From positions 1-64,000 of the forward strand of contig DF237087.1 of the NCBI GenBank assembly GCA_000708835.1: a stretch of DNA of 64,000 bases, in the 5' to 3' direction. A program made the position numbers and the translations under genes. Of this stretch, positions 1-64,000 are shown in pieces. Source of the stretch: Klebsormidium nitens (taxonomy: Eukaryota > Plantae > Klebsormidiophyceae). How positions within the stretch are numbered: position 1 is the stretch's first letter; each line of letters begins with the position of its first letter. Under the pieces are notes generated by a model. It was not told the origin of the DNA, made no database searches, and worked only from the letters and a program-made list of their open reading frames with translations.

Positions 1-216
1 TCTGCGCCTCTGCGCCTCTGCGAAGGTGATACGCGCTCCATTTTCACTGTGCTTCCGTCATACCGTGGCTTCCTATCTGCCGGTTTTGATGCCCCGTCGT
101 TTCTCTCTCTGTGTACCCCCTGTACTGGATATCCTTGTAGCCTCTGCCCCCTACACAGCACAGTGGCAGATCAGGTCTGATCAGCACTGGCCTGCCAGCA
201 CTGGCCTGCCAGCACG
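1..216. repeat. Short tandem repeats (TCTGCGCC x~3; CAGCACTGGCCTGC x~2.5)
   Basis: Directly visible at 1-22 and about 183-216. Confidence 0.8.
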
Positions 217-402
217 AGCTTAAAGGTATTACTATTAGAGGTCGCCTTTCTTAGGAGGTCTTCAATCGCCTTTCTTCAATTTCATCAGGGCGTCTCATGC
301 ACATGTAGCCCTCGTAGTAGGTACCTCAAAAATGGCTGCCATTATCTCGACCTGAACAGCAACGTTCGATATAGCACAAGGCGATTACCGGGTTGAGTCA
401 AG

Positions 403-1263
403 ATGAGCCACCAATCAAGCAGAAGAAGGTCTCGAAGCGCCCTCCCACATGCTCAGCTTCAAGCTACAGCCATGCCAGCGGCAGAATCAGCCAAGCCAGA
501 GGGCTTAGAGCTGCCAGCAAAACGCAGGAAGCGGCAGGCATCGATTAAGAACACCGTACTTGAGCAGAGAAAGTTGACAAGCAAGGGAGATAATAGCTCA
601 AAAGCTGGAAATGCTACAGCCACTAGCAAGTTGTCGGTGTCAGGTCAGGAAAGTACCTTGGGGCATGGGCAAACGTCTCAGCCAAGTGTGGAGCTGGGAG
701 AGGGTATGCATCAGCAAGGCAAAACGACTTTCTTGGCTTTCCTGAGGAGCGTGAATGTGGGGAGCCACAACCGCTTGCCCATGGCAGAGCTCCGCACGCT
801 GCTCTGTGGCCTTGGTTATGAGAACGTCAGAACCTATCTTCAGAGTGGGAATGCGATATTTACTGCCCCTGCAGACACCATCTCTGAGCAGATTGCGGAG
901 AGCATAGAGTCTCGAATCAAAACAGAGCTTGGTCTCACCGTGGTTGTCGTCGTCAGAGCAAAAGGTGACCTCGCAGATGTTATTCTGCAAAACCCATTGG
1001 AAACAGAGGCTAAGAAAGATGGCTCAAGGTTCTTAGTCCTGTTCTTGTCAGACCATGTTGGTCTATCTCAGCAGGCTATAGGCGACAGCCAGTATCTCCC
1101 GGAGCGCGTTGCTTTTGGACGTCAAGAAGTATACGTCTGGTGTCCGAACGGCGTGGCCGCAGCCAAGCACGGGCCAGGGTTTTGGGAGAAGCAGTTGGGC
1201 GTTGCAGGGACAGCTCGCAACTGGAACACTGTCACCAAGTTGCTGGAGATGGCAGGGAGATGA
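403..1263 (+). CDS. DUF1697-family protein (bacterial-type), intronless, with ~105-aa basic N-terminal extension
   Basis: Single 286-aa ORF. Motifs AFLRSVNVGSHNRLPMAELR, VRTYLQSGNAIF and GTARNWNTVTKL match the DUF1697 consensus as recalled (ALLRGINVGG...VxTYIQSGN...TxRNWNTVxKL). Confidence 0.85.
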   Translation: MSHQSSRRRSRSALPHAQLQATAMPAAESAKPEGLELPAKRRKRQASIKNTVLEQRKLTSKGDNSSKAGNATATSKLSVSGQESTLGHGQTSQPSVELGEGMHQQGKTTFLAFLRSVNVGSHNRLPMAELRTLLCGLGYENVRTYLQSGNAIFTAPADTISEQIAESIESRIKTELGLTVVVVVRAKGDLADVILQNPLETEAKKDGSRFLVLFLSDHVGLSQQAIGDSQYLPERVAFGRQEVYVWCPNGVAAAKHGPGFWEKQLGVAGTARNWNTVTKLLEMAGR

Positions 1264-3834
1264 GAGCAGAAAGGTGCGGTGGGAGTATCTTCCGGAGCGC
1301 TGTTGTGAAAGGTGAGGTATGTCTGGCATGTACGCTTCTAGTATGCAAACCACACATTCTTTGCAGCAAATGTTCTCCTGCTTCCCTGAAGTCTGGATTT
1401 CCATACCTCCTTGTGAAGATCGGGATCTTTCAGATTCTTCAATGGAAGGGCTTCAAGGGATTTGCACTTATCCAGTGTGAAGAAATCCTGCTACTTTGAC
1501 GGTACAACTAGCTAAAGGGTCTATTCGTCCATTCGTTTGTACACAGATCATGCTTTCCGATCGTGTGCCAACCCTTTCTGACATAGGTACGTGTAATTTT
1601 GTTCCTTGACTGCGTCAAATAACTGCTTCAACATGAGTATACGTAATTTACAGGGGCTTTTTCGAACATACTGTTCACGATTTTCTCGATGACTGTCAAT
1701 GAAGTTCAAAGGAGACCAGCTTACTTAGTTCCTATTTCCACTTTCTGCCAACCCATGTATTTCTGGATCTTAGTACATCCAAAACTGCCCGAATTCTCAC
1801 CCGCTTTCGTACCGCAGGTTGCGATGGAAACGCTCCGTCTCAAGGATCGGGAGCAGCGGATCGGGAGCAGCGAATGGTCGTCACAGCGCCGGAGGCCCTG
1901 TGAGATGCCATTTTGGGCAGCGTGGCGGGGGATTCCGTCAACTCATACGGGGCCAGGAAGGTATTCCCGGAGGAAAATGTGTTGCCCCATAAGCGGCTCC
2001 TCCTGTTTTGGCACGCTGCAGGCATGCGACGGATTCTTCGCAAATTTCCTCAAATATGCATTCAGACTCAAATGCGCTTCTTCGTCTCTCCGTGGGTTGG
2101 CCCATCCTTCCACAGGTCCGCAAAGGTCCTTGTTCTGTCCGACTTCGTTGCTTCCCGCCTGCTCGAGGGCCTTCCGCTTCGCCCGCTCTTCGCCAACAGA
2201 ACCCACCCCGGCTCTCCTCAGCAAACAGTGCACCATCAGTCACTGCCTCCGGATTTTGGAAAGCCGTGCTTGAAGCACCTCCCTTGACCAGTCACCTCTT
2301 TCACTTACCTCAGATCTTCCGCAAAGTGCATCCTCGGCCGCTTTGCCCCTGTGCACCGTAATCGTCGCCGCAATTTTATTGACTGCGCACCCGGGTTGGC
2401 GCTTTGGAGCCCGGTTTGCTCCACTGGGGATTGGTTCTCTAGCCATTTCCCTCAGCCCCGACTCTTCCTTCGAGGATTCCGTGCAGTCAAGATCTGATGT
2501 GCAAATTCCAGCCGGAGCCATCTTAGAGCTTCGCAGACGTCTGATAACGGTCCAGCTGATGAGTCCCAATTTTGTTTTAGACCTCTTTGTGTCCATTAAG
2601 AAGTTTGAAAGTCCGTCCGATCCCAATTTATGACACAAGCAGGGAAAGCAGATCATAAGCTTCCTGTAGCTTTACAAGAATATTCTTCAAACACCAGTAA
2701 TTGCGAAATTGCAACTTGTTATATGGTAATCTGGTAATGATGCCCAGCGCTGGTAGTTTGTATGTTCGCATTCTCGAGCAAACACAATGCAGGGTGTATG
2801 TGATCATCAGCTAGCCTGCTCTATAGGAGCTAATTACTATCATGATATAGCGCTATCGCGTGCTTCGTGTATAGCTCTTCAGTGCCCGGCCGCTACATGA
2901 ATCAGCCGTTCTTACAACCATGCGTTATGCATGATCGACATAATCGCAAACGCGGCGCACCCAATTCAGGTCACCTAGCTATGCCAAGTTTGATCAAAAC
3001 GAGGAGTGTCCCGTGAAGAACAGGGTAATGGTCGAATTTGGGTCTTGCATCACGTTCAGGAAGGCCGCCGCGCGTTCATATGTAGCCTGAAGACTCCTTA
3101 TGAAAATTGCATTTTTAGAGGCGCCCGTACTTCTAACTTCCAGTACGTACTGTCTGTTGGGCGGCCGGCAGATTGTACCCATAATCCCTCGGATGGCACG
3201 TCGAAAACCGTCGATGTATACATCGAGGTACCACTTCATATTGATCGACGGCTCACGAGTAACATCTTTTATGCCGGCCGGCCCTTCGCGCAAAACCCGG
3301 CCTAAGATCGTCGGGACTCGGTTCAAATAACGCCGCTTCCAACTGCTTGGCGCCACGTACTTCGGTCTGCATGCATGCAAGCCGACACTCTCTTCGTCGT
3401 GCTCCTTGCCAATTGGCTTCTGCTGACTGCCTGATCCCAGAATGGGAGCCATGCAGGGCGCCAGGGCACTCGAAGTTCCCGCCTCCCTGACGCGAACCGA
3501 TAGCCGGCGAGGTGGCAGTCTGCGAACAGGTTTGTCGACGCCTTCGTAACGGGCCAAGGGAGGAAGACACGCCTTTTGTTAGCGGGCACTGCTGCTTGGC
3601 CCTCTGAGCACAAGCTTCCGAAATGCAGTTCATTGAGCTTGACTGCGAAGCGAAGATTGTTCGTAGTTTTCTCACCCAAACGGGTCAACTTTACGGAACG
3701 CTTGAGCTAGCTAGCCTTGTTGGAAAGTGTGAGTTGCCAAACATTCTAAGCTTGGAAGGAGGGGGCCCGATTGCAGGGAATTACAGTATCTTCCTAAACG
3801 CGAAGTTTAACTTGTGCTACCACGAGTTGGAATC

Positions 3835-6800
3835 ATGGCTGCCAGCTATGTTGCCGTGCGCTCTGCAGCTTTGGCTGCCCCGAAGTGCATTGTGTTGAGG
3901 AGAGACTGCGCTACGTGCGCGCAGCCTCAGAGTGCATTTCTGGGTGCTGGGCTTCCCATGAAGAATGGGCCATCAAAGGCAGCAGCGCGGCCAATGAAGG
4001 GTGTGGTGCGTGCTGACGTCGCCAGCACAATGCCGAAGGAGGTAAGTGGTTGTCGCAGATGTAAACCAATGTATAACTAGACTGGTTGACATTTTGAGGT
4101 CGAATCAGATTCGAGTTAACCTGTACAGTTGTGACACTTGCATCTTGGCATTGAGCTTTTTGGTTCACGCTTTTCCTCAAGCGAGTGCATTGAGCTGACT
4201 GGGTGACCTCTGTTCTATAAAAGCTTCACATCTGTATCTGGACATGAGATTTACACAGCTACAACTTTGAGCTTTCTGTTTGCAGCATTCTCGTCCAAAA
4301 CGACCGGATAGCTCGTTTTTGTTGCACACCTTAGCAGACAGTCTCTTTTCAATCAGGTGCTCTAGTGTGCTACTTCTTACCCTTCAGTTTACAACTTCAA
4401 TGCGAGACTTCCATGATGCGAAGGCGATTTTTCTGTAGACACACCTGCATTAGAGATTTTGAAAGGCTCAAACACTTGTGCGAAGCAGATTTGTTACCTC
4501 TTTCATTGATGAACAATCTCGCTCTCTTCTCGCAGAGAGTGTCTGATGCGGCGGAGCGTCTGGCCGGTGGTCCCGCCAAGAACGATAAGGACCATGAGAA
4601 GTTCCTCCATATTGCTCAAGAGGCCAATGCGAAAGTACCTGGGCTGACCGAGACTGTGTGGGGTCAGAAGGTGCAAGGGCCAAAGTACCCAGCTCTGGAC
4701 AAGGATTTGAAGGTCGACGTTGTTGTCATTGGGGCGGGTATCAGCGGGCTAAGCATTGCTTATAACTTGGCTAAGGCTGGGAAGAAGGTGGCGGTGCTCG
4801 AGGGGAAGAGCAGAGGTAGGGCATTCAGCTCTCTGCTTGAGTGTTCACTTCTGGACTTTGCTCCTTCTTACTTCGTTCCGAATTACATTTAGATAGTACG
4901 AACCACATCAGAGAAGTCTCTGTTTGGTTGCATTTGACCTTGTACACTCTCACAAGAAATGCCACAGTCTTTGCTGCGTCTTGACGTCTTGAATGAGTGG
5001 CACTGAGGTATTTCGTTTGCACTCTTGCGCGAAGAGAACAGTTGATTGCGTAGTGAGCTTATTTGCTCAGGTTTCCTAAACCCGTGACAGCTCGAAATAC
5101 TTCATAATCTCGTTTCGGAAGTTTCAGACGAGTTCGTCTTTTGGAGTTGTTGTCCGGCTTATACTTTATTTGTTCTGTCTGAGCTGTTTCCTTTACTCGA
5201 AAGAAGTCCGAACCAAATTTGTTTACTCGAAAGAAGTCCGAACCAAATTTGTTCACCAGATGCACCCGGAACCGACGGCTAAGTTGGGCTGCCAGTTTCG
5301 CGTTTACTTCAATGGCATTCTCACGTTTGTCATTTAGGCCTTGAGAAGGCGCATTGCGTGAACCTTTCTTCTTTTTGCACGCAGGCAGCGGGCAGACCGG
5401 TAAGACAACTGCACACATTATGCTATGGAATGACGACTACTACCACATGCTAGAGAAGACGTGGGGTGAAGAATGGATGAAAAAGGTGGGAGAGAGCCAC
5501 CGGGAGGCTGGGGACTTTATTGAGAACGTCATCAAGGAGGAGGGCTTTGACGGCGGCTACACTCGGACAACCGGGTATCTGGTTGCCAACGACGAGGGGG
5601 TGAGTTTATTCAACTACCTGATTCGCAAACCTGTTCTATGCAACCTTTGATCCTGCGAATTCTGGTTTAGGATTCTTTTTTTTTGGGGATTTTTACATTG
5701 CGAAGTTTGCGAAGCGGGCAGACCTTTGATTAGTCCTACGTGCGTCCAATTAGATCAGACGTTTGGTTTCATTTCTTCTAAGGGGACTCGGTCGATTGAG
5801 CTCCAAGGTGCGTTCGATTTGCATCAGGCATGCGGTTTCCTGTTCATAAAGGGAACTCGATCGGGATACTCTTAGATACGGCTTATTTGAAAGTTCATTT
5901 TGAGAGCTGCAAACGAGAAAGATAAAAAGTCTCAATGAAGAGCTGCAAGAGAGGGATTGTCATTCTCTTGTGGGTATCATTCTAAAAGCTTCGCATCTGC
6001 AAGTATGTCTACTGACCCTGTTCGCCACTGCGGCAACTGCGGTGGTAAGCGCTGATGGATTGAAGCCACCACTCATTACACCTTGCGGCGATCACTTCTG
6101 CAAGAGTTTTGCATCCCCGACTCCAAGCCGACGTGCCTAAGCGAACATATTCTCAATCTCGCTCTCTGCAGCCCACCACTCTGGACATGCTGCGGAAGGA
6201 GGCGGACGCGGCCCGACGCGCGGGCTTCGAGGGTGCGGAACTGATCGATCTGAAGGGCGATCGCCGGCACGGGGGGTACTTCTCGGCGATCCGTTGGCCC
6301 GCATCCGCGGAGATCCAGCCGCTGATGTACATCAACGGACTGGCCGACGCGATCGTGAAGCACGGCGGACACGTGAGTGATTTGTGGCTCGGTACTGAAA
6401 GAGAGTCTGCGTAAGTATTGCGAACTGGTGGACAGAAGTTGGTTCTTTATTCTGCGAGGGTGTGCCTTTTACTCAAGAAATTGAGCGGCCGAAGTCTTGG
6501 CCATCGTATAAGAAATGTTGGAATGTTCTCTGCCCGTCTCCTCTTCCATATGCCCAATCTCCCCTGCAGCAATCGAAGTACGTAGATGTCAGTTCCACGA
6601 ACGAGTCACGGCAGGCATTGGCTCTTTCGAATGCACTTAATTCAAACTCCTGCCCCTATGACCTCTTCATTTTTCTGAGGCTCCTTGTCCTCGGCTGGTG
6701 CAGATATACGAGATGACCCAGGTGTCGGACATTGACGGTAACCGCGTGGCGACTAAGACGGGCCACTCCGTGACCGCGGACGCCGTGGTGGTCGCCACGG

Positions 6801-9800
6801 GCAGCCCCATCAACCACAACTTGGCGATTCATTCGCGCCAGCATGCCATGCGCTCCTACGTCGTGGGGCTCAAGCTTGAGAAGGACTCTGTCGAGTAGGA
6901 CTGCCAGTTGTTTGGTTTCTGTGTTTCGTTCTTTCGTCCTACCGTACCGGCACAGGGATTCACCACTTCTTGGTGTGAAATCATCCTGAGATTTCACCGG
7001 GCACGACGAGAATACTTTTAAATCTCACACAGATATTTTTTTGTTTCTCCACACTGAAAACAGCCGAAGAGGACCTTTTCTTCATAAAATTGTGGTTTCA
7101 CCTTTTTATAGTCGGGGCCACATTTATATTTAAAATTTCTTCGAAAGAAGGATAGAGTCGACCGTTTAGAATCGTGAATAGCGTTTCCTCATGCTGCGCG
7201 AGCGGCTTCCTTCCGACAGTTCACCATTTGTTGCATCAAATGCTCGTAGAATGTGCGACATCCTCTAAGGATTGGGGGCAGTGCCTAGCAGCTGTTTCCT
7301 ATCCAAAATACCATACCGGCAAGGGAAGTCAACTTGTATCAAATCATTCGGGGTCGGTGGGATTCATGAGTAACAGGTTCCAGGGGACATCCGGGTCTTG
7401 TTCACGTGTCCTCTATACCTTCTCTTGTTTGTATCTCTCCTCATCTTGAATCATTTTTCGAAATTGGGTATGCCGTCTCTGTGTTTCCCTTTCGACTTAA
7501 AACCTCTTCTGCCTTGTTTGCCCATAAGCGAAACGGCTCCTTCATCGAGCGCCGTCCAAGCACCTGTCATCACCTCTTTGTCAAATCTCAATCGGGTCGT
7601 CTTTATCTGCAGGCGCGCGTCTTGGTGGGATACGATGACTCCCTACCACTACACCCGCGTGGAATCGTTTGACGACCACGACGTGCTCGTGGTGGGGGGG
7701 TCCGATCACCCCACGGGCCAACACCCCAGCGAGTACTACAATGCGTACGCTCAGCTGGAGCATTACGCGCGCGAACGCTGGACGCAGGCAGGGGAGACGC
7801 TCTACCGGTGGACCGGCCAGGTGCGATGGCAGCCGTTTCTTGTTTATTCGTGCTATCGGTCGAACGTTTTTACTTTCCATACATTTCATCATGATTACAC
7901 ATGTTTTGTAGTCAGAACGTAGTCAGTATGTACAGGAGATGAAGGTGCTTCGCAAGTGGAAGCTGCTCAACACAATCCTCGTTTGGAGCATTATGTTTTG
8001 CTCCTCGCACTCGACACGCGCCGCAAAGTCTGGATTCAGCGGTCCAATTCATGTTTTGGACTTGCTAATGTCCCAATGCTGACGTAATCTGTGTTGCCGT
8101 TTGCCGTTTGCAGTTGATGGAGCCTGACGACCAGTTGGCGCTGTACGGACGGGAGCCGCTCGACGTGTCGGGCTGCCACTACATTGCCACGGGTACGTTC
8201 GGCAAGTTCTTTGTGCGAGCAAGAGTTACACTGTGAAGACAAAACCAATTGACATTTGCTTCTACTCGTTGGCCGGGCAATACAAGGTTCAGCCAGACAG
8301 AGTTGGCAGCTAACGTAAAGCAGTTCCAGGGCACCAAATTCTTCCGCAAAATCAGTAGTCCGCCGTCCGTTCTATTACGAGGCCGCACCCTCCATAGTCC
8401 TTCGCATTCATTGCGCGGAAACTTCCAACCGCTGATATCATGCTTACCGCCTTGCAGGCGACAGCGGTCAGGGCATGACGGGCGGTACTATCGCGGGGCT
8501 GGTCATCTCCAGCCTGATCCTCAACGGAAACCACAAGTGGGCGGAGGTTTACAGCCCATCTCGCATCGCGCCCCCCAACGAGATCACCGTTACTCAGCTC
8601 GCCGGCTCTATCAAGACTGTCACGCAGGTGCGGCGTCGCTTTTTCGCCTCCTTCTTTTAAATAATGAAAAACGTAGTCTGTAGTTTTCCACTTTGTTTTA
8701 TTACTTGACGCAGGTGTGGCGTTGCCTTTTCGCCTCCGCTGTTGCGACGTGGTTTGTAGTAGATTCATGTATAACGCTCCAAATTGTGGGCTTGTTCTAT
8801 TTGAAGTTGGGCTACGTGTACCCACCTCTCTTATTGTTCTGCTTGAAATTTCAGCTTGAAATCCAAGCTAGCTTAGGGCTGCAGCGGATGTTGTGAAATC
8901 TGCAGGGCTATCAGCTTAAAGAACAAGCTAAGAGGCTTCGAGGGTATTGCCCTGACGTTACATGGCGACTGTAAAGAGCGTCCCTTTGCGCTTATGTCGC
9001 CTACCTGCCCAAGGCGGTAACATTCCTTGGCGCCCATTTCGCTTTTTATGGCCGACCGTGCAATGAACGTTGCGTATTGCCCCCGGTCATGCGCCTTCTC
9101 AATGACAGAGCCATGTTCTTACAGGGTCTGGCTGAGGCTGTCCTTCCCAAGAAGCTGAACAATGTGTCAGACGTGCGCCCCGGGGATGGCGCCGTCATCC
9201 AGACCGGCACCAAGCAGGTGGCCGTGTTCCGGGACGAGGACGGCAAGGCGCACACCTACTCAGGTGCGGATTGGAGAACATTCGGGAAGCAGAGATGCTG
9301 GTTGGGGTTCTTTTGTCATACCTAGTCTGGAATTAAAGAAGAATCTGACCCGATCTCGAAAGCCTATCCTCTGAAATGTAGAGTAATCTGCGATTAACCC
9401 CTTTTTTTAGTTTACGACTATTGCCTAGTCTGGTCTCAACAGATTCGGACCAGATGTTCGAAATCCACCCTTTGAAAGGCAGAGCAATCTAGTCTTGAAG
9501 CTATCTAGTCTTGAAGCTTTTACTACAAGAATAGGCTGTATCTGTCTTTTTTCCGCATCAGGCCGAATATCTGGCCGGGGTTTGATCGGTGTTTTTTCTT
9601 AACGGTCTGCCGTGCTAGTTCAAGAAGACGGCTCTTTCTGCAAAGGAGTAGTGTGTAAAACGTGTTTGATAGAAGGTGACTGAATTTGAAAAGCGCCGTC
9701 CTCGTGCAGCGATTTGCCCACATTTGAAGTGCGAGACGCAGTGGAACCCGAACGACATGACGTTTGACTGCCCCTGGTAAGTCTCCTGGGGGATTAATCT

Positions 9801-10120
9801 TCAGAATATTCCTACTGATATACGCGCAGACGACATGCCTTTCCTCTGCAAATCCTTTGCAAATTGTGGTAAAGAAAGTGGCAGTCTGATTAGCAAGCGA
9901 ACGAGGAGAGATTCTGCGTTGTACACTTCGAAGTTTTGACATCCAGATTGTTGCCTGTTGCTCAATTCCGTTCCTGACTCTCGGGCCGCTCCTTCCTTTT
10001 CATTTCGATTGATGATTGTCAATTTCCCTTTGTATTTGCAGCCACGGGAGTCAGTTTGACCGGTATGGCAAGTGCATCCAAGGCCCGGCGAAGGAGGGGC
10101 TGCAACCACTTGAGTTGTAG
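3835..10120 (+). CDS. FAD-dependent oxidoreductase with C-terminal Rieske [2Fe-2S] domain (YhfW/PuuB-like), predicted plastid-targeted
   Basis: 11 GT-AG exons in consistent phase: 3835-4041, 4536-4815, 5385-5599, 6172-6372, 6704-6894, 7613-7820, 8114-8192, 8458-8627, 9125-9263, 9710-9776, 10042-10120 (611 aa). Rossmann VVVIGAGISGLSIAY, GSGQTGKTTAH, ATGDSGQGMT, Rieske boxes CPHLKC and CPCHGS. The Ala/Ser/Arg-rich N-terminus resembles a transit peptide. Confidence 0.92.
5192..5251. repeat. Perfect 30-bp tandem duplication in intron 2 of the Rieske oxidoreductase gene
   Basis: TTTACTCGAAAGAAGTCCGAACCAAATTTG at 5192-5221 and 5222-5251. Confidence 0.95.
9487..9518. repeat. Perfect 16-bp tandem duplication (intronic)
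   Basis: ATCTAGTCTTGAAGCT at 9487-9502 and 9503-9518. Confidence 0.9.
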
Positions 10121-11872
10121 AATTGATTGAGACGTTCAGAGTGAGAGGTATTGTAATCTGGTACTACGCCATTCTTGAGTTGTAAGTTTTGATCGAGACG
10201 TTGAGGTGAGAAGCGTTGTAGGTTGGTATTACACCATTTTTGCAGTAGGGAAGGATAATCGCGGTGAGGTTAAGGAGGTGTTGTGACAGCGCAGCCAGGT
10301 GTTGCGAACCCATTTTTGGTGCGTTGCTTTAATGAGCACTTGTACACATTTGAGAACTATTGAGAGTTGGAAAATGCATTGGTTTGGCCGTGAATCATGT
10401 GTCCTGACCAGCGTACTCATCTTCCAATTAGTTTGTCAGTCCTCGGGTTAGAACGTCGTGAGACACACGCTCTTGTACTGAATCGGAATGCCTATCTTTC
10501 CAGCCTTTTTCGGTTCAGAAGTTTTGAAATTGCTCAGTCGATAATTGCAGACAAAATAAAATCTTCGTGTACGTCATCTTGCAAGGATGTTGGTTAGCAG
10601 AAGACAGAAAATTCCATACAGAAGGCAATCGAATGGTGTTTGTCTGATCAACATTTCTCTTGCGGGATCACATCATTTTGCCAACTCTCGGTGTATGTGT
10701 TCTAGTCGAAGGATATGAATTACCTATTACATTGATTGAGTGACAGCTAAAATAAGTTTATTTGTGGATCTATTCTAGACAAGGGAAATAAATTGCGTGC
10801 GCACTCGAGTCCGCACGTTCCGACCTCTCGCACCACCGCACCCGTCTTTCGAGCTTCGAGCGTCAGGCCAGTCGAAATTATACGAACAGTTGCTATCATT
10901 GCAATAATTGAATCGCGGTTACAATCGAACAAATTGAATGGGTCGGTTGGTAACAGTTGGAAACGCATCGTTAGTAGTAAGTGCGAGCATGTGCAATGTA
11001 CAAATGGCCACACGATCAACACTCCTGCAGCATGCCGGTCTGCACGCTTGGCATGGAAATAACCTGAAAAACATTTCGCTGCATACACATTATGCGGAAA
11101 CACATCCATAATATATACCCGACTCCATACAACATCAAACGATAATTTCAATTACGAATTACAAATGAATTTGACGTGCACTGCGAATCTGGGCTATGTC
11201 TCGGCGAGATCATTCGATATACTAAGCAAACCCCTTTCCATGCAAGGTGACACCCAAGCTATGACAATTGCGTTGGGTTTGTCCAATCTCTACGAAAAGC
11301 GTCGGGGATCGTTGATTGTCCATTTTCCCCTCCAGTCGGAACGTTTGGAATACCTTCATTGTTTCAAACTGTAAATCGATCGAAACGATTACATGGATAA
11401 TTGTCGTTTAATACCACACATGGGAACCTGAATTCCAGAATTTTGGCAGTCAACTTAAGACTGCAAGTCTTTCTTTTCCAAAGCTATTCAACAACCTTTG
11501 CGAGCTGGACGCCGCTCAGGACGTGTGCAAAGTGACCACCTAATCGATTCTATTTCGCTGTCAAGGAGTCGCGCCTATCGACCGTGATAAGGTACTGCTT
11601 TCCAAGCAAGCAATCCAGAGCTGTTTACGAATCTAAGCCTGACCCCCTATGTACAACCGCGAGTCAAAGAATCGCGTGCAATCTGCGTTACCCCAATGAT
11701 CGGTATGTTGTCAAATTCGCGTGCGCTCTGCGTTATCTTTGACTAAATCTAGCGTAGCCCAACTGCTTCGGATGTAACGAATGAATGTATGAATGCCAGC
11801 AATTAGCCCAGCGTCAAACTAGACTGCGAAGCTTTGCCCAATCTGCTTAATCGATGCGCGTGACTAGGTTGC

Positions 11873-14800
11873 TCATGCTGCCAACGGGACGAAGGAGCCG
11901 TGCAGCCCGAACGGCACCCTCTGCGGAATCGCGAGACGGGCGACGGGAGGCTCCGAGAAGCGCTGCGCGTCCACGATCAGGAGCTGCGGATTGAACAAGA
12001 ACGGCTACAATCAGAAGCGCGCAACATAGAGACGCGAAGATCGAAAAAAGCTCCACTTTTGAGGGGAGAATAAATCGCCGAGTCGTGAAGAGCAATCAGA
12101 AGACGTAAGAGTCGGGCACTCTGTGAGACATGCTGAGATTCAAAATGTTCCTACTTATGTACCCATCTAGACTTTGGTCTAAAGAGCCCGTCACTCAAGC
12201 GCTGAAGGACTCGACGACGACCTGAACATTGGTACGCTGGAGAACATCCATCGTTTGAGGAATGCGCAGCAAACCGGACCCTGTCTCCGCGATAAAAGTT
12301 GGTAGAAAAAGTGACCGACGAAGGTGCCGATTGAAAGCGGGGGACGCTATTTCAACATCTCCGCTAAAAGAGAGTGCGAATGAAGGCGGCGCTTGAGAGG
12401 GGTGCTAAGATATCCAGCAGAATCGAAGAAAGCTTCGCACAAAGCGCTGCCGTTAGCGGAGCAAGTGTCCTCGCTGACGTGAGCATCTAACAGCTGACAT
12501 ATGTTGTGGCGTGCGGCCTTGAAGAGGAGTGTGTTCTCACCTCTGACGTGTCCGTGTTCCGGTCGTATACGAAGCAGACGAGCCAGCCGTCGTCCTCTTC
12601 CGTCGCTCCGTCCCGCGGAACGAACGACGGCTCGGAACCGAAGCGGTCGGGGCCGAAGTTGTGGAACTCCATCTTGATCGGCACCTGCAAGTTTGAAAGT
12701 GGCGGATAAGCAATTCGGTTGTAACAAAGAAGAGGGGGCGAAAATCCTTGCGAAATTAGGACGACCCCGCAACTAAGAACCTTATCACAAACTCTGCAGA
12801 CTTACGATTCACAGGATGATTGTTATCTTCTTTCCGTTCGAGCGGAGCAGATCTCTTGAGGTATCGCACAAGCAACTACCTTGAGCCAGAAAGTTGTTTT
12901 GTGAGAGAAAGGAACGGCATAAGCCATTCTCAAGAGCAAAATGCATCCTTGCGACTCGCGGCTTTCACCCCGGTTCTTTTCCGCAATACTCCTGCTCGCC
13001 TCCACGTTATGCACAAGATGAGGACCCACTACAGTACTTACAAGATTACCAACCGTTTGTGTCGAAGCAGGGATTAAGCAGGGAAAGGCGGGCGCAGCCA
13101 AGTGGTTTCGTCTCAATGCCCTGAGCCAATTCTCAATTTTGATCCTCGATTTTCAGTTTTTCATCCTCAAATCTCACCTGCGCGTTCTTCTCGTCGGGCA
13201 GGTAATACTTGACGATGCTCGTGTGCAGCGGCATCCCCTCCCGCACCGTAGCGTCCGTGTCCGTCACTAACCCGTACCCAAACCGGTTCCTAAACCCGGC
13301 GTAGTTATCGTTGATCCGGGGCATGTCCGCCGAGAAGTCCAGGGGCGTCAGCATCTTCTCGGTTACCCCCCCGGTCTTCAGGTTAATCCGCCACTCGGTT
13401 AACCGCGCCTTTAACCCGCCATCCGGCTTGCCCAAGTGCTCGGCGAACCACTCCGAGGCGGACTGGTCGGGCGGGGTGCTGAGGGCCGGGTTCTTGGAGG
13501 CGCAGCCGTACAGTACAATCTGCGCAGCAGAAGCAGAAAAAAAAACTTTTGCGCTCATTGAAGTACTTGTCATCACTCGATTTTTGTTGCAAAATCGTCT
13601 TGCAGAAATCTAAAAACGTAAAAAAAAGGGCCCAGAAGACTACCAAACCAGCAGAAAAGGCCGTGTGCCGGGCACCGGGCATATCCAAACAAGTCGGCCA
13701 TCGATAATCGGATGGTGCAAGGGCTGCAAAAGGAGAAGGAAGATAAAAACACCGTAAGCATTGCCAACAGTGCTTGATCCTTCTTGGGTCACACATAAAA
13801 AACGTCGGTCTGATTCTCAGTTGACGATGTCAGATGCCCGGAAAATACTGAGCCCAACAAGTTATCACTTCCTTGGGAAGAAAGGCGGAGCCAATGAAGA
13901 GACACGCTCGTATGACAGATACTGGAATGAAAGGGCAGGAAAGAGACGAACACTACAGGCTGCGCACTGCAAACAAAGTCGGCTTTGGCTAAGTGAAGCG
14001 AAGCAGAAAGAACTCTGAAGAAACGACATGATGAGCGGAGGACAGGTCAGCTCGTGACGTACCTCGTTCCCGTCCTCGTATGCGTTGAGCGTATGGAACG
14101 CAAAGCACGTGGCCGTCTCGAACCAGCGCACCGACTCCCTGCCACCGAAGCGCGGCATGACGCCAAACCGCGCGGGCTGATCCGGCTCGAACTCGATCAG
14201 CTCCCCCCCGCGGAGCTTCCGCTGGAAGTCGAACGTCAGCGGAAAGTCGAGGATGACGTTGTAGTTCTCCGTGATCGCGAAGTCGTGCATCATGGTCGGG
14301 CGCTTCACGTCCAGGGGGGTCTTGTGCACTAGCTCGCCAGTCTTGGACGCGACCCCCACGGAGCAGTACGGGGGCGTGACCGCGTAACCGAAGAAAACCA
14401 TGTCCCCATTTCGGGGGTCTATCTTTGGGTGGGCTGTGAAGGGGAAGTCGAGCTGGCCGTCGAAGTCGTAAACGCCGACGGTCGTGAGATCGTCCATATC
14501 AACTTCGTGGGGGGGGCCGGCCTCCATGAGTGCCAGCAGTCTGCCGTGGTGCCCCACGACGTGGGTGTTGGCAGTTTGCTGCAAACACAGGGTTAAGAGA
14601 GTCGGGAACTGTTCTACAGCTGTCTGTGGGTTTGAAGGAGCTGAGGCTACGTGCAGGGTTTCAGGACCGTTTCAAAAACTACCTGTGAAACTTCAACGAG
14701 CTGAGGCTACATGAGAAGTGTTCGAGCCAGGTAGAAAAGACAAAGGCTTCGTCACCCACACACGAAGCCTGTGATGATAGGTTCAAAGATTGGGGAAGCA

Positions 14801-16459
14801 TGTCACGGTCCGATCCCTTGATGAACGGATTCTACCAAGTCTTTATCCAGATTTCCAAAACTCTTCAGAACTAATCGGCACATCCTGCTGATTCAAACAA
14901 CTGTTGCCACCTCACCTTGAACCCAATTCCGTGCAGCACCGAGTTAACCGCCATGTTTTCCAGCAAGTTTCCGGCCGCAAGTGTACCCATCAGAACTGGC
15001 TTCCCCGCTTCATTTTCCAGCTTATACCCCTCTGTCCCGACAAACTTGTTCTGATAGCTAGGCTTTCCGTTTTGAAACCGCACCGCGTGCAGCATGCCAT
15101 CACCCTCGAACCAGTGGTACTTGGTCAGGCTGCCCGTGAGCGAGCGGTATGTTTTGGGCATGAACTGAGGGTTGGGACCTGTGAAGAGGAAAGCGTAACT
15201 TCGTTCGGGAGAGGACATCCCCTTGTTCCATGACAAATGCTCCATTGGGCTATGAGCCGTTCGAAAGCCAGAGTATGGACTATTCAAAGCTTAGATAATG
15301 CTCGAATTCTTTGGAAGAGTTCATCGACTGGTTTTGAAGGAGGCCAACTTGAGCATGTTCTTGCTGAATCATTCTTTGGCCGTTCCTGTACTGGAAAACG
15401 ATACTTATACATAATTCCGACACTTGTGCGTATCCTGGGGGTGGCTCTGACTGTAAGATGCTTGTTGCTGCTAAAAAAATATCTAGATCGAAAGTAGCCG
15501 GCAGAAGTGCCATGCAATTGCTCACAGAGCCTGGTACGCAATCCTTCCTGCCCAAATGCATTCTCTCAAATACCGATGGGCACAGCTTTCGGCGGCGCGC
15601 AAGCTTAGTCTTCTGTCTGCTGTACACCACACTAAGCGCGTTTTAAAAGGAATGCAGGGTCGTGCAATCGAAGAGTTTACTGACAATGCTTGAAAGAAAA
15701 GCGAAGCCACCTCGATTCCATGACACTCCAATCCTTTTTCCCTCTGACAAGCCAATGAGATGATCAAATCGGGATATGCAACTCACCATTGCGGACATAC
15801 ACCCCATCCGGAAACCCGCTGGGCACGGCTCCCTCTAGAACCCTCACTGGCATCCTCCCCTCCAGCTCCGGCACTGGTGCAAAGTTGCCCCTCAGAGCGT
15901 AATCCACTTCTGGCGCCTCCACCCCCCCAGGACCGACCTCCCTGAATAAGCCCGCCCCCGCCGCCACAGCCACGGTCCCTACTGCCTTCTGCACTCCCTT
16001 TGCAATTGGATTACCAAACGCCAATTCTCCAACCCAGTCAAACGGACCCTGCTGACGCGGGGCCGTCTTCGGCCGCTGCCTTGCGGCCCTGCGAAGTGCC
16101 TCCACCCGCTGGCTGGACATTTCTTTTGGGGGGGTGTACATTTTCCCTGGGTTTGAAGCCCCCCGCTCGGTCACAGCCTGTGTCCCCTCCCCTTTCTCTG
16201 CAAGTCCCGCCCCCCCTTTTGATGCATTTGCGGCGACGACTCTCTTTGCTGGCTTCCTATCGTTGCTGATGTCAGCGCGCACCGTGTGCCCGCGTCGACT
16301 CTGACGTAGGGGGTAGAGGGCAGGCTGGAAAGTAGATGTTCCTGAGCCCCCCCCGCAGAAAGGGCTGCCAGCGCAGCGAAGAAAACCAGGGGTGCTGCTG
16401 GGCAGTTGTTGGATCAAAGTGGATCCAGAAACTGTATGCAAACATAAGAGAGACTGCAT
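11873..16459 (-). CDS. CCD: Carotenoid cleavage dioxygenase (RPE65/CCD family, CCD1/CCD4-like), predicted plastid-targeted
   Basis: 6 exons in phase: 16459-15787, 15178-14916, 14578-14063, 13519-13178, 12684-12541, 11983-11873 (682 aa). [36 protein letters not shown], and all four iron-binding His contexts ([28 protein letters not shown]). Confidence 0.95.
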
Positions 16460-18412
16460 CAAAAAGTGAATGAATAACAGCTGAACGACACTCTCTCTCC
16501 CTCTTTTTAAATGTCTAAACAAGAATGTCTAGCTTCGCTCCGCACTTCGACCTTCATTTTCTTCCTAGCTGGATCCTTGTTCAAAAGCTGATTCAACAGA
16601 GCTCTTACTTTGCTCAGGTTGTCAAACGCAATGCACTTGTGCCAGTAACGTTTCTGCTGATCTACTGTACATGTTCTGAGGCCCAATGCAGATGCACAAC
16701 CAGCAACTGCTTTGAAGGGGCACCTTGCCAAAGGTCTGTCTGCTAACTTCTGAAACATCCAAAGCACAAGACAACGAATGCGCCACATGGAAGATGGACG
16801 GGGTGACAGCACCATGGAAAGAGCAGAAGGTTATTGTAGAGAGACTACTGGCAGCCAAATCCTATCCTGTTTTCTCTGAGCTTGTCACCAGCCCACCACT
16901 TCATGCATGTATCCAAGACCAGGATGATTTGCCAGAAGCGGCTTGCACACTTTTCATGAACTCATGCAGCTTGGCAAACCAAAAGTGATACCAACAGGTT
17001 AGATAGAAAGGCCCACTAGGCCTGGCCATGCGCTGACAGCGAATGTATGACAACACTCCATCCCAGGCACTGGTCACAAAATTGAGCCACCACCCTTTAG
17101 GACAGTCAACAAAGAAAAGGCAAACGCTCAGTGCCCACCTGTCAACTGAGGCGCCATTCTTCTGTGGAGAATGCAACTTGCCAAAAGCAATAGAACTGGT
17201 CACTTCACCTCCTCAACCTCAACCTGCTGCTTAGTGTCTTCCCTCCAATGTGGCGGCGCTAGTCAAAGTGTGGTGACTGAACAATCTGAACAATCCAGCT
17301 CGAAGGAAGGCAGTATGGAAAAAGGGTGTATCCAGAGGAATATGTATCGGCAGGATAGCTACTAATCCGTACTGCTCGCTTGCCGCTATACCTTTGCAAT
17401 CTCAGCTCAACCTACAAGGTGCTGCTGTGTCCGCCCACCCTAATTCAGCCCCCGCCCCAGCTTCGAAAGCGAAGTGCCTTGATCTGCACGGCGCACGCTT
17501 GATAGGAAAAAGCCTCCTCTTGAGTTCAATCTCGATTCTGCAAGAGACAAGAGTGGGGACGAAAGCGTCGCGAGATACCCAGCATGGCAAGCACCCCTTG
17601 TGCTTCCAGATCAGATCTTGGAAACACACGTGTGCAAGCTGCGCTGTGGCTTCCAAGTTCCATGATGACGAATTAAGGAAGTTCCGCGTCGTGTTTCCAG
17701 CAGTGCTCGCCTAGCACGAAGCCTGGCATAGACTGTAGTACCTAGTAGCTATACCAATTTAGCGATACCGGCTTATGAAGTCTCACTCTCAGTTCAGTCT
17801 GCACTGGTTCTGGCGAGTTCTGGCGCAGTTGCCGCGAGAAGTGAAGATACGGCAGCCCAGGTAGAGGGCCCAGAATGAGCCACGTAAGCGCGCAATCTGC
17901 CCTCGTGGCTTCTAGTGAGCGACGTCCAAATACAAATCTGCTGATGCTTCTGACAAGTCAGCAAACCCCCTGGCGCGCTGATTGCGCTCAGGAACTGGGC
18001 AGTGGGGTTCAAGTTTCTGACACGCACGCAACTAGCAAGCGCGCTTTGCGCTCGCGAGCACGCCCAGTTTGATTGGAGTCTGGACTCTGGACCCCTTTCT
18101 CCTCTGAGTCTGAGAATCTAGATTGAGCCCTGGAGGCTGGAATGCCTGCTGCCTTCGTGAAGGTGGTGGGATTGGAATTTGAGAGCTCCATGAAAATTAA
18201 ACTTTGTCCATTCCCTTTTGAGGGCACGGGTTGATGCTTCCAGCACAATATTCGCGGCGCTCCTGATAGTGCTGAGTGCCTTTGCTGGTTCACTGGAAAA
18301 AGACGATTGACGTTGCTGCAGCGCCAAGAGCGGCGCAGGTCGCACTCAGTGCCGGCATCTGCTTCTCTCAAGCACTGCACCCATAGCTCTGACGTCCAGC
18401 CAGCTAGTCAGG

Positions 18413-20627
18413 ATGCAGAACTGCGGCGCGCGGCATTGCAACATCAATGGGTTCAAATGGGGCACTCCGAAGCCGCATTGCAATGTGGGAGCGGTGTCAG
18501 AGTCACGCAGCTTCCTACGTGGACTTGTTACATCAGCCCGTATTTGTCGTCGAGTTGGCCAAAGAAGTGGCAGGTACAGAGGTCCAGATAGAATACAAAG
18601 CTTTTGCCACAGTCTGGTAGATGGGGCTGATGGAGAATCTGCCCATGTCTTACACCACTTTTCAAAACAGCGAGTTTGCATTCAGAACCAAGGCGACAGA
18701 AGGATAGAGAGGGGCTGTACGTGCATTACAAGAACGCGAGCCGCTGAAATCAGGGGTGGTGCAGCTTCATCCGATCATACGCTTTCGAACTCTCTGCTTC
18801 TGGGCAGAGCGGTTGCAGCCAAAGCAGTCACTTACAAAGATACAAATAGTACAGTTGAGCCCGTGTTGAACCCAATCTCGACTTCAGCGAAAAGCGAAAG
18901 GAGAGATCGGTGGCGCCCCAGCTTTGCCTGGCTGCTCGCACTCAGTCTGCTCTTAGGAGACGCCAGCGCACTGGCGCCAGCGGCGCAAGCCTTTCCGTTC
19001 TTTGGGCCGTCGCAGGAGAAGGACCCAGTGGAGCCGTTTGTGATCTACGGAACTGTGGAGTGAGTGCCACTCCTGGTGCGCGCATGCATTAAGATGCTCG
19101 TTTGATGCGCAGAATGAGTTCCTAACTGATGAAGTTCTGTTGATGCCACACCAATTAGAGCAAGGAAATGCAGAAGGGTTGTTTGATGGTGGAGCTTCCT
19201 GTCACAAAGAGGTAAGATTGAGGGAATTGACGAAAGTAAAGCTTGCTTTGACATCTATCAATCAATCCGCTTCTTTGTTTGGAAGAGGGATGTGATCTTA
19301 CACTCGTTAGCTGACCCGCAAACTCTAATTGCAGGAAGAAGTTTCTCATTGAGAAAATCGAAGATGGGCGCATTGTTGGTCGTAAGAAAGGCTTTACGGC
19401 CTCTGTATGGTGAGCCTCTTTGCCGGTCGATGCGCACCTTCAATACCTCACTGCGGTGTTCTCAACCTTTTTAGCTATCTACGGGGGCATGAAGCGGAAG
19501 CTTTGCACATTACCCAGCGCACAATGTTTCATGAGTTGCGGCCAGCCCTGAAAGGTCTTCGGCCAATGCAAGGTTCAAATCTCTCATGATCCAAATGCGG
19601 TTTGGATGGTGTCGCTGTCAGGGCATTCACTCGTTATTCAGGTATCTACCTGATAGCTGTTGCTCCTGTCTAGAAGTCGTCTGTTGATCCTCCCTGCAGT
19701 GCAAAATGCGTAGGGGCCAACGCGGAGACTCCGGAGTTTCTCGGGCTGCCTACTGGCATGAAGGTATGATGCAGTGGGTACCTCTACTTCTGACTTTCAG
19801 CATCTGATAAGCCTCTCTTTGCGTACCAATGGCGTGTGGATTTGACCAAACGAGAAGGCGCCCGCTTCCCCATCGACCACAACTCTGCTTTGCAGACGAG
19901 GGAGAGATTCAGAGTCACATGGGTTTGAGGTTACCCTTGGCATGAAGTTTTCTGGTTCATCGACGGTGGACCGATTCAGGGACCATGCATTCGAGTTCAA
20001 CTGTGCATGAGCATTGCGGTAGATACAGTTTCGCTCTTGGGCCCGATAGATTATCCACCAGTCTCTGCCGGGTTCCTCCCGGCAGTGTGCTACCGTGGTA
20101 ATTGGAAGGTTGAACGAACGGACAAGCTACCTCCTGGCTTGGGGGCCTTAGAAATTTGAAACCCCGAAGACTCTAGCAAGTACAGACGGCCAGTAACTTT
20201 ACTCGAGCGTTTGCAGCACCCCTGCCCAGAAAGTCGTGCGTTCATCGAATATGCTCGTGCCTTCCGGTTCCCCTGCTGCTTGCTGCGATCTGCACGTTCG
20301 ACCTGGGACTTTGCATCTGTAACGCCTCAATTGGTGAATTCTAGATGCAACTTTTGGAAGGCCAATAATTTTGGAACGCAGATGGAGGAGGCCCCTGGGG
20401 AGCAGAGCTGCAGCAAATGGGAGGCCGCCAGCAAGGACGAAGTGTGCGCAAAACCGTGCAAGCTCTCGTGCGACGACGCGGTCGCGCGGCAGGTTCGGCT
20501 CGAGCGCGCATCTACGGGGTACGAGCTCGACCCGGGGGATCGACAGAAGGCGCTGCGGGGCTGTGCGGCGGCCTGCGAGAACGAATGTGAGCCGCTGATT
20601 GTGGATCTGACGGCTCGGATGGGTTGA
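18413..20627 (+). CDS. Uncharacterised cysteine-rich protein with bipartite thylakoid-lumen-type signal; both ends uncertain
   Basis: Exons ...-19059, 19335-19409, 19700-19763, 20382-~20627 join in phase through canonical sites. RR motif, hydrophobic WLLALSLLLG and AQA cleavage-like site precede FPFFGPSQEKDPVEPF. The start codon and a possible extra last exon are unresolved. Confidence 0.7.
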
Positions 20628-22637
20628 GAGGACGGGTGGGACCTCCTTGGTCTATTCTGGATGCACGGTTTTTGGATTTCAGCGAATGGCGGTTCCCTAT
20701 GAAGTATAGACCTGCGAGAAGAGCATGCGACATACGGGTACTCTATGACTGATACGAAGGAGTCCAATTCTGCTTGATATGATCGTACCCGCTCGCTGGC
20801 AGGGGCCGCCGTGTGCGACTCTTGTTGACGGTCATTACTGGTTCAGATTCGCTTTGCTTGGCGTTGCTTTCCCATTGTGCTCTAACGGCCAAGTGATTCG
20901 ACCAAGAACATTGAATGTGAAAAGCGCACCTCGGCAGCGATGGGATTCCGCGCTTCAAATCAGCAGACCGTTTCTGCCACGTGGCTTTCAATGATTGCAT
21001 CTTGGGCCGTTCCCAACAGCGCCCTGTGGATTCCGACCATTACGGGACCTTGGAAAGCGGCTCTGTTCCTGTTCGCCATACTTCTGCGCTACTCCGTTAT
21101 ATTGCTCCTGCCTGCCTACCTTCAAACCTGCCCACGCTTACTTTTGTGAGCGCGCATCTGCTGACTCTGGATAACTTCAGTGTTGAGTGCACTGCAACCC
21201 GTGAAGCTCTTCAGAGCGTCGCTCTTGACTTCTTCCACCATGCTAGTACAAGATCCTGCTACGGCCCTGAGCTCGCCACAAGTTAATGGCATAACAATGG
21301 CAAATCGTCGCACACACGGCTACCCAAGCGCAGATTTCCCGCTTTTCCCGTCCGGGACCCGCCTTCTATTCTCCGCATTGCTAGATTGCTCACATCTGAG
21401 TGCTTTGGAACAAGGGTCTCCACGTTCCTCTGGATACTCGCATCCTCTAAGACCGTGACATTGCTCCTCCAGGTCAGAAGCCCGGGCGGTCGTCGGCCTT
21501 CGTGGTGCCCATTCGGCCGTGAGCGTCCTCTGACGTCTTTTCGCATGCAATCTTCGCCGAGCTCTTTAGAGGACGGATGGGGTTTCGCTCCTTGACCATC
21601 GCTCAGGCCGCCAAGTGCGTGGGAAAACTACCCGGTTATTTGGAGCGCCGATCGCCCAGCAGATGTCGCTCGAGCAGAGGACTTCCCTCGGACTACTCTG
21701 TTTTTCAACCTCGCTCGCCTAAGACGGGCCGTCCTCGCAAGTGCACGCTTGACGGAGCTGCGACGAGGGGAAGGCATCTTTCAGCGAGTAATACTGTCTC
21801 GACTGAGGCTGCCCTTTCAATCTCACTTAGACCAATGTTCTTACTCGTGAGCTTCTTGACAAACGAGCTGCAGCTGGCAGTGGTCCCATTGTGTCGCCAA
21901 CTGGCACTGATTGCTCATTGCATGGCAAAGCTTGAGCGCGACCTTCTGCTAGAGCCATGCGGGGTCGTATCTGGGAATTGTGTTTGAAGGCGCCCCTCCA
22001 GCGTGATGGATCAATGGCCCATGTTCGCGCGGAGCTAGTGGTATAATTCAATCTTGTCAGATGCTGCAGAGCACGAATTACGGTCATAAATTGAAACCGT
22101 CGCACGAGCCGCTCAGCAATTGTGCTATAATCCAGTGGCCCATACTGCACATGGCCCAAGGCCCACATGCGCAGGCAACCGCGAGCCTGGCGGCATATGC
22201 ACGATGCATATTGTGCGCAACTTAGATTGTAGAAATTTGAGTCGATCCCCGGCTCGGATGTGCCACGGTGTGAGTGCACAGACTGGGTCCATACATATTT
22301 GCCGTCAATCAGCATTCATTGAATGCCGATCAATGGCTTCAGGCTACCTGCATGTAAACTTGATGCGGCAGCTGTTTTATTGTTCGACCGATCTTCCTCT
22401 CTGATACGTTAAGCATAGCACAACTATCCAACAAGCAGATAGCTCCTAAAAGACTCTTCAATCCGTACCTGGCCCGCACAAGCAGGCTCCTTAATACCGT
22501 CTCAAGAAGGACCGGGCGTTGAACTGCTAGACGGCCAGCCTGGCCCCAACAGCACATACAGCTCTTCGTTAGAAAAAAGTAAAGGGCGCCCATTTTACAC
22601 TGATTAGCCGAGCAAACACTAGACTGTCGCTGATCAT

Positions 22638-23198
22638 TCACAAGCCATCAATGTCACTGTCCACCCACGACCACCAGTCGGGCTGCGACATTCCGGCCAG
22701 CATCGCATCTGCCGCCGTTTCTTGCGCCGCCGCGACGGGGTAACACTCGCCTGTGTGACCGTCCGGTCCGTCGTCTTTCCGCTCAAAGTTTTGCGGCTCC
22801 TCCAGTCGCGGCGATCCACCCCACAGCCACCAGTCCGGCTGCGACAGCCCCGCGAGCATCGCGTCCGCCGCATACTCCTGTTCCGCCGTCCATTTGCCAT
22901 GTGCGTCCTCATCCTCCCCTTCTCTAGTTTCTACCATTGGCTCCGCTTTCGGTAGCTCGTCGAAACTGACCCCCCTCGCGAACTGCTCGTGACCTCCCCC
23001 TGTCGCCAACTCGTCGACCCGCTCCCTCCTCACAAACCCGTCGAAAGCGCCCCCTCGCTGCGTTTCGTCCGGGAGCATTGCACTCGCCGTGCTCTCCGGG
23101 GGTGTCAAACTGCGCTCCAAAGCGGCCCCCACGAACGCGCCGCTAGGCGACCCCCCCCACGTCAGCGTGGCACCCCCAGATTCTAGGGCTCGAGCACC
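22638..23198 (-). CDS. Coding segment with two AADAMLAGxSQPDWW repeats; probable out-of-frame continuation of DODA paralog 1
   Basis: Open frame (part of ORF 22638..23435). The two motif copies differ mostly at synonymous third positions. One extra G in the run at 23197-23206 would join it to the DODA1 frame. Confidence 0.65.
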   Translation of the reverse strand, partial: GARALESGGATLTWGGSPSGAFVGAALERSLTPPESTASAMLPDETQRGGAFDGFVRRERVDELATGGGHEQFARGVSFDELPKAEPMVETREGEDEDAHGKWTAEQEYAADAMLAGLSQPDWWLWGGSPRLEEPQNFERKDDGPDGHTGECYPVAAAQETAADAMLAGMSQPDWWSWVDSDIDGL

Positions 23199-26100
23199 CC
23201 CCCCCCTTCCCGCTCGCCAAACGACGACTCCGCAAATCCTGGCGACCCGCCTCCCCTGAAAGCCCCTCCAGAAGTCGCTCTTTGTTGCGAATTCAGCCCT
23301 TCTAGCACACCAGGATGAAGGCCCCCGCTTGCGGCCTCCTGTTGGTGGCTTGCCGCCTCGTTTCGAGGCGCGAAACCGCCCTGATCCGCGCGGTCTCTTT
23401 CCGTTCCAGAATGCGCCGGCTCGCTCAACCGCCAACCGGGCGAGCCCCCAAATCCTTGCGAACCCGGCGAAAGGCCGTAACCTATCCGGTCCAAACCCAG
23501 AAATGACCCATCTAACGAACTTTGCGCTGCATGCTTCTGTTCCATCCTTACAGGCTGCCCCCCCGAACTTGAATCCGAGGACTGCCCCGCATTCCCAGAC
23601 TCACGAAAGAGCGCTTCTAAAGTTTGTTGCAAGGCCCCCGGGCGCGGCACGTTTTGCAGGGGAGCGCTGTGAGTGCGCGTAATCGGAGGAACTTGCGCAT
23701 TGGCCCCCCCTCCAGCAGACGTGACCGGTGAGCCCGGGTTAGAGGCTACGCCCCGAAGTGGGTTGTTAACCGGGTTACTAACCCCTCCAGTTATCGCCCA
23801 GGCAAGCCCCGGGGATCCGCTCTGGAACTCCGTCTGGGCGTCCGGAAATTGCTGATCGGTTTGTGACCGCCCACCAAATGCCTCTCCCGCACCAAGAGAC
23901 TCCCGCGAACCCTCTCCAAACTGAAATCCGGATGAGCTAACGGCTGGGTTAACCACGGACCTTAAACTTTCGGAAACCGGCCGCTGGGCTCGAATTGAAT
24001 CCAAGAACTGCTGCTGTTGAGTTGAAGGTTGGGCGCTGCCGGTCAACCCCTGGTTAGCCGTTCTCTTAACCAGGCTAACACTGCGGGTTAGAGTCTCTAA
24101 CTGCGGACTCTGCTTTGCAGCCAGCACGTGCTCCAGCCGCTCTTCCAGGGGGGACTTTTTTGCGCCCGGGTTCGCCCCCCCGGCCTGCTCCAACACGCAC
24201 TTCTGCAGCGCCGAGAGGTGAGCTTCCGAGACGAGCATCGGCGCCGGCCGAGAGCTCGCCAGCATCTTCCGTTTGGTTTTCGGGCGGTGCACTGGAACCG
24301 TCCGTTTCGAGAGGCTCGCGGACAGGAGTTGACACAGCGGGAGGGCATTCACACCAAGGGCGCTCGCCACCGGGTCCGCCTCAAGCGAGTCGGATTGACA
24401 CTGGAAGTAGAAGCACGCCTGACTGTTGCTCGCGAAGCCAAAGCCGGTGTTAATGGCGTGCGTCCGGGGTGCGGGCCCTCCTGCGCCGAGGGCGACGATC
24501 AACGGCAGGAGGTGCTCGGGTGTGGGGTGCGCCAGATTGGCGAACGGGGCCTTGGTGCGGTAGTTGACAACGTCCTCGTACCTGCAGGCGGAGGTGTCAT
24601 GCACATGCGTCATCAACAGATTATCTACTTGGACCGGCATATGGTCCAGCCGAATACTCCGATTCAACAAGCCCCAACACTTGGACAGGTTAGCTTCTCG
24701 CAAACACTTCACTAAGGGCTGTCACAGCAGTTCCAAAAGTTCTACCTGTGCCTTCCTTCCCTACGAACTCTGGTGCTGATCCTTAGTAACGCAATCGGAA
24801 TCCTTTGCCGACAATGCGTCGTTCCTTTTAGCGAAATAATCCCGTCCTTGCCTTCTTCTCGACATGCGCAGTTGTGACATTTGCGTCCTGAACGCCAACC
24901 TTACATCAAACGCTTTCGATTGTTGCTCAAGTGCAAGACAGTCTGAGAGGAGCAAGCAGCGAATCGACCAAGCACAGACTGCGGGCCGTCCTCCTCACCT
25001 CCCTTCCAGCAACGCCGACCGCAGCCACTCATCGAACGCCTGCGCCCAGATGGGGGCGCCGCCCGCCACATCTGCCCTCTCAGCCGCATGCTTGAGGTTA
25101 TGCACCGCTAACCCGGAGCCCATCACCAGATAACCCTCCTTGGTAAGCGGGGCCAGCGCCTGACCAATCTCGTAGTGGTGCGCCGCGGGCTTGGCCGGCT
25201 GGACGCTCATCTCGACGACGGCGACGTCACCGGAGGGGCACATGCAGCGGAGGGGGTCCTGAAACAGTGACGGGAATGATGTCACGATGATGGTGTCAAG
25301 CAGTCAAGACAATGGCACTTTTGAGGTCAGGGCACCTTTGGGGTCAGTCATGCACAAAGAATTGATGGCTTCAAAGGTACCTCAATAAAGCCCGACACAA
25401 AACGAAGAAATCGAGGAGCATGCTAGCTTGTACGAGAGCTACTGAGATCTTTCGGTTGTCCGTTTGAGCTTTCGAAGAGGAGGGCAGAAGCGCCCACAGG
25501 GAAGAACTTGCTGGGCTCGCTTACTCAGATAAGCACTGCTCGGGTCTATCACTGAAGGCCCCGATAGATCTTCGGGCCAGCCGGAAAGATGATGCAAGAC
25601 GAGACTCTTTACCTACCATCTCCGTTTGTGACTGCGTTTCTAGTGATTGCTGCCTTTCAACTCGAACCAGGGGCCCTTGTTGAGTGATTCCAGCAGTGTT
25701 CTCTTACAACGAAGGAGATCTCAGGCCTGTCATCATAATCAGGCTTTGATCTCAGCAACCAGTCTCAGACAACCAATCCAACTGGCAAATACTGCCAAGG
25801 ACAGGTTCTGACACTCTGCTTACCCATACTGCATGATCGATGCCCCGCGTGTGATTCAGCGTCACCTTCAGCCCCGCCACTTGAAGGCACTCGGCCGCCC
25901 GCCGCGCCAGGTTTGAATCCCCGGAACATCGAAAGTCAATCTGCGGATAGCGCCTCAATCTTTTAGCTCAAAGTGTTTTCGGAGGTGGGGGGTTGCCACA
26001 GACTGCCACACAAAATCAGGACTCTTTTCAGCTTTGCTTCGAGAATCGTTTCACCAATTGAGCCTTTAGAGGTGCGGGCGGTACTTTCGAAGGTGTGTAA

Positions 26101-26870
26101 ATCGAGGAACATCTACAAATGAAACCACCTGAGCGGACATCGATCTCTGAGGACTTTGTAGGCGGATCAGGAAGGAATTGGGGGAGGACGACCACACAAA
26201 GCAAACCAGAACTAGACGAGCCAAACCCACGACGCACCTGTGCGGGCCCCGCAGTGCCCTCATAGTCGGTCAGGGTCTCCGGGTTCCGTGTTGCCGTCAA
26301 GCATGGCTCGGCGGTTTCCCAGTGAGATGAGATGCACAGAATTGCGCGTGGCCGGGGCAAAGTCTGGCCCAGTCTAGTTAGGAACTTGTGGACGGGGATG
26401 CCGCCCTCGAGCAGGCTGGGGGATCCGTGAGCTGCACGACGCCGAAGAACTACTTCAACTTTTCGCTGAATATTGATGAGCAAAAACAGTGTTTTGTAAA
26501 CTTAAGGCATGTGATGAGATAGTTTTGGAGGAAAGAGAGAGCTAAAATACTGAGCGGCAGCTGAAGAGACAACACAAAGGCGAATTGCACCACTGTTGAG
26601 GGACAATCTGGAGCGAGAGAATGAAGATCATCATGATACAAGCAGCGAAAACGCGATGCAAACTCTTCGACAATCTGGGCAGCTGGAGTCCTACGGCCTT
26701 CTGCTTCCCGAAAGCACCTCTTTCATGTCACTAAATGCAACAGATTAGGAAAAGCAATCACAAAAAGCTCACAAACATCTGCAACCGTCTTCAGCAGCAA
26801 TATGCAAGAAGCTGATGAACAGCGCAGAAGACCCACCGACGAATAAGGTTCCCCCAGAGGCGCTCGACAT
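23183..26870 (-). CDS. DODA: LigB/4,5-DOPA-dioxygenase-like extradiol dioxygenase, paralog 1, with long low-complexity C-terminal extension
   Basis: Exons 26870-26837, 26431-26238, 25940-25824, 25258-24999, 24581-23183 in phase (667 aa as sequenced). Motifs TLFVAHGSP, ISSHWET, RGIDHAVW, GSGLAVHNL, AHPTPEHLLPL. The domain ends near aa 257 and the frame stays open for about 410 more codons. Confidence 0.9.
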
Positions 26871-27468
26871 GAGGCCGTTACAAACGGCGAGCGAGCTGGA
26901 TTAGTGCCCCATTTTCCAGCCAGGCTTGGTGACAGGCAGGTCTTCAGGGTCTTGTGTCGACATGATACCTACAGCCCCAAAGCTGGCTTCTGGATGCCCT
27001 TCTGCACTTAAATGATACCAGCTTTATGTATGAATCATGAAGAACTCTGCAGTGCATGCGCCAGAGTCACACCCGCACAGATCCCGAGTCGGCTTCAGAA
27101 AATGCAAGGAAGATGTTGGGCGTTCCGAAGATTCAAGGCGCGCAAGCAGGGGCGAGGGGAAACTTCGCTCGAGATCTCGCGCCGCTACTTGTTGCGCCGT
27201 TACCTCCACCGGCAGGTACCGGGGCCTCAGAATCCGATATATATAGGAAAAAAACTCCAGAATAGGTCCCCGGTAGAATGCCGGTTTCACAATTTTCCTG
27301 GTAAAGGTCTGACCTAGTTATGGTGCAGGAATGATCCCGGAACGCCCTTGACACAAACTTTGGTGGCACCGCTAGTTCTGTAGTTCAACGTCCATTTCCC
27401 GGGCCAATGATGCAGGCAGGGCCTGCATGGCCGCTCATGCCAATGGTCGATTAGCAGCTCTCGATGGC

Positions 27469-27609
27469 TATGTTGAGTTAGATCATGCCCGGGGGACGGG
27501 TGGGGTTGGTTTGGGGGTTTAGGGTGGGTACGGGTGCGTCGAGCATGTTAACTTTTGGTTTAGGTTTTTTGTTTGTTTGAGCCCAGGGACTGATCTATAA
27601 CTCAACATA
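27469..27609. mobile_element. Candidate MITE-like element: TA-bounded imperfect terminal inverted repeats around a G/T-rich core
   Basis: TATGTTGAGTTA (27469-27480) and TAACTCAACATA (27598-27609) are perfect reverse complements, with imperfect pairing continuing inward (GATCA..CCC/GGG..TGATC). The element starts and ends with TA. Confidence 0.4.
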
Positions 27610-28125
27610 CATCCAAGTCAACATAAAATCGAAACTTATCTGCCGCCGTACATCGAGCCGCCCTAGCTCAATGTGAAAGACGAATGCAGAACGTGATGGG
27701 GCCCGACGTGATACGGGTTGCAACCAAGCGTAATAGCTGCCATCTTAAAGATGACGTATCTTGGGCCCGACAGCGATCAATGTTTGACCGTACATTGCAC
27801 GTATAATTGGAGGGTCAATGATCGCATGTACGCAATCTTTAGATCGCGGCCGAGCAACACTTGAAGGCGCCGGGCAACAATTGAAGGCCCCAGCCCATTG
27901 GCAACAATTGTATCGGAGTATACTTTGGCTCTCTTTTGCAATCAACCGAGCGCGAAAGCATTCAAAAACTTCTTAAGAGATGTTGCATGCCATGTATAAG
28001 ATTTAAGACCTGTCGTAACGTCACATATCGTACTAATCAGCATTCTCACATACCACTATCCTATGCTTTCCAACGTAAATAGGAGGCAACAGAAGCATCA
28101 CAGGCGCGACGCAAGTATCTCAATG

Positions 28126-31100
28126 TCAACTTTCAGCATTGTAATCAGTGAAGAATAAGGCTGTCCATAATGTTACGATCAACACCAACAACGCACTGCT
28201 CTCTCCTATCCGCAATGCAGAAGCTCCGTTGTCCAACTGAGCGTTGGCCCTATTCCTGGTCGATGCCGTTCCTAAAACAGGGGGGCCTACCGGTGCGAAA
28301 TCTCCTGTAACAACCAATGCATAAGGCTGCGGGCCTACGGCTACTGAGGCTCCTGCTATGACTAGACTATAATTACCTACCGAAGGAGCTTGGACTGCAA
28401 AACAAGGCCCGTGAGTTTGTCAGTCCTTCGGTCGGTTTGCAGAAGTCCCTTAATCTGGCTGCCCGAGACAGGATCAGAACCAGCCAATCGCAACGAGGTA
28501 TTACTCGTTTCCAAAACGACATAAGAACACTGCACGTACGAGACATAACAGTTTCTTTTGCACACAGTCGAGAGGAGCACGACTAGCCAGTCGTGGCGTG
28601 CAAGAACGCATGCTCCGGAGCTCGTCTAACCTCAGGCCAGCGCCCCCAAAGCGTGCTTTCTCCAAAAGACCGTTGAGAAGCACTCCTCAGCACCTCGGGC
28701 TGAACAAATCTCAACCTGACACACTCAACGAGATCAAGACCCGACTTAGATGACACTAGAACAGTGACGTCAGAACTGTGACGTCAACCCAAAGCCCCGC
28801 TTACTTGTGATCTGTTCGACGTTGTTTGACGTGTCGGGGCTGCTGCGGCCGTTTGCGAACCACGTGGTCCCGTTTGGATCGACGATGTTCAGATCCAGAT
28901 CGTGGATCATGGGGAACAGGCTGTTGGGCGCGGCAGCGGGATCCGTCCAGACCTGCTCGGATGCACGTTGTTTGAGGGTGCATATTTCTTATCTTCCATT
29001 ATCTTTTTTTTTTTGGGCTTTCCCACTCTCGTAATGTTTGAAAGACGGCCGGACTTCTCTACGATCGTGGTGAATATTTAGAAAAGCGGATCAACGACGA
29101 ATCCAAGATTCCGAAGGGCGTCCGTTTGAAGCGCAAGCCTCTAGTCGGATCACGGCGCCTGCGATTGATATGACCAAGGACGCCTCTAGACAGCGTATTT
29201 GTGAATGATTACAATAAGAGTCTAGGCGTGTCAAAAGTGGTTGGCCGATGGGACATGAACTAAAAGCGAAGCGTTTCGAAGTTGAACCCTAAGGTTGCAC
29301 GTTTGGAGCTTGTCTAGAGGGCAGATATCAGCGAATTCAACAGCCTCGTTCCTCAAAATACCCTCCAGAGACTTGTTGTGAAAGTTGTCAAATCTTTCTG
29401 ATACTACCAGTCAAGCAAGCTCATCGAACCCCCTCTACATATGTGCACCTCTAGCCACGGGCAAAACCGCAAGCAGAGCAGAGGACGCCAATCCCTCCGC
29501 AAAACTAAGTGAATGCAAGCCAAGTCGTAGACAGGAAAACGCCCTGCGTTAACAGAGAGGTCGAGCTTTCCAACAACACACCAACATCTCGGGTACTCAA
29601 GGACGATACGAATCAGACGCGAGAATGCTTCTCTCACCATCGTTGCCCTTAGTGCCTTCTTGCTGCTCCTGACTGTCACAATGTAGGTGTGCGCCTGTCC
29701 TCTTGTTAGCACGGAACCGTCGGCCCCCCCGTTTCGAACGTATGTTGCGATCGGCTGGGCGGCGGTCGGCGTGGCCGCGAAAGCGAGCACGGTCTCAAGG
29801 ACGGGTCGCCCGAAGCCTGGGTTTGGATCAAGGGTTAGTGCTGACCAACGTGGCTCTTTGAGTTCTACAAACAAGCAATCTAAGTTGGTCATACTATTGT
29901 CCACCAACAGTCACACCCGTTGCGTTACGGCATAAGTTGGCAACCGAGTCAATCTTCAAGTCCCCATGCTGAGAGCTTATCCATGTGCTGCATTCAAAAG
30001 CATCGTCGAACTAAGTTGAAAATCGCACCCTCGTTTCCAGAAAACTCCTACATGTGGAGCAGAGTCCACTGCAATGCTGAAGCCTTTGAAAGGCAATTTC
30101 CCTGGCGACGGTAGCGATGTGAATGCGCTCACCTTGGATCGGGTCTGGCGGCGTCCCCAGCTGTCGCAGGTTGCTGCTGGGGTCCAGGTACTGGGTCATT
30201 GCAACGCAGCTGGAGATGAACAGGAACAGCAATCAGAGGCTGACACGTGGACAGAGATCCTCAGATGCTCGCCACCCAAGAGGCCTTTCTGGAATCTGAT
30301 ACGACTCGCAAACCATTGGCAACGTCTTCAGGCTTTGGTTGTTTCAGAGATTTGACGGCTTAAAGCACTCTCTTTGTGTCTGATGTACCTCGCGCTTCGC
30401 AACGGTTCAGGATCTTTCCAACGGCACAGCAAACCCCAGTTGGCGGAAGAGGAACGGAACGGTAACGGGACAAAAACGGATCTTGTGCCCCCTGTCCCAG
30501 AATGCCGACTGATGGACCGCTTACCTGTGGATGAGCACGGCTTTGACCAAAGCTGCGCTGGGGCCAAGACTGGATGCAGGGTCAGGGGAACCTGCACACA
30601 GGGGAAAAGCATGGGCTTTAACTATTTGCTGCATTCACTGCTGCAAAACCGACTAACATCAGCAGGACGAATGCCGGTCACCGAAGAAGGATAATCAGAC
30701 AAGGCGGCAACTTCTAGAGATCCTAAACTGGGTTTCAGCAAGCTGTATTCAGCGGCTTTCAGAGGGAGAATCTCTAAGCGAAGTGCGGAGGCACAATCAA
30801 AAGCTACGGGGCAAGCCAGGGGCCGCTATGCAGCCCGACGAGCCTTTCAACCGCGCCACAGATTATATGATCTTTAAAAGGATGATTTTTGTAACATCCT
30901 CCAACAGCGAGAAGGATGTGACGTGAACGGATGTTATCCCGAGACCAGAGCCCAATGAAGATGCTCGAGAAGGTGCGCAAAGCAATGTGAGTCACCTGAG
31001 GGGTAGTAGCCTTCCCGAAAGTACTGCCGCACCAGCGCGGCCAATCCGGCAACCACGGGCGTCGCCACTGACGTCCCCTGCACGTCGGAAAGGAGCGGTC

Positions 31101-34100
31101 AGCACTGGAACCTTCACTACGTCACATGCTGGCAAATGCCTCAAATTTACTCGATTCATATCAGCTCATGAGAGACTGCTCTCCTTGCTAGCTTCTTCGC
31201 AGAAAGACAGTGGCTCAACCTAGATCGCAGATTTCGGGCGGGACGGTGCTCAGATCGAATCCCAAAAGTACTTCCCGACCGCCTCAAGTCACCCATATCA
31301 ATTGCTTTTGCCAGAGGCCACGAGCTCCAGTAAGAGATCAAGAACAGCAATCTTGTGTAGGGCACCCCTGCTTTCCACCAACCTTGCGCCGACAGAATGA
31401 GGCCTAAGAAAGGACAGACACTTGAGAGTCGTGAAAGCCGAGAAGGTTGTCTCTGGAAGGTAACGCTGAGCTGGCCGGCGCAAGATTCATCCAGACGGAC
31501 GTCCGAACCCCACCTGCTGCGCGTCCATCTGACAGTCGGACGCCGCTGTTACGCCCGGCTGGCCGTACGCCGAAAAGATGGGCATCCCCGGCGCCACCAG
31601 ATCCGGCTTGATGCGCCCGTCTGTGGTGGGGCCCCGGCTGGAGAACGGTGCGACGGTCCCCTGGTCTAACTGCTGCCCGAAGCCGAGCCCGGGGTTCTGC
31701 TGCTGGAGTGCCGCGAGCTCGTTGAGGGACGCCCCCACCTGGAAAAATGACGACAGCGGAACAGCAGGTAGGTACATGCCCGACGTTAAGCTTTTGGAAC
31801 AACGTCAGCGGACAAACGGACTTGGTGCACAATCGTCTTTCTGTCGTTCTGTATGCTGGCCCGGGGCGTTCTGCTACCGAAGTGCCGTGTGAGGGTTCAG
31901 GGACGCTCCCAACTGTGAGTTGACGTGAGCGGATTAGCAGGCAGTTAGCTCAACAAAGAACAGAATTGGGCGCACGCCTATCAACAAGGCGAACAGCAAT
32001 GCGCAACCTGAAAATGTAAGAAGCGCAGCAGCATGTCTTAGACGGACGAAGCTCGTACGAGGAGTGTGTGATAGCGTCTGCAGGCGGACCAACACGTTTG
32101 TGGTTATCATAGCCGCCTGAAGATGGGGAAGGTGAGTCGTAAAGCCAGAACATATGTACGTTTCAGAAACTTGTCGACTGATCTTTCGACTGGAATCCTC
32201 AGAGAAGGCAAGCAACAAGACTCACTCGACCTGTGAAACCGATTCAAAGATTCGAATCTCACCGTAAGGCAGTTCTTTGCATTCCCAGGGCTCGAGATCG
32301 TGAACGTCCCATTGTCGCCATCGTTCCCCGCCGCAAACACCGTCAAAAAGTCTGGATTCTTGTACATGTAATCGTCCACATCCCGGGCGTCCGATCCGTA
32401 CCCCTCGAAGGAGGACCCCCAAGAATTTGAATGCACGCGCGCGCCCGCCTTGAATGCGAACGGGAACAGGTTCTGACGGAGGGATACAGGGGCGGCCAGC
32501 GTGCTGGCGGAACCGTAGCCCATATCGAAGAACGCTGCAAAGAGATGCGGCAACCTCTTAAAAAAGGCCTCAAGAGGGAGGGTTTGCAAAACGATGTAAT
32601 ATGACCAAAATGTAAGGTAAAAGTATGAACCGGGACCCTTGCAATATCATGACAACACCACGACGCTGTCCCGAGATAGATTGTTTCGGGCGAGATGTCT
32701 GATCTGCTTTGCCAACCACGAGCACTTTATTGCCTTAAGACCAGTTCTGCATTCGTAGGCTGTCTGTGGCTCGAGGTAAGACGGCTTGATTTTTAAGTGC
32801 AGCTTACAATGTCAATCTTCTTCATCAACAATACTGAAACAGTTGCTGAAAAACGGGTTACGAGGTGGTTGTGTCCGCTGTTTAGCCTCATCCAAGGCTT
32901 GCATTAAAATGAAGAGACGAACGCAAACCCCAGGACGGGCTTTGAGATGTGGCAAACGGCTGCCCTCCAACCGAACTCATGGCAGTCCGGCCTCCTACGA
33001 AAGAATGCAGGGCATCCACTATAGCACACATACCAATCACCCAAGTATGAGTTGCCATACGCACGGACCTCCGAGGACACTGTTCTCGTAGCCTCACCAA
33101 TCTTCGCCCCCGGCGCCATGCCCGCATATGGATGCAGTCCCACAAACGTGTTCCCCGCCAGTGTTCCCGCAACGTGCGTGCCATGCCCCCCCGCCCCGCC
33201 ATCGGTGTTGTCATCAAACGTGATGTATTGGACGACCTTCCGGTGGAGCGGGTCGATTTGGTTAAACGGAGTGGGGCGGTCCTCGTCCAGAAAAAAGCAG
33301 TGGTTCATCTCAATGCCGGTGTCGGCGAGGCCGATGACCTCGCCCTGGCCGAGAAGGCCTGAGGAGAAGATGGGGGTGGAGGCACCGCCGGTGCTCTGCA
33401 CGCGACGGGTAAAAGCACAGGGGATCAGACCAACATAGAAGAGCAATTTGACGACTTTGGAAAGATAATTCAGGTCTTGACTTATTGGAGAGCCAAGAAC
33501 ACTTCAAAGAGCAATGACAGCAACAAAGTGGTACGCACTGAGCGGTAAGAAGCATTGTGCCCCGTAGGAGGGGACGCTTCGTAAGACTTTGCGTCCAGTC
33601 TTCGCAACCGGGTTCCATGCGCGTGTCCGCAACTGGTTGACTTCCAGCTGGAGTTAAGCACCCTTTTTGCTGTTGGCAATCACAAAGCTCGTTTCTGCGC
33701 CACGGCCAACCTAGTCGCTGAAATAGCAAAGGTGCATATCAAGCCAGTGCAGTGCCCAAAACCACAGCTTTGAGCAGGATTCAGAGGCCGTTTCTACTTG
33801 ATTCTGGCGAAGCGACCCCCTCCCCCAACAAATCCCAAGGAAACTTTTTCTGAAATGGTACTCAGTTGTAATGAGGCGTCCCAAAAAACGTCACCAAGGA
33901 CACTCCCTCTGCTCCAGTAGATCTCAGACATACCTGGACCACTTGCTTCGCCCACTTGTTCAGTGGCTTGAACGCCTTCTTAATCTCAACAGCCAGTGAC
34001 TCTGGTCTGGCCGCCAGCCAACTAACCGCCGACTCCAACCTTGATGCCAAGACCGGTCCGCAGACAACCGCATCCGTGTCTTCCGCAGAGCACGAGACTA

Positions 34101-34772
34101 GGACACCATCGCTACAGGCGAGATCCCCCTCCGGCGTACAAGAGAAGTCCCTGGCAACAGCTGCGCCTCTCAGGGCATCTTCCCAAGCACCCGCCCAGCT
34201 CTGAGCTTCTTCCAAGCTGGCTACTGCCCCTTCTACTAAGACGACCTTCAACGTCTCTGGCTGCTCTAGCAGGGAGTCAGGCTCAGAGCTTGGTGAGTAC
34301 TCCTGCAGCGCCAGTAGCTTGGCGCCCAAATGAGATGGCTCAATTTTCAGGGTCTGGGGCACTGCCTGAACGTGCTCCACTGCTTCATCCCGTTTCAGTA
34401 CCTCTGCATCCTTGCCTGACAGATATGCCATGAACCAATGCACGTCTCCTGGGCCTGGAGCGGACAAATGATGAGCACTCCGTCCTACCAGCTCAAGCAC
34501 TCTTCCGGTGGAGTTAGTGTGGCTGCCAATCAGGTACAGCCACCTGGCAGAGGACGATGTCAGCTGCCCTTCCAAGTCAGCAGTTTCTTGAGCAAGCGCT
34601 CGATGCACGCGGTTGACTAAGGTGCTGGGCGAAGTCCTGTCAGCAGCCGAGATCCTGCTTATCAAAGCCTCCCTGACATGTGTCTCTGACCAGCCTGTGC
34701 TGATGAGGGACCCCCACTCTGCGGCGCTTAACCTTCGGCGACCAACCGTTGACTCCCCCAGCTCTCCTGGTG
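28126..34772 (-). CDS. Subtilisin-like S8 serine protease of the KP-43/Dictyostelium Tag type, with prodomain and C-terminal hydrophobic anchor; 5' exon(s) unresolved upstream of 34772
   Basis: Exons 34772-33934, 33395-33098, 32534-32263, 31738-31514, 31077-30996, 30591-30525, 30209-30133, 29816-29638, 28952-28805, 28394-28126 in phase. Catalytic Asp (LADTG), His (HGTHVAG), oxyanion Asn (FAAGND), Ser (GTSVATP), plus SSRGPTTDGRIKPD, QGFGR, VWTDP, NNVEQ and GPQPYALVVTG. Confidence 0.92.
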
Positions 34773-35882
34773 CTGCATACAGGGACAGAAGCAGCACAAT
34801 TGCGTGCGCTTTTTGCAAAGCAGTTGCTCTCCAGCAACTTCCGATGGAGATACACATGATTGCAGTGTTTGCAGCTTACTGATCAGTACAATCTCGTCAG
34901 AGGGATTGGAAAGCCCAAAGCCTCAGGACGCCCATTGCACATAATCTGCATCGTATCGACTTTTGGAGAGGCCAGGTAGAGGATAGCCTTTAGAAGAGCT
35001 GCGCCTTCAACACGTACGCACTCTTTTTCCCTGCAAAGCTCTTGCAGAGGCAATGCAAGCGGGTAGACGGTAGGATAGGCACTTGTCTGGCGCCTGACTT
35101 GTGCAGCCTGGATCTTGCTGAAATCAAACAGCCGTTCCTCGCTAGTTCCGCCGGAATGGAGTTTCGGCGGCTTTTCACCGGAATCCGCCTGGAATACTAG
35201 TATGTAACCCGGCACGCGAAGTCCGGCGGCGACGCACTGCTGGCGCGCAGCTTTTCCTGTCCCACATGTCTCTTTCTTTCTCTCAAGTTCCGATGCTCGA
35301 CAGCTAGGCTCTTGCAAACTTACTAAAGCACGTTACACAAGATGTTGCCTTCTTGCATGTCGGAAAGGTCTGATTGCAACATGGAAACGGTAGCATCCTT
35401 ACAAGCGATTGGTGGTTGATCGATCAGGTTTTGATCATGCACTTTGCAATCAGTATGAATTTACTGTTGCTTCCGGTCCAATTCGATGGCGTCCTGATTC
35501 ACCTACAACTGGCCAACTTTCTTGCAACGGCTGGCAGGCTGCTGATGCACCGCACGTAGACTTGCCCTATCAGAAATGACGAATCGCTTGCTCAACAATG
35601 TTGTTGCAAGAGGTCAATGGGTGTGACTCATCCACAACAATACGAATGAGGTAAATTTGCTAATGTAGACGGTCACGTTCTACTCCAACAGGAAACGACT
35701 TCTATTGAAGGGACGCTACACAAAAGTTAATCAATAATAATCTTTCCTAATTGGGATATCTATCTTCCCATTATCCAAAGCTTTCGACATTTCAACACCC
35801 ATGGTCTGGATTCATCTGGAAAACAAGCGCATGCTCGAGTCGCTAGCCAAACTGAATGTTCTCAAGCACGAACGACCGTAAG

Positions 35883-38800
35883 CTAGACGAGAGAGATCGT
35901 GCTGGGCCCCCCTGGTGGATTCTTGGCACCCATCAGGTCTCGCTTTGGCGGTACTGCGTCACAGAAAATGTCGTTGCCACCTAGCTCCTTGCGCTTCGGA
36001 TCGCTGAGCATAATTGAAGGACCAGGACTGCGGCCATCGTCGAAGATATTGTTGCCACTGAGTTCTGCCAGCTTCGAATCGTGCAACTTCTTGGCCACCG
36101 CTTCAACAGGACCATCGTCACCAAAAGCAACCTGGCTTGTCCCTCCTACCGCAGGTCCCTGTAAACAGAAACGAGATGCTTGGAAGAAAAGTAAGCAAAA
36201 TGGAGACGCTCTGAGCAGAGGCTCTAGAAGAGTCTGAAAAGGTCACCTCGCCAACTGCTAGAGGACCCTAGCGCCTCTCACTTAAGAGGTCGAGCTCCTT
36301 GAATAGTGTTCTCCTGAGCAGACAAAAGATGTAACAAGCTACAAATCTGCTTGGAACTTGGAAACTCTCAGCTGTACGTCAGTCGAATATAGGAACCGGC
36401 ATGAAACTGTCATAGAAGCACATGGTTTATCAGGGAACGCCTTCTCAGGATTCGCACCTGAGTCTGGGTCTCAGAAGGCTTCTCCTCGTCCCTCCAGATC
36501 TTGAAGATGTGGTCGTTCTCCCCGGCATGTGCCTGAGCAAGTGGCTGTATCGACGGCCGGAAGGGGGGGGCCGGCCCAAACACCTTGGAGTCCAGCAGCT
36601 CCTTCTTCTTCTCGCTTGAGGGCCGCCCCAGATACTCGCCAGGACTGCCTTTTTGCAGCTCTTCCTCCATGTTGCCTCGGATTTCGGCGAACTTAGCCAA
36701 CTTGTGAGCCGGAACCTTCTCAGGGGTGGTATCGTAGCCACCACCAAGGGAGATCTGGCTGATTCCCCCGGCAGGCTGAATCAAAAGTAAGACCAAGAAC
36801 AATAAGCATGAAGACCGACTTTCATTTTCAATATGCTTTAAGTGATTCTCAATTACACAAACCACGCAAAAACTGATTGTCAATTGCACAAACAACACAA
36901 AAGATGCCCTAAAACAAGCACCTCACATTCCACAAGCAAGTGCAGGTATGCCTTTACAGAACGGCATTGACACTGACCGACAGACTTCACATTGAGCTTG
37001 CTACAGAAAGGAGTCATCTTCTTGAAACTTCAAGTGCGAAAAGCGGACAGAGGGACCATAACCCTCTGACTTGATTTAGTGCTAACAAGTATAGGCAGGT
37101 AATGATATATGAGCTTCTTGAAGTAGTGCTGACACAAAGTCAGGCAACCAGAGTCGACTGCGCTCTTTCCCTGCAAGAAAGCCAGTGTACAATGTACAAG
37201 TCGTAAGCGAGCAGCAAGCGAGCAGAAGGGTGCACTCACCTGTTGAACACGAGTGCTTGGCCTGTCTGTGATGTAGTTGCCATTATTCTGATCATTGTTG
37301 TTGGCAAATGCGTTTGAAGATTCAGAGTGGGGGCCCTTGTCGAAGATGCCACTGCCTGAGAGCTCTTTGTGCTTCTGTGCAGAACCAGGTCTCCTGCACA
37401 AAATCAAAGAGCAGAGTGAGCCAACAAGGTACTTGGCTTGCCATACAAGTCATTAAACACGGGACAATGAAAGCTCCTCACTGCAGCAATTAAGTGAATC
37501 AGGACGTTCTTTGCATACTGCCCCAGGGTCGGCTCTCACGACTACCATTTACATTTTTGTCCAGAAGATGTTTATGATAACAATGTACTTGGACGGCATC
37601 TAAGTGACTGCTGATCCTGCTTCCATATTCACATAAAGCGGACACCCAGGATACACTTGAGTCCGACACACTACAGTCAATCATAAAAAGCGCCCCGAAG
37701 AGGCCACAAATAACAAATCACAGAGCCTTCCGCTTTACAAAGCAAGGACCAGATGATGAAGAAGCTATACTTCAGGTGGCTAGAATAGTCAGATAGCAGG
37801 GCCTTGTAAGTTGTGAATGATGCACGAGACCAAATGGGGTGCATGAAACTCCCTCATTTGCTCTTTTGATTGAAGGCGACTAATCATCCTCCTCCTGAAA
37901 CTGGAGGATCATTAGAATGGCGGCCAAGGGTAAAAGCAGATAGCTAGTACAATGTCCAGGGGTGCATGACCTTATACAATATCACTGATAGCGCTTACGT
38001 GGGAATCGTCTCATGCTCAATTGGCTTCTCGTCCCCGAAGACAATCTTGCTTCCACTCCCTGGCTGCACGACATACAGAGCAAAAGGTAAGGTACAGAAA
38101 TGAAAACCAAACTATCGAAGCCAAAGAATCAATTTACAACACCACCACAAAAGTGCCTGATAAAACCTCCTTCCATCCTCAAGGCATGAATCTAGAAGCA
38201 CATTGACTTCGATGCTGGTCTTTCGCTCCAATATGAGTTATGCTTCGCTGCAAGTTCTTCATCTGACCAATTCTTTCAGATTTGCGGGGTCTGACTACGT
38301 CGAAATGAGGAAGCAATGATGCTTTTAGTATCCATTTTTACACCAATATCTGATGTCAAGGCACCCAAGATCACCCAGACAATCAAGCAGTTACCAATGG
38401 CATAGGGTTACAGAAGATCGTCACCAGACAGGACAAACAGCAACCTCCTCTACAGAGAACAGACCTGCCAAATTTCAACCTACACCCACACTTCAGGAGC
38501 GAGGTTGCCAATTCTCGAAAGTGATTGAGAGCTTCCATTGATTTTATATTTTCCTTTCCTGGCAACTTTTTCCCGGAGCAGGCATTTCCTTGCTGATTGT
38601 CAATCTCTATGAGAACACCTGGTACAGATCTTGGATGCATTGCAACAATGTTGATTGACAGAGGCTCTCTGGGATGCTTCCAACTGCTACATTCTGCAAC
38701 CAAGCCGCAATTGCTTTGAAAATGTCGACTTGATACACTTTTTTTCTGTCGCCTTTGGTCGCCTCGCTCAACTAAGCCAAAACTTGCAAATTTGATCAAG

Positions 38801-39198
38801 CACAGAGTATCGATATGCTCGAAAGTTCTTCTGAGTGACCCGTTGTGGCAGAATATAACATCTGAAACCAAGGACCGGCGAACTTCCAAAAGCTCTGAAA
38901 GGAACCTAGGACGCAATTTACCATCCTCGAACTTAAGTGTGTCATGGTGGTTGCCCTGAATGGTGTTACAAGCAGCATTGCAGACTTCCTGCTTTGAATA
39001 AAACAAGCCGTACACTGACAGGCTGACAAAGCAGGAGAAGATTGGCAGCAAACTTACAGAGGTTCCTCTTCCCCGTCTGACCCCGGTGATAGTGTCTGGG
39101 GTTGGAGGTCCCGAACTTTCACTCCAATCGAAAAGGTTAATGCTCTGATCTCCTCCAGGGGGTATTGACAGTCTTCTTTGAATAGTCCCTTCCGCCAT
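35883..39198 (-). CDS. DUF4057-family plant protein (HN1/Jupiter-like repeats)
   Basis: Exons 39198-39058, 38063-37999, 37393-37240, 36775-36458, 36158-35883 in phase (317 aa). Motifs NLFDWSE, KELSGSGIF, RPSTRVQQPAGGISQISLG, AELSGNNIF, KELGGNDIF and terminal PPGGPSTISLV. Confidence 0.85.
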
Positions 39199-40317
39199 TG
39201 TGAACTTCTGCTGAGGATCACACGCTCCAGATGTTTGCAGACCACCTTCAAATCTCTCCTGTGGACTTTTTGAAGGCCTTCTATCCCCAACTCAAACACC
39301 TGCCTGGTGAAATCTAGAGCTCAAGCGGTCTTCAAGGACACCCCTCGACGATCAACCAGAGGGTCCGGGGCACTGCTATAGCTCATCGAACCGTCGCTCC
39401 TCGCTAAGTACCCTCCCATAAACCGACTGCCAACCTCGCCCTGGGCCTAGGACCTAGGTCCCCACCACGCTGTTGAAAGGAGAGCCTCTTGAAGGCGGTA
39501 GGTTGGCTTCTAGAAGAGCTGATGCCCAGCTGCGTCGGACTCCTTGAGTCCTGCTTCTTTCCAACGTCAACTTTCTGGAAGTCTGCGAAATCCAAGGCTT
39601 GTCAAGACCTGCACAGAGCAAAGCGCAGACTGAGACGGCGGACTAAGATTACAGAGTCCCGACTCCCGAGCCTCCGACTCTCTGACACAGATCAAGTTCC
39701 ACAGATTCGATTTGAACCGTCACGGTGCTTCTTCGGAAGTGGTAGGTACCGTGCGCTCGTATCCGCTGCCCGGTAGCTCATACCGGGTCAGAAGAAGAGA
39801 CCTTCAACTTGAAGCCCCGAGGCCAAATGCGCGTCATGGCTCCCCCGGGGGCCGTGGACTTGCAGGGTGCGATACACAGCGGTACCAATTTTCCCTCGCA
39901 TCTCATGGGACTCCCAACTTTAATTTGTCACCGGAAATCGGAAATCCGAAATTCACTGCCAAGGCTTTGGCATTGCCTGCCGCGGGAATGCAAGCAGCAA
40001 AGGGTTTCTTCCTCTCATTTCTAAATTCGTGGTACCTGTAGCCTGTTCAACAGCTGAGCTAGATAGGTACCTGGTTCTGCATGGTGGCGCATGTTGGTTT
40101 TGTGTTGCCACTTTACTATTGCGGTAGCATATCATAGGGGATGCTCACAGTTTCAACAGGTTTCTCTCCGATACAGTTGTGTTGCTTATCGAACTGAAAG
40201 CCCTCTGTCCTTGATGCATTCATGCGAGCGATAAACATCATCTGGTAGAGTTTGCCCTTTGCTCAACTGGAGTGAAGAACTTAGTTGAACAAAGACTATA
40301 ATACAGTGAAGGTAGTA

Positions 40318-41266
40318 ATGGCATTTCCCGACTTCGTTGCGGATAAGAGTTGGGCAGACTGGCACAACTTCGTTCCAGGAATCCTTATGGGCTTGCTTCT
40401 GGCTTGGATGCTTCGAAAGCTTACCACAGTGAGAACTAACCTAGTCCAGGCTGTATTTATTCTTCCACTTCAAGCTTCCGTTCTTCCTTTCACTGGCAGA
40501 ATTTGTCCAATGCAATGAGGCTCTACCCCTTCAAAACTCCCTCTACTTTTGCCGACTCCAGAGCCTGGGCTGTGCAGTGGAGTTGGTCCCAGCAGGCCTC
40601 AAAACCTTTGATTTTTTATCCAGCTTTGTGGCTTGAACTTCAGGGACTAATCAGCAAGAGGTCCTGCCTGCAATGAGCTGACAGTATCAAAATAGAGAGC
40701 ATCTCGTGGTGGTCAAGGCGCTGGCTTGTGTTCTGCTGAATGTGATCAAGCTTGGTTTCCACACCAAGTTTTTCAAGGGAAAACGAGTGGATTGCAATTT
40801 CACTTCCCTGGACAGACTTCGTGACTCAACAACTGCTCTTATGGGCACCAAGTTGTCTTCAGGCGAAGTAAAAACTTAGGACTTGCGAACCTTGATTGAA
40901 AAGTTTGTGGGTCACATCAAGATGTAGGTAGTAGGCAATCAGTCAAATTGGAGCGGGGTTTTTTTTGGAGAGCCTAACCTCTGACTGAGCAACTAGGCTT
41001 TAAACTTGGTCACTAGTGCCATGTTGGAGCGGTTTGGCCAAATAAACTCTTCAAACTGGTGAGTTCTTCTTGTTCTATGATTGGCGGCAACCACTGCGGC
41101 TCTTTCGTTGCAGGTTGTGTCAGACTTCAGTAGCGATCAGAAGAAGGTTGAAGCCAAAGGTGGTCTGGACATTGGTTCTGGAGATGAGAAGGAAGTTGAG
41201 TATGAGGATGAGGTGAGTGAGACCGAACCGGACGTAGTTGGAAAGGGCAAAAACAAGGTGACCTGA
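40318..41266 (+). CDS. Small (87 aa) single-pass membrane protein with acidic/basic tail, unknown function
   Basis: Exons 40318-40428 and 41114-41266 joined by a canonical phase-0 intron. Hydrophobic FVPGILMGLLLAWML followed by a charged tail (DEKEVEYEDE). An alternative donor after ...EDE is possible. Confidence 0.5.
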
Positions 41267-42529
41267 GTTGTTGAGTAGGTAGATGGCTCAGTGCGAGCAG
41301 ATAGCAAGTTCTGTGAACATAGAGATGCTTATGAGGGAGACTTGCGCCGCCCGTGTTGCGGTCAGCATAGCTTTTGCACTGCCTGTAGGTTTAGGTTCCC
41401 ATAGGTCATTATTTAGGAGGACCCTGCTCTGTTAGTCCTTTCGTCTAGTTGACTCTTATCCTCGTACGGTGACTGCCAATAGCTTGTGAGATATGTGTCT
41501 GCTTCCTGTACATAAAGACTCGCTCACATGGAAGAATCCACCGATGGACATCTCTGTCATGTCATGTTAATTCATCATCACAGACAGTCGTTTTTCCTTA
41601 ATCAGGATTAATATGATCATCGCAGGGTGAAAGCTCAAGATTGCAAATCATTGGCATCACTCTGCCAGACATGGCCCATAAGGTTGTGCATCTAATGATC
41701 GAATCAATGCTCGACACAACCACAAAGCATCAAGTTGAATGGTATTCCTTTCCAAGTGGACCGGACGCGTGCATGGCTAGCTGCACCGCATGGCAAACAC
41801 TTTTTAGTGTTTTGATATGTGCAGTGCATGTTCCAATTTGCGATGGCCGGAGTCTGTATGGCCATATATATGCGGTCGAACATCACATGCATATCAATGT
41901 GCGTACATGAATGATCGCGCTTAACCAGTGATAAGTTCCGAATCCGACAACTTCCGATTCATGGCTTAGAATTGCTTATGAGCTTTTCTTTCACTAGTCA
42001 GAGTAACTTTAAGAGTGCATGCACATTAGACTATACCGGTATATGAGTCTGGCAAGCAACTTCAATCTACAAGCGCCGCAAAGCCGGGTCTCAAGTCGAA
42101 GAGTTCGACTACAGTTCAAGTACTACAGTTCGACTACAGTTCGATTCAACATCCGAAAGCGTGCATGATGCATGTGACACTGATTCAAGTTGGACGGTCC
42201 ACTTGTGAAGATTCAAGCCTATGATTGAAGCAGATGCAGGCTGAGGTTGAAGACGGCGGCTACTTCTATGTACAGGCCCTCGTTGTCATGAAGTCGTGCT
42301 TGCACGTTTTAACCTTCAGTGCACTACGGAGTGACTCCGATACCGATGTACAATTTTGTCTTCTACACCGTTGCGGTCAAATCAATGGTTAGCAACCCAA
42401 TGTCTCGTCACTTCGCTCGAGAATTAATGCGAAGGCTTGAAAGCATAGAGCACAAATGTAAACCATGTTAATACTATGATTGACTTAGAGCAGACACGAT
42501 GATCGAGCTACAAGAATTGGTCGTATCAA

Positions 42530-44964
42530 TCAGGCTGCCACAGGTACATTGCCCTTTGGTACAAACTCGTACGAAGTCAGGCCTAGAACCTTGAACTCCC
42601 AACTGTCGTGCAGTTGTCTTGCCTCGGCGTCTTCTCCGGCAGCTCCAAGTGCCACGTGGAGGGGTAGGAAGTGCTCGGGAGAAGGGTGTGCCCTCCGAGC
42701 GTGGGGAGCCTTCTCCAAATACGAGCAAACGTCAGAGAATCTGCACGCAGCGAATGCCAGCTTCAGAATGCGTGTCGTTCATCACAAGAGACGACGGTTA
42801 AGTTGACGGGAGAAAGGAATGCTCCGCAAATCGTTTAATAAAGTAAAGTCAGATTACACAGTCGGTCTTTATGGAGGAAAATATCGAAGCTCTCGAGAAC
42901 GGGCCGTGCTTGGGCTGTTATACTTTGATTCATGATTTCGATATGATGATCAGTTCGCCTGGCCCAATGTCCTTGCTGTATTCTGCTCCCCATATATAAC
43001 CAGCAACGGCTGCCTTTCCGTCTTTCTTGACGCGTCCTAAGTCCCACTAAGAGATTCAGCGTCAAAGCAAACTTAGTACCTCGCCTCTCCTCTCAAGAAA
43101 AATAAGGAGAGGAACTCGTTACCTCGCCTCTCCGTTTATAGAGACAAGGAAAAGCAAAGACCCTTTCAGGTCGACGAGAAAGACCCCCCTTCCTCAAGGG
43201 AGTCCTTCGATGGCTCGTATATTCCTCACAAGAGCCACTCCGTCGCCTCACCTCTTCTCCATGAGCGCCAAGTCCAGCCAGTCCGCAAAGTCTCTCGCCC
43301 AGTTGCCGTCGCCCTTAGCGGCAGGGGTACGACCAAAGACCTCTCCTAAGTTATGGACGACCCCCCCGGAGCCCATCACAAGGACTCCCTCCTCTTTCAG
43401 GGGGGCAAGAGCTTGCCCCAACCGGAAGTGGAAAGCGGCGTCTTTATCCGGCATGACCGATAGCTGTCATCGCAATGATGATACGTAGTTTAGAGATCGC
43501 ACAATCTGAAAGTAGTTTCTGAAGTTCGCAACGATGAGCACGTAGAAGTTTCAGAAGGTGAACGAAGCAGCGAGACAGCCTGGGGGAAGGACGAGTCAGA
43601 ACCGAGACAACTATTCAGGGAAGTTGTCAGGAGCCAAGACCAAGGTTTCAATGAGCCCAGAGAGAATCTCAGATGACAAAAAGCGATCGTTGAGTCGGAC
43701 TCGGTCGTGGATTGAATGAGTAGAAACTTTAGGTGCATGAGGCGAGAAAGAGAGTCCGCGTAAGCGAGAAAGGATCGTTTCCAGTAAGAGAGAGAAGTCA
43801 CTTGCAAACAACAGGTTTGGGATAGGTAGAGAGGCATGCAAGCTGAGGAGAGGAGCTTTATGGCCCAAGATACGAGCTTCGTAACCTGGGAGCCAGTCAA
43901 AAGGATTGGACTGATCAATCAGGGGAATTCTCAGACGTCCAAACGCTGCTGACCATGACCAAGTTGAGGGATAGACAGGACCTTCTCTGCTGAACCTTGC
44001 TCCTCGGTTGAGTCTCTGCTGACCTTAATCCTCCGTTGAGTCAATCTCAAGAAAGCATGCTGGAAAGGGACTCCAACACGTGTCGTAAATCTTCCATCCT
44101 AAGCACTTGTCCTCACCTGCACCACTGGTATTTGTGCCTCAGGGTACATCAGTTTGAGGGGCACCCAGGCCCCGTGGTCCAGGCCCCTCTTCTTGTCTTC
44201 TCTCACAGGCAGCCCCGCCGCTCTAAGCAAGCTCGCGGTGCGGCGGGCCAGCTCAGGAGCGCCAGGGACAGGGTATCTTTGCTGCATTGAAAAAGAAGAA
44301 TTGTATTTGTATGAGGAAATGTTCATAGTGCGGTCGGGGCAACGATCACACTTTTTTAAGGCTTCATCGCAATATGATACATCTACGAGTCTCTTCTGCC
44401 CCTCTTGTATTTAATAGCATGCGGATGTAAGACCGCATGACAAGCTTTGCTGTGACAACATTTCGTTTTCATCTCAAACTTGTGCAAGTGTCGTTCAATC
44501 CAGACGAGCGAGACAGTCAGTAGCCCGTCTTTCATTCCAGAAGAGAGCGTCAAGATCAGTCCTTCCATAGGTTCTGAAGCGGATGCAGATGTCAGACTCT
44601 AAGAATCCCAGGTCTGGTCCTAGTATAAAATTTCCCAGCCAGCGATAAGTTCTATTGACAGGCACTGAGCCAACCAATATGCGCGGAATCACAGCAAGAG
44701 TTCTTTGATCACCTCATACAGCACGGCAGGGAAACCATAAAAGTCGTGAATTGTCTCAGGCGCATTTGTGAGCGTCACGCTCGGCTCTGACGTGGTCCAG
44801 TGCGCAGACACCGCCAGGATCGCCTTTGGCACTGGCGAGATTTGTCTGCCCAGCCCTTCAAGGAACGTCCTCGTTGGGGTGTCGCTTATGGGCAGCGTCG
44901 GAGACCCGTGGGAGAGAAACAGTGGGCTTATTATGGTCGCGGGTGCTTTGACGGCTGCCGCCAT
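42530..44964 (-). CDS. DODA: LigB/4,5-DOPA-dioxygenase-like extradiol dioxygenase, paralog 2 (canonical length)
   Basis: Exons 44964-44713, 44281-44117, 43463-43252, 42740-42530 in phase (279 aa). Motifs [53 protein letters not shown]. An upstream in-frame ATG lies at 45165. Confidence 0.95.
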
Positions 44965-45912
44965 TGCAATGGGGTTCTTGTGGGTCTGGGGGAGTGAAGC
45001 TGAAAACCAAATTAACAGAGAGCCCAGGATCGCTGTTGAAAGAAGCAGGAATGTGGCAGCGGGAGAAATATAGAGAATCTGTGGCCACAAGAAGGGGCGT
45101 CCACTAGCTCTGGCCTGCTTGCCTCTTACTTTGAAGGATGTTGGTGCAGTCCAGTGTGCTGGCATTGAAAGTTCAATTTTGGCTATTGAAGCTGGAATTC
45201 AGCAGACTATTGGACATGAAGCAAAAGATTCCCCCATTCAACCAGAACTAGAACTTGGATCAAGCTTCTCTCCGGCCCTCTCAGAAGCTCTGGCGTCCTT
45301 TGATTACACGACACGGGTCACAAGCTCGTCATGAACAAGCGCCATTTTCGCGTCCCTTCTACATTCTACTGTAGCGGCCATTGCAACAGCTTGCGGAAGT
45401 TGATTGAAACAGCCGCCATGGCACATTCTGGCAAATTTCTGTCGCACATGTGGCAGAAACTTCGATGACAGGTTCCACGTGTGTTCACGTGGTCTGATTT
45501 GTGACGCAACCTTCAAACCATTTACGGAGATGGTTACGTCACCAGGATTCTCCGGGATCATCCAAGGAATCCCGATGCACCATTACCGCCTGCTCGTGAA
45601 CCGTTAACATCCAAAGTTCTGACATCCAGAGTCCACGCGCGTTCCTAGGTTGAGCAATTGGCCAATAATATGAGAACTTGAATGCACGCAACTTGGAACG
45701 TTGTTTGCGCCTTCAGTAGATGATGGTACATCTGCTTTCTGGATCCTTTTAACGCCTCAGGCCAAAAACCTCGAAACGAGGCGGCGGTGTCAGAAGTCTG
45801 CAAGTCCAAGTGCAGGCCTTTTCCGTTAGAAGCAAGTTTTCTGCTTGCAGACATGGCGGTGGCAATCGCGGGCTCTTTTTCCAATAAAGCTTGATCAAGT
45901 CTGCAAGCCGAA

Positions 45913-48900
45913 ATGGGGGAGGAGAATGCTGTGAAAACGCCCGGTGATATTTTAGGGAGAGTCTCGGAATATACTTCTGGTCGAGGAACACACGTGCGGG
46001 GAGATCACATCTGTGCGTCCATTGTGGGCCAGCAAAGCATCTCGGCGCCCGCAGCTGGGGCCTCCGATAAAGCGCAGGTGAGTTATGTACGATCTCAAAT
46101 TGTGGCAACTCTGTCCCTTCTAGGGCGCTGCCTGCTTTCAGTGGTCGTAATTAGATGTTGGAGAAAGACATCGAGTCACTTAACTGGCAAGCTTGACACT
46201 GGCGCATGTAAGCACAGGTAGAGATCGATGTGGCAGTCGTGGAACAGAAGCGCTCCTTGTATGTTTGAAGGTTCAGATGTTTGGCAGCTTGTTCGTCTGT
46301 GAATCTGTTTTTCAAGAGTTCACTTACTTTTGGGGGCCCTGAAAGTGGGCAGGATAACAGGCCATCAATGCTCCGGGCAGGCTTGCATTGAGATTTTCAA
46401 GGGAAGGGCTCAGTATGATCACTTCAGGTCTACCTACTTTCTTCAAAAATCAACCACTTTCTTGATGTCCTGAATGGGGCGCCAATAAGCAATGTGCTTC
46501 AAGTGAGCAACTGTGATGTGACATGAAAACTCAGCGTAATGACTAACGGGACAGATTATGACGCCCCTCTGCTGTGAAAGAGAACACAAACTCGCCATAC
46601 CATGGTTAAGCTCACATTGTGTGGTAAACTAAACCGACCGCTCTTGTTTCAAGATTAGAATAACCTTATGCAAAGACCTTTGGACTTTCTTTATGATGGA
46701 TCTCGAAACTCCATGGACACGTCAGGGCAACGCGTTGGCTTTTATTGAGCAACCACTTATGAAACCACCTAATCTAGATGCTTTCAAGTGACCCCCAATT
46801 TTATCTTTCGAGCCCGTTGAACACGGGCTTGCTTGCAGACCAGCCTTAATCGTATCTCTTAGAACTGTACTTTGGACTTGTCAATTGTCCACTTCTATCC
46901 AGTGATGCAGGCTGTTTGACTTGGTAGAGACTTATTTAGATCAAGTGTACACAATTCTCTGAATTTACATTATTCGGACACTTGTGCTATACTCCAGTAC
47001 ACAAAGGCGTCTTCTCTGGTTGCTGCAGCTGCCTGTGATCGAAGTGATCAACGGCAAGGAGCGGTCAGCGGTGCCTGAGACGGGGAGTACAGTCACGGCA
47101 AAAGTGAGTGGCCAGGAACGATCCAATGAGGCTGTGCAACTGGGGTTGGAGCAGCACGATACGTCAGCTGCTCGTGGGTAGAGTCAAGTTCGTCTGAGGG
47201 CCCAAATTCCCGCAATCTGCATCGGGTGCAGAGATCGCAATCCCCGAAAGGAGAAGTTGAACGTATGGTTAGATTCCTTTGACGTTTTCAAGAAGTAGAA
47301 TCTGGATCTCTACACTGGTTGGTGTGGATCTTTCGCTCTGGTGCCTTCGAAGGCGCTGCAATAGTTGGGGCGTATTCTAGTGCTGGCTGTCACAGGCCTG
47401 AAAGTTGAGGTATCAATATATTCGACGGTGGCCGAAGTCGCGTATGTGCTGGATGGAATCCCGGGAGTCCTGTTCGAGTCCTCTAAAAAACAGCCGTTGA
47501 CAATTCTTCTTCCAAACGCGCGTACCCATTGTCCGCTTTTTGGAAGGGGGGCACTGATGCTCGCACTCACCTTCATTCCGTTTTTAGCACACTTGACGGC
47601 TCGTCACTCTGATGCAATCGTGCCTTGTGCTGCAATCAAACGGCTGCATACCTTGCCTGTTCTGGACATTCTGCACCGTGGATCGGAGGGGACGTGAGGG
47701 GTCCCTGGACGGGGGGATCCTCGGTCTAACCGTCCTTTCATTTCGTCCAGGTTGTGCGGATAGACCACAGAAAGGCCACCGCCGACATCCTGTGTGTCGG
47801 CCTGCGTGCAGTGACGCAAAAGTTCACCGGAATCATTAGGTAAGTATTCTGGCTCTGGGTCCAAGCCGATAGGACAGTTCGAAGCTGACCGCTCATGTCT
47901 GGGCAGTTTCTCCCCCATCTCTTCTTGAGATTGGCGCTTTGGTCGATCAAAGCGCCAGTTGGACTGCACGCCTGTCTTCATTCAAGCAAGCTACATGCAG
48001 ACTTCGCTTCTCGTTTTCCCTGCACCACTTGCGCATAGTCGCTTCTTCGTCAGGTGCTTCTACTTCTACACGCGGCTGTGCCAGCAGCCAAGAAAGAGAT
48101 TTGTGTGTCATATTTCAATCGTCCGGTGTTGACCTCTCGCTGATCCAATCGTGTGTTGTTTCTGCAGGCAGCAAGACGTCCGAGCTACGGAGATCGACAA
48201 GGTCGAGATCGCAACGTCGTTCCGGCCAGGCGACATCGTGCGGGCAGAAGTCGTATCCTTTACAAGCGTGCCACGTGTCCTGTTACTTGTATTTGCACTG
48301 CAGTTTTCTCTGTCGAGTCATGCCCTGCACGACTTGTTCGTCTCACGAACTTGTTCGTCACACGATTCGGTTTCGTGTAATCGCATCTTTGAAAACTGGG
48401 TTTTTCTTTGGTCCTTTGCAACTTGCGACCTGCGAAATTTTTCAAGTTGCTTGGCCTTGCAAAAGCGCAAGTTTGATTTGGTTTTCTGCCAGGCCATCTC
48501 ACCTTCTTTCTCGTCTCCGCGTTGCGGTATCCCTGACCACGTCTTGCCAGCTGTCCTTGGGCGACGCCCGCGCCTACTACCTCTCAACGGCCAAGAATGA
48601 GCTGGGAGTGGTGTTCGCCAAGAGCCCAGCAGGTGGGTCTCCTCCGAGGGGATTTTTGATGCTTATCCCAATATTTTACTAACCCAATGTCTGTTGTTGT
48701 GTTTCGGCGATTCAAAAATTTGAGTTTTCCAATCAGTCTTCTTCACACGTTTCCTCAAACGGCGCACCGATCCTGTTTTTCAATGGAAAGCCAGTTGGAG
48801 AGCATGTTCGACCCGTCCGAACATGCTTTGGCCCGTGATTGAGCATCAATGTCTGAGCACGTAATCTAACCTCGTCTCTGTTCCGTCGGAGCTGTTCGCC

Positions 48901-49418
48901 GCCCGAGTTGCTTTACGAGTCTGTGACTCCATCAAGGAAAGCACTTTGGTTGAGACAGTCAGAACGTGAGAGTATCTCGCTGAAGTGCAAGAGAGCGCCC
49001 GGCGACGATGAAGCCTTCCTCGACTCGCAGCCTGTACTTGATGTTTGCCGTTTTTTCGTTCATGTCTCTCACCATCAACCAATATTTCCACGATCTTCAC
49101 AACTCTCCTAGAGGTCCTTCGTCGATCAACACCTTTTTGCTTCACAAAGCCTGCCAACGAGCAGTCACCTTCTCTTGATTGCTAATCTTAGACAAGTACA
49201 GACGTGAAGTAAACGACGACTGTGTGCATCCGCCTAGTTCGAAAATGGACCGGACGCCGTTAATCTGGTGATCCTGCTCCTTCTCCTGATGTCTCTTTCC
49301 TGAGGTTAACGCAATACGGACGGTGCGTGCAGGCGTCCGCATGGTCCCCGTGAGCTGGGAGAAAATGCAGTGCCCAAAAACGAAGGTGATCGAGCTGCGG
49401 AAAGTCGCCAAGACATGA
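45913..49418 (+). CDS. CSL4: Exosome complex component CSL4 (EXOSC1)
   Basis: Exons 45913-46077, 47029-47103, 47751-47839, 48168-48252, 48551-48632, 49333-49418 in phase (193 aa). S1-domain QQDVRATEIDKV, SFRPGDIVRAEVLSLGD, YYLSTAKNELGVV and C-terminal MVPVSWEKMQCP...ELRKVAK. Confidence 0.95.
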
Positions 49419-50626
49419 CGAACAGGTGGTGGCAAGTGGCACGACGCTCCGAGCGGAGAGGCACTGCCACGGCACAGCCGGAAACAGTAAGATAAAGCAA
49501 AAGGACCCGCGTTTTTGAGGTCCCAACTTGCTTCACAAGGAGAGCCGCTCGAGCTCACGCCTGTGTAGCCGCGGCGCTTGAATGTTCGCTCACGAAGCTC
49601 AAGTGCTGGTCACTGTGTTTGACCAGCTAAATTTTGTCCAAAGATACGTACATTCAGGACTCGTGCTTTTGAGCTTCTGATATCGACCATTCGCTGTGTG
49701 TTCTTTATTTGCATCATGTATGCAACTAAAATCACATGATGTTCGGTGAAAGCCCACATGCGGGTGCGGTAGACTGTAGGGAGCCGGGGCCAAGCTGGAA
49801 ATTGCTGACCGTTGAACGAAGTTTCGAAACTTGCCATATGTGGCTTTAATGTATACCACATTCGCTTTATGACCTAATCGTAGCGGCAAGTTTTTATTGG
49901 CGGTCAGAATAGTGCTGGATGTGCGTCGGGCCATGACGGCCAGCTTGCACTAGTGCTTAAGGCCCTTATTTAGTTGATAGAATCTCTGGCATACAGTCGA
50001 TCCGAGCATGCACTCGTGTTGAAACAGATGCGCAGCATTTGCATAGTTCGACATCTCCAACCCTTGGTCACGATCATGCTGCCTCATACAATGATTAAAT
50101 TCTGCGGAATCGAGTCCTTGGTAACTCGAAGCATTGCAACTGGACCATTCATTCAGCAAGACATTGCCACGAGTTGGCCCGTGGAGAGCAATAACACTTT
50201 GAAGCGGAGCTCCAGGGCAGATGACCACAATTTTTGTGTGGGCATGCTGATTCACCCGCTGCCTTTTCTCAACCTGACAGATGGATGATACTCAGTGACC
50301 ACCTTGCAGGCTAATCTACGTAAGTCTACCAGAAAATGTTTCCGCTTTACAATGTACAATAGTATTGCTCCTTTGATTAACCAGATGAGCAGTCTGGTTC
50401 GACTTTGTCAACCGACTTGCTCACCTAGGAGTGTGAAACACTCCGGCCAAGGGATGGACTGCAGGCATGTATAGACACAATGTTCAAATTTGGTTCCTTC
50501 CAATCTGTCCCGTAAAGATGAGTCCGAGTACCTAGCCTCTTAGAGGTCGACGGCTTCACGTGTCATCCCAAGCATCTACAAGCACGGAAGAGCTACCTAT
50601 GAATCTGCAGCGGGGCAGCTCATGTC

Positions 50627-50775
50627 CCGTCGTCATCTGAGCAAAGCAATGTAGCGGATGAGGATACTAGCCACGCCTTGCTCAAATGTCTCAACGTCAA
50701 GCTTGCGTTTACTTCTGGCCCCAGAATTCAAGTACCGTCGTCATCTGAGCCAAGCGATATAGCGGATGAGGATAC
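50627..50775. repeat. Two 41-bp direct repeats, each able to fold as a hairpin
   Basis: Copies at 50627-50667 and 50735-50775 differ at 3 positions. Confidence 0.9.
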
Positions 50776-52785
50776 GAACAAAACCATTGATCAAACGTGA
50801 GAGATGACACTCATTACTAAAAGCTACTCCTGCTTAGATGCTCTGGGACTCGACATGACATTGGCGACCGAGAAACCGCCAAGTGAGGAACTTCTGGCAG
50901 CCAGTGAAGAGAAGAGGTAAAAGAAACCCACAGCAACAGTTGATTGGAATCTCCATTACATGAACAATCAAACAGTCATTCAGTTGGAAAGCCAAACCGC
51001 GTTTGCACCAGGGCAGCTGAAATGGGTTAGCGCTGCTGAAGAAGGCAGAAGAAGGCAGCTTAGGGAACGTGGATCAAGTCAGATCCCAAACCCGCTCACC
51101 TTGTTGCAAAGCTGTATGCTCGCCCTCCACTCCCAGCATCGACACTAACCGAGAAGCCGCCACGATCGCATATCGCGGGTACAATGAGCGGGTTGCACAA
51201 GGTTTTCGCGACGCACTGCAGACGTAAGAGCTGACTGAATATGTCTCAAATCTTACAATGACCTGCAAGGGATTCCATTGACCTTGTTCCACGCTTTTGG
51301 CAGTGGAATAAAAGAGCAGAAGGTACTCTTGATTTAGCTATCTCTATGTCTGGCAAAGTCTTGCAGATATGTGCGCTCTAGGTCAAGTCTGAATGAAAGA
51401 GCATTGACCTGCGTTTCCACAGAAAAGCTCCTTCCTGTGACTGGATGTGCTGCCACTGGTCACCATGAAGCCATAAAGGGTACACAATGCTGTCAACTGA
51501 CACCATTGGCAAAGCGGCAAGGAGGTGCAAAGTCAGAAACTTCCAGCAGGCCTTAAGGCAGTCAGACAGGAATATTCTGTGCAAGGTCATCCGAACAGAT
51601 CTAAGTTGGTAATGGTGGTGCAAATCAGACGGGCCAGAGCATAGTCCACATGATGTCAAGAGTGCCTTGACCACTTCCCCATCACAGCGCCAAGCGCGCT
51701 TCATGACAAAACTGTGGCTTGAATCGTACCTCGCAAAACTATGGTGCATGCTGCCTTCGCTCTCAAACAAGCTCGCCCTCGGAACCCGCCCAGAACTTCC
51801 TACATTCGCAGGCGCCCCACGCCTTGCTGTACCTTTACAGCTTGTGCTACTTGCACTCTCTGCTACATTTCCCATGCCGGTACTTCCTGCCCTTCTCCCC
51901 GCGGTCTGTGCTGCCCCACCGAAGGACTTGGCAAACTGCTGAAAGCGAGACGCAGCCCGAAATCCTGCGCCGCTTGCCATAACACCCTGCTATGCAAGTC
52001 ACCAAAGGCACCCGCGCATATTCCAAGTGCTATCTAGAGCCAATTGAAGCAACTGCTGGCACTCCTCACGAGCACCACCCACTACACACCTTTTGAGGCC
52101 TGCTGAACCGCCAAATCGCTACGCAGGGCAAGACAATGGATTGACCCCCAACCTGGCTGTGATCGACCTTCCTCCTCAAGCTTTTCGAAGCGAGACAGCG
52201 CGGATGATTTGGCAGAATCTAGACTTTTCAAAACCTCGCACAGAAGCTTGAGCAGGCTTTGCGGGTTTGCCCTCCTTGAACGTGCTGGCCGCGGCCCCCT
52301 CGTCTCCTTCCTCCCTTCAAACAAACCGCCCGAAGAACACGGAACGCTTGCGGTCCTTCTCCTCCGATGCCACTGATATCAGATCCTGACCGTAAGATAA
52401 ACTTATCAGCAGTTTTGAATCGTCCGATGAACGCCAACCGCCCCGTCGCATTCACCCCTGCCCTTCTGTTCATTCTTCGCAGAGAGTGCTTTTGAGGGAG
52501 GACGGCAAGAGAAAGAGGGAGCCATTCTCGGCTTGGAAGGGCGTTCTTGAGCTGCTTCTTCCCCCAGGCAGCTGCTGATTGAGCTTCTGAGCTGGTGCCT
52601 TCTCGTTCTTTGGTCAGAGCTCGATTTGCACTTCGTCTCCTGCGCACGTCTGAAGCACAGGCACTCTGCCTCATTTCTTGCCTGCGAGAGCACCCTTTGA
52701 GGCCGAAGACAAGTCTCCATTGTCAAGCTCGTTGCTGTCAAAAGTCGAGTCCCTCAGATTCTGGAGAGACCTACCAATCTGAAGG

Positions 52786-55700
52786 ATGGCGCAGCCAACT
52801 CCTTACTCGTACTTCCGGCCTCCTGTGCCTGTGGACCCTGCAAATGGCCAGAAGGGCCCAGTGTTGACCCCAATGTTTGACACACTAGGCATTCCGCTTG
52901 CACCTGTTCCCACTGGACGGATACAGTTTGAGCCCCCCAACTATGGACCTGGTAAGCTAGTCTCGCGGTTTTCTGTAACTTGGTTAAGATGGCTGCAGGG
53001 GGTTGGGAGTCTGTGCAGTGGACAGGAAAGAGTAGATGGATAGCCTCCGCTTGCATCCCTTTGCAAATGTGCTTTTTGATGATCGTATACAGCTTATGTA
53101 ATGCAAGTAGAAGTTCAGCGGAGTAAAGTTTACACTTAGATGTTTCTCAGCTAGTAGAGGGACTGCCCCAATCTGCGCATATTTCCTGCTCATATTCTGC
53201 ACAGATGCATTGGCTCAGACTTGATCATTCAAAGTTGCTGGGGAAAGACTGTTCTGATCTCTCGGGAGCTGATGGAGCGAACACATATTGACCTTAAATG
53301 GCCCAAGTATCCATGGGCTGACTAACCGCCGAATTTCAAGGGAAAAAGTACACAGATACTTAACACTGTGTCTGCAGACGTGACAGTGGTTCCGCTTGCC
53401 CCTGCCCTTGAGAACCCCCTGCTACGGCTGCCCCCCATGGGGGCCCAGGCATCATATATTGCTTCCCCCCCAAGGGGAAAGAGAGGAGAGGTACGCGGAG
53501 AAGATTCAATATTGTGGATAAGCCTGGTCTCTACTTAGTAACATCTGAATGCCGCATCAGTGCCTTTTTGCTTATTGATGTGACAAACATCATGAATCTT
53601 CTTTATGCATGCTTTTCAACGTTGAACTAGCTTTTCTTTCCTCTTCGGCCTTGGAACACAAACGGGCTTCTGAAGGTTTGCTTGTGCAGTGTGCTTGTGC
53701 TGCGAGATTCTTGAGATGGTATGTATAAAACCTGAAAGCTGTACGCTTGGCAGCTTTGTAGTTCATCTGGTCCCTTCATAGATGCACCATTTGGCAGCTT
53801 TGAAATTCATCTGGTCACTTCATTGATGCACCATGGAACTTGTGTCAATCATGAAGCAGAGGATGATGCAAAAGAAGGCAGATCTAACTAAGCAGAGTTA
53901 ACTGGAAGTTGTTGTACTTAAGCGAAGTTTATAATGATTCCTTTGCTGAAGTACAGTATCTGCGAATCCAATTCATTCCAGTCAGATTTTCAATGTCTTT
54001 TAGCTTGCAGAGATGGATGATGAGGCAGTATGGAAGTGTGGCCTCACCCGCAACTTTCTCGGCTTTAACCCCAACCCCAGCCAGATCCTTAACTCCTTAG
54101 CAAGCCTCTATACTGGACTGAAAGTAACCCTCTAACCCGTTCGTTCATATTAATGTATGGTTGGGAGATGTTTCACAAGGGTGGTCGACCAACACTTGTC
54201 ACTGCTGTTGACCCCTTGTCAGGACAAGGAGTCGATTAAGGTCTCAGAAACATCAGAAAGAGTGCTTTTTGGCCGCCGCAGGTTGTCCGGCCGCCAGAGG
54301 ACCGAGAGGAGCGGCAGGCTTATGAGGAAAAGAAGAAGTTTGCCATCTCGCTGATCAAGCGGTTGCCAATGGACACGCGCAAGCTGATCTGTGTGGCAGA
54401 GTACTTTAAGCACATGGAACAGGGGAAGCTCAGGAAGCCAGAGGCGTTCAAGTGAGCGAAGTTCTCGTAGTTGCCTGTTTGACCGTTTCTTCTAAGCTTG
54501 ATAAGTCGAGCTAGGGTCAAAAGAGCGAGCAGTCATCAGGTTGATAATCTTCTGTGATTGTAATCTGCTCTGGATCAACCCAGTCACTTTATCACATTCC
54601 TCAAACGCAGCCTCCTAAAACCACACTCAAACATCCGTCGGAGGTCGACCATGCTTTCGCCGTTCTTCTCAGAGGACTCCGAAATGTCTCTATAAAGTAG
54701 ATGACCAGTGGTGGCAGCGATCTCGTACCATCACAGAGTATTGTTCTCTTTCCGGCCGAGTATTCCTCTAGTTGCAGACAACTATGTTCACCGGGTTTTA
54801 GTCCGACTTCTTCTTCACAAACGGTATCTATCTAACGCAACCGTTGGTCTGCTGCACAGACTTTTACAATGTTTCGGTGGTGGAATCTCGTGTGACGGGA
54901 CGTGTTTGCTGACTAGATTGTATTACAAGCAAGAGTCCTTGAATCATTGGATAAAAATGTTGTTGCCATGCTTAATTTCGTTTACACTTTCACCTTCCTG
55001 TTTTCGTTCCTTTTCTCTCGTCCGTTCTTTTTGCTCTGCTCGTATGCTCCCGTCCCCCTCAGCCGTATCGTCTTCGTTCTCCTTCCTCCGGTCGATCCCC
55101 ATACCCACACTGAAGCCGATTCCAATTCTCACGTTTGAAGTGTTCTTAACTCTCTGCAGGGCGGCTGGCGAGTCCGCAGGCACCAGTGCAAAGTCCGCGA
55201 TGAACTGGGTGGAGGACTTCACGGCGCGTGGCGACGGGACCTTCTCCGAGTCCAAGCGCGGGAAGCACGCCAAGAGCCCGTGGCTGCTGCAGGCGCCACA
55301 CCTGCAGGCGCGCGCACAGCAGTGGCTCAAAGAGCAGACGGCGCCAGAAAGGGTCCCCCAGAAAAACGGCTCCCTGTCCAGGTAAGCAAACAGGGGAGGT
55401 CATGACTCGGTCCCCAGAAGCAGCCATTGTTGGATAGTCGAGGAGAGATCTGGCTGTGTTGATGGACGATAGAAGCGGTTTGGCCAGACCGTTTGTGCAG
55501 CTGATGCTTTCCTGGCGTGACAACTGTTGCCTTCGAGTAGCTCGCAGCGAGTCCACCAGAAGGATCCCGGGCGCTTGCTGCTCACCAATCAAAGCCAGCT
55601 CGTTCTGATGCTTCCGCTTACTATCGAGCTCATTGGCTGCTTATAGTATCTCTAACGGCGGATTTTCAAGCACAACTTTCTCTTTAACTAGGTTGTCGAG

Positions 55701-56206
55701 CTGTCGACGGGCCAACACTGCTGCTCTTCTCTAGCAGCTTCTAGCTTGCTCACGTTGCCGCTAGTCGTACAGCAGCAGGTGGCAGATTGACTGCTCTTCT
55801 GGAGTGGTTCGGTATAGCTCGGGGATCAGTGCCAGAGACACTTAGATGCTCACTCCGCTTGATGTGTTTGTGCAGAGCCTTCCAAGAGTACTGCAACAAC
55901 GAGCTCCTGATTGACGCGGAGGTCCCAAAACCAAAGAAACGGAAAACCGACGCAACCGAGGCTGTCGACGAAGAAGCGCCCCCTGATGCTTCTGGAGCGC
56001 GAAGGATCTCGCAAAAGACCGCGCGAGCATGGTTACACAAGCTTGGATATGATAGCAAGCACAAGGCCATGGCCGGGGACGTAGACAATGAGCTAGATGT
56101 GACCGTTATTGCGGGGCGCTTGCCGGGCGTGGATGATGGCCGGGATCCTGAGGATTTGCCCATCGTGCAGCCCAACCAGTCGCTGCAAGAACAATTACGG
56201 TCGTAG
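52786..56206 (+). CDS. Spliced gene resembling the N-terminal (HTH) region of a Tc1/mariner-like transposase, lacking the DDE domain; link of the first two exons unresolved
   Basis: Exons 54011-54123, 54282-54451, 55160-55381, 55876-56206 join in phase. Exons 52786-52951 and 53378-53490 join each other but need one more phase-shifting exon to link downstream. Motifs WVEDF...ESKRGKH, FQEYCNNELL, RISQKTARAWLHKLGY and NLS-like PKPKKRK. Confidence 0.6.
53747..53834. repeat. 44-bp imperfect tandem duplication (intronic)
   Basis: TTGGCAGCTTTG...GATGCACCAT at 53747-53790 and 53791-53834, few mismatches. Confidence 0.9.
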
Positions 56207-57041
56207 GGTCGTCCCTTGAAACTCAGATTTTATGTGGGGTTCATGTGTACATAGCGTTCGTGTATGGATTCCGTCTGCCCTGTCAGATTGGACGCTCGAA
56301 CTTCGGATCATGGGTTTTCCATTAAGTTCGATCGCGATCGACGTAACTAGGAAGGCAGCATGCCAATCACAACTGCATAGTCGCATGGCTACGGATATCC
56401 AGTACGTACGAGCCTAATGAAGCGTTGTTGGATCGTCGAATCTTTGGCTGCGGCCATATATACAGTATGCATTCACGATCGACGGGCACATGTATATGAA
56501 AGGGTCTGCAGCAGGTATCGCATGAGCAGCTGCATGCATGCTTGCCAGATTGCTAAATGCACACTGAACTTGCGGACCGCCAATAATCACGTACGTCACG
56601 AGGCGGCCGCTCACCTGCATTCACAATCTAGCACTTACCTGAGATCGCAATTTCCGCGTTCAAACCACAATCTGTATGGAGCGGCAGCTAAGTCGAACAA
56701 GTCGTTGATGACCCATCATAGTCCGCGCAAGGCCTGTCTGGTCTTGCAGTCTGCAGCGACTGGTGTTCACAATGAAAACGAGTCTCCCGCAGCAAACTTT
56801 TTCGACCAGACAACTTGTTCTCAGGCAGAAAAAGCCGCAATGCCGCCAAGTGCTTGATCCTGCTCACCTGGCCCCCTTACTCAGGACGGCAGAGAGAGGA
56901 CTGCTGTCAGTGCCAAATTCACAATCTGCGCTGCTCTTTGTATGTACATGCCTAGATATCGATACAGACTGCTTGCCTAGAGCTAAGGTGTGCGGTCGAC
57001 TAAGGGAAGAAAAAAAGACGGGATACCAATAATATCAGAAG

Positions 57042-59911
57042 CTATGTACCAGCGGCATCGCTTTTTGTCCGTTTGAAAACGTTTTTCCGATAGTACTTCA
57101 ACTCCTCTATACTTTCCCTGATGTCCGCAAGAGCTCTGTGCTCTTGCTTTTTCACGGGTGCTCGCTCCGCATCTGCACGAACCAGAAAGGTGCATTATCT
57201 CACTGCGCATCCTGCCAAATCTGTCCGAAGTACCTGGGACCATCACAAGCAGCGAAACAACAAAAAGCAAACCGGATCACACTTAGTGAAAGCTTCTCTT
57301 GGAGATAACGACCACTACGGCCGCCTTAAGTATCTGTTTTTCCTGCTCTCGGATAAAGCTTTCGACCATTTGGGACAGGCAATCAGCTACCGACGACACA
57401 AGAAGCAGCAAAGTAGGCTGGGCGTCGAAGCTGGGCAGCAGAGCTTCCGCAGTCCGCAGAGAAAGGAGCCATAGCCGCGGTTCGTAACGGGGTTCCAACT
57501 CACTGGGTTCTGAAGACGAGGCTCACCTTTCGGATACCATCGCCGAGCCAACGACCTCAACGTACTCACGTCCACCAACACGTGTGAGAAGTGTGCCGCC
57601 AGCTTGGGCATATACCGCTGTGCCAGAACGGAGTAATGAATGTTAACTGCCGGAACTAAACAATCTGGTCACAACCGACTGCCAACTCCTGACTCTCTAA
57701 CTAGTCTACACGCCAGTGACTTCGATTCTGAAGCTAGTGGTACCACTTGGAAACTCATGGGGGGATCTTCGTCAGGTTGAGGCTCAAAGCAATTTGAAGA
57801 AATTTTTCCTTCCAAATGACGTGTGCTCAGTTGCATGGTTTTCACCGTTCATTTTCGCAGGGAAAGAGCACATTCCAGGACTGGGTGTCGTCGGCAGGAG
57901 TATACCTTCAAGAACGCCAAGTCCGCATGGATCGAGTTCCCCGCTAGCTGCGCCGCTCCGGGCGTTGTATGCTCTTGCACAAACACCAACACCTGCATGG
58001 AAGCGACATGGGAACTTATGATAAAAGACCCCAGATTCGAAATCCAAGTTGTTTGAGACTTTTTTACTGCCAGCTTCGAGGGTCATCCTTCAGGTCAAGT
58101 CAAGAACGTTTTAGTGGAGTTTCAACATTCGAAGGACATCCCTCAGGAAACTGATTCCTAGATCTATGGATTCATACGATCACCCAAATTCACGTCTGCC
58201 AAGTTGGTGCACTTGGCTTTCAGCAAAGGGCGTTCAGCTTCGCCGATAGTCCTTCTATCTTGGATTGGCCATTGCCAGGATACCAATCAACGAAACCGAT
58301 CGACAGTTTACAGGCCTGTTTGACCTGCGACTACGAGTTGGGACTTAGCCAGTAGTCCGGAAGGACGGCAAGTGTACCGAAAATTGGTCCGGATAATGCT
58401 CCAAGAAGTGGTGATTACTGAACCAGGGGTTTGATTCAAATGATGATCTAAGAACAACTAATAACTCAAGCTCCGATCAGCTATACTTTCAACAAGACGT
58501 CTTGGCTGGTCCTCGAAACAAACCTGCACCTACCTTTTCCTCCGCCTCTTCGATAGACACTGTGCTACTCCGAACCCTCTCCGTCAGCCCTGCACAAACA
58601 CAGCTGCGTCTGCTTAAACTGCTGTTATGCATCCTTTTGAGAAGGGCACCAAACATCGGGATAAGCTTTGTGCGGCAGATGCCTCATTCTCTCAGTAAGT
58701 ATGGGGCATTCTTCGGCTCACTCTGCTCTTAAGCTAAATTCTAGTCCTTTAATCCTCTTAGGTGAGCAGAAGAGATTTATCATCACTGGGTTCAAATGGG
58801 TTTTCAGTCAGCACAAGAGAATTACTGCCTGCGACTTTCGTGAGCTACACGGATTCGTGAACGCCTGATGATGGTTGTAGACAAAGATCTTCGATGGTCA
58901 AACAGATTTTTCTTCAAGCGTTTTAAAGCAAACTGCGGCCCTGTCAAACAGGCAAGTTGGTCTTGTCGCAGAAAGGAACACTCCAGAAAGTCATGGGCAT
59001 TGTCAGTTGGTGTCCAGGAGAATCGGATTCCGCGTGAATGTTTCAATAATGTAGATGGTCATTTCTTATTCAAACCTGTTTGGAAACCCTCCTCAACCTA
59101 ACCAACTCAGGGGGTGCATACCGCTCTTTCCATGGTGCTCCTTGCACCAGTCGTTCATGCAGTCTAGTGCTGCCTCAGGGGCGTGGATGACAAGGTCCGG
59201 ACCCTCGATCTGCTTTTCTAGGTTTCCGTCCGTGACGATGCAGGCAACCTCGATGATCTGGTCCTTTTCCACCTCCAAGCCTGGCTCAAAGAAAATGTTA
59301 GTTCCTTCTCAAATTGTAAGTCAAAATTTAAAGTCGAGGTTCTTCTTCGCTGGGTTTCCAAAGGCTGTAAATCCAGAGTATCGAAAGATAGCCGTTTAAT
59401 GGCAATACATCGACTTCCAGAGTCGTCTTGGCGTATGTGCACGGGCAGATGGTGGTGCGATCAAAGATTTAATGATACACGCTTCCTTCTTTAGATGCAA
59501 AGCTGCGAATGTCATGATCTTCCTTCTCGTTTTGACAGCTTTAAAACCTGAACAGCAGTCAGGGCAAAGATCCCTAATGAATGAAGAGAGCGAACGCCAC
59601 CACCTGCAAGCGAGACCCAACTGTCTGCATTCAGAAAAGTAGATATTGTTGACATCAATGGTGGTGCACCTCTTGATTTCACAGTTTCACTCACCCGTCA
59701 TCTCAAGGTCAAGCCACACAAGGGGCAACTTCAGCCTCGTTTTCCTCAAACCATTCTGGTCCTGCTCCTTCTTCTCCCCTGTTTTAAACCCTTTCCCTGA
59801 CTGGTTGCCCCCCGTTGCCTTCTTTGCATCATGAGCCGCCAACTCTGCGGCCTCCTCCTCTGGCTGCTCCAGATTCAGAGCACTGAATAGGTTGCGGAAC
59901 GACAAGCTCAT
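57042..59911 (-). CDS. ORN: Oligoribonuclease (ORN/REXO2, DEDDh exonuclease)
   Basis: Exons 59911-59695, 59280-59122, 58589-58534, 57992-57906, 57617-57527, 57172-57042 in phase (246 aa). Exo[24 protein letters not shown], Exo[20 protein letters not shown], Exo[14 protein letters not shown]. Confidence 0.96.
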
Positions 59912-60304
59912 CTTGAACACGAAAGCCGAATCATGAGCGTTTCGTGCTAGAGGGTTTGGATATGTGAAAGATCATACCAAGCGAGTGAGGATTTTGACAA
60001 CACCGCACTTGCGAGCTTCTGGCAAGTCCTTCAATTGGCGGTGGTGCAAAAGTAATTGACAGAGTTGAAGCACGGCCGCTCGTGGAAAACGCATTGACTG
60101 CAGCACAACGGGCACAATCTTGACGATTTCACCTCCTCCGCTAAAGATCATTTGAAGCGGGGGCCACAGCGTCCTAAGATCTTATGTGGCTTTGCCTAGC
60201 TGCCTCCAATGCCTCGGGGAAGTTGCGTGCCCGTTGCATTCAAATTCCAGAAGTTGGTTGCAACCTCTTGCATGCAACTTGGAAATGGGAATGGGGGCCC
60301 GGGC

Positions 60305-60360
60305 AGTCTTGAGTCTGACTCCGACTCTGAGTCTGAGTCTGACTCCTGAGTCTGAAGTTG
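60305..60360. repeat. Degenerate GAGTCT/GACTCC hexamer microsatellite between the divergent ORN and UGT80 genes
   Basis: gtcttgagtctgactccgactctgagtctgagtctgactcctgagtctga is directly visible. Confidence 0.7.
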
Positions 60361-61550
60361 AGTGGGCACTTCGAAGTTTCAAACTCGTTGGCGGCAACGG
60401 GTCCATTCACACAAGCCATCTCTGGGAGGTGGTGGCGCGCGGGTGGCATGTAAGCTAAAAGTGTGAATACTGGCGAGTTTTCCCTGATTCTGGGGCAAAG
60501 CCCCTGAAGACTGCGCTGCGTGAGCCTAGGACCAGGTATGCCAATGGCAATGCCAATGGCGGGTGTGTCTTGGGAGCTTCGGGTACTACCCAGGCCAAGG
60601 AAGGGCAGAGGAAGGGGTCTAGATATCTGAGGCTTATTTTTGGCTAGCCTGCAACAATCAAATCCCAAAGGCACGGTTTCTCTTAAGCGGTACGGCACTT
60701 TGCAACGCCGCCGCTGTTCCCGCTGAATGGATTAGCAAGCCCCAAAAGCAAAGCGTCTTTCTGGCAGAATTGAGAGGCGGTTGTTGCTACCTCCCTGCTT
60801 TCAAAGCAGTTAGTATAATGAAGCGTCGGTGAAGTTTCAGGCCCAATTCTCCTCTGCGAGAATATCGATAAGTGAGAGTAACTCAGCAAAGTTGGCTTAG
60901 GCAGGTGATCCAGGCCCAGTGATATAAGGAGGAGTTTGACCCACAAGTAAGGAGTCAATTTTATCCCTTTTTGGTAGCTACCTTACATAGATGGCGGCTA
61001 GACGGTGAAAGTATTCGAAATGACTGGATGCTGTACCGTTCTTCTCGCACTCCGGAACTTGATTCTACACAGTCCCAGGTTCTCTTGTTGAGCTTGTTTC
61101 ACATAGATTGAAGCACAACCTTTGCAAAGCGCGTCGATCCATGCCCTTGCTTGACGAGCTCTCGTTCTGGGATTTTAGGACTGCTCAAATTCTCTCTATG
61201 GAGTTTTCGTGAGATCCTCCCTTTGCCTTTTCAGATTTCTGATTGGCGTTAGAAGGACAGGTTTACTGCACAAGGACCTTCTGTATTTGCGAACTTCTGG
61301 GCTTCATAAGTATCCCTTTGAATCTGCTCCTGGCAGGGCATATACAGACTGGATGGCACAAACTAGACTGACTCTCTCAAAAGCTGCCCTCCCAAACCTT
61401 CATCGTCTTCAGGATTCCGCCAGCATTGCATCACGGCTTCCTCCTGTCTGCAATCGAATCCCCATGTGTCCGGCACCAAGTCAAAGCCTATGCTAATCAT
61501 TGCACCCATGAAGTGCCCGCCGAGTTCTGCTGACATCCTCCCCTTGTTCT

Positions 61551-63815
61551 ATGCAGCCAATCATGGCGGGGTCCTCGTTCGGGGACTCCCAAATGCGGTG
61601 GGGGGCCCCCCAGCGCTCTATTTCCAATGCAAACGACCTGTCGAGCTCCGAGGGCGAATTCGCCCCCCCCGAGATCAAAGCTGAGCTCGCCCGCTCGTTT
61701 TCCCTGCGCATTCCACGCTCTGATAAGTCCCCTCTCGCAGAGAACCCCCCCGAGCTCTCGTCCCTCTCTCCGAGCACGCCCAAAACCCCCACCTCCGGCA
61801 GAAACCTCCGCAGGTCCATCTCGCTGAAACGGATCCTTAAGGGGGGGGACGCTGACTTCAGCGCAGCAGGGATGTCCCCCTCAAAACTATCCCCGCAGGA
61901 CCGGCTTGGTTCCTTTTCCTTTGCCCCAAGCACTGTGAGCCCCACCGCTTCCCCCCAGTTTGCGGCAAAAACGCCGCCGAGCCCGATTGGATCTCCTGGG
62001 GGGGTGGCGGTTCCAAGCCCCGCTGCGGCGTTCTACGGCTCTCCGGCAGTCAAACTGCAGTCGCCCCTGAGCAGAAGGGACGGCGATTCGTCGCAGCCAA
62101 GTAGATTGAATACGGGTGGAACTGCCAGGACGTTGTTTGAGCGACGGGCAGAGAAGCAAAATCAGGGGGGTAGCGCGGAAGTTGGGGAGGAGAAGGAGGT
62201 AGAAAGTTCGTCGGCTCCGAGCGGTGACATCAGCGAGTTGAGGCCGGAGGAGACGGTTCGAACTTCGGGTGGGGAAGCAGAAAGACCGGCGCAAGGCGGT
62301 GGGGGAGAGATAACTGGGGAAACGGCAAATTCGGATGGGGGGGGCCCTTTGCCTGTTACTGATGAGACGCAGAGTGCCACATCAGCGCCTGTCGAGGAGA
62401 AAAGTTTTAGCGACGTCGTGAACAGTACGCACGAGGAAATTTTCCGGAGCATGCTAGAAACCCCCCCCGAGCAGCCGTCGCCCTCCCCCTCAGGGGCAGT
62501 TGATTTGGGCTGGGGACGAGACGGATCGTTTGCGCTGGCCAACGACGCGGCGCCAGCTGGCGCGCTTAGAACTCGGCCAGAACCCCTGACGCCGGAGAGT
62601 GCCGCCAGCGAACCACCGTGGGGGGAAACCAGCAGCTTGGAAAACACCCCCACGCCCGAGAAAAGCGCAAAGCCCGGGCACCGACGGGAGCTGAGTCTGT
62701 CGAATTCGGCACCTCTGATGGTGACGCCCCTTCAGGGGACAAACTCGGACTTTCCGTTGACGCCTGGGAATATGTTGGTGAAGCGATCAAATTCAACGCT
62801 GGAGGCGCGAGCGCTCCAACGAATGAAGCAGGTGAGCGACGCCAGTGTCCAGATATGACCGGCGGCGCTGCATTGCAGGATGCAGCTTTCAAAGCCTGGG
62901 CGTCGGCGCCTGTCATCCTATAGGGGGTCCAGCTTTATTGGGATGCATGGTTTATGCATTGTCTGCACCGTCTCTTATCACGGATTGTGCGAGCATGCTA
63001 GCAGTGAGAAGGATTCAAGATAGGTAAAGCCGTTGTTCGGTCAGTACGTGTCCGAGAAAGTCGTGTGGCGGACGTTGTGAAATAAGTGGCATCTCGTCAG
63101 GCTTTGAAACCCCAGAAACGGTTTCGGCTTTCGTCCTTGTAGCTGGTGTAATTTTTTTTTAGGAGGACCCAGAAGTAAGGAACGACGTAGCTATCAACTC
63201 TTGGTGTTTACTCTATGCTATCCTGACGTCCCCATTCTTTCCCTTGTGACATAATGTTTCTGATTTCTGCTTTTTCCTTCGATCTCGGACGCCTCCCACA
63301 GCAGCACTGTCGCCGGTCGCGACTACACCTTCAAGGTCGACGTCATTTGCATCAACCAGGATCTCATCATCAGAGTTTCGTTTTTCTTGTTGCTGACATG
63401 CGCCTTTACGTCATTCTCCAGGACGCCTTCATCCAGCAGCTCCTGCGCAGCAGCACCGTCATCGGGCGCGACTACACCATCAAGGTCGACGTCAGCTCCG
63501 CGCACCTCCCCGGCTTCTCCTCGTTCGACCTCTCGGACCCGGGGGACGACGAAGACACGTCATCTGTCGACACCCCCTCCCGCCTGGCGCTCACCAACTA
63601 CTCCGAAAGCGGCCACGTCATCCCCCCCCTCACGATCGCGATCCTGATTGTGGGCACACGGGGCGACGTGCAGCCGTTCATTGCGATCGGGAAGAAGTTG
63701 CTGGCGTACGGGCACCGCGTGCGGTTGGCGACGCACGCGAACTACCGGGAGTTTGTCACGGAGCAGGGGCTCGAGTTCTTCCCGCTTGGGGGGGACCCAA
63801 AGATTCTCGCCGAGT
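61551..63815 (+). CDS. UGT80: Sterol 3-beta-glucosyltransferase (UGT80 family, GT28 N-terminal domain); partial, continues beyond the window
   Basis: Exons 61551-62831 and 63422-63815 in phase. Motifs IAILIVGTRGDVQPFIAIG, GHRVRLATH and GLEFFPLGGDPKILAE. The long Ser/Pro-rich N-terminal exon is assigned by phase. Confidence 0.88.
63287..63344 (+). repeat. Degenerate intronic copy of the 5' part of UGT80 exon 2
   Basis: ggacgcc...cagcagcactgtcgccggtcgcgactacaccttcaaggtcgacgtc aligns to exon sequence 63421-63493 (...cagcagcaccgtcatcgggcgcgactacaccatcaaggtcgacgtc). Confidence 0.85.
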
Positions 63816-64000
63816 GTGAGCGCGGACTTCTTGGTCTTCTCGTTCTGAAGTGGTCTCGCTTAGCCAAGATGGGCTTGCGAGCGTGCGAGTCGCGTGAGCT
63901 GCTGCGTTGTTTCATCGCTGTGCGGCTTGGGAACCTTTTGAAGGCGTTTCGAGAACCAGAAGACATGGGACTTTGCTGTGCCTAAGGCTGAGGTTTTGTT

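What the first reader, a model, noticed from the sequence alone, without database searches (positions are those of the whole stretch)
52786..56206. Intron-containing, catalytically truncated transposase-derived gene: candidate domesticated DNA-binding protein
Seen: phase-consistent canonical exons encode ...RKLICVAEYFKHMEQGKLRKPEAFKAAGESAGTSAKSAMNWVEDFTARGDGTFSESKRGKHAKSPWLLQ...ARAQQWLKEQ...RAFQEYCNNELL...PKPKKRK...RISQKTARAWLHKLGY, then an unrelated acidic tail and a stop at 56206. Recalled knowledge: this motif order (W..DF...G...ES.RGKH; F.EY.N.ELL; IS..TAR.WLHKLG) matches the N-terminal HTH region of a Tc1/mariner-like transposase family common in fungal genomes, where a DGHER motif and the DDE domain follow. 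Both are absent here and I found no TIRs. Inference: exaptation as a nuclear DNA-binding regulator with gained introns and a new Pro-rich N-terminus.
Basis: partly seen in the sequence, partly recalled or inferred. Interest (0 to 1): 0.75.

Follow-up and report, generated by a model that had tools for sequence, protein, structure and literature searches.

The report
Old plant gene from transposase DNA-binding part
This alga's five-exon gene is a spliced, selectively maintained host gene that keeps only the DNA-gripping front end of a Tc1/mariner-type jumping-gene enzyme. Close relatives cut off at the same point occur in peat moss and spikemoss, so the capture is probably ancient and, as far as I could find, undescribed.

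Summary
Window 52786-56206 (+) is a five-exon GT-AG gene. It equals Klebsormidium nitens KFL_001380100 (GAQ83168.1, 333 aa, "hypothetical protein"). A K. subtile transcript (94% identical) confirms all four junctions.

- **Transposase origin:** residues ~100-285 match, at library-wide significance, the N-terminal region of proteins that continue through a DGHER motif into a DDE_3 domain. A model of one such relative matches the whole Mos1 mariner transposase (Foldseek E 2e-7).
- **What is missing:** the alga's protein ends about 50 residues after WLHKLGY. It has no DDE domain, no terminal inverted repeats and no other copy in the window.
- **Selection:** two further Klebsormidium-like genomic copies keep all exons, intron positions and the acidic tail, while introns are unalignable. 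A hand count gives dN/dS of about 0.1.

New here: the nearest relatives are equally truncated genes in Sphagnum and Selaginella (38-41% identity to the alga's, 62% to each other). Those two share three intron positions, so the gene dates at least to early land plants. Klebsormidium shares none of these introns, so one origin for alga and plants is likely but unproven.

DNA binding and nuclear regulation are inferred only. I found no paper on the family.

The parts
52786..52951 (+). Exon 1 (residues 1-55 plus the first base of codon 56); start of the Pro-rich N-terminal region
   Evidence: ATG at 52786 and donor G|GTAAGC. 100% identical to P0002. The motif F/DxLGIPLAPVPxGRIQFEPP is conserved in K. 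subtile and in L005.
53378..53490 (+). Exon 2 (residues 56-93); rest of the Pro-rich region, ending in the basic patch PPRGKRGE
   Evidence: Acceptor CTGCAG| and donor GAG|GTACGC. The same exon with the same end point is present in L005 and L006.
54282..54451 (+). Exon 3 (residues 94-149 plus two bases of K150); long helix 101-119 and the first helices of HTH subdomain 1 (LPMDTRKLICVAEYFKHM...)
   Evidence: AF2 pLDDT is above 90 from about residue 100. About 82% nucleotide identity to L005, mostly third-position changes, while the flanking introns are unalignable.
55160..55381 (+). Exon 4 (residues 151-223). It holds the recognition-type helices of HTH subdomain 1 (to about residue 173, position 55229), the linker GDGTFSESKRGKHAKSPWLLQ (55230-55295), and the first helix of subdomain 2.
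   Evidence: This is the most conserved stretch in all relatives (W166, G184, H186 and K188 are nearly invariant). In the first 60 codons against L005 there are 24 synonymous-only differences and 3 replacements (hand count).
55876..56047 (+). Exon 5, first part (residues 225-281): FQEYCNNELL helix, variable loop, and the last helix RISQKTARAWLHKLGY of HTH subdomain 2
   Evidence: helices 222-234 and 270-279. Aligns with the HTH_33-type end of transposase relatives, just before their KKGxYxDGHER motif.
55925..55945 (+). PKPKKRK (residues 241-247), a candidate nuclear localisation signal in the loop of subdomain 2
   Evidence: Read from the sequence. A basic patch is kept in L005 (PKAKKKK) and L006 (PKSKKRK). 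The NLS function is inferred from its likeness to the SV40 type (own knowledge).
56048..56206 (+). Acidic C-terminal tail (residues 282-333) and stop codon; it replaces the DGHER linker and DDE domain of the transposases
   Evidence: The tail and the stop position are conserved in K. subtile, L006 and L005, which differ only by in-frame indels. It has low pLDDT. There is no DDE-like ORF downstream, and the next gene (RNase_T, minus strand) starts 836 bp away.

Best explanation
The locus is a domesticated (exapted) host gene, K. nitens KFL_001380100. It derives from the N-terminal DNA-binding region of a transposase of the IS630/Tc1/mariner (Pfam DDE_3) superfamily. The donor branch has a KKGxYxDGHER linker and an unusually long spacer of about 120 residues between the second D and the E.

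The protein keeps a leading helix and two helix-turn-helix-like subdomains (residues ~100-285). It has lost everything from the DGHER linker onwards. In exchange it has a Pro-rich N-terminus, a basic NLS-like loop and a conserved acidic tail.

Shown: gene structure, splicing, homology to the transposases, absence of the catalytic domain and of terminal repeats, purifying selection within the Klebsormidium lineage, and equally truncated intron-bearing relatives in Sphagnum and Selaginella.

Inferred: the protein enters the nucleus and binds specific DNA through the paired-like HTH module. Its targets may include sequences descended from the ancestral element's ends. It would then recruit other factors through the acidic tail or the N-terminal motif, acting as a transcriptional or chromatin regulator. 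A KP-type role, blocking transposase binding sites of related elements, is a sub-alternative.
For: - **Gene and transcript:**
- **Homology:** phmmer of P0001 against 1.84 billion representatives gave 45 hits at E<=1e-3. These include proteins with DGHER plus the start of a DDE domain (P0013 6e-9, P0019 5e-8, P0020 6e-8) and full-length ones (P0027 3e-6, P0041/P0043/P0045 about 5e-4).
- **Pfam on the 40 aligned sequences (P0002, P0001 and 38 hits):** HTH_23 in 10, HTH_29 in 8 and DDE_3 in 3, with the DDE_3 hits always C-terminal.
- **Catalytic motifs:** HDES, FDNAPSH and SPIE are visible in the alignment.
- **Fold of a full-length relative:** the AF2 model of P0045 matches full-length Mos1 at E 2e-7, Sleeping Beauty at 2e-4 and SETMAR at 4e-3.
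- **Fold of the alga's protein:** the AF2 model of P0002 has pLDDT above 90 over about 100-240 and 265-285, as two helical subdomains.
- **Selection:** K. subtile shows 0 of 20 amino-acid differences within residues 96-214. L005 and L006 keep all exons, all intron positions, an intact ORF and the tail, while introns and the 3' flank do not align. The hand count for exons 3+4 against L005 is about 49 synonymous-only codons versus 19 with replacements, so dN/dS is roughly 0.1.
- **Not a TE copy:** no TIRs, no copy elsewhere in the window, ordinary neighbours EXOSC1, RNase_T and UGT80, and no annotated close paralogue.
- **Land-plant relatives:** Selaginella P0004/P0048 and Sphagnum P0007/P0049/P0062 end 15-35 residues after WLHRLGF and share three phase-0 intron positions. 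They sit among ordinary genes, and in Selaginella the next gene is 170 bp downstream. A further plant-type copy is L007.
- **Similarity hierarchy:** 247 bits for moss-lycophyte, 129-148 bits for alga-plant, and 59-69 bits for either against the TE-like P0013.
Against: - The K. nitens protein itself has no Pfam hit, whether searched exon by exon or via P0001.
- Its model has no significant Foldseek match. The VIA-align matches to transposase DNA-binding domains (TnpE Z 6.5, TnsB/MuA Z 5.1-5.2, Mos1 Z 4.1) lie within the noise range for helical proteins.
- The DDE_3 hits of the relatives are all below Pfam's curated cut-off.
- No intron position is shared between Klebsormidium and land plants, and the distribution is patchy.
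- Genome-wide copy number in K. nitens could not be measured.
- Synteny among Klebsormidium-like contigs was inconclusive.
- DNA binding, localisation and function are untested.
- dN/dS is a hand count, not a model fit, because the scripting machine was lost.
Confidence: 0.8

Rival explanations
1. Two independent domestications. Klebsormidium and land plants each truncated a related transposase at about the same point, so the alga's gene is not an orthologue of the Sphagnum/Selaginella gene.
For: None of the alga's four intron positions coincides with the three conserved land-plant positions. CK|V(T/S)EAY against EAFK^AAGES differ by 17 nt and in phase. QQ|GKH is absent in the alga. DVQ| against SLSR^AFQEY differ by about 16 codons. 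The N-termini and tails are not alignable with confidence. No orthologue was seen in other streptophytes in the exhaustive representative search.
Against: The alga's protein scores 129-148 bits against the plant proteins but no more than 69 bits against any TE-like relative, and no TE relative is closer to either group. Many residues are shared by the truncated proteins only: LPxxTRKLxCVxE, AGESxGxS, WVED, LLQxxHLQ, CNNxLL and RxISxxTARxWLHxLG. All of them end just before the DGHER linker. Independent intron gain in an initially intronless captured gene would explain the intron pattern equally well.
Confidence: 0.2
2. An ordinary defective or non-autonomous transposon remnant that gene predictors happened to splice into an ORF, with no host function.
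For: Homology to transposases. UniRef's automatic name for one Sphagnum member is 'Transposase'. The genome carries Tc1/mariner-type elements according to earlier scan notes (unchecked).
Against: A spliced complete ORF is present in a K. subtile transcriptome. Four Klebsormidium-lineage copies keep the ORF, splice sites and stop while their introns have diverged beyond alignment, and synonymous changes greatly exceed replacements. There are no TIRs and no copies in the window. The moss and lycophyte copies are 62% identical and share introns.
Confidence: 0.03
3. Reverse direction: an old streptophyte DNA-binding gene was the source, and a Tc1/mariner-type element later captured its HTH module.
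For: Direction of transfer was not tested with a rooted tree.
Against: The N-terminal HTH region plus DDE architecture of relative P0045 aligns as a whole to Mos1 (about 400 columns). That is the ancestral layout of the superfamily (own knowledge). DDE-bearing relatives occur in very diverse, mostly non-plant sources, such as the rotosphaerid Pompholyxophrys and many metagenomes. The truncated form was found only in streptophytes.
Confidence: 0.04
4. The protein is a host-encoded transposition repressor of the KP type. A DNA-binding-only transposase fragment would occupy the terminal repeats of still-active related elements, rather than regulate genes.
For: The architecture (DNA-binding domain only, catalytic part removed) is that of known truncated-transposase repressors (own knowledge).
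Against: Retention for hundreds of millions of years in lineages where no close DDE-bearing relative was detected argues for a role independent of one TE family. The conserved acidic tail and N-terminal motif suggest partner recruitment.
Confidence: 0.15

Closest known systems
IS630/Tc1/mariner-superfamily transposases (Pfam DDE_3 PF13358 with HTH_23/HTH_29/HTH_33 N-termini; solved examples Mos1, Sleeping Beauty)
   Same: Residues ~100-285 are homologous to the N-terminal DNA-binding region of DGHER/DDE_3-bearing proteins. The predicted fold is two helical HTH-like subdomains joined by a linker, as in Mos1 residues 5-117. A full-length relative models as a Mos1-like transposase.
   Different: No catalytic DDE domain, no DGHER linker, no terminal inverted repeats, no multi-copy signal. 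It has four spliceosomal introns, a Pro-rich N-terminus and an acidic tail. The donor branch itself is atypical, with about 120 residues between the second D and the E in P0045, against 34 in Tc1 or mariner.
Animal host genes built from Tc1/mariner or pogo transposase DNA-binding domains (SETMAR, KRABINER and other host-transposase fusions; CENP-B/Tigger-derived genes; the Pax paired domain as a proposed ancient case)
   Same: The same kind of event: the transposase's sequence-specific HTH module is retained under selection as a cellular DNA-binding protein. PMC8616336 describes SETMAR, KRABINER and tetrapod fusions.
   Different: Those are animal genes. SETMAR and KRABINER keep the whole transposase fused to a host domain. 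Here only the DNA-binding region is kept, with no recognisable host domain, and the lineage is streptophyte. There is no Pfam hit to CENP-B_N, HTH_Tnp_Tc5 or PAX.
Plant domesticated transposases (FHY3/FAR1 and MUSTANG from Mutator-like elements, DAYSLEEPER from hAT, ALP1 and HDP1/2 from PIF/Harbinger)
   Same: Transposase-derived, intron-bearing, conserved, non-mobile nuclear genes in the plant lineage (own knowledge; review PMC8616336).
   Different: A different superfamily. The review I read lists Tc1/mariner domestications only in animals, and my searches found no plant case. This family is absent from the seed-plant proteins in the searched database.
Selaginella moellendorffii XP_002962332.1 / EFJ36408.1; Sphagnum magellanicum KAH9549368.1 and congeners; K. 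subtile EP00243_P002516 (all 'hypothetical protein')
   Same: The same truncated architecture and collinear core, with 38-41% (plants) and 94% (K. subtile) identity.
   Different: The plant genes have other intron positions, His/Gln/acidic-rich N-termini, a KRGRQ basic patch and a short NFKDxR tail instead of the long acidic tail.

Membership tests
Tc1/mariner/IS630 (DDE_3) autonomous transposon | N-terminal bipartite HTH DNA-binding region homologous to that of family members | tested here: met
   phmmer E 6e-9 to 6e-4 (library-wide) to DGHER/DDE-bearing proteins over residues ~100-285. Alignments. Two-subdomain helical model.
Tc1/mariner/IS630 (DDE_3) autonomous transposon | RNase-H-fold catalytic domain with a DDE/DDD triad | tested here: not met
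   The protein ends 52 residues after WLHKLGY. There is no DDE_3 hit, no similar ORF downstream, and the next gene is 836 bp away.
Tc1/mariner/IS630 (DDE_3) autonomous transposon | Terminal inverted repeats (and a TA target duplication) flanking the coding region | tested here: not met
   Only 15-24 nt, 75-94% chance-level inverted matches in 49000-60000.
Tc1/mariner/IS630 (DDE_3) autonomous transposon | Multiple dispersed copies in the genome | not testable with these tools
   No collection here holds the K. nitens assembly for tblastn. There is no copy in the window, no close paralogue among annotated proteins, and scan notes are blank by sequence (not informative).
Domesticated (exapted) transposase-derived host gene | Orthologues kept in related species with the same gene structure | tested here: met
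   K. subtile transcript. L005 has all 5 exons and L006 has exons 2-5, with identical intron positions. Sphagnum and Selaginella share 3 intron positions.
Domesticated (exapted) transposase-derived host gene | Purifying selection on the coding sequence | tested here: met
   Exons are 80-85% identical while introns and the 3' flank are unalignable. The hand count is about 49 synonymous-only against 19 replacement codons in exons 3+4. There are 0 of 20 K. subtile differences in residues 96-214. No formal codon-model fit was made.
Domesticated (exapted) transposase-derived host gene | Expression as a spliced mRNA | tested here: met
   The complete spliced ORF is assembled in the K. subtile transcriptome (EukProt EP00243). 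K. nitens RNA itself was not examined.
Domesticated (exapted) transposase-derived host gene | Conserved chromosomal position (synteny) | tested here: inconclusive
   The flank alignment against L005 shows no conserved blocks. Pfam scans of flank ORFs of L005 and L006 were uninformative.
Domesticated (exapted) transposase-derived host gene | Demonstrated cellular function | not testable with these tools
   Needs experiments such as DAP-seq, localisation and mutants.
Pfam HTH_23 / HTH_29 / HTH_33 domains | Score at or above the family's gathering threshold | tested here: not met
   No Pfam hit for the exon translations or for P0001, and none at E<=0.01 for P0002. Relatives hit these families at E 1e-5 to 1e-3.

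The most novel reading that the evidence does not exclude
A single capture of a Tc1/mariner-superfamily transposase DNA-binding module took place before Klebsormidiophyceae and land plants diverged. It created a streptophyte-wide DNA-binding regulator that survives today only in scattered lineages (Klebsormidium, Sphagnum, lycophytes). This would be the first ancient Tc1/mariner-derived host gene family reported for the plant lineage.
Probability: 0.5. Interest if true: 0.65.

Novelty: new member of a known kind. Interest (0 to 1): 0.55.

Why it matters
Transposase DNA-binding domains are a recurrent source of transcription factors. The plant examples known to me come from Mutator, hAT and Harbinger elements; the well-known Tc1/mariner cases are in animals.

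This gene family is annotated everywhere as "hypothetical protein". It looks like a Tc1/mariner-type case that dates at least to the moss-lycophyte ancestor and probably to a common ancestor with Klebsormidium.

It offers a compact test case of about 190 residues for two questions: how a transposase's DNA-binding module is rewired into a host factor, and why such a gene is kept in a few early-diverging lineages and lost in most others.

Tried and rejected
- **Pfam** on each exon translation and on the full-length database protein found nothing usable. The only hit was a spurious Peptidase_M24_C at E 0.13.
- **PDB sequence searches**, single and profile, found nothing.
- **Rfam** on the window found nothing.
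- **Foldseek** of the K. nitens model against PDB found nothing significant. VIA-align gave only noise-level matches to transposase HTH domains.
- **Profile search with alignment A4** in the 5.8-billion-protein index was swamped by low-complexity words and missed even Selaginella, so it was discarded.
- **Core-region search of P0002** returned only its own cluster.
- **Synteny tests** with L005 and L006 were inconclusive.
- **Literature search for 'DGHER'** returned only noise. Searches for gene identifiers and for 'domesticated transposase' with Klebsormidium returned nothing.
- **The scripting machine was lost.** No tree, no formal dN/dS and no further tblastn could be run. Codon counts were done by hand from alignments A6 and A7.
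- **I did not join the exons into one typed or built protein.** Exon translations were searched by reference. Full-length searches used the database records P0001 and P0002 that the tools returned.
- **Rejected readings:** pseudogene or TE remnant (conserved ORF and splicing); a CENP-B/pogo- or Pax-family member (no family hit).
Full report
**1. The observation**

The + strand of 52786-56206 carries five exons: 52786-52951, 53378-53490, 54282-54451, 55160-55381 and 55876-56206. All introns are GT-AG with good donor contexts (GTAAGC, GTACGC, GTGAGC, GTAAGC), and the phases are consistent.

A search with the stop-free ORF that contains exon 4 (scored on the exon part only) returned one protein of 333 aa, exactly the length the model predicts.

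- It is a complete ORF from a Klebsormidium subtile transcriptome (EukProt EP00243).
- It clusters with GAQ83168.1, "hypothetical protein KFL_001380100" of Klebsormidium nitens.
- Every exon translation is 100% identical to GAQ83168.1.
- The K. subtile transcript reads across all four predicted junctions.

The window is positions 1-64000 of K. nitens scaffold DF237087.1. The gene is already annotated, without a function.

**2. Is it transposase-derived?**

Pfam finds nothing in the exon translations or in P0001. I then ran an exhaustive phmmer search of the K. subtile protein against 1.84 billion representatives. It gave 45 hits at E<=1e-3.

- **Catalytic motifs.** The longer hits run on through KKGxYxDGHERxDVVxxR into a region with HDES, FD(N/H/Q)xxxH and P.LNPIE..W motifs.
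- **Pfam on the aligned sequences.** Ten of the 40 hit HTH_23, eight HTH_29, and three hit DDE_3 at E<=0.01; a fourth (P0043) hits at E 0.027. The DDE_3 hits are always C-terminal but always below the curated cut-off.
- **Fold of a full-length relative.** An AlphaFold model of P0045 (583 aa) best matches full-length Mos1 mariner transposase (Foldseek E 2e-7, about 400 columns). The next matches are the Sleeping Beauty and SETMAR catalytic domains.
- **Spacer.** Reading the motifs in P0045 gives D260, D348 and E469. That is about 120 residues between the second D and the E, an atypically long spacer for this superfamily.

The homology of the alga's residues ~100-285 to the N-terminal DNA-binding region of a Tc1/mariner-superfamily transposase is thus established by sequence. 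The transposase identity of the relatives is supported by motifs, by repeated weak Pfam hits and by fold.

The alga's own model has pLDDT above 90 for about residues 100-240 and 265-285. It consists of a long helix, a three-helix subdomain (123-173), the conserved linker GDGTFSESKRGKHAKSPWLLQ, and a second helical subdomain (196-279). The N-terminus and the tail are not confidently folded. Structural matches to TnpE, TnsB/MuA, IstA and Mos1 DNA-binding domains exist, but their Z scores (4-6.5) are uninformative for helical proteins.

**3. What is missing**

- The protein stops 52 residues after WLHKLGY.
- The DGHER linker and the DDE domain are absent.
- The 836 bp before the next gene (an RNase_T gene on the other strand) hold nothing similar.
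- No credible inverted repeats flank the locus.
- The window holds no second copy.
- No close paralogue exists among annotated proteins.
- The neighbours are ordinary genes: EXOSC1/Csl4, RNase_T and UGT80.

Genome-wide copy number could not be measured with these tools.

**4. Selection**

K. subtile differs at 20 of 333 residues, and none of the differences lies in residues 96-214.

Two genomic contigs from other Klebsormidium-like algae carry the gene. These are L005 (a JGI metagenome) and L006 (an ENA assembly). L005 has all five exons and L006 has exons 2-5. Intron positions are the same, the reading frames are intact, and the stop codon is in about the same place.

In DNA alignments the exons are 80-85% identical, while the introns and the 3' flank are essentially unalignable.

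My hand count for exons 3 and 4 against L005 covers 129 codons. About 49 codons have synonymous changes only, and 19 have replacements. Most replacements lie in the linker at the exon ends. This corresponds to a dN/dS of roughly 0.1.

The acidic tail and an N-terminal motif (GIPLAPVPxGRIQFEPP) are also kept, and indels in the tail are in frame. This is the pattern of a functional host gene, not of a decaying element.

**5.

The best full-length hits are all "hypothetical protein" or unnamed:

- Selaginella moellendorffii: EFJ36408.1 (317 aa) and XP_002962332.1 (326 aa);
- Sphagnum magellanicum KAH9549368.1 (388 aa), with near-identical proteins in S. compactum and S. troendelagicum.

They align collinearly with the alga's core and end 15-35 residues after WLHRLGF, so they are truncated at the same place.

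I read their gene structures from the genomic loci. Selaginella has three introns (CK|VTEAY, SESQQ|GKH, DVQ|AGD). Sphagnum has these same three (PCK|VSEAY, SDSQQ|GKH, NVQ|PKP) plus one more in the N-terminal region. All the shared ones are phase 0.

A third plant-type copy lies on an SRA-derived contig of unknown organism (L007). It has the same three positions and ends LGFHNFKDFRGPSVKNQA.

The Selaginella gene lies among ordinary genes, with the next gene 170 bp downstream. It is present in two near-identical blocks on one scaffold.

Moss and lycophyte proteins are 62% identical over 190 residues. Shared introns and this level of identity place the truncated gene at least in the common ancestor of mosses and lycophytes, meaning early land plants.

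**6. Alga versus plants**

BLASTP scores follow the species tree:

| Comparison | Score |
|---|---|
| Selaginella - Sphagnum | 247 bits |
| K. nitens - Selaginella | 148 bits |
| K. nitens - Sphagnum | 129 bits |
| Either group - best TE-like relative (P0013) | 59-69 bits |

Many residues are shared by the truncated proteins only. This favours one capture before Klebsormidiophyceae and land plants diverged.

Against that, none of the alga's intron positions matches a plant one. In addition, no orthologue appeared from other streptophyte algae, liverworts, other mosses, ferns or seed plants in the exhaustive search.

Independent intron gain in an initially intronless captured gene, followed by many losses, would explain this. 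So would two parallel captures. I put about 0.2 on the latter. A proper tree could not be built because the scripting machine was lost.

**7. Mechanism (inferred)**

A paired-like double-HTH module taken from a transposase is a sequence-specific DNA-binding device (own knowledge). The Klebsormidium proteins add three things: a basic PKPKKRK loop that resembles a classical NLS, a conserved acidic tail of the kind found in activation domains, and a conserved Pro-rich N-terminal motif.

The most likely reading is a nuclear DNA-binding regulator. It would recognise a motif, possibly one descended from the donor element's ends, and recruit partners through its tails. A KP-type role as a blocker of related transposases is possible. 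It fits less well with long retention in genomes where no close DDE-bearing relative was detected.

**8. Comparison with what is known, and novelty**

The kind of event is well known. SETMAR, KRABINER and many host-transposase fusions from Tc1/mariner occur in animals (PMC8616336). FHY3/FAR1, MUSTANG, DAYSLEEPER and ALP1 come from other superfamilies in plants (own knowledge).

I found no paper on this gene, its identifiers or a Tc1/mariner-derived host gene in the plant lineage. I therefore class it as a new member of a known kind. The scan's notes held nothing on it.

Earlier notes naming the genome as K. nitens agree with what I verified.

Noticed in passing
L006:1547-2152 (intron 3 and exon 4 of the Klebsormidium-like orthologue): The intron upstream of exon 4 holds a decayed second copy of the exon's start (..IPRAAGESADTRT..), about 55 codons before the real acceptor (..LRAAGESAGTSAKS..). 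This resembles the 'splice-junction echoes' another reader noted for the UGT80 gene at the end of this window. No such echo is seen in the K. nitens intron.
   Followed up: no
window 53747-53834: A 44-nt tandem duplication (91% identical) inside intron 2 of the gene (family D2).
   Followed up: no
P0045 and relatives (metagenomic proteins): The DDE-bearing relatives form a Tc1/mariner-superfamily branch with a KKGxYxDGHERxDVV linker and about 120 residues between the second D and the E. Some are 850-1260 aa with long coiled N-terminal extensions. I could not place them in a named family.
   Followed up: partly
L001 and L002 (Selaginella scaffold GL377567.1, near 268 kb and 2.17 Mb): The Selaginella gene and its neighbours (thaumatin, X8, E1_dh, bHLH_IRO3, Myb) occur twice in near-identical blocks on the same scaffold. 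This may be retained haplotypes or a segmental duplication.
   Followed up: no
window 50620-50775: Two 48-nt direct repeats (90% identical), 108 nt apart, upstream of the gene and near the 127-aa unknown gene on the minus strand (family D1).
   Followed up: no
P0014, P0048 and P0007, N-terminal to the HTH region: Basic KRGR-type patches precede the HTH module: RKRGRPRGP in the TE-like P0014, KKRGRQKGPGKPK in Selaginella and RKRGGGGRQ in Sphagnum. They are AT-hook-like. The K. nitens counterpart is the weaker PPRGKRGE.
   Followed up: no
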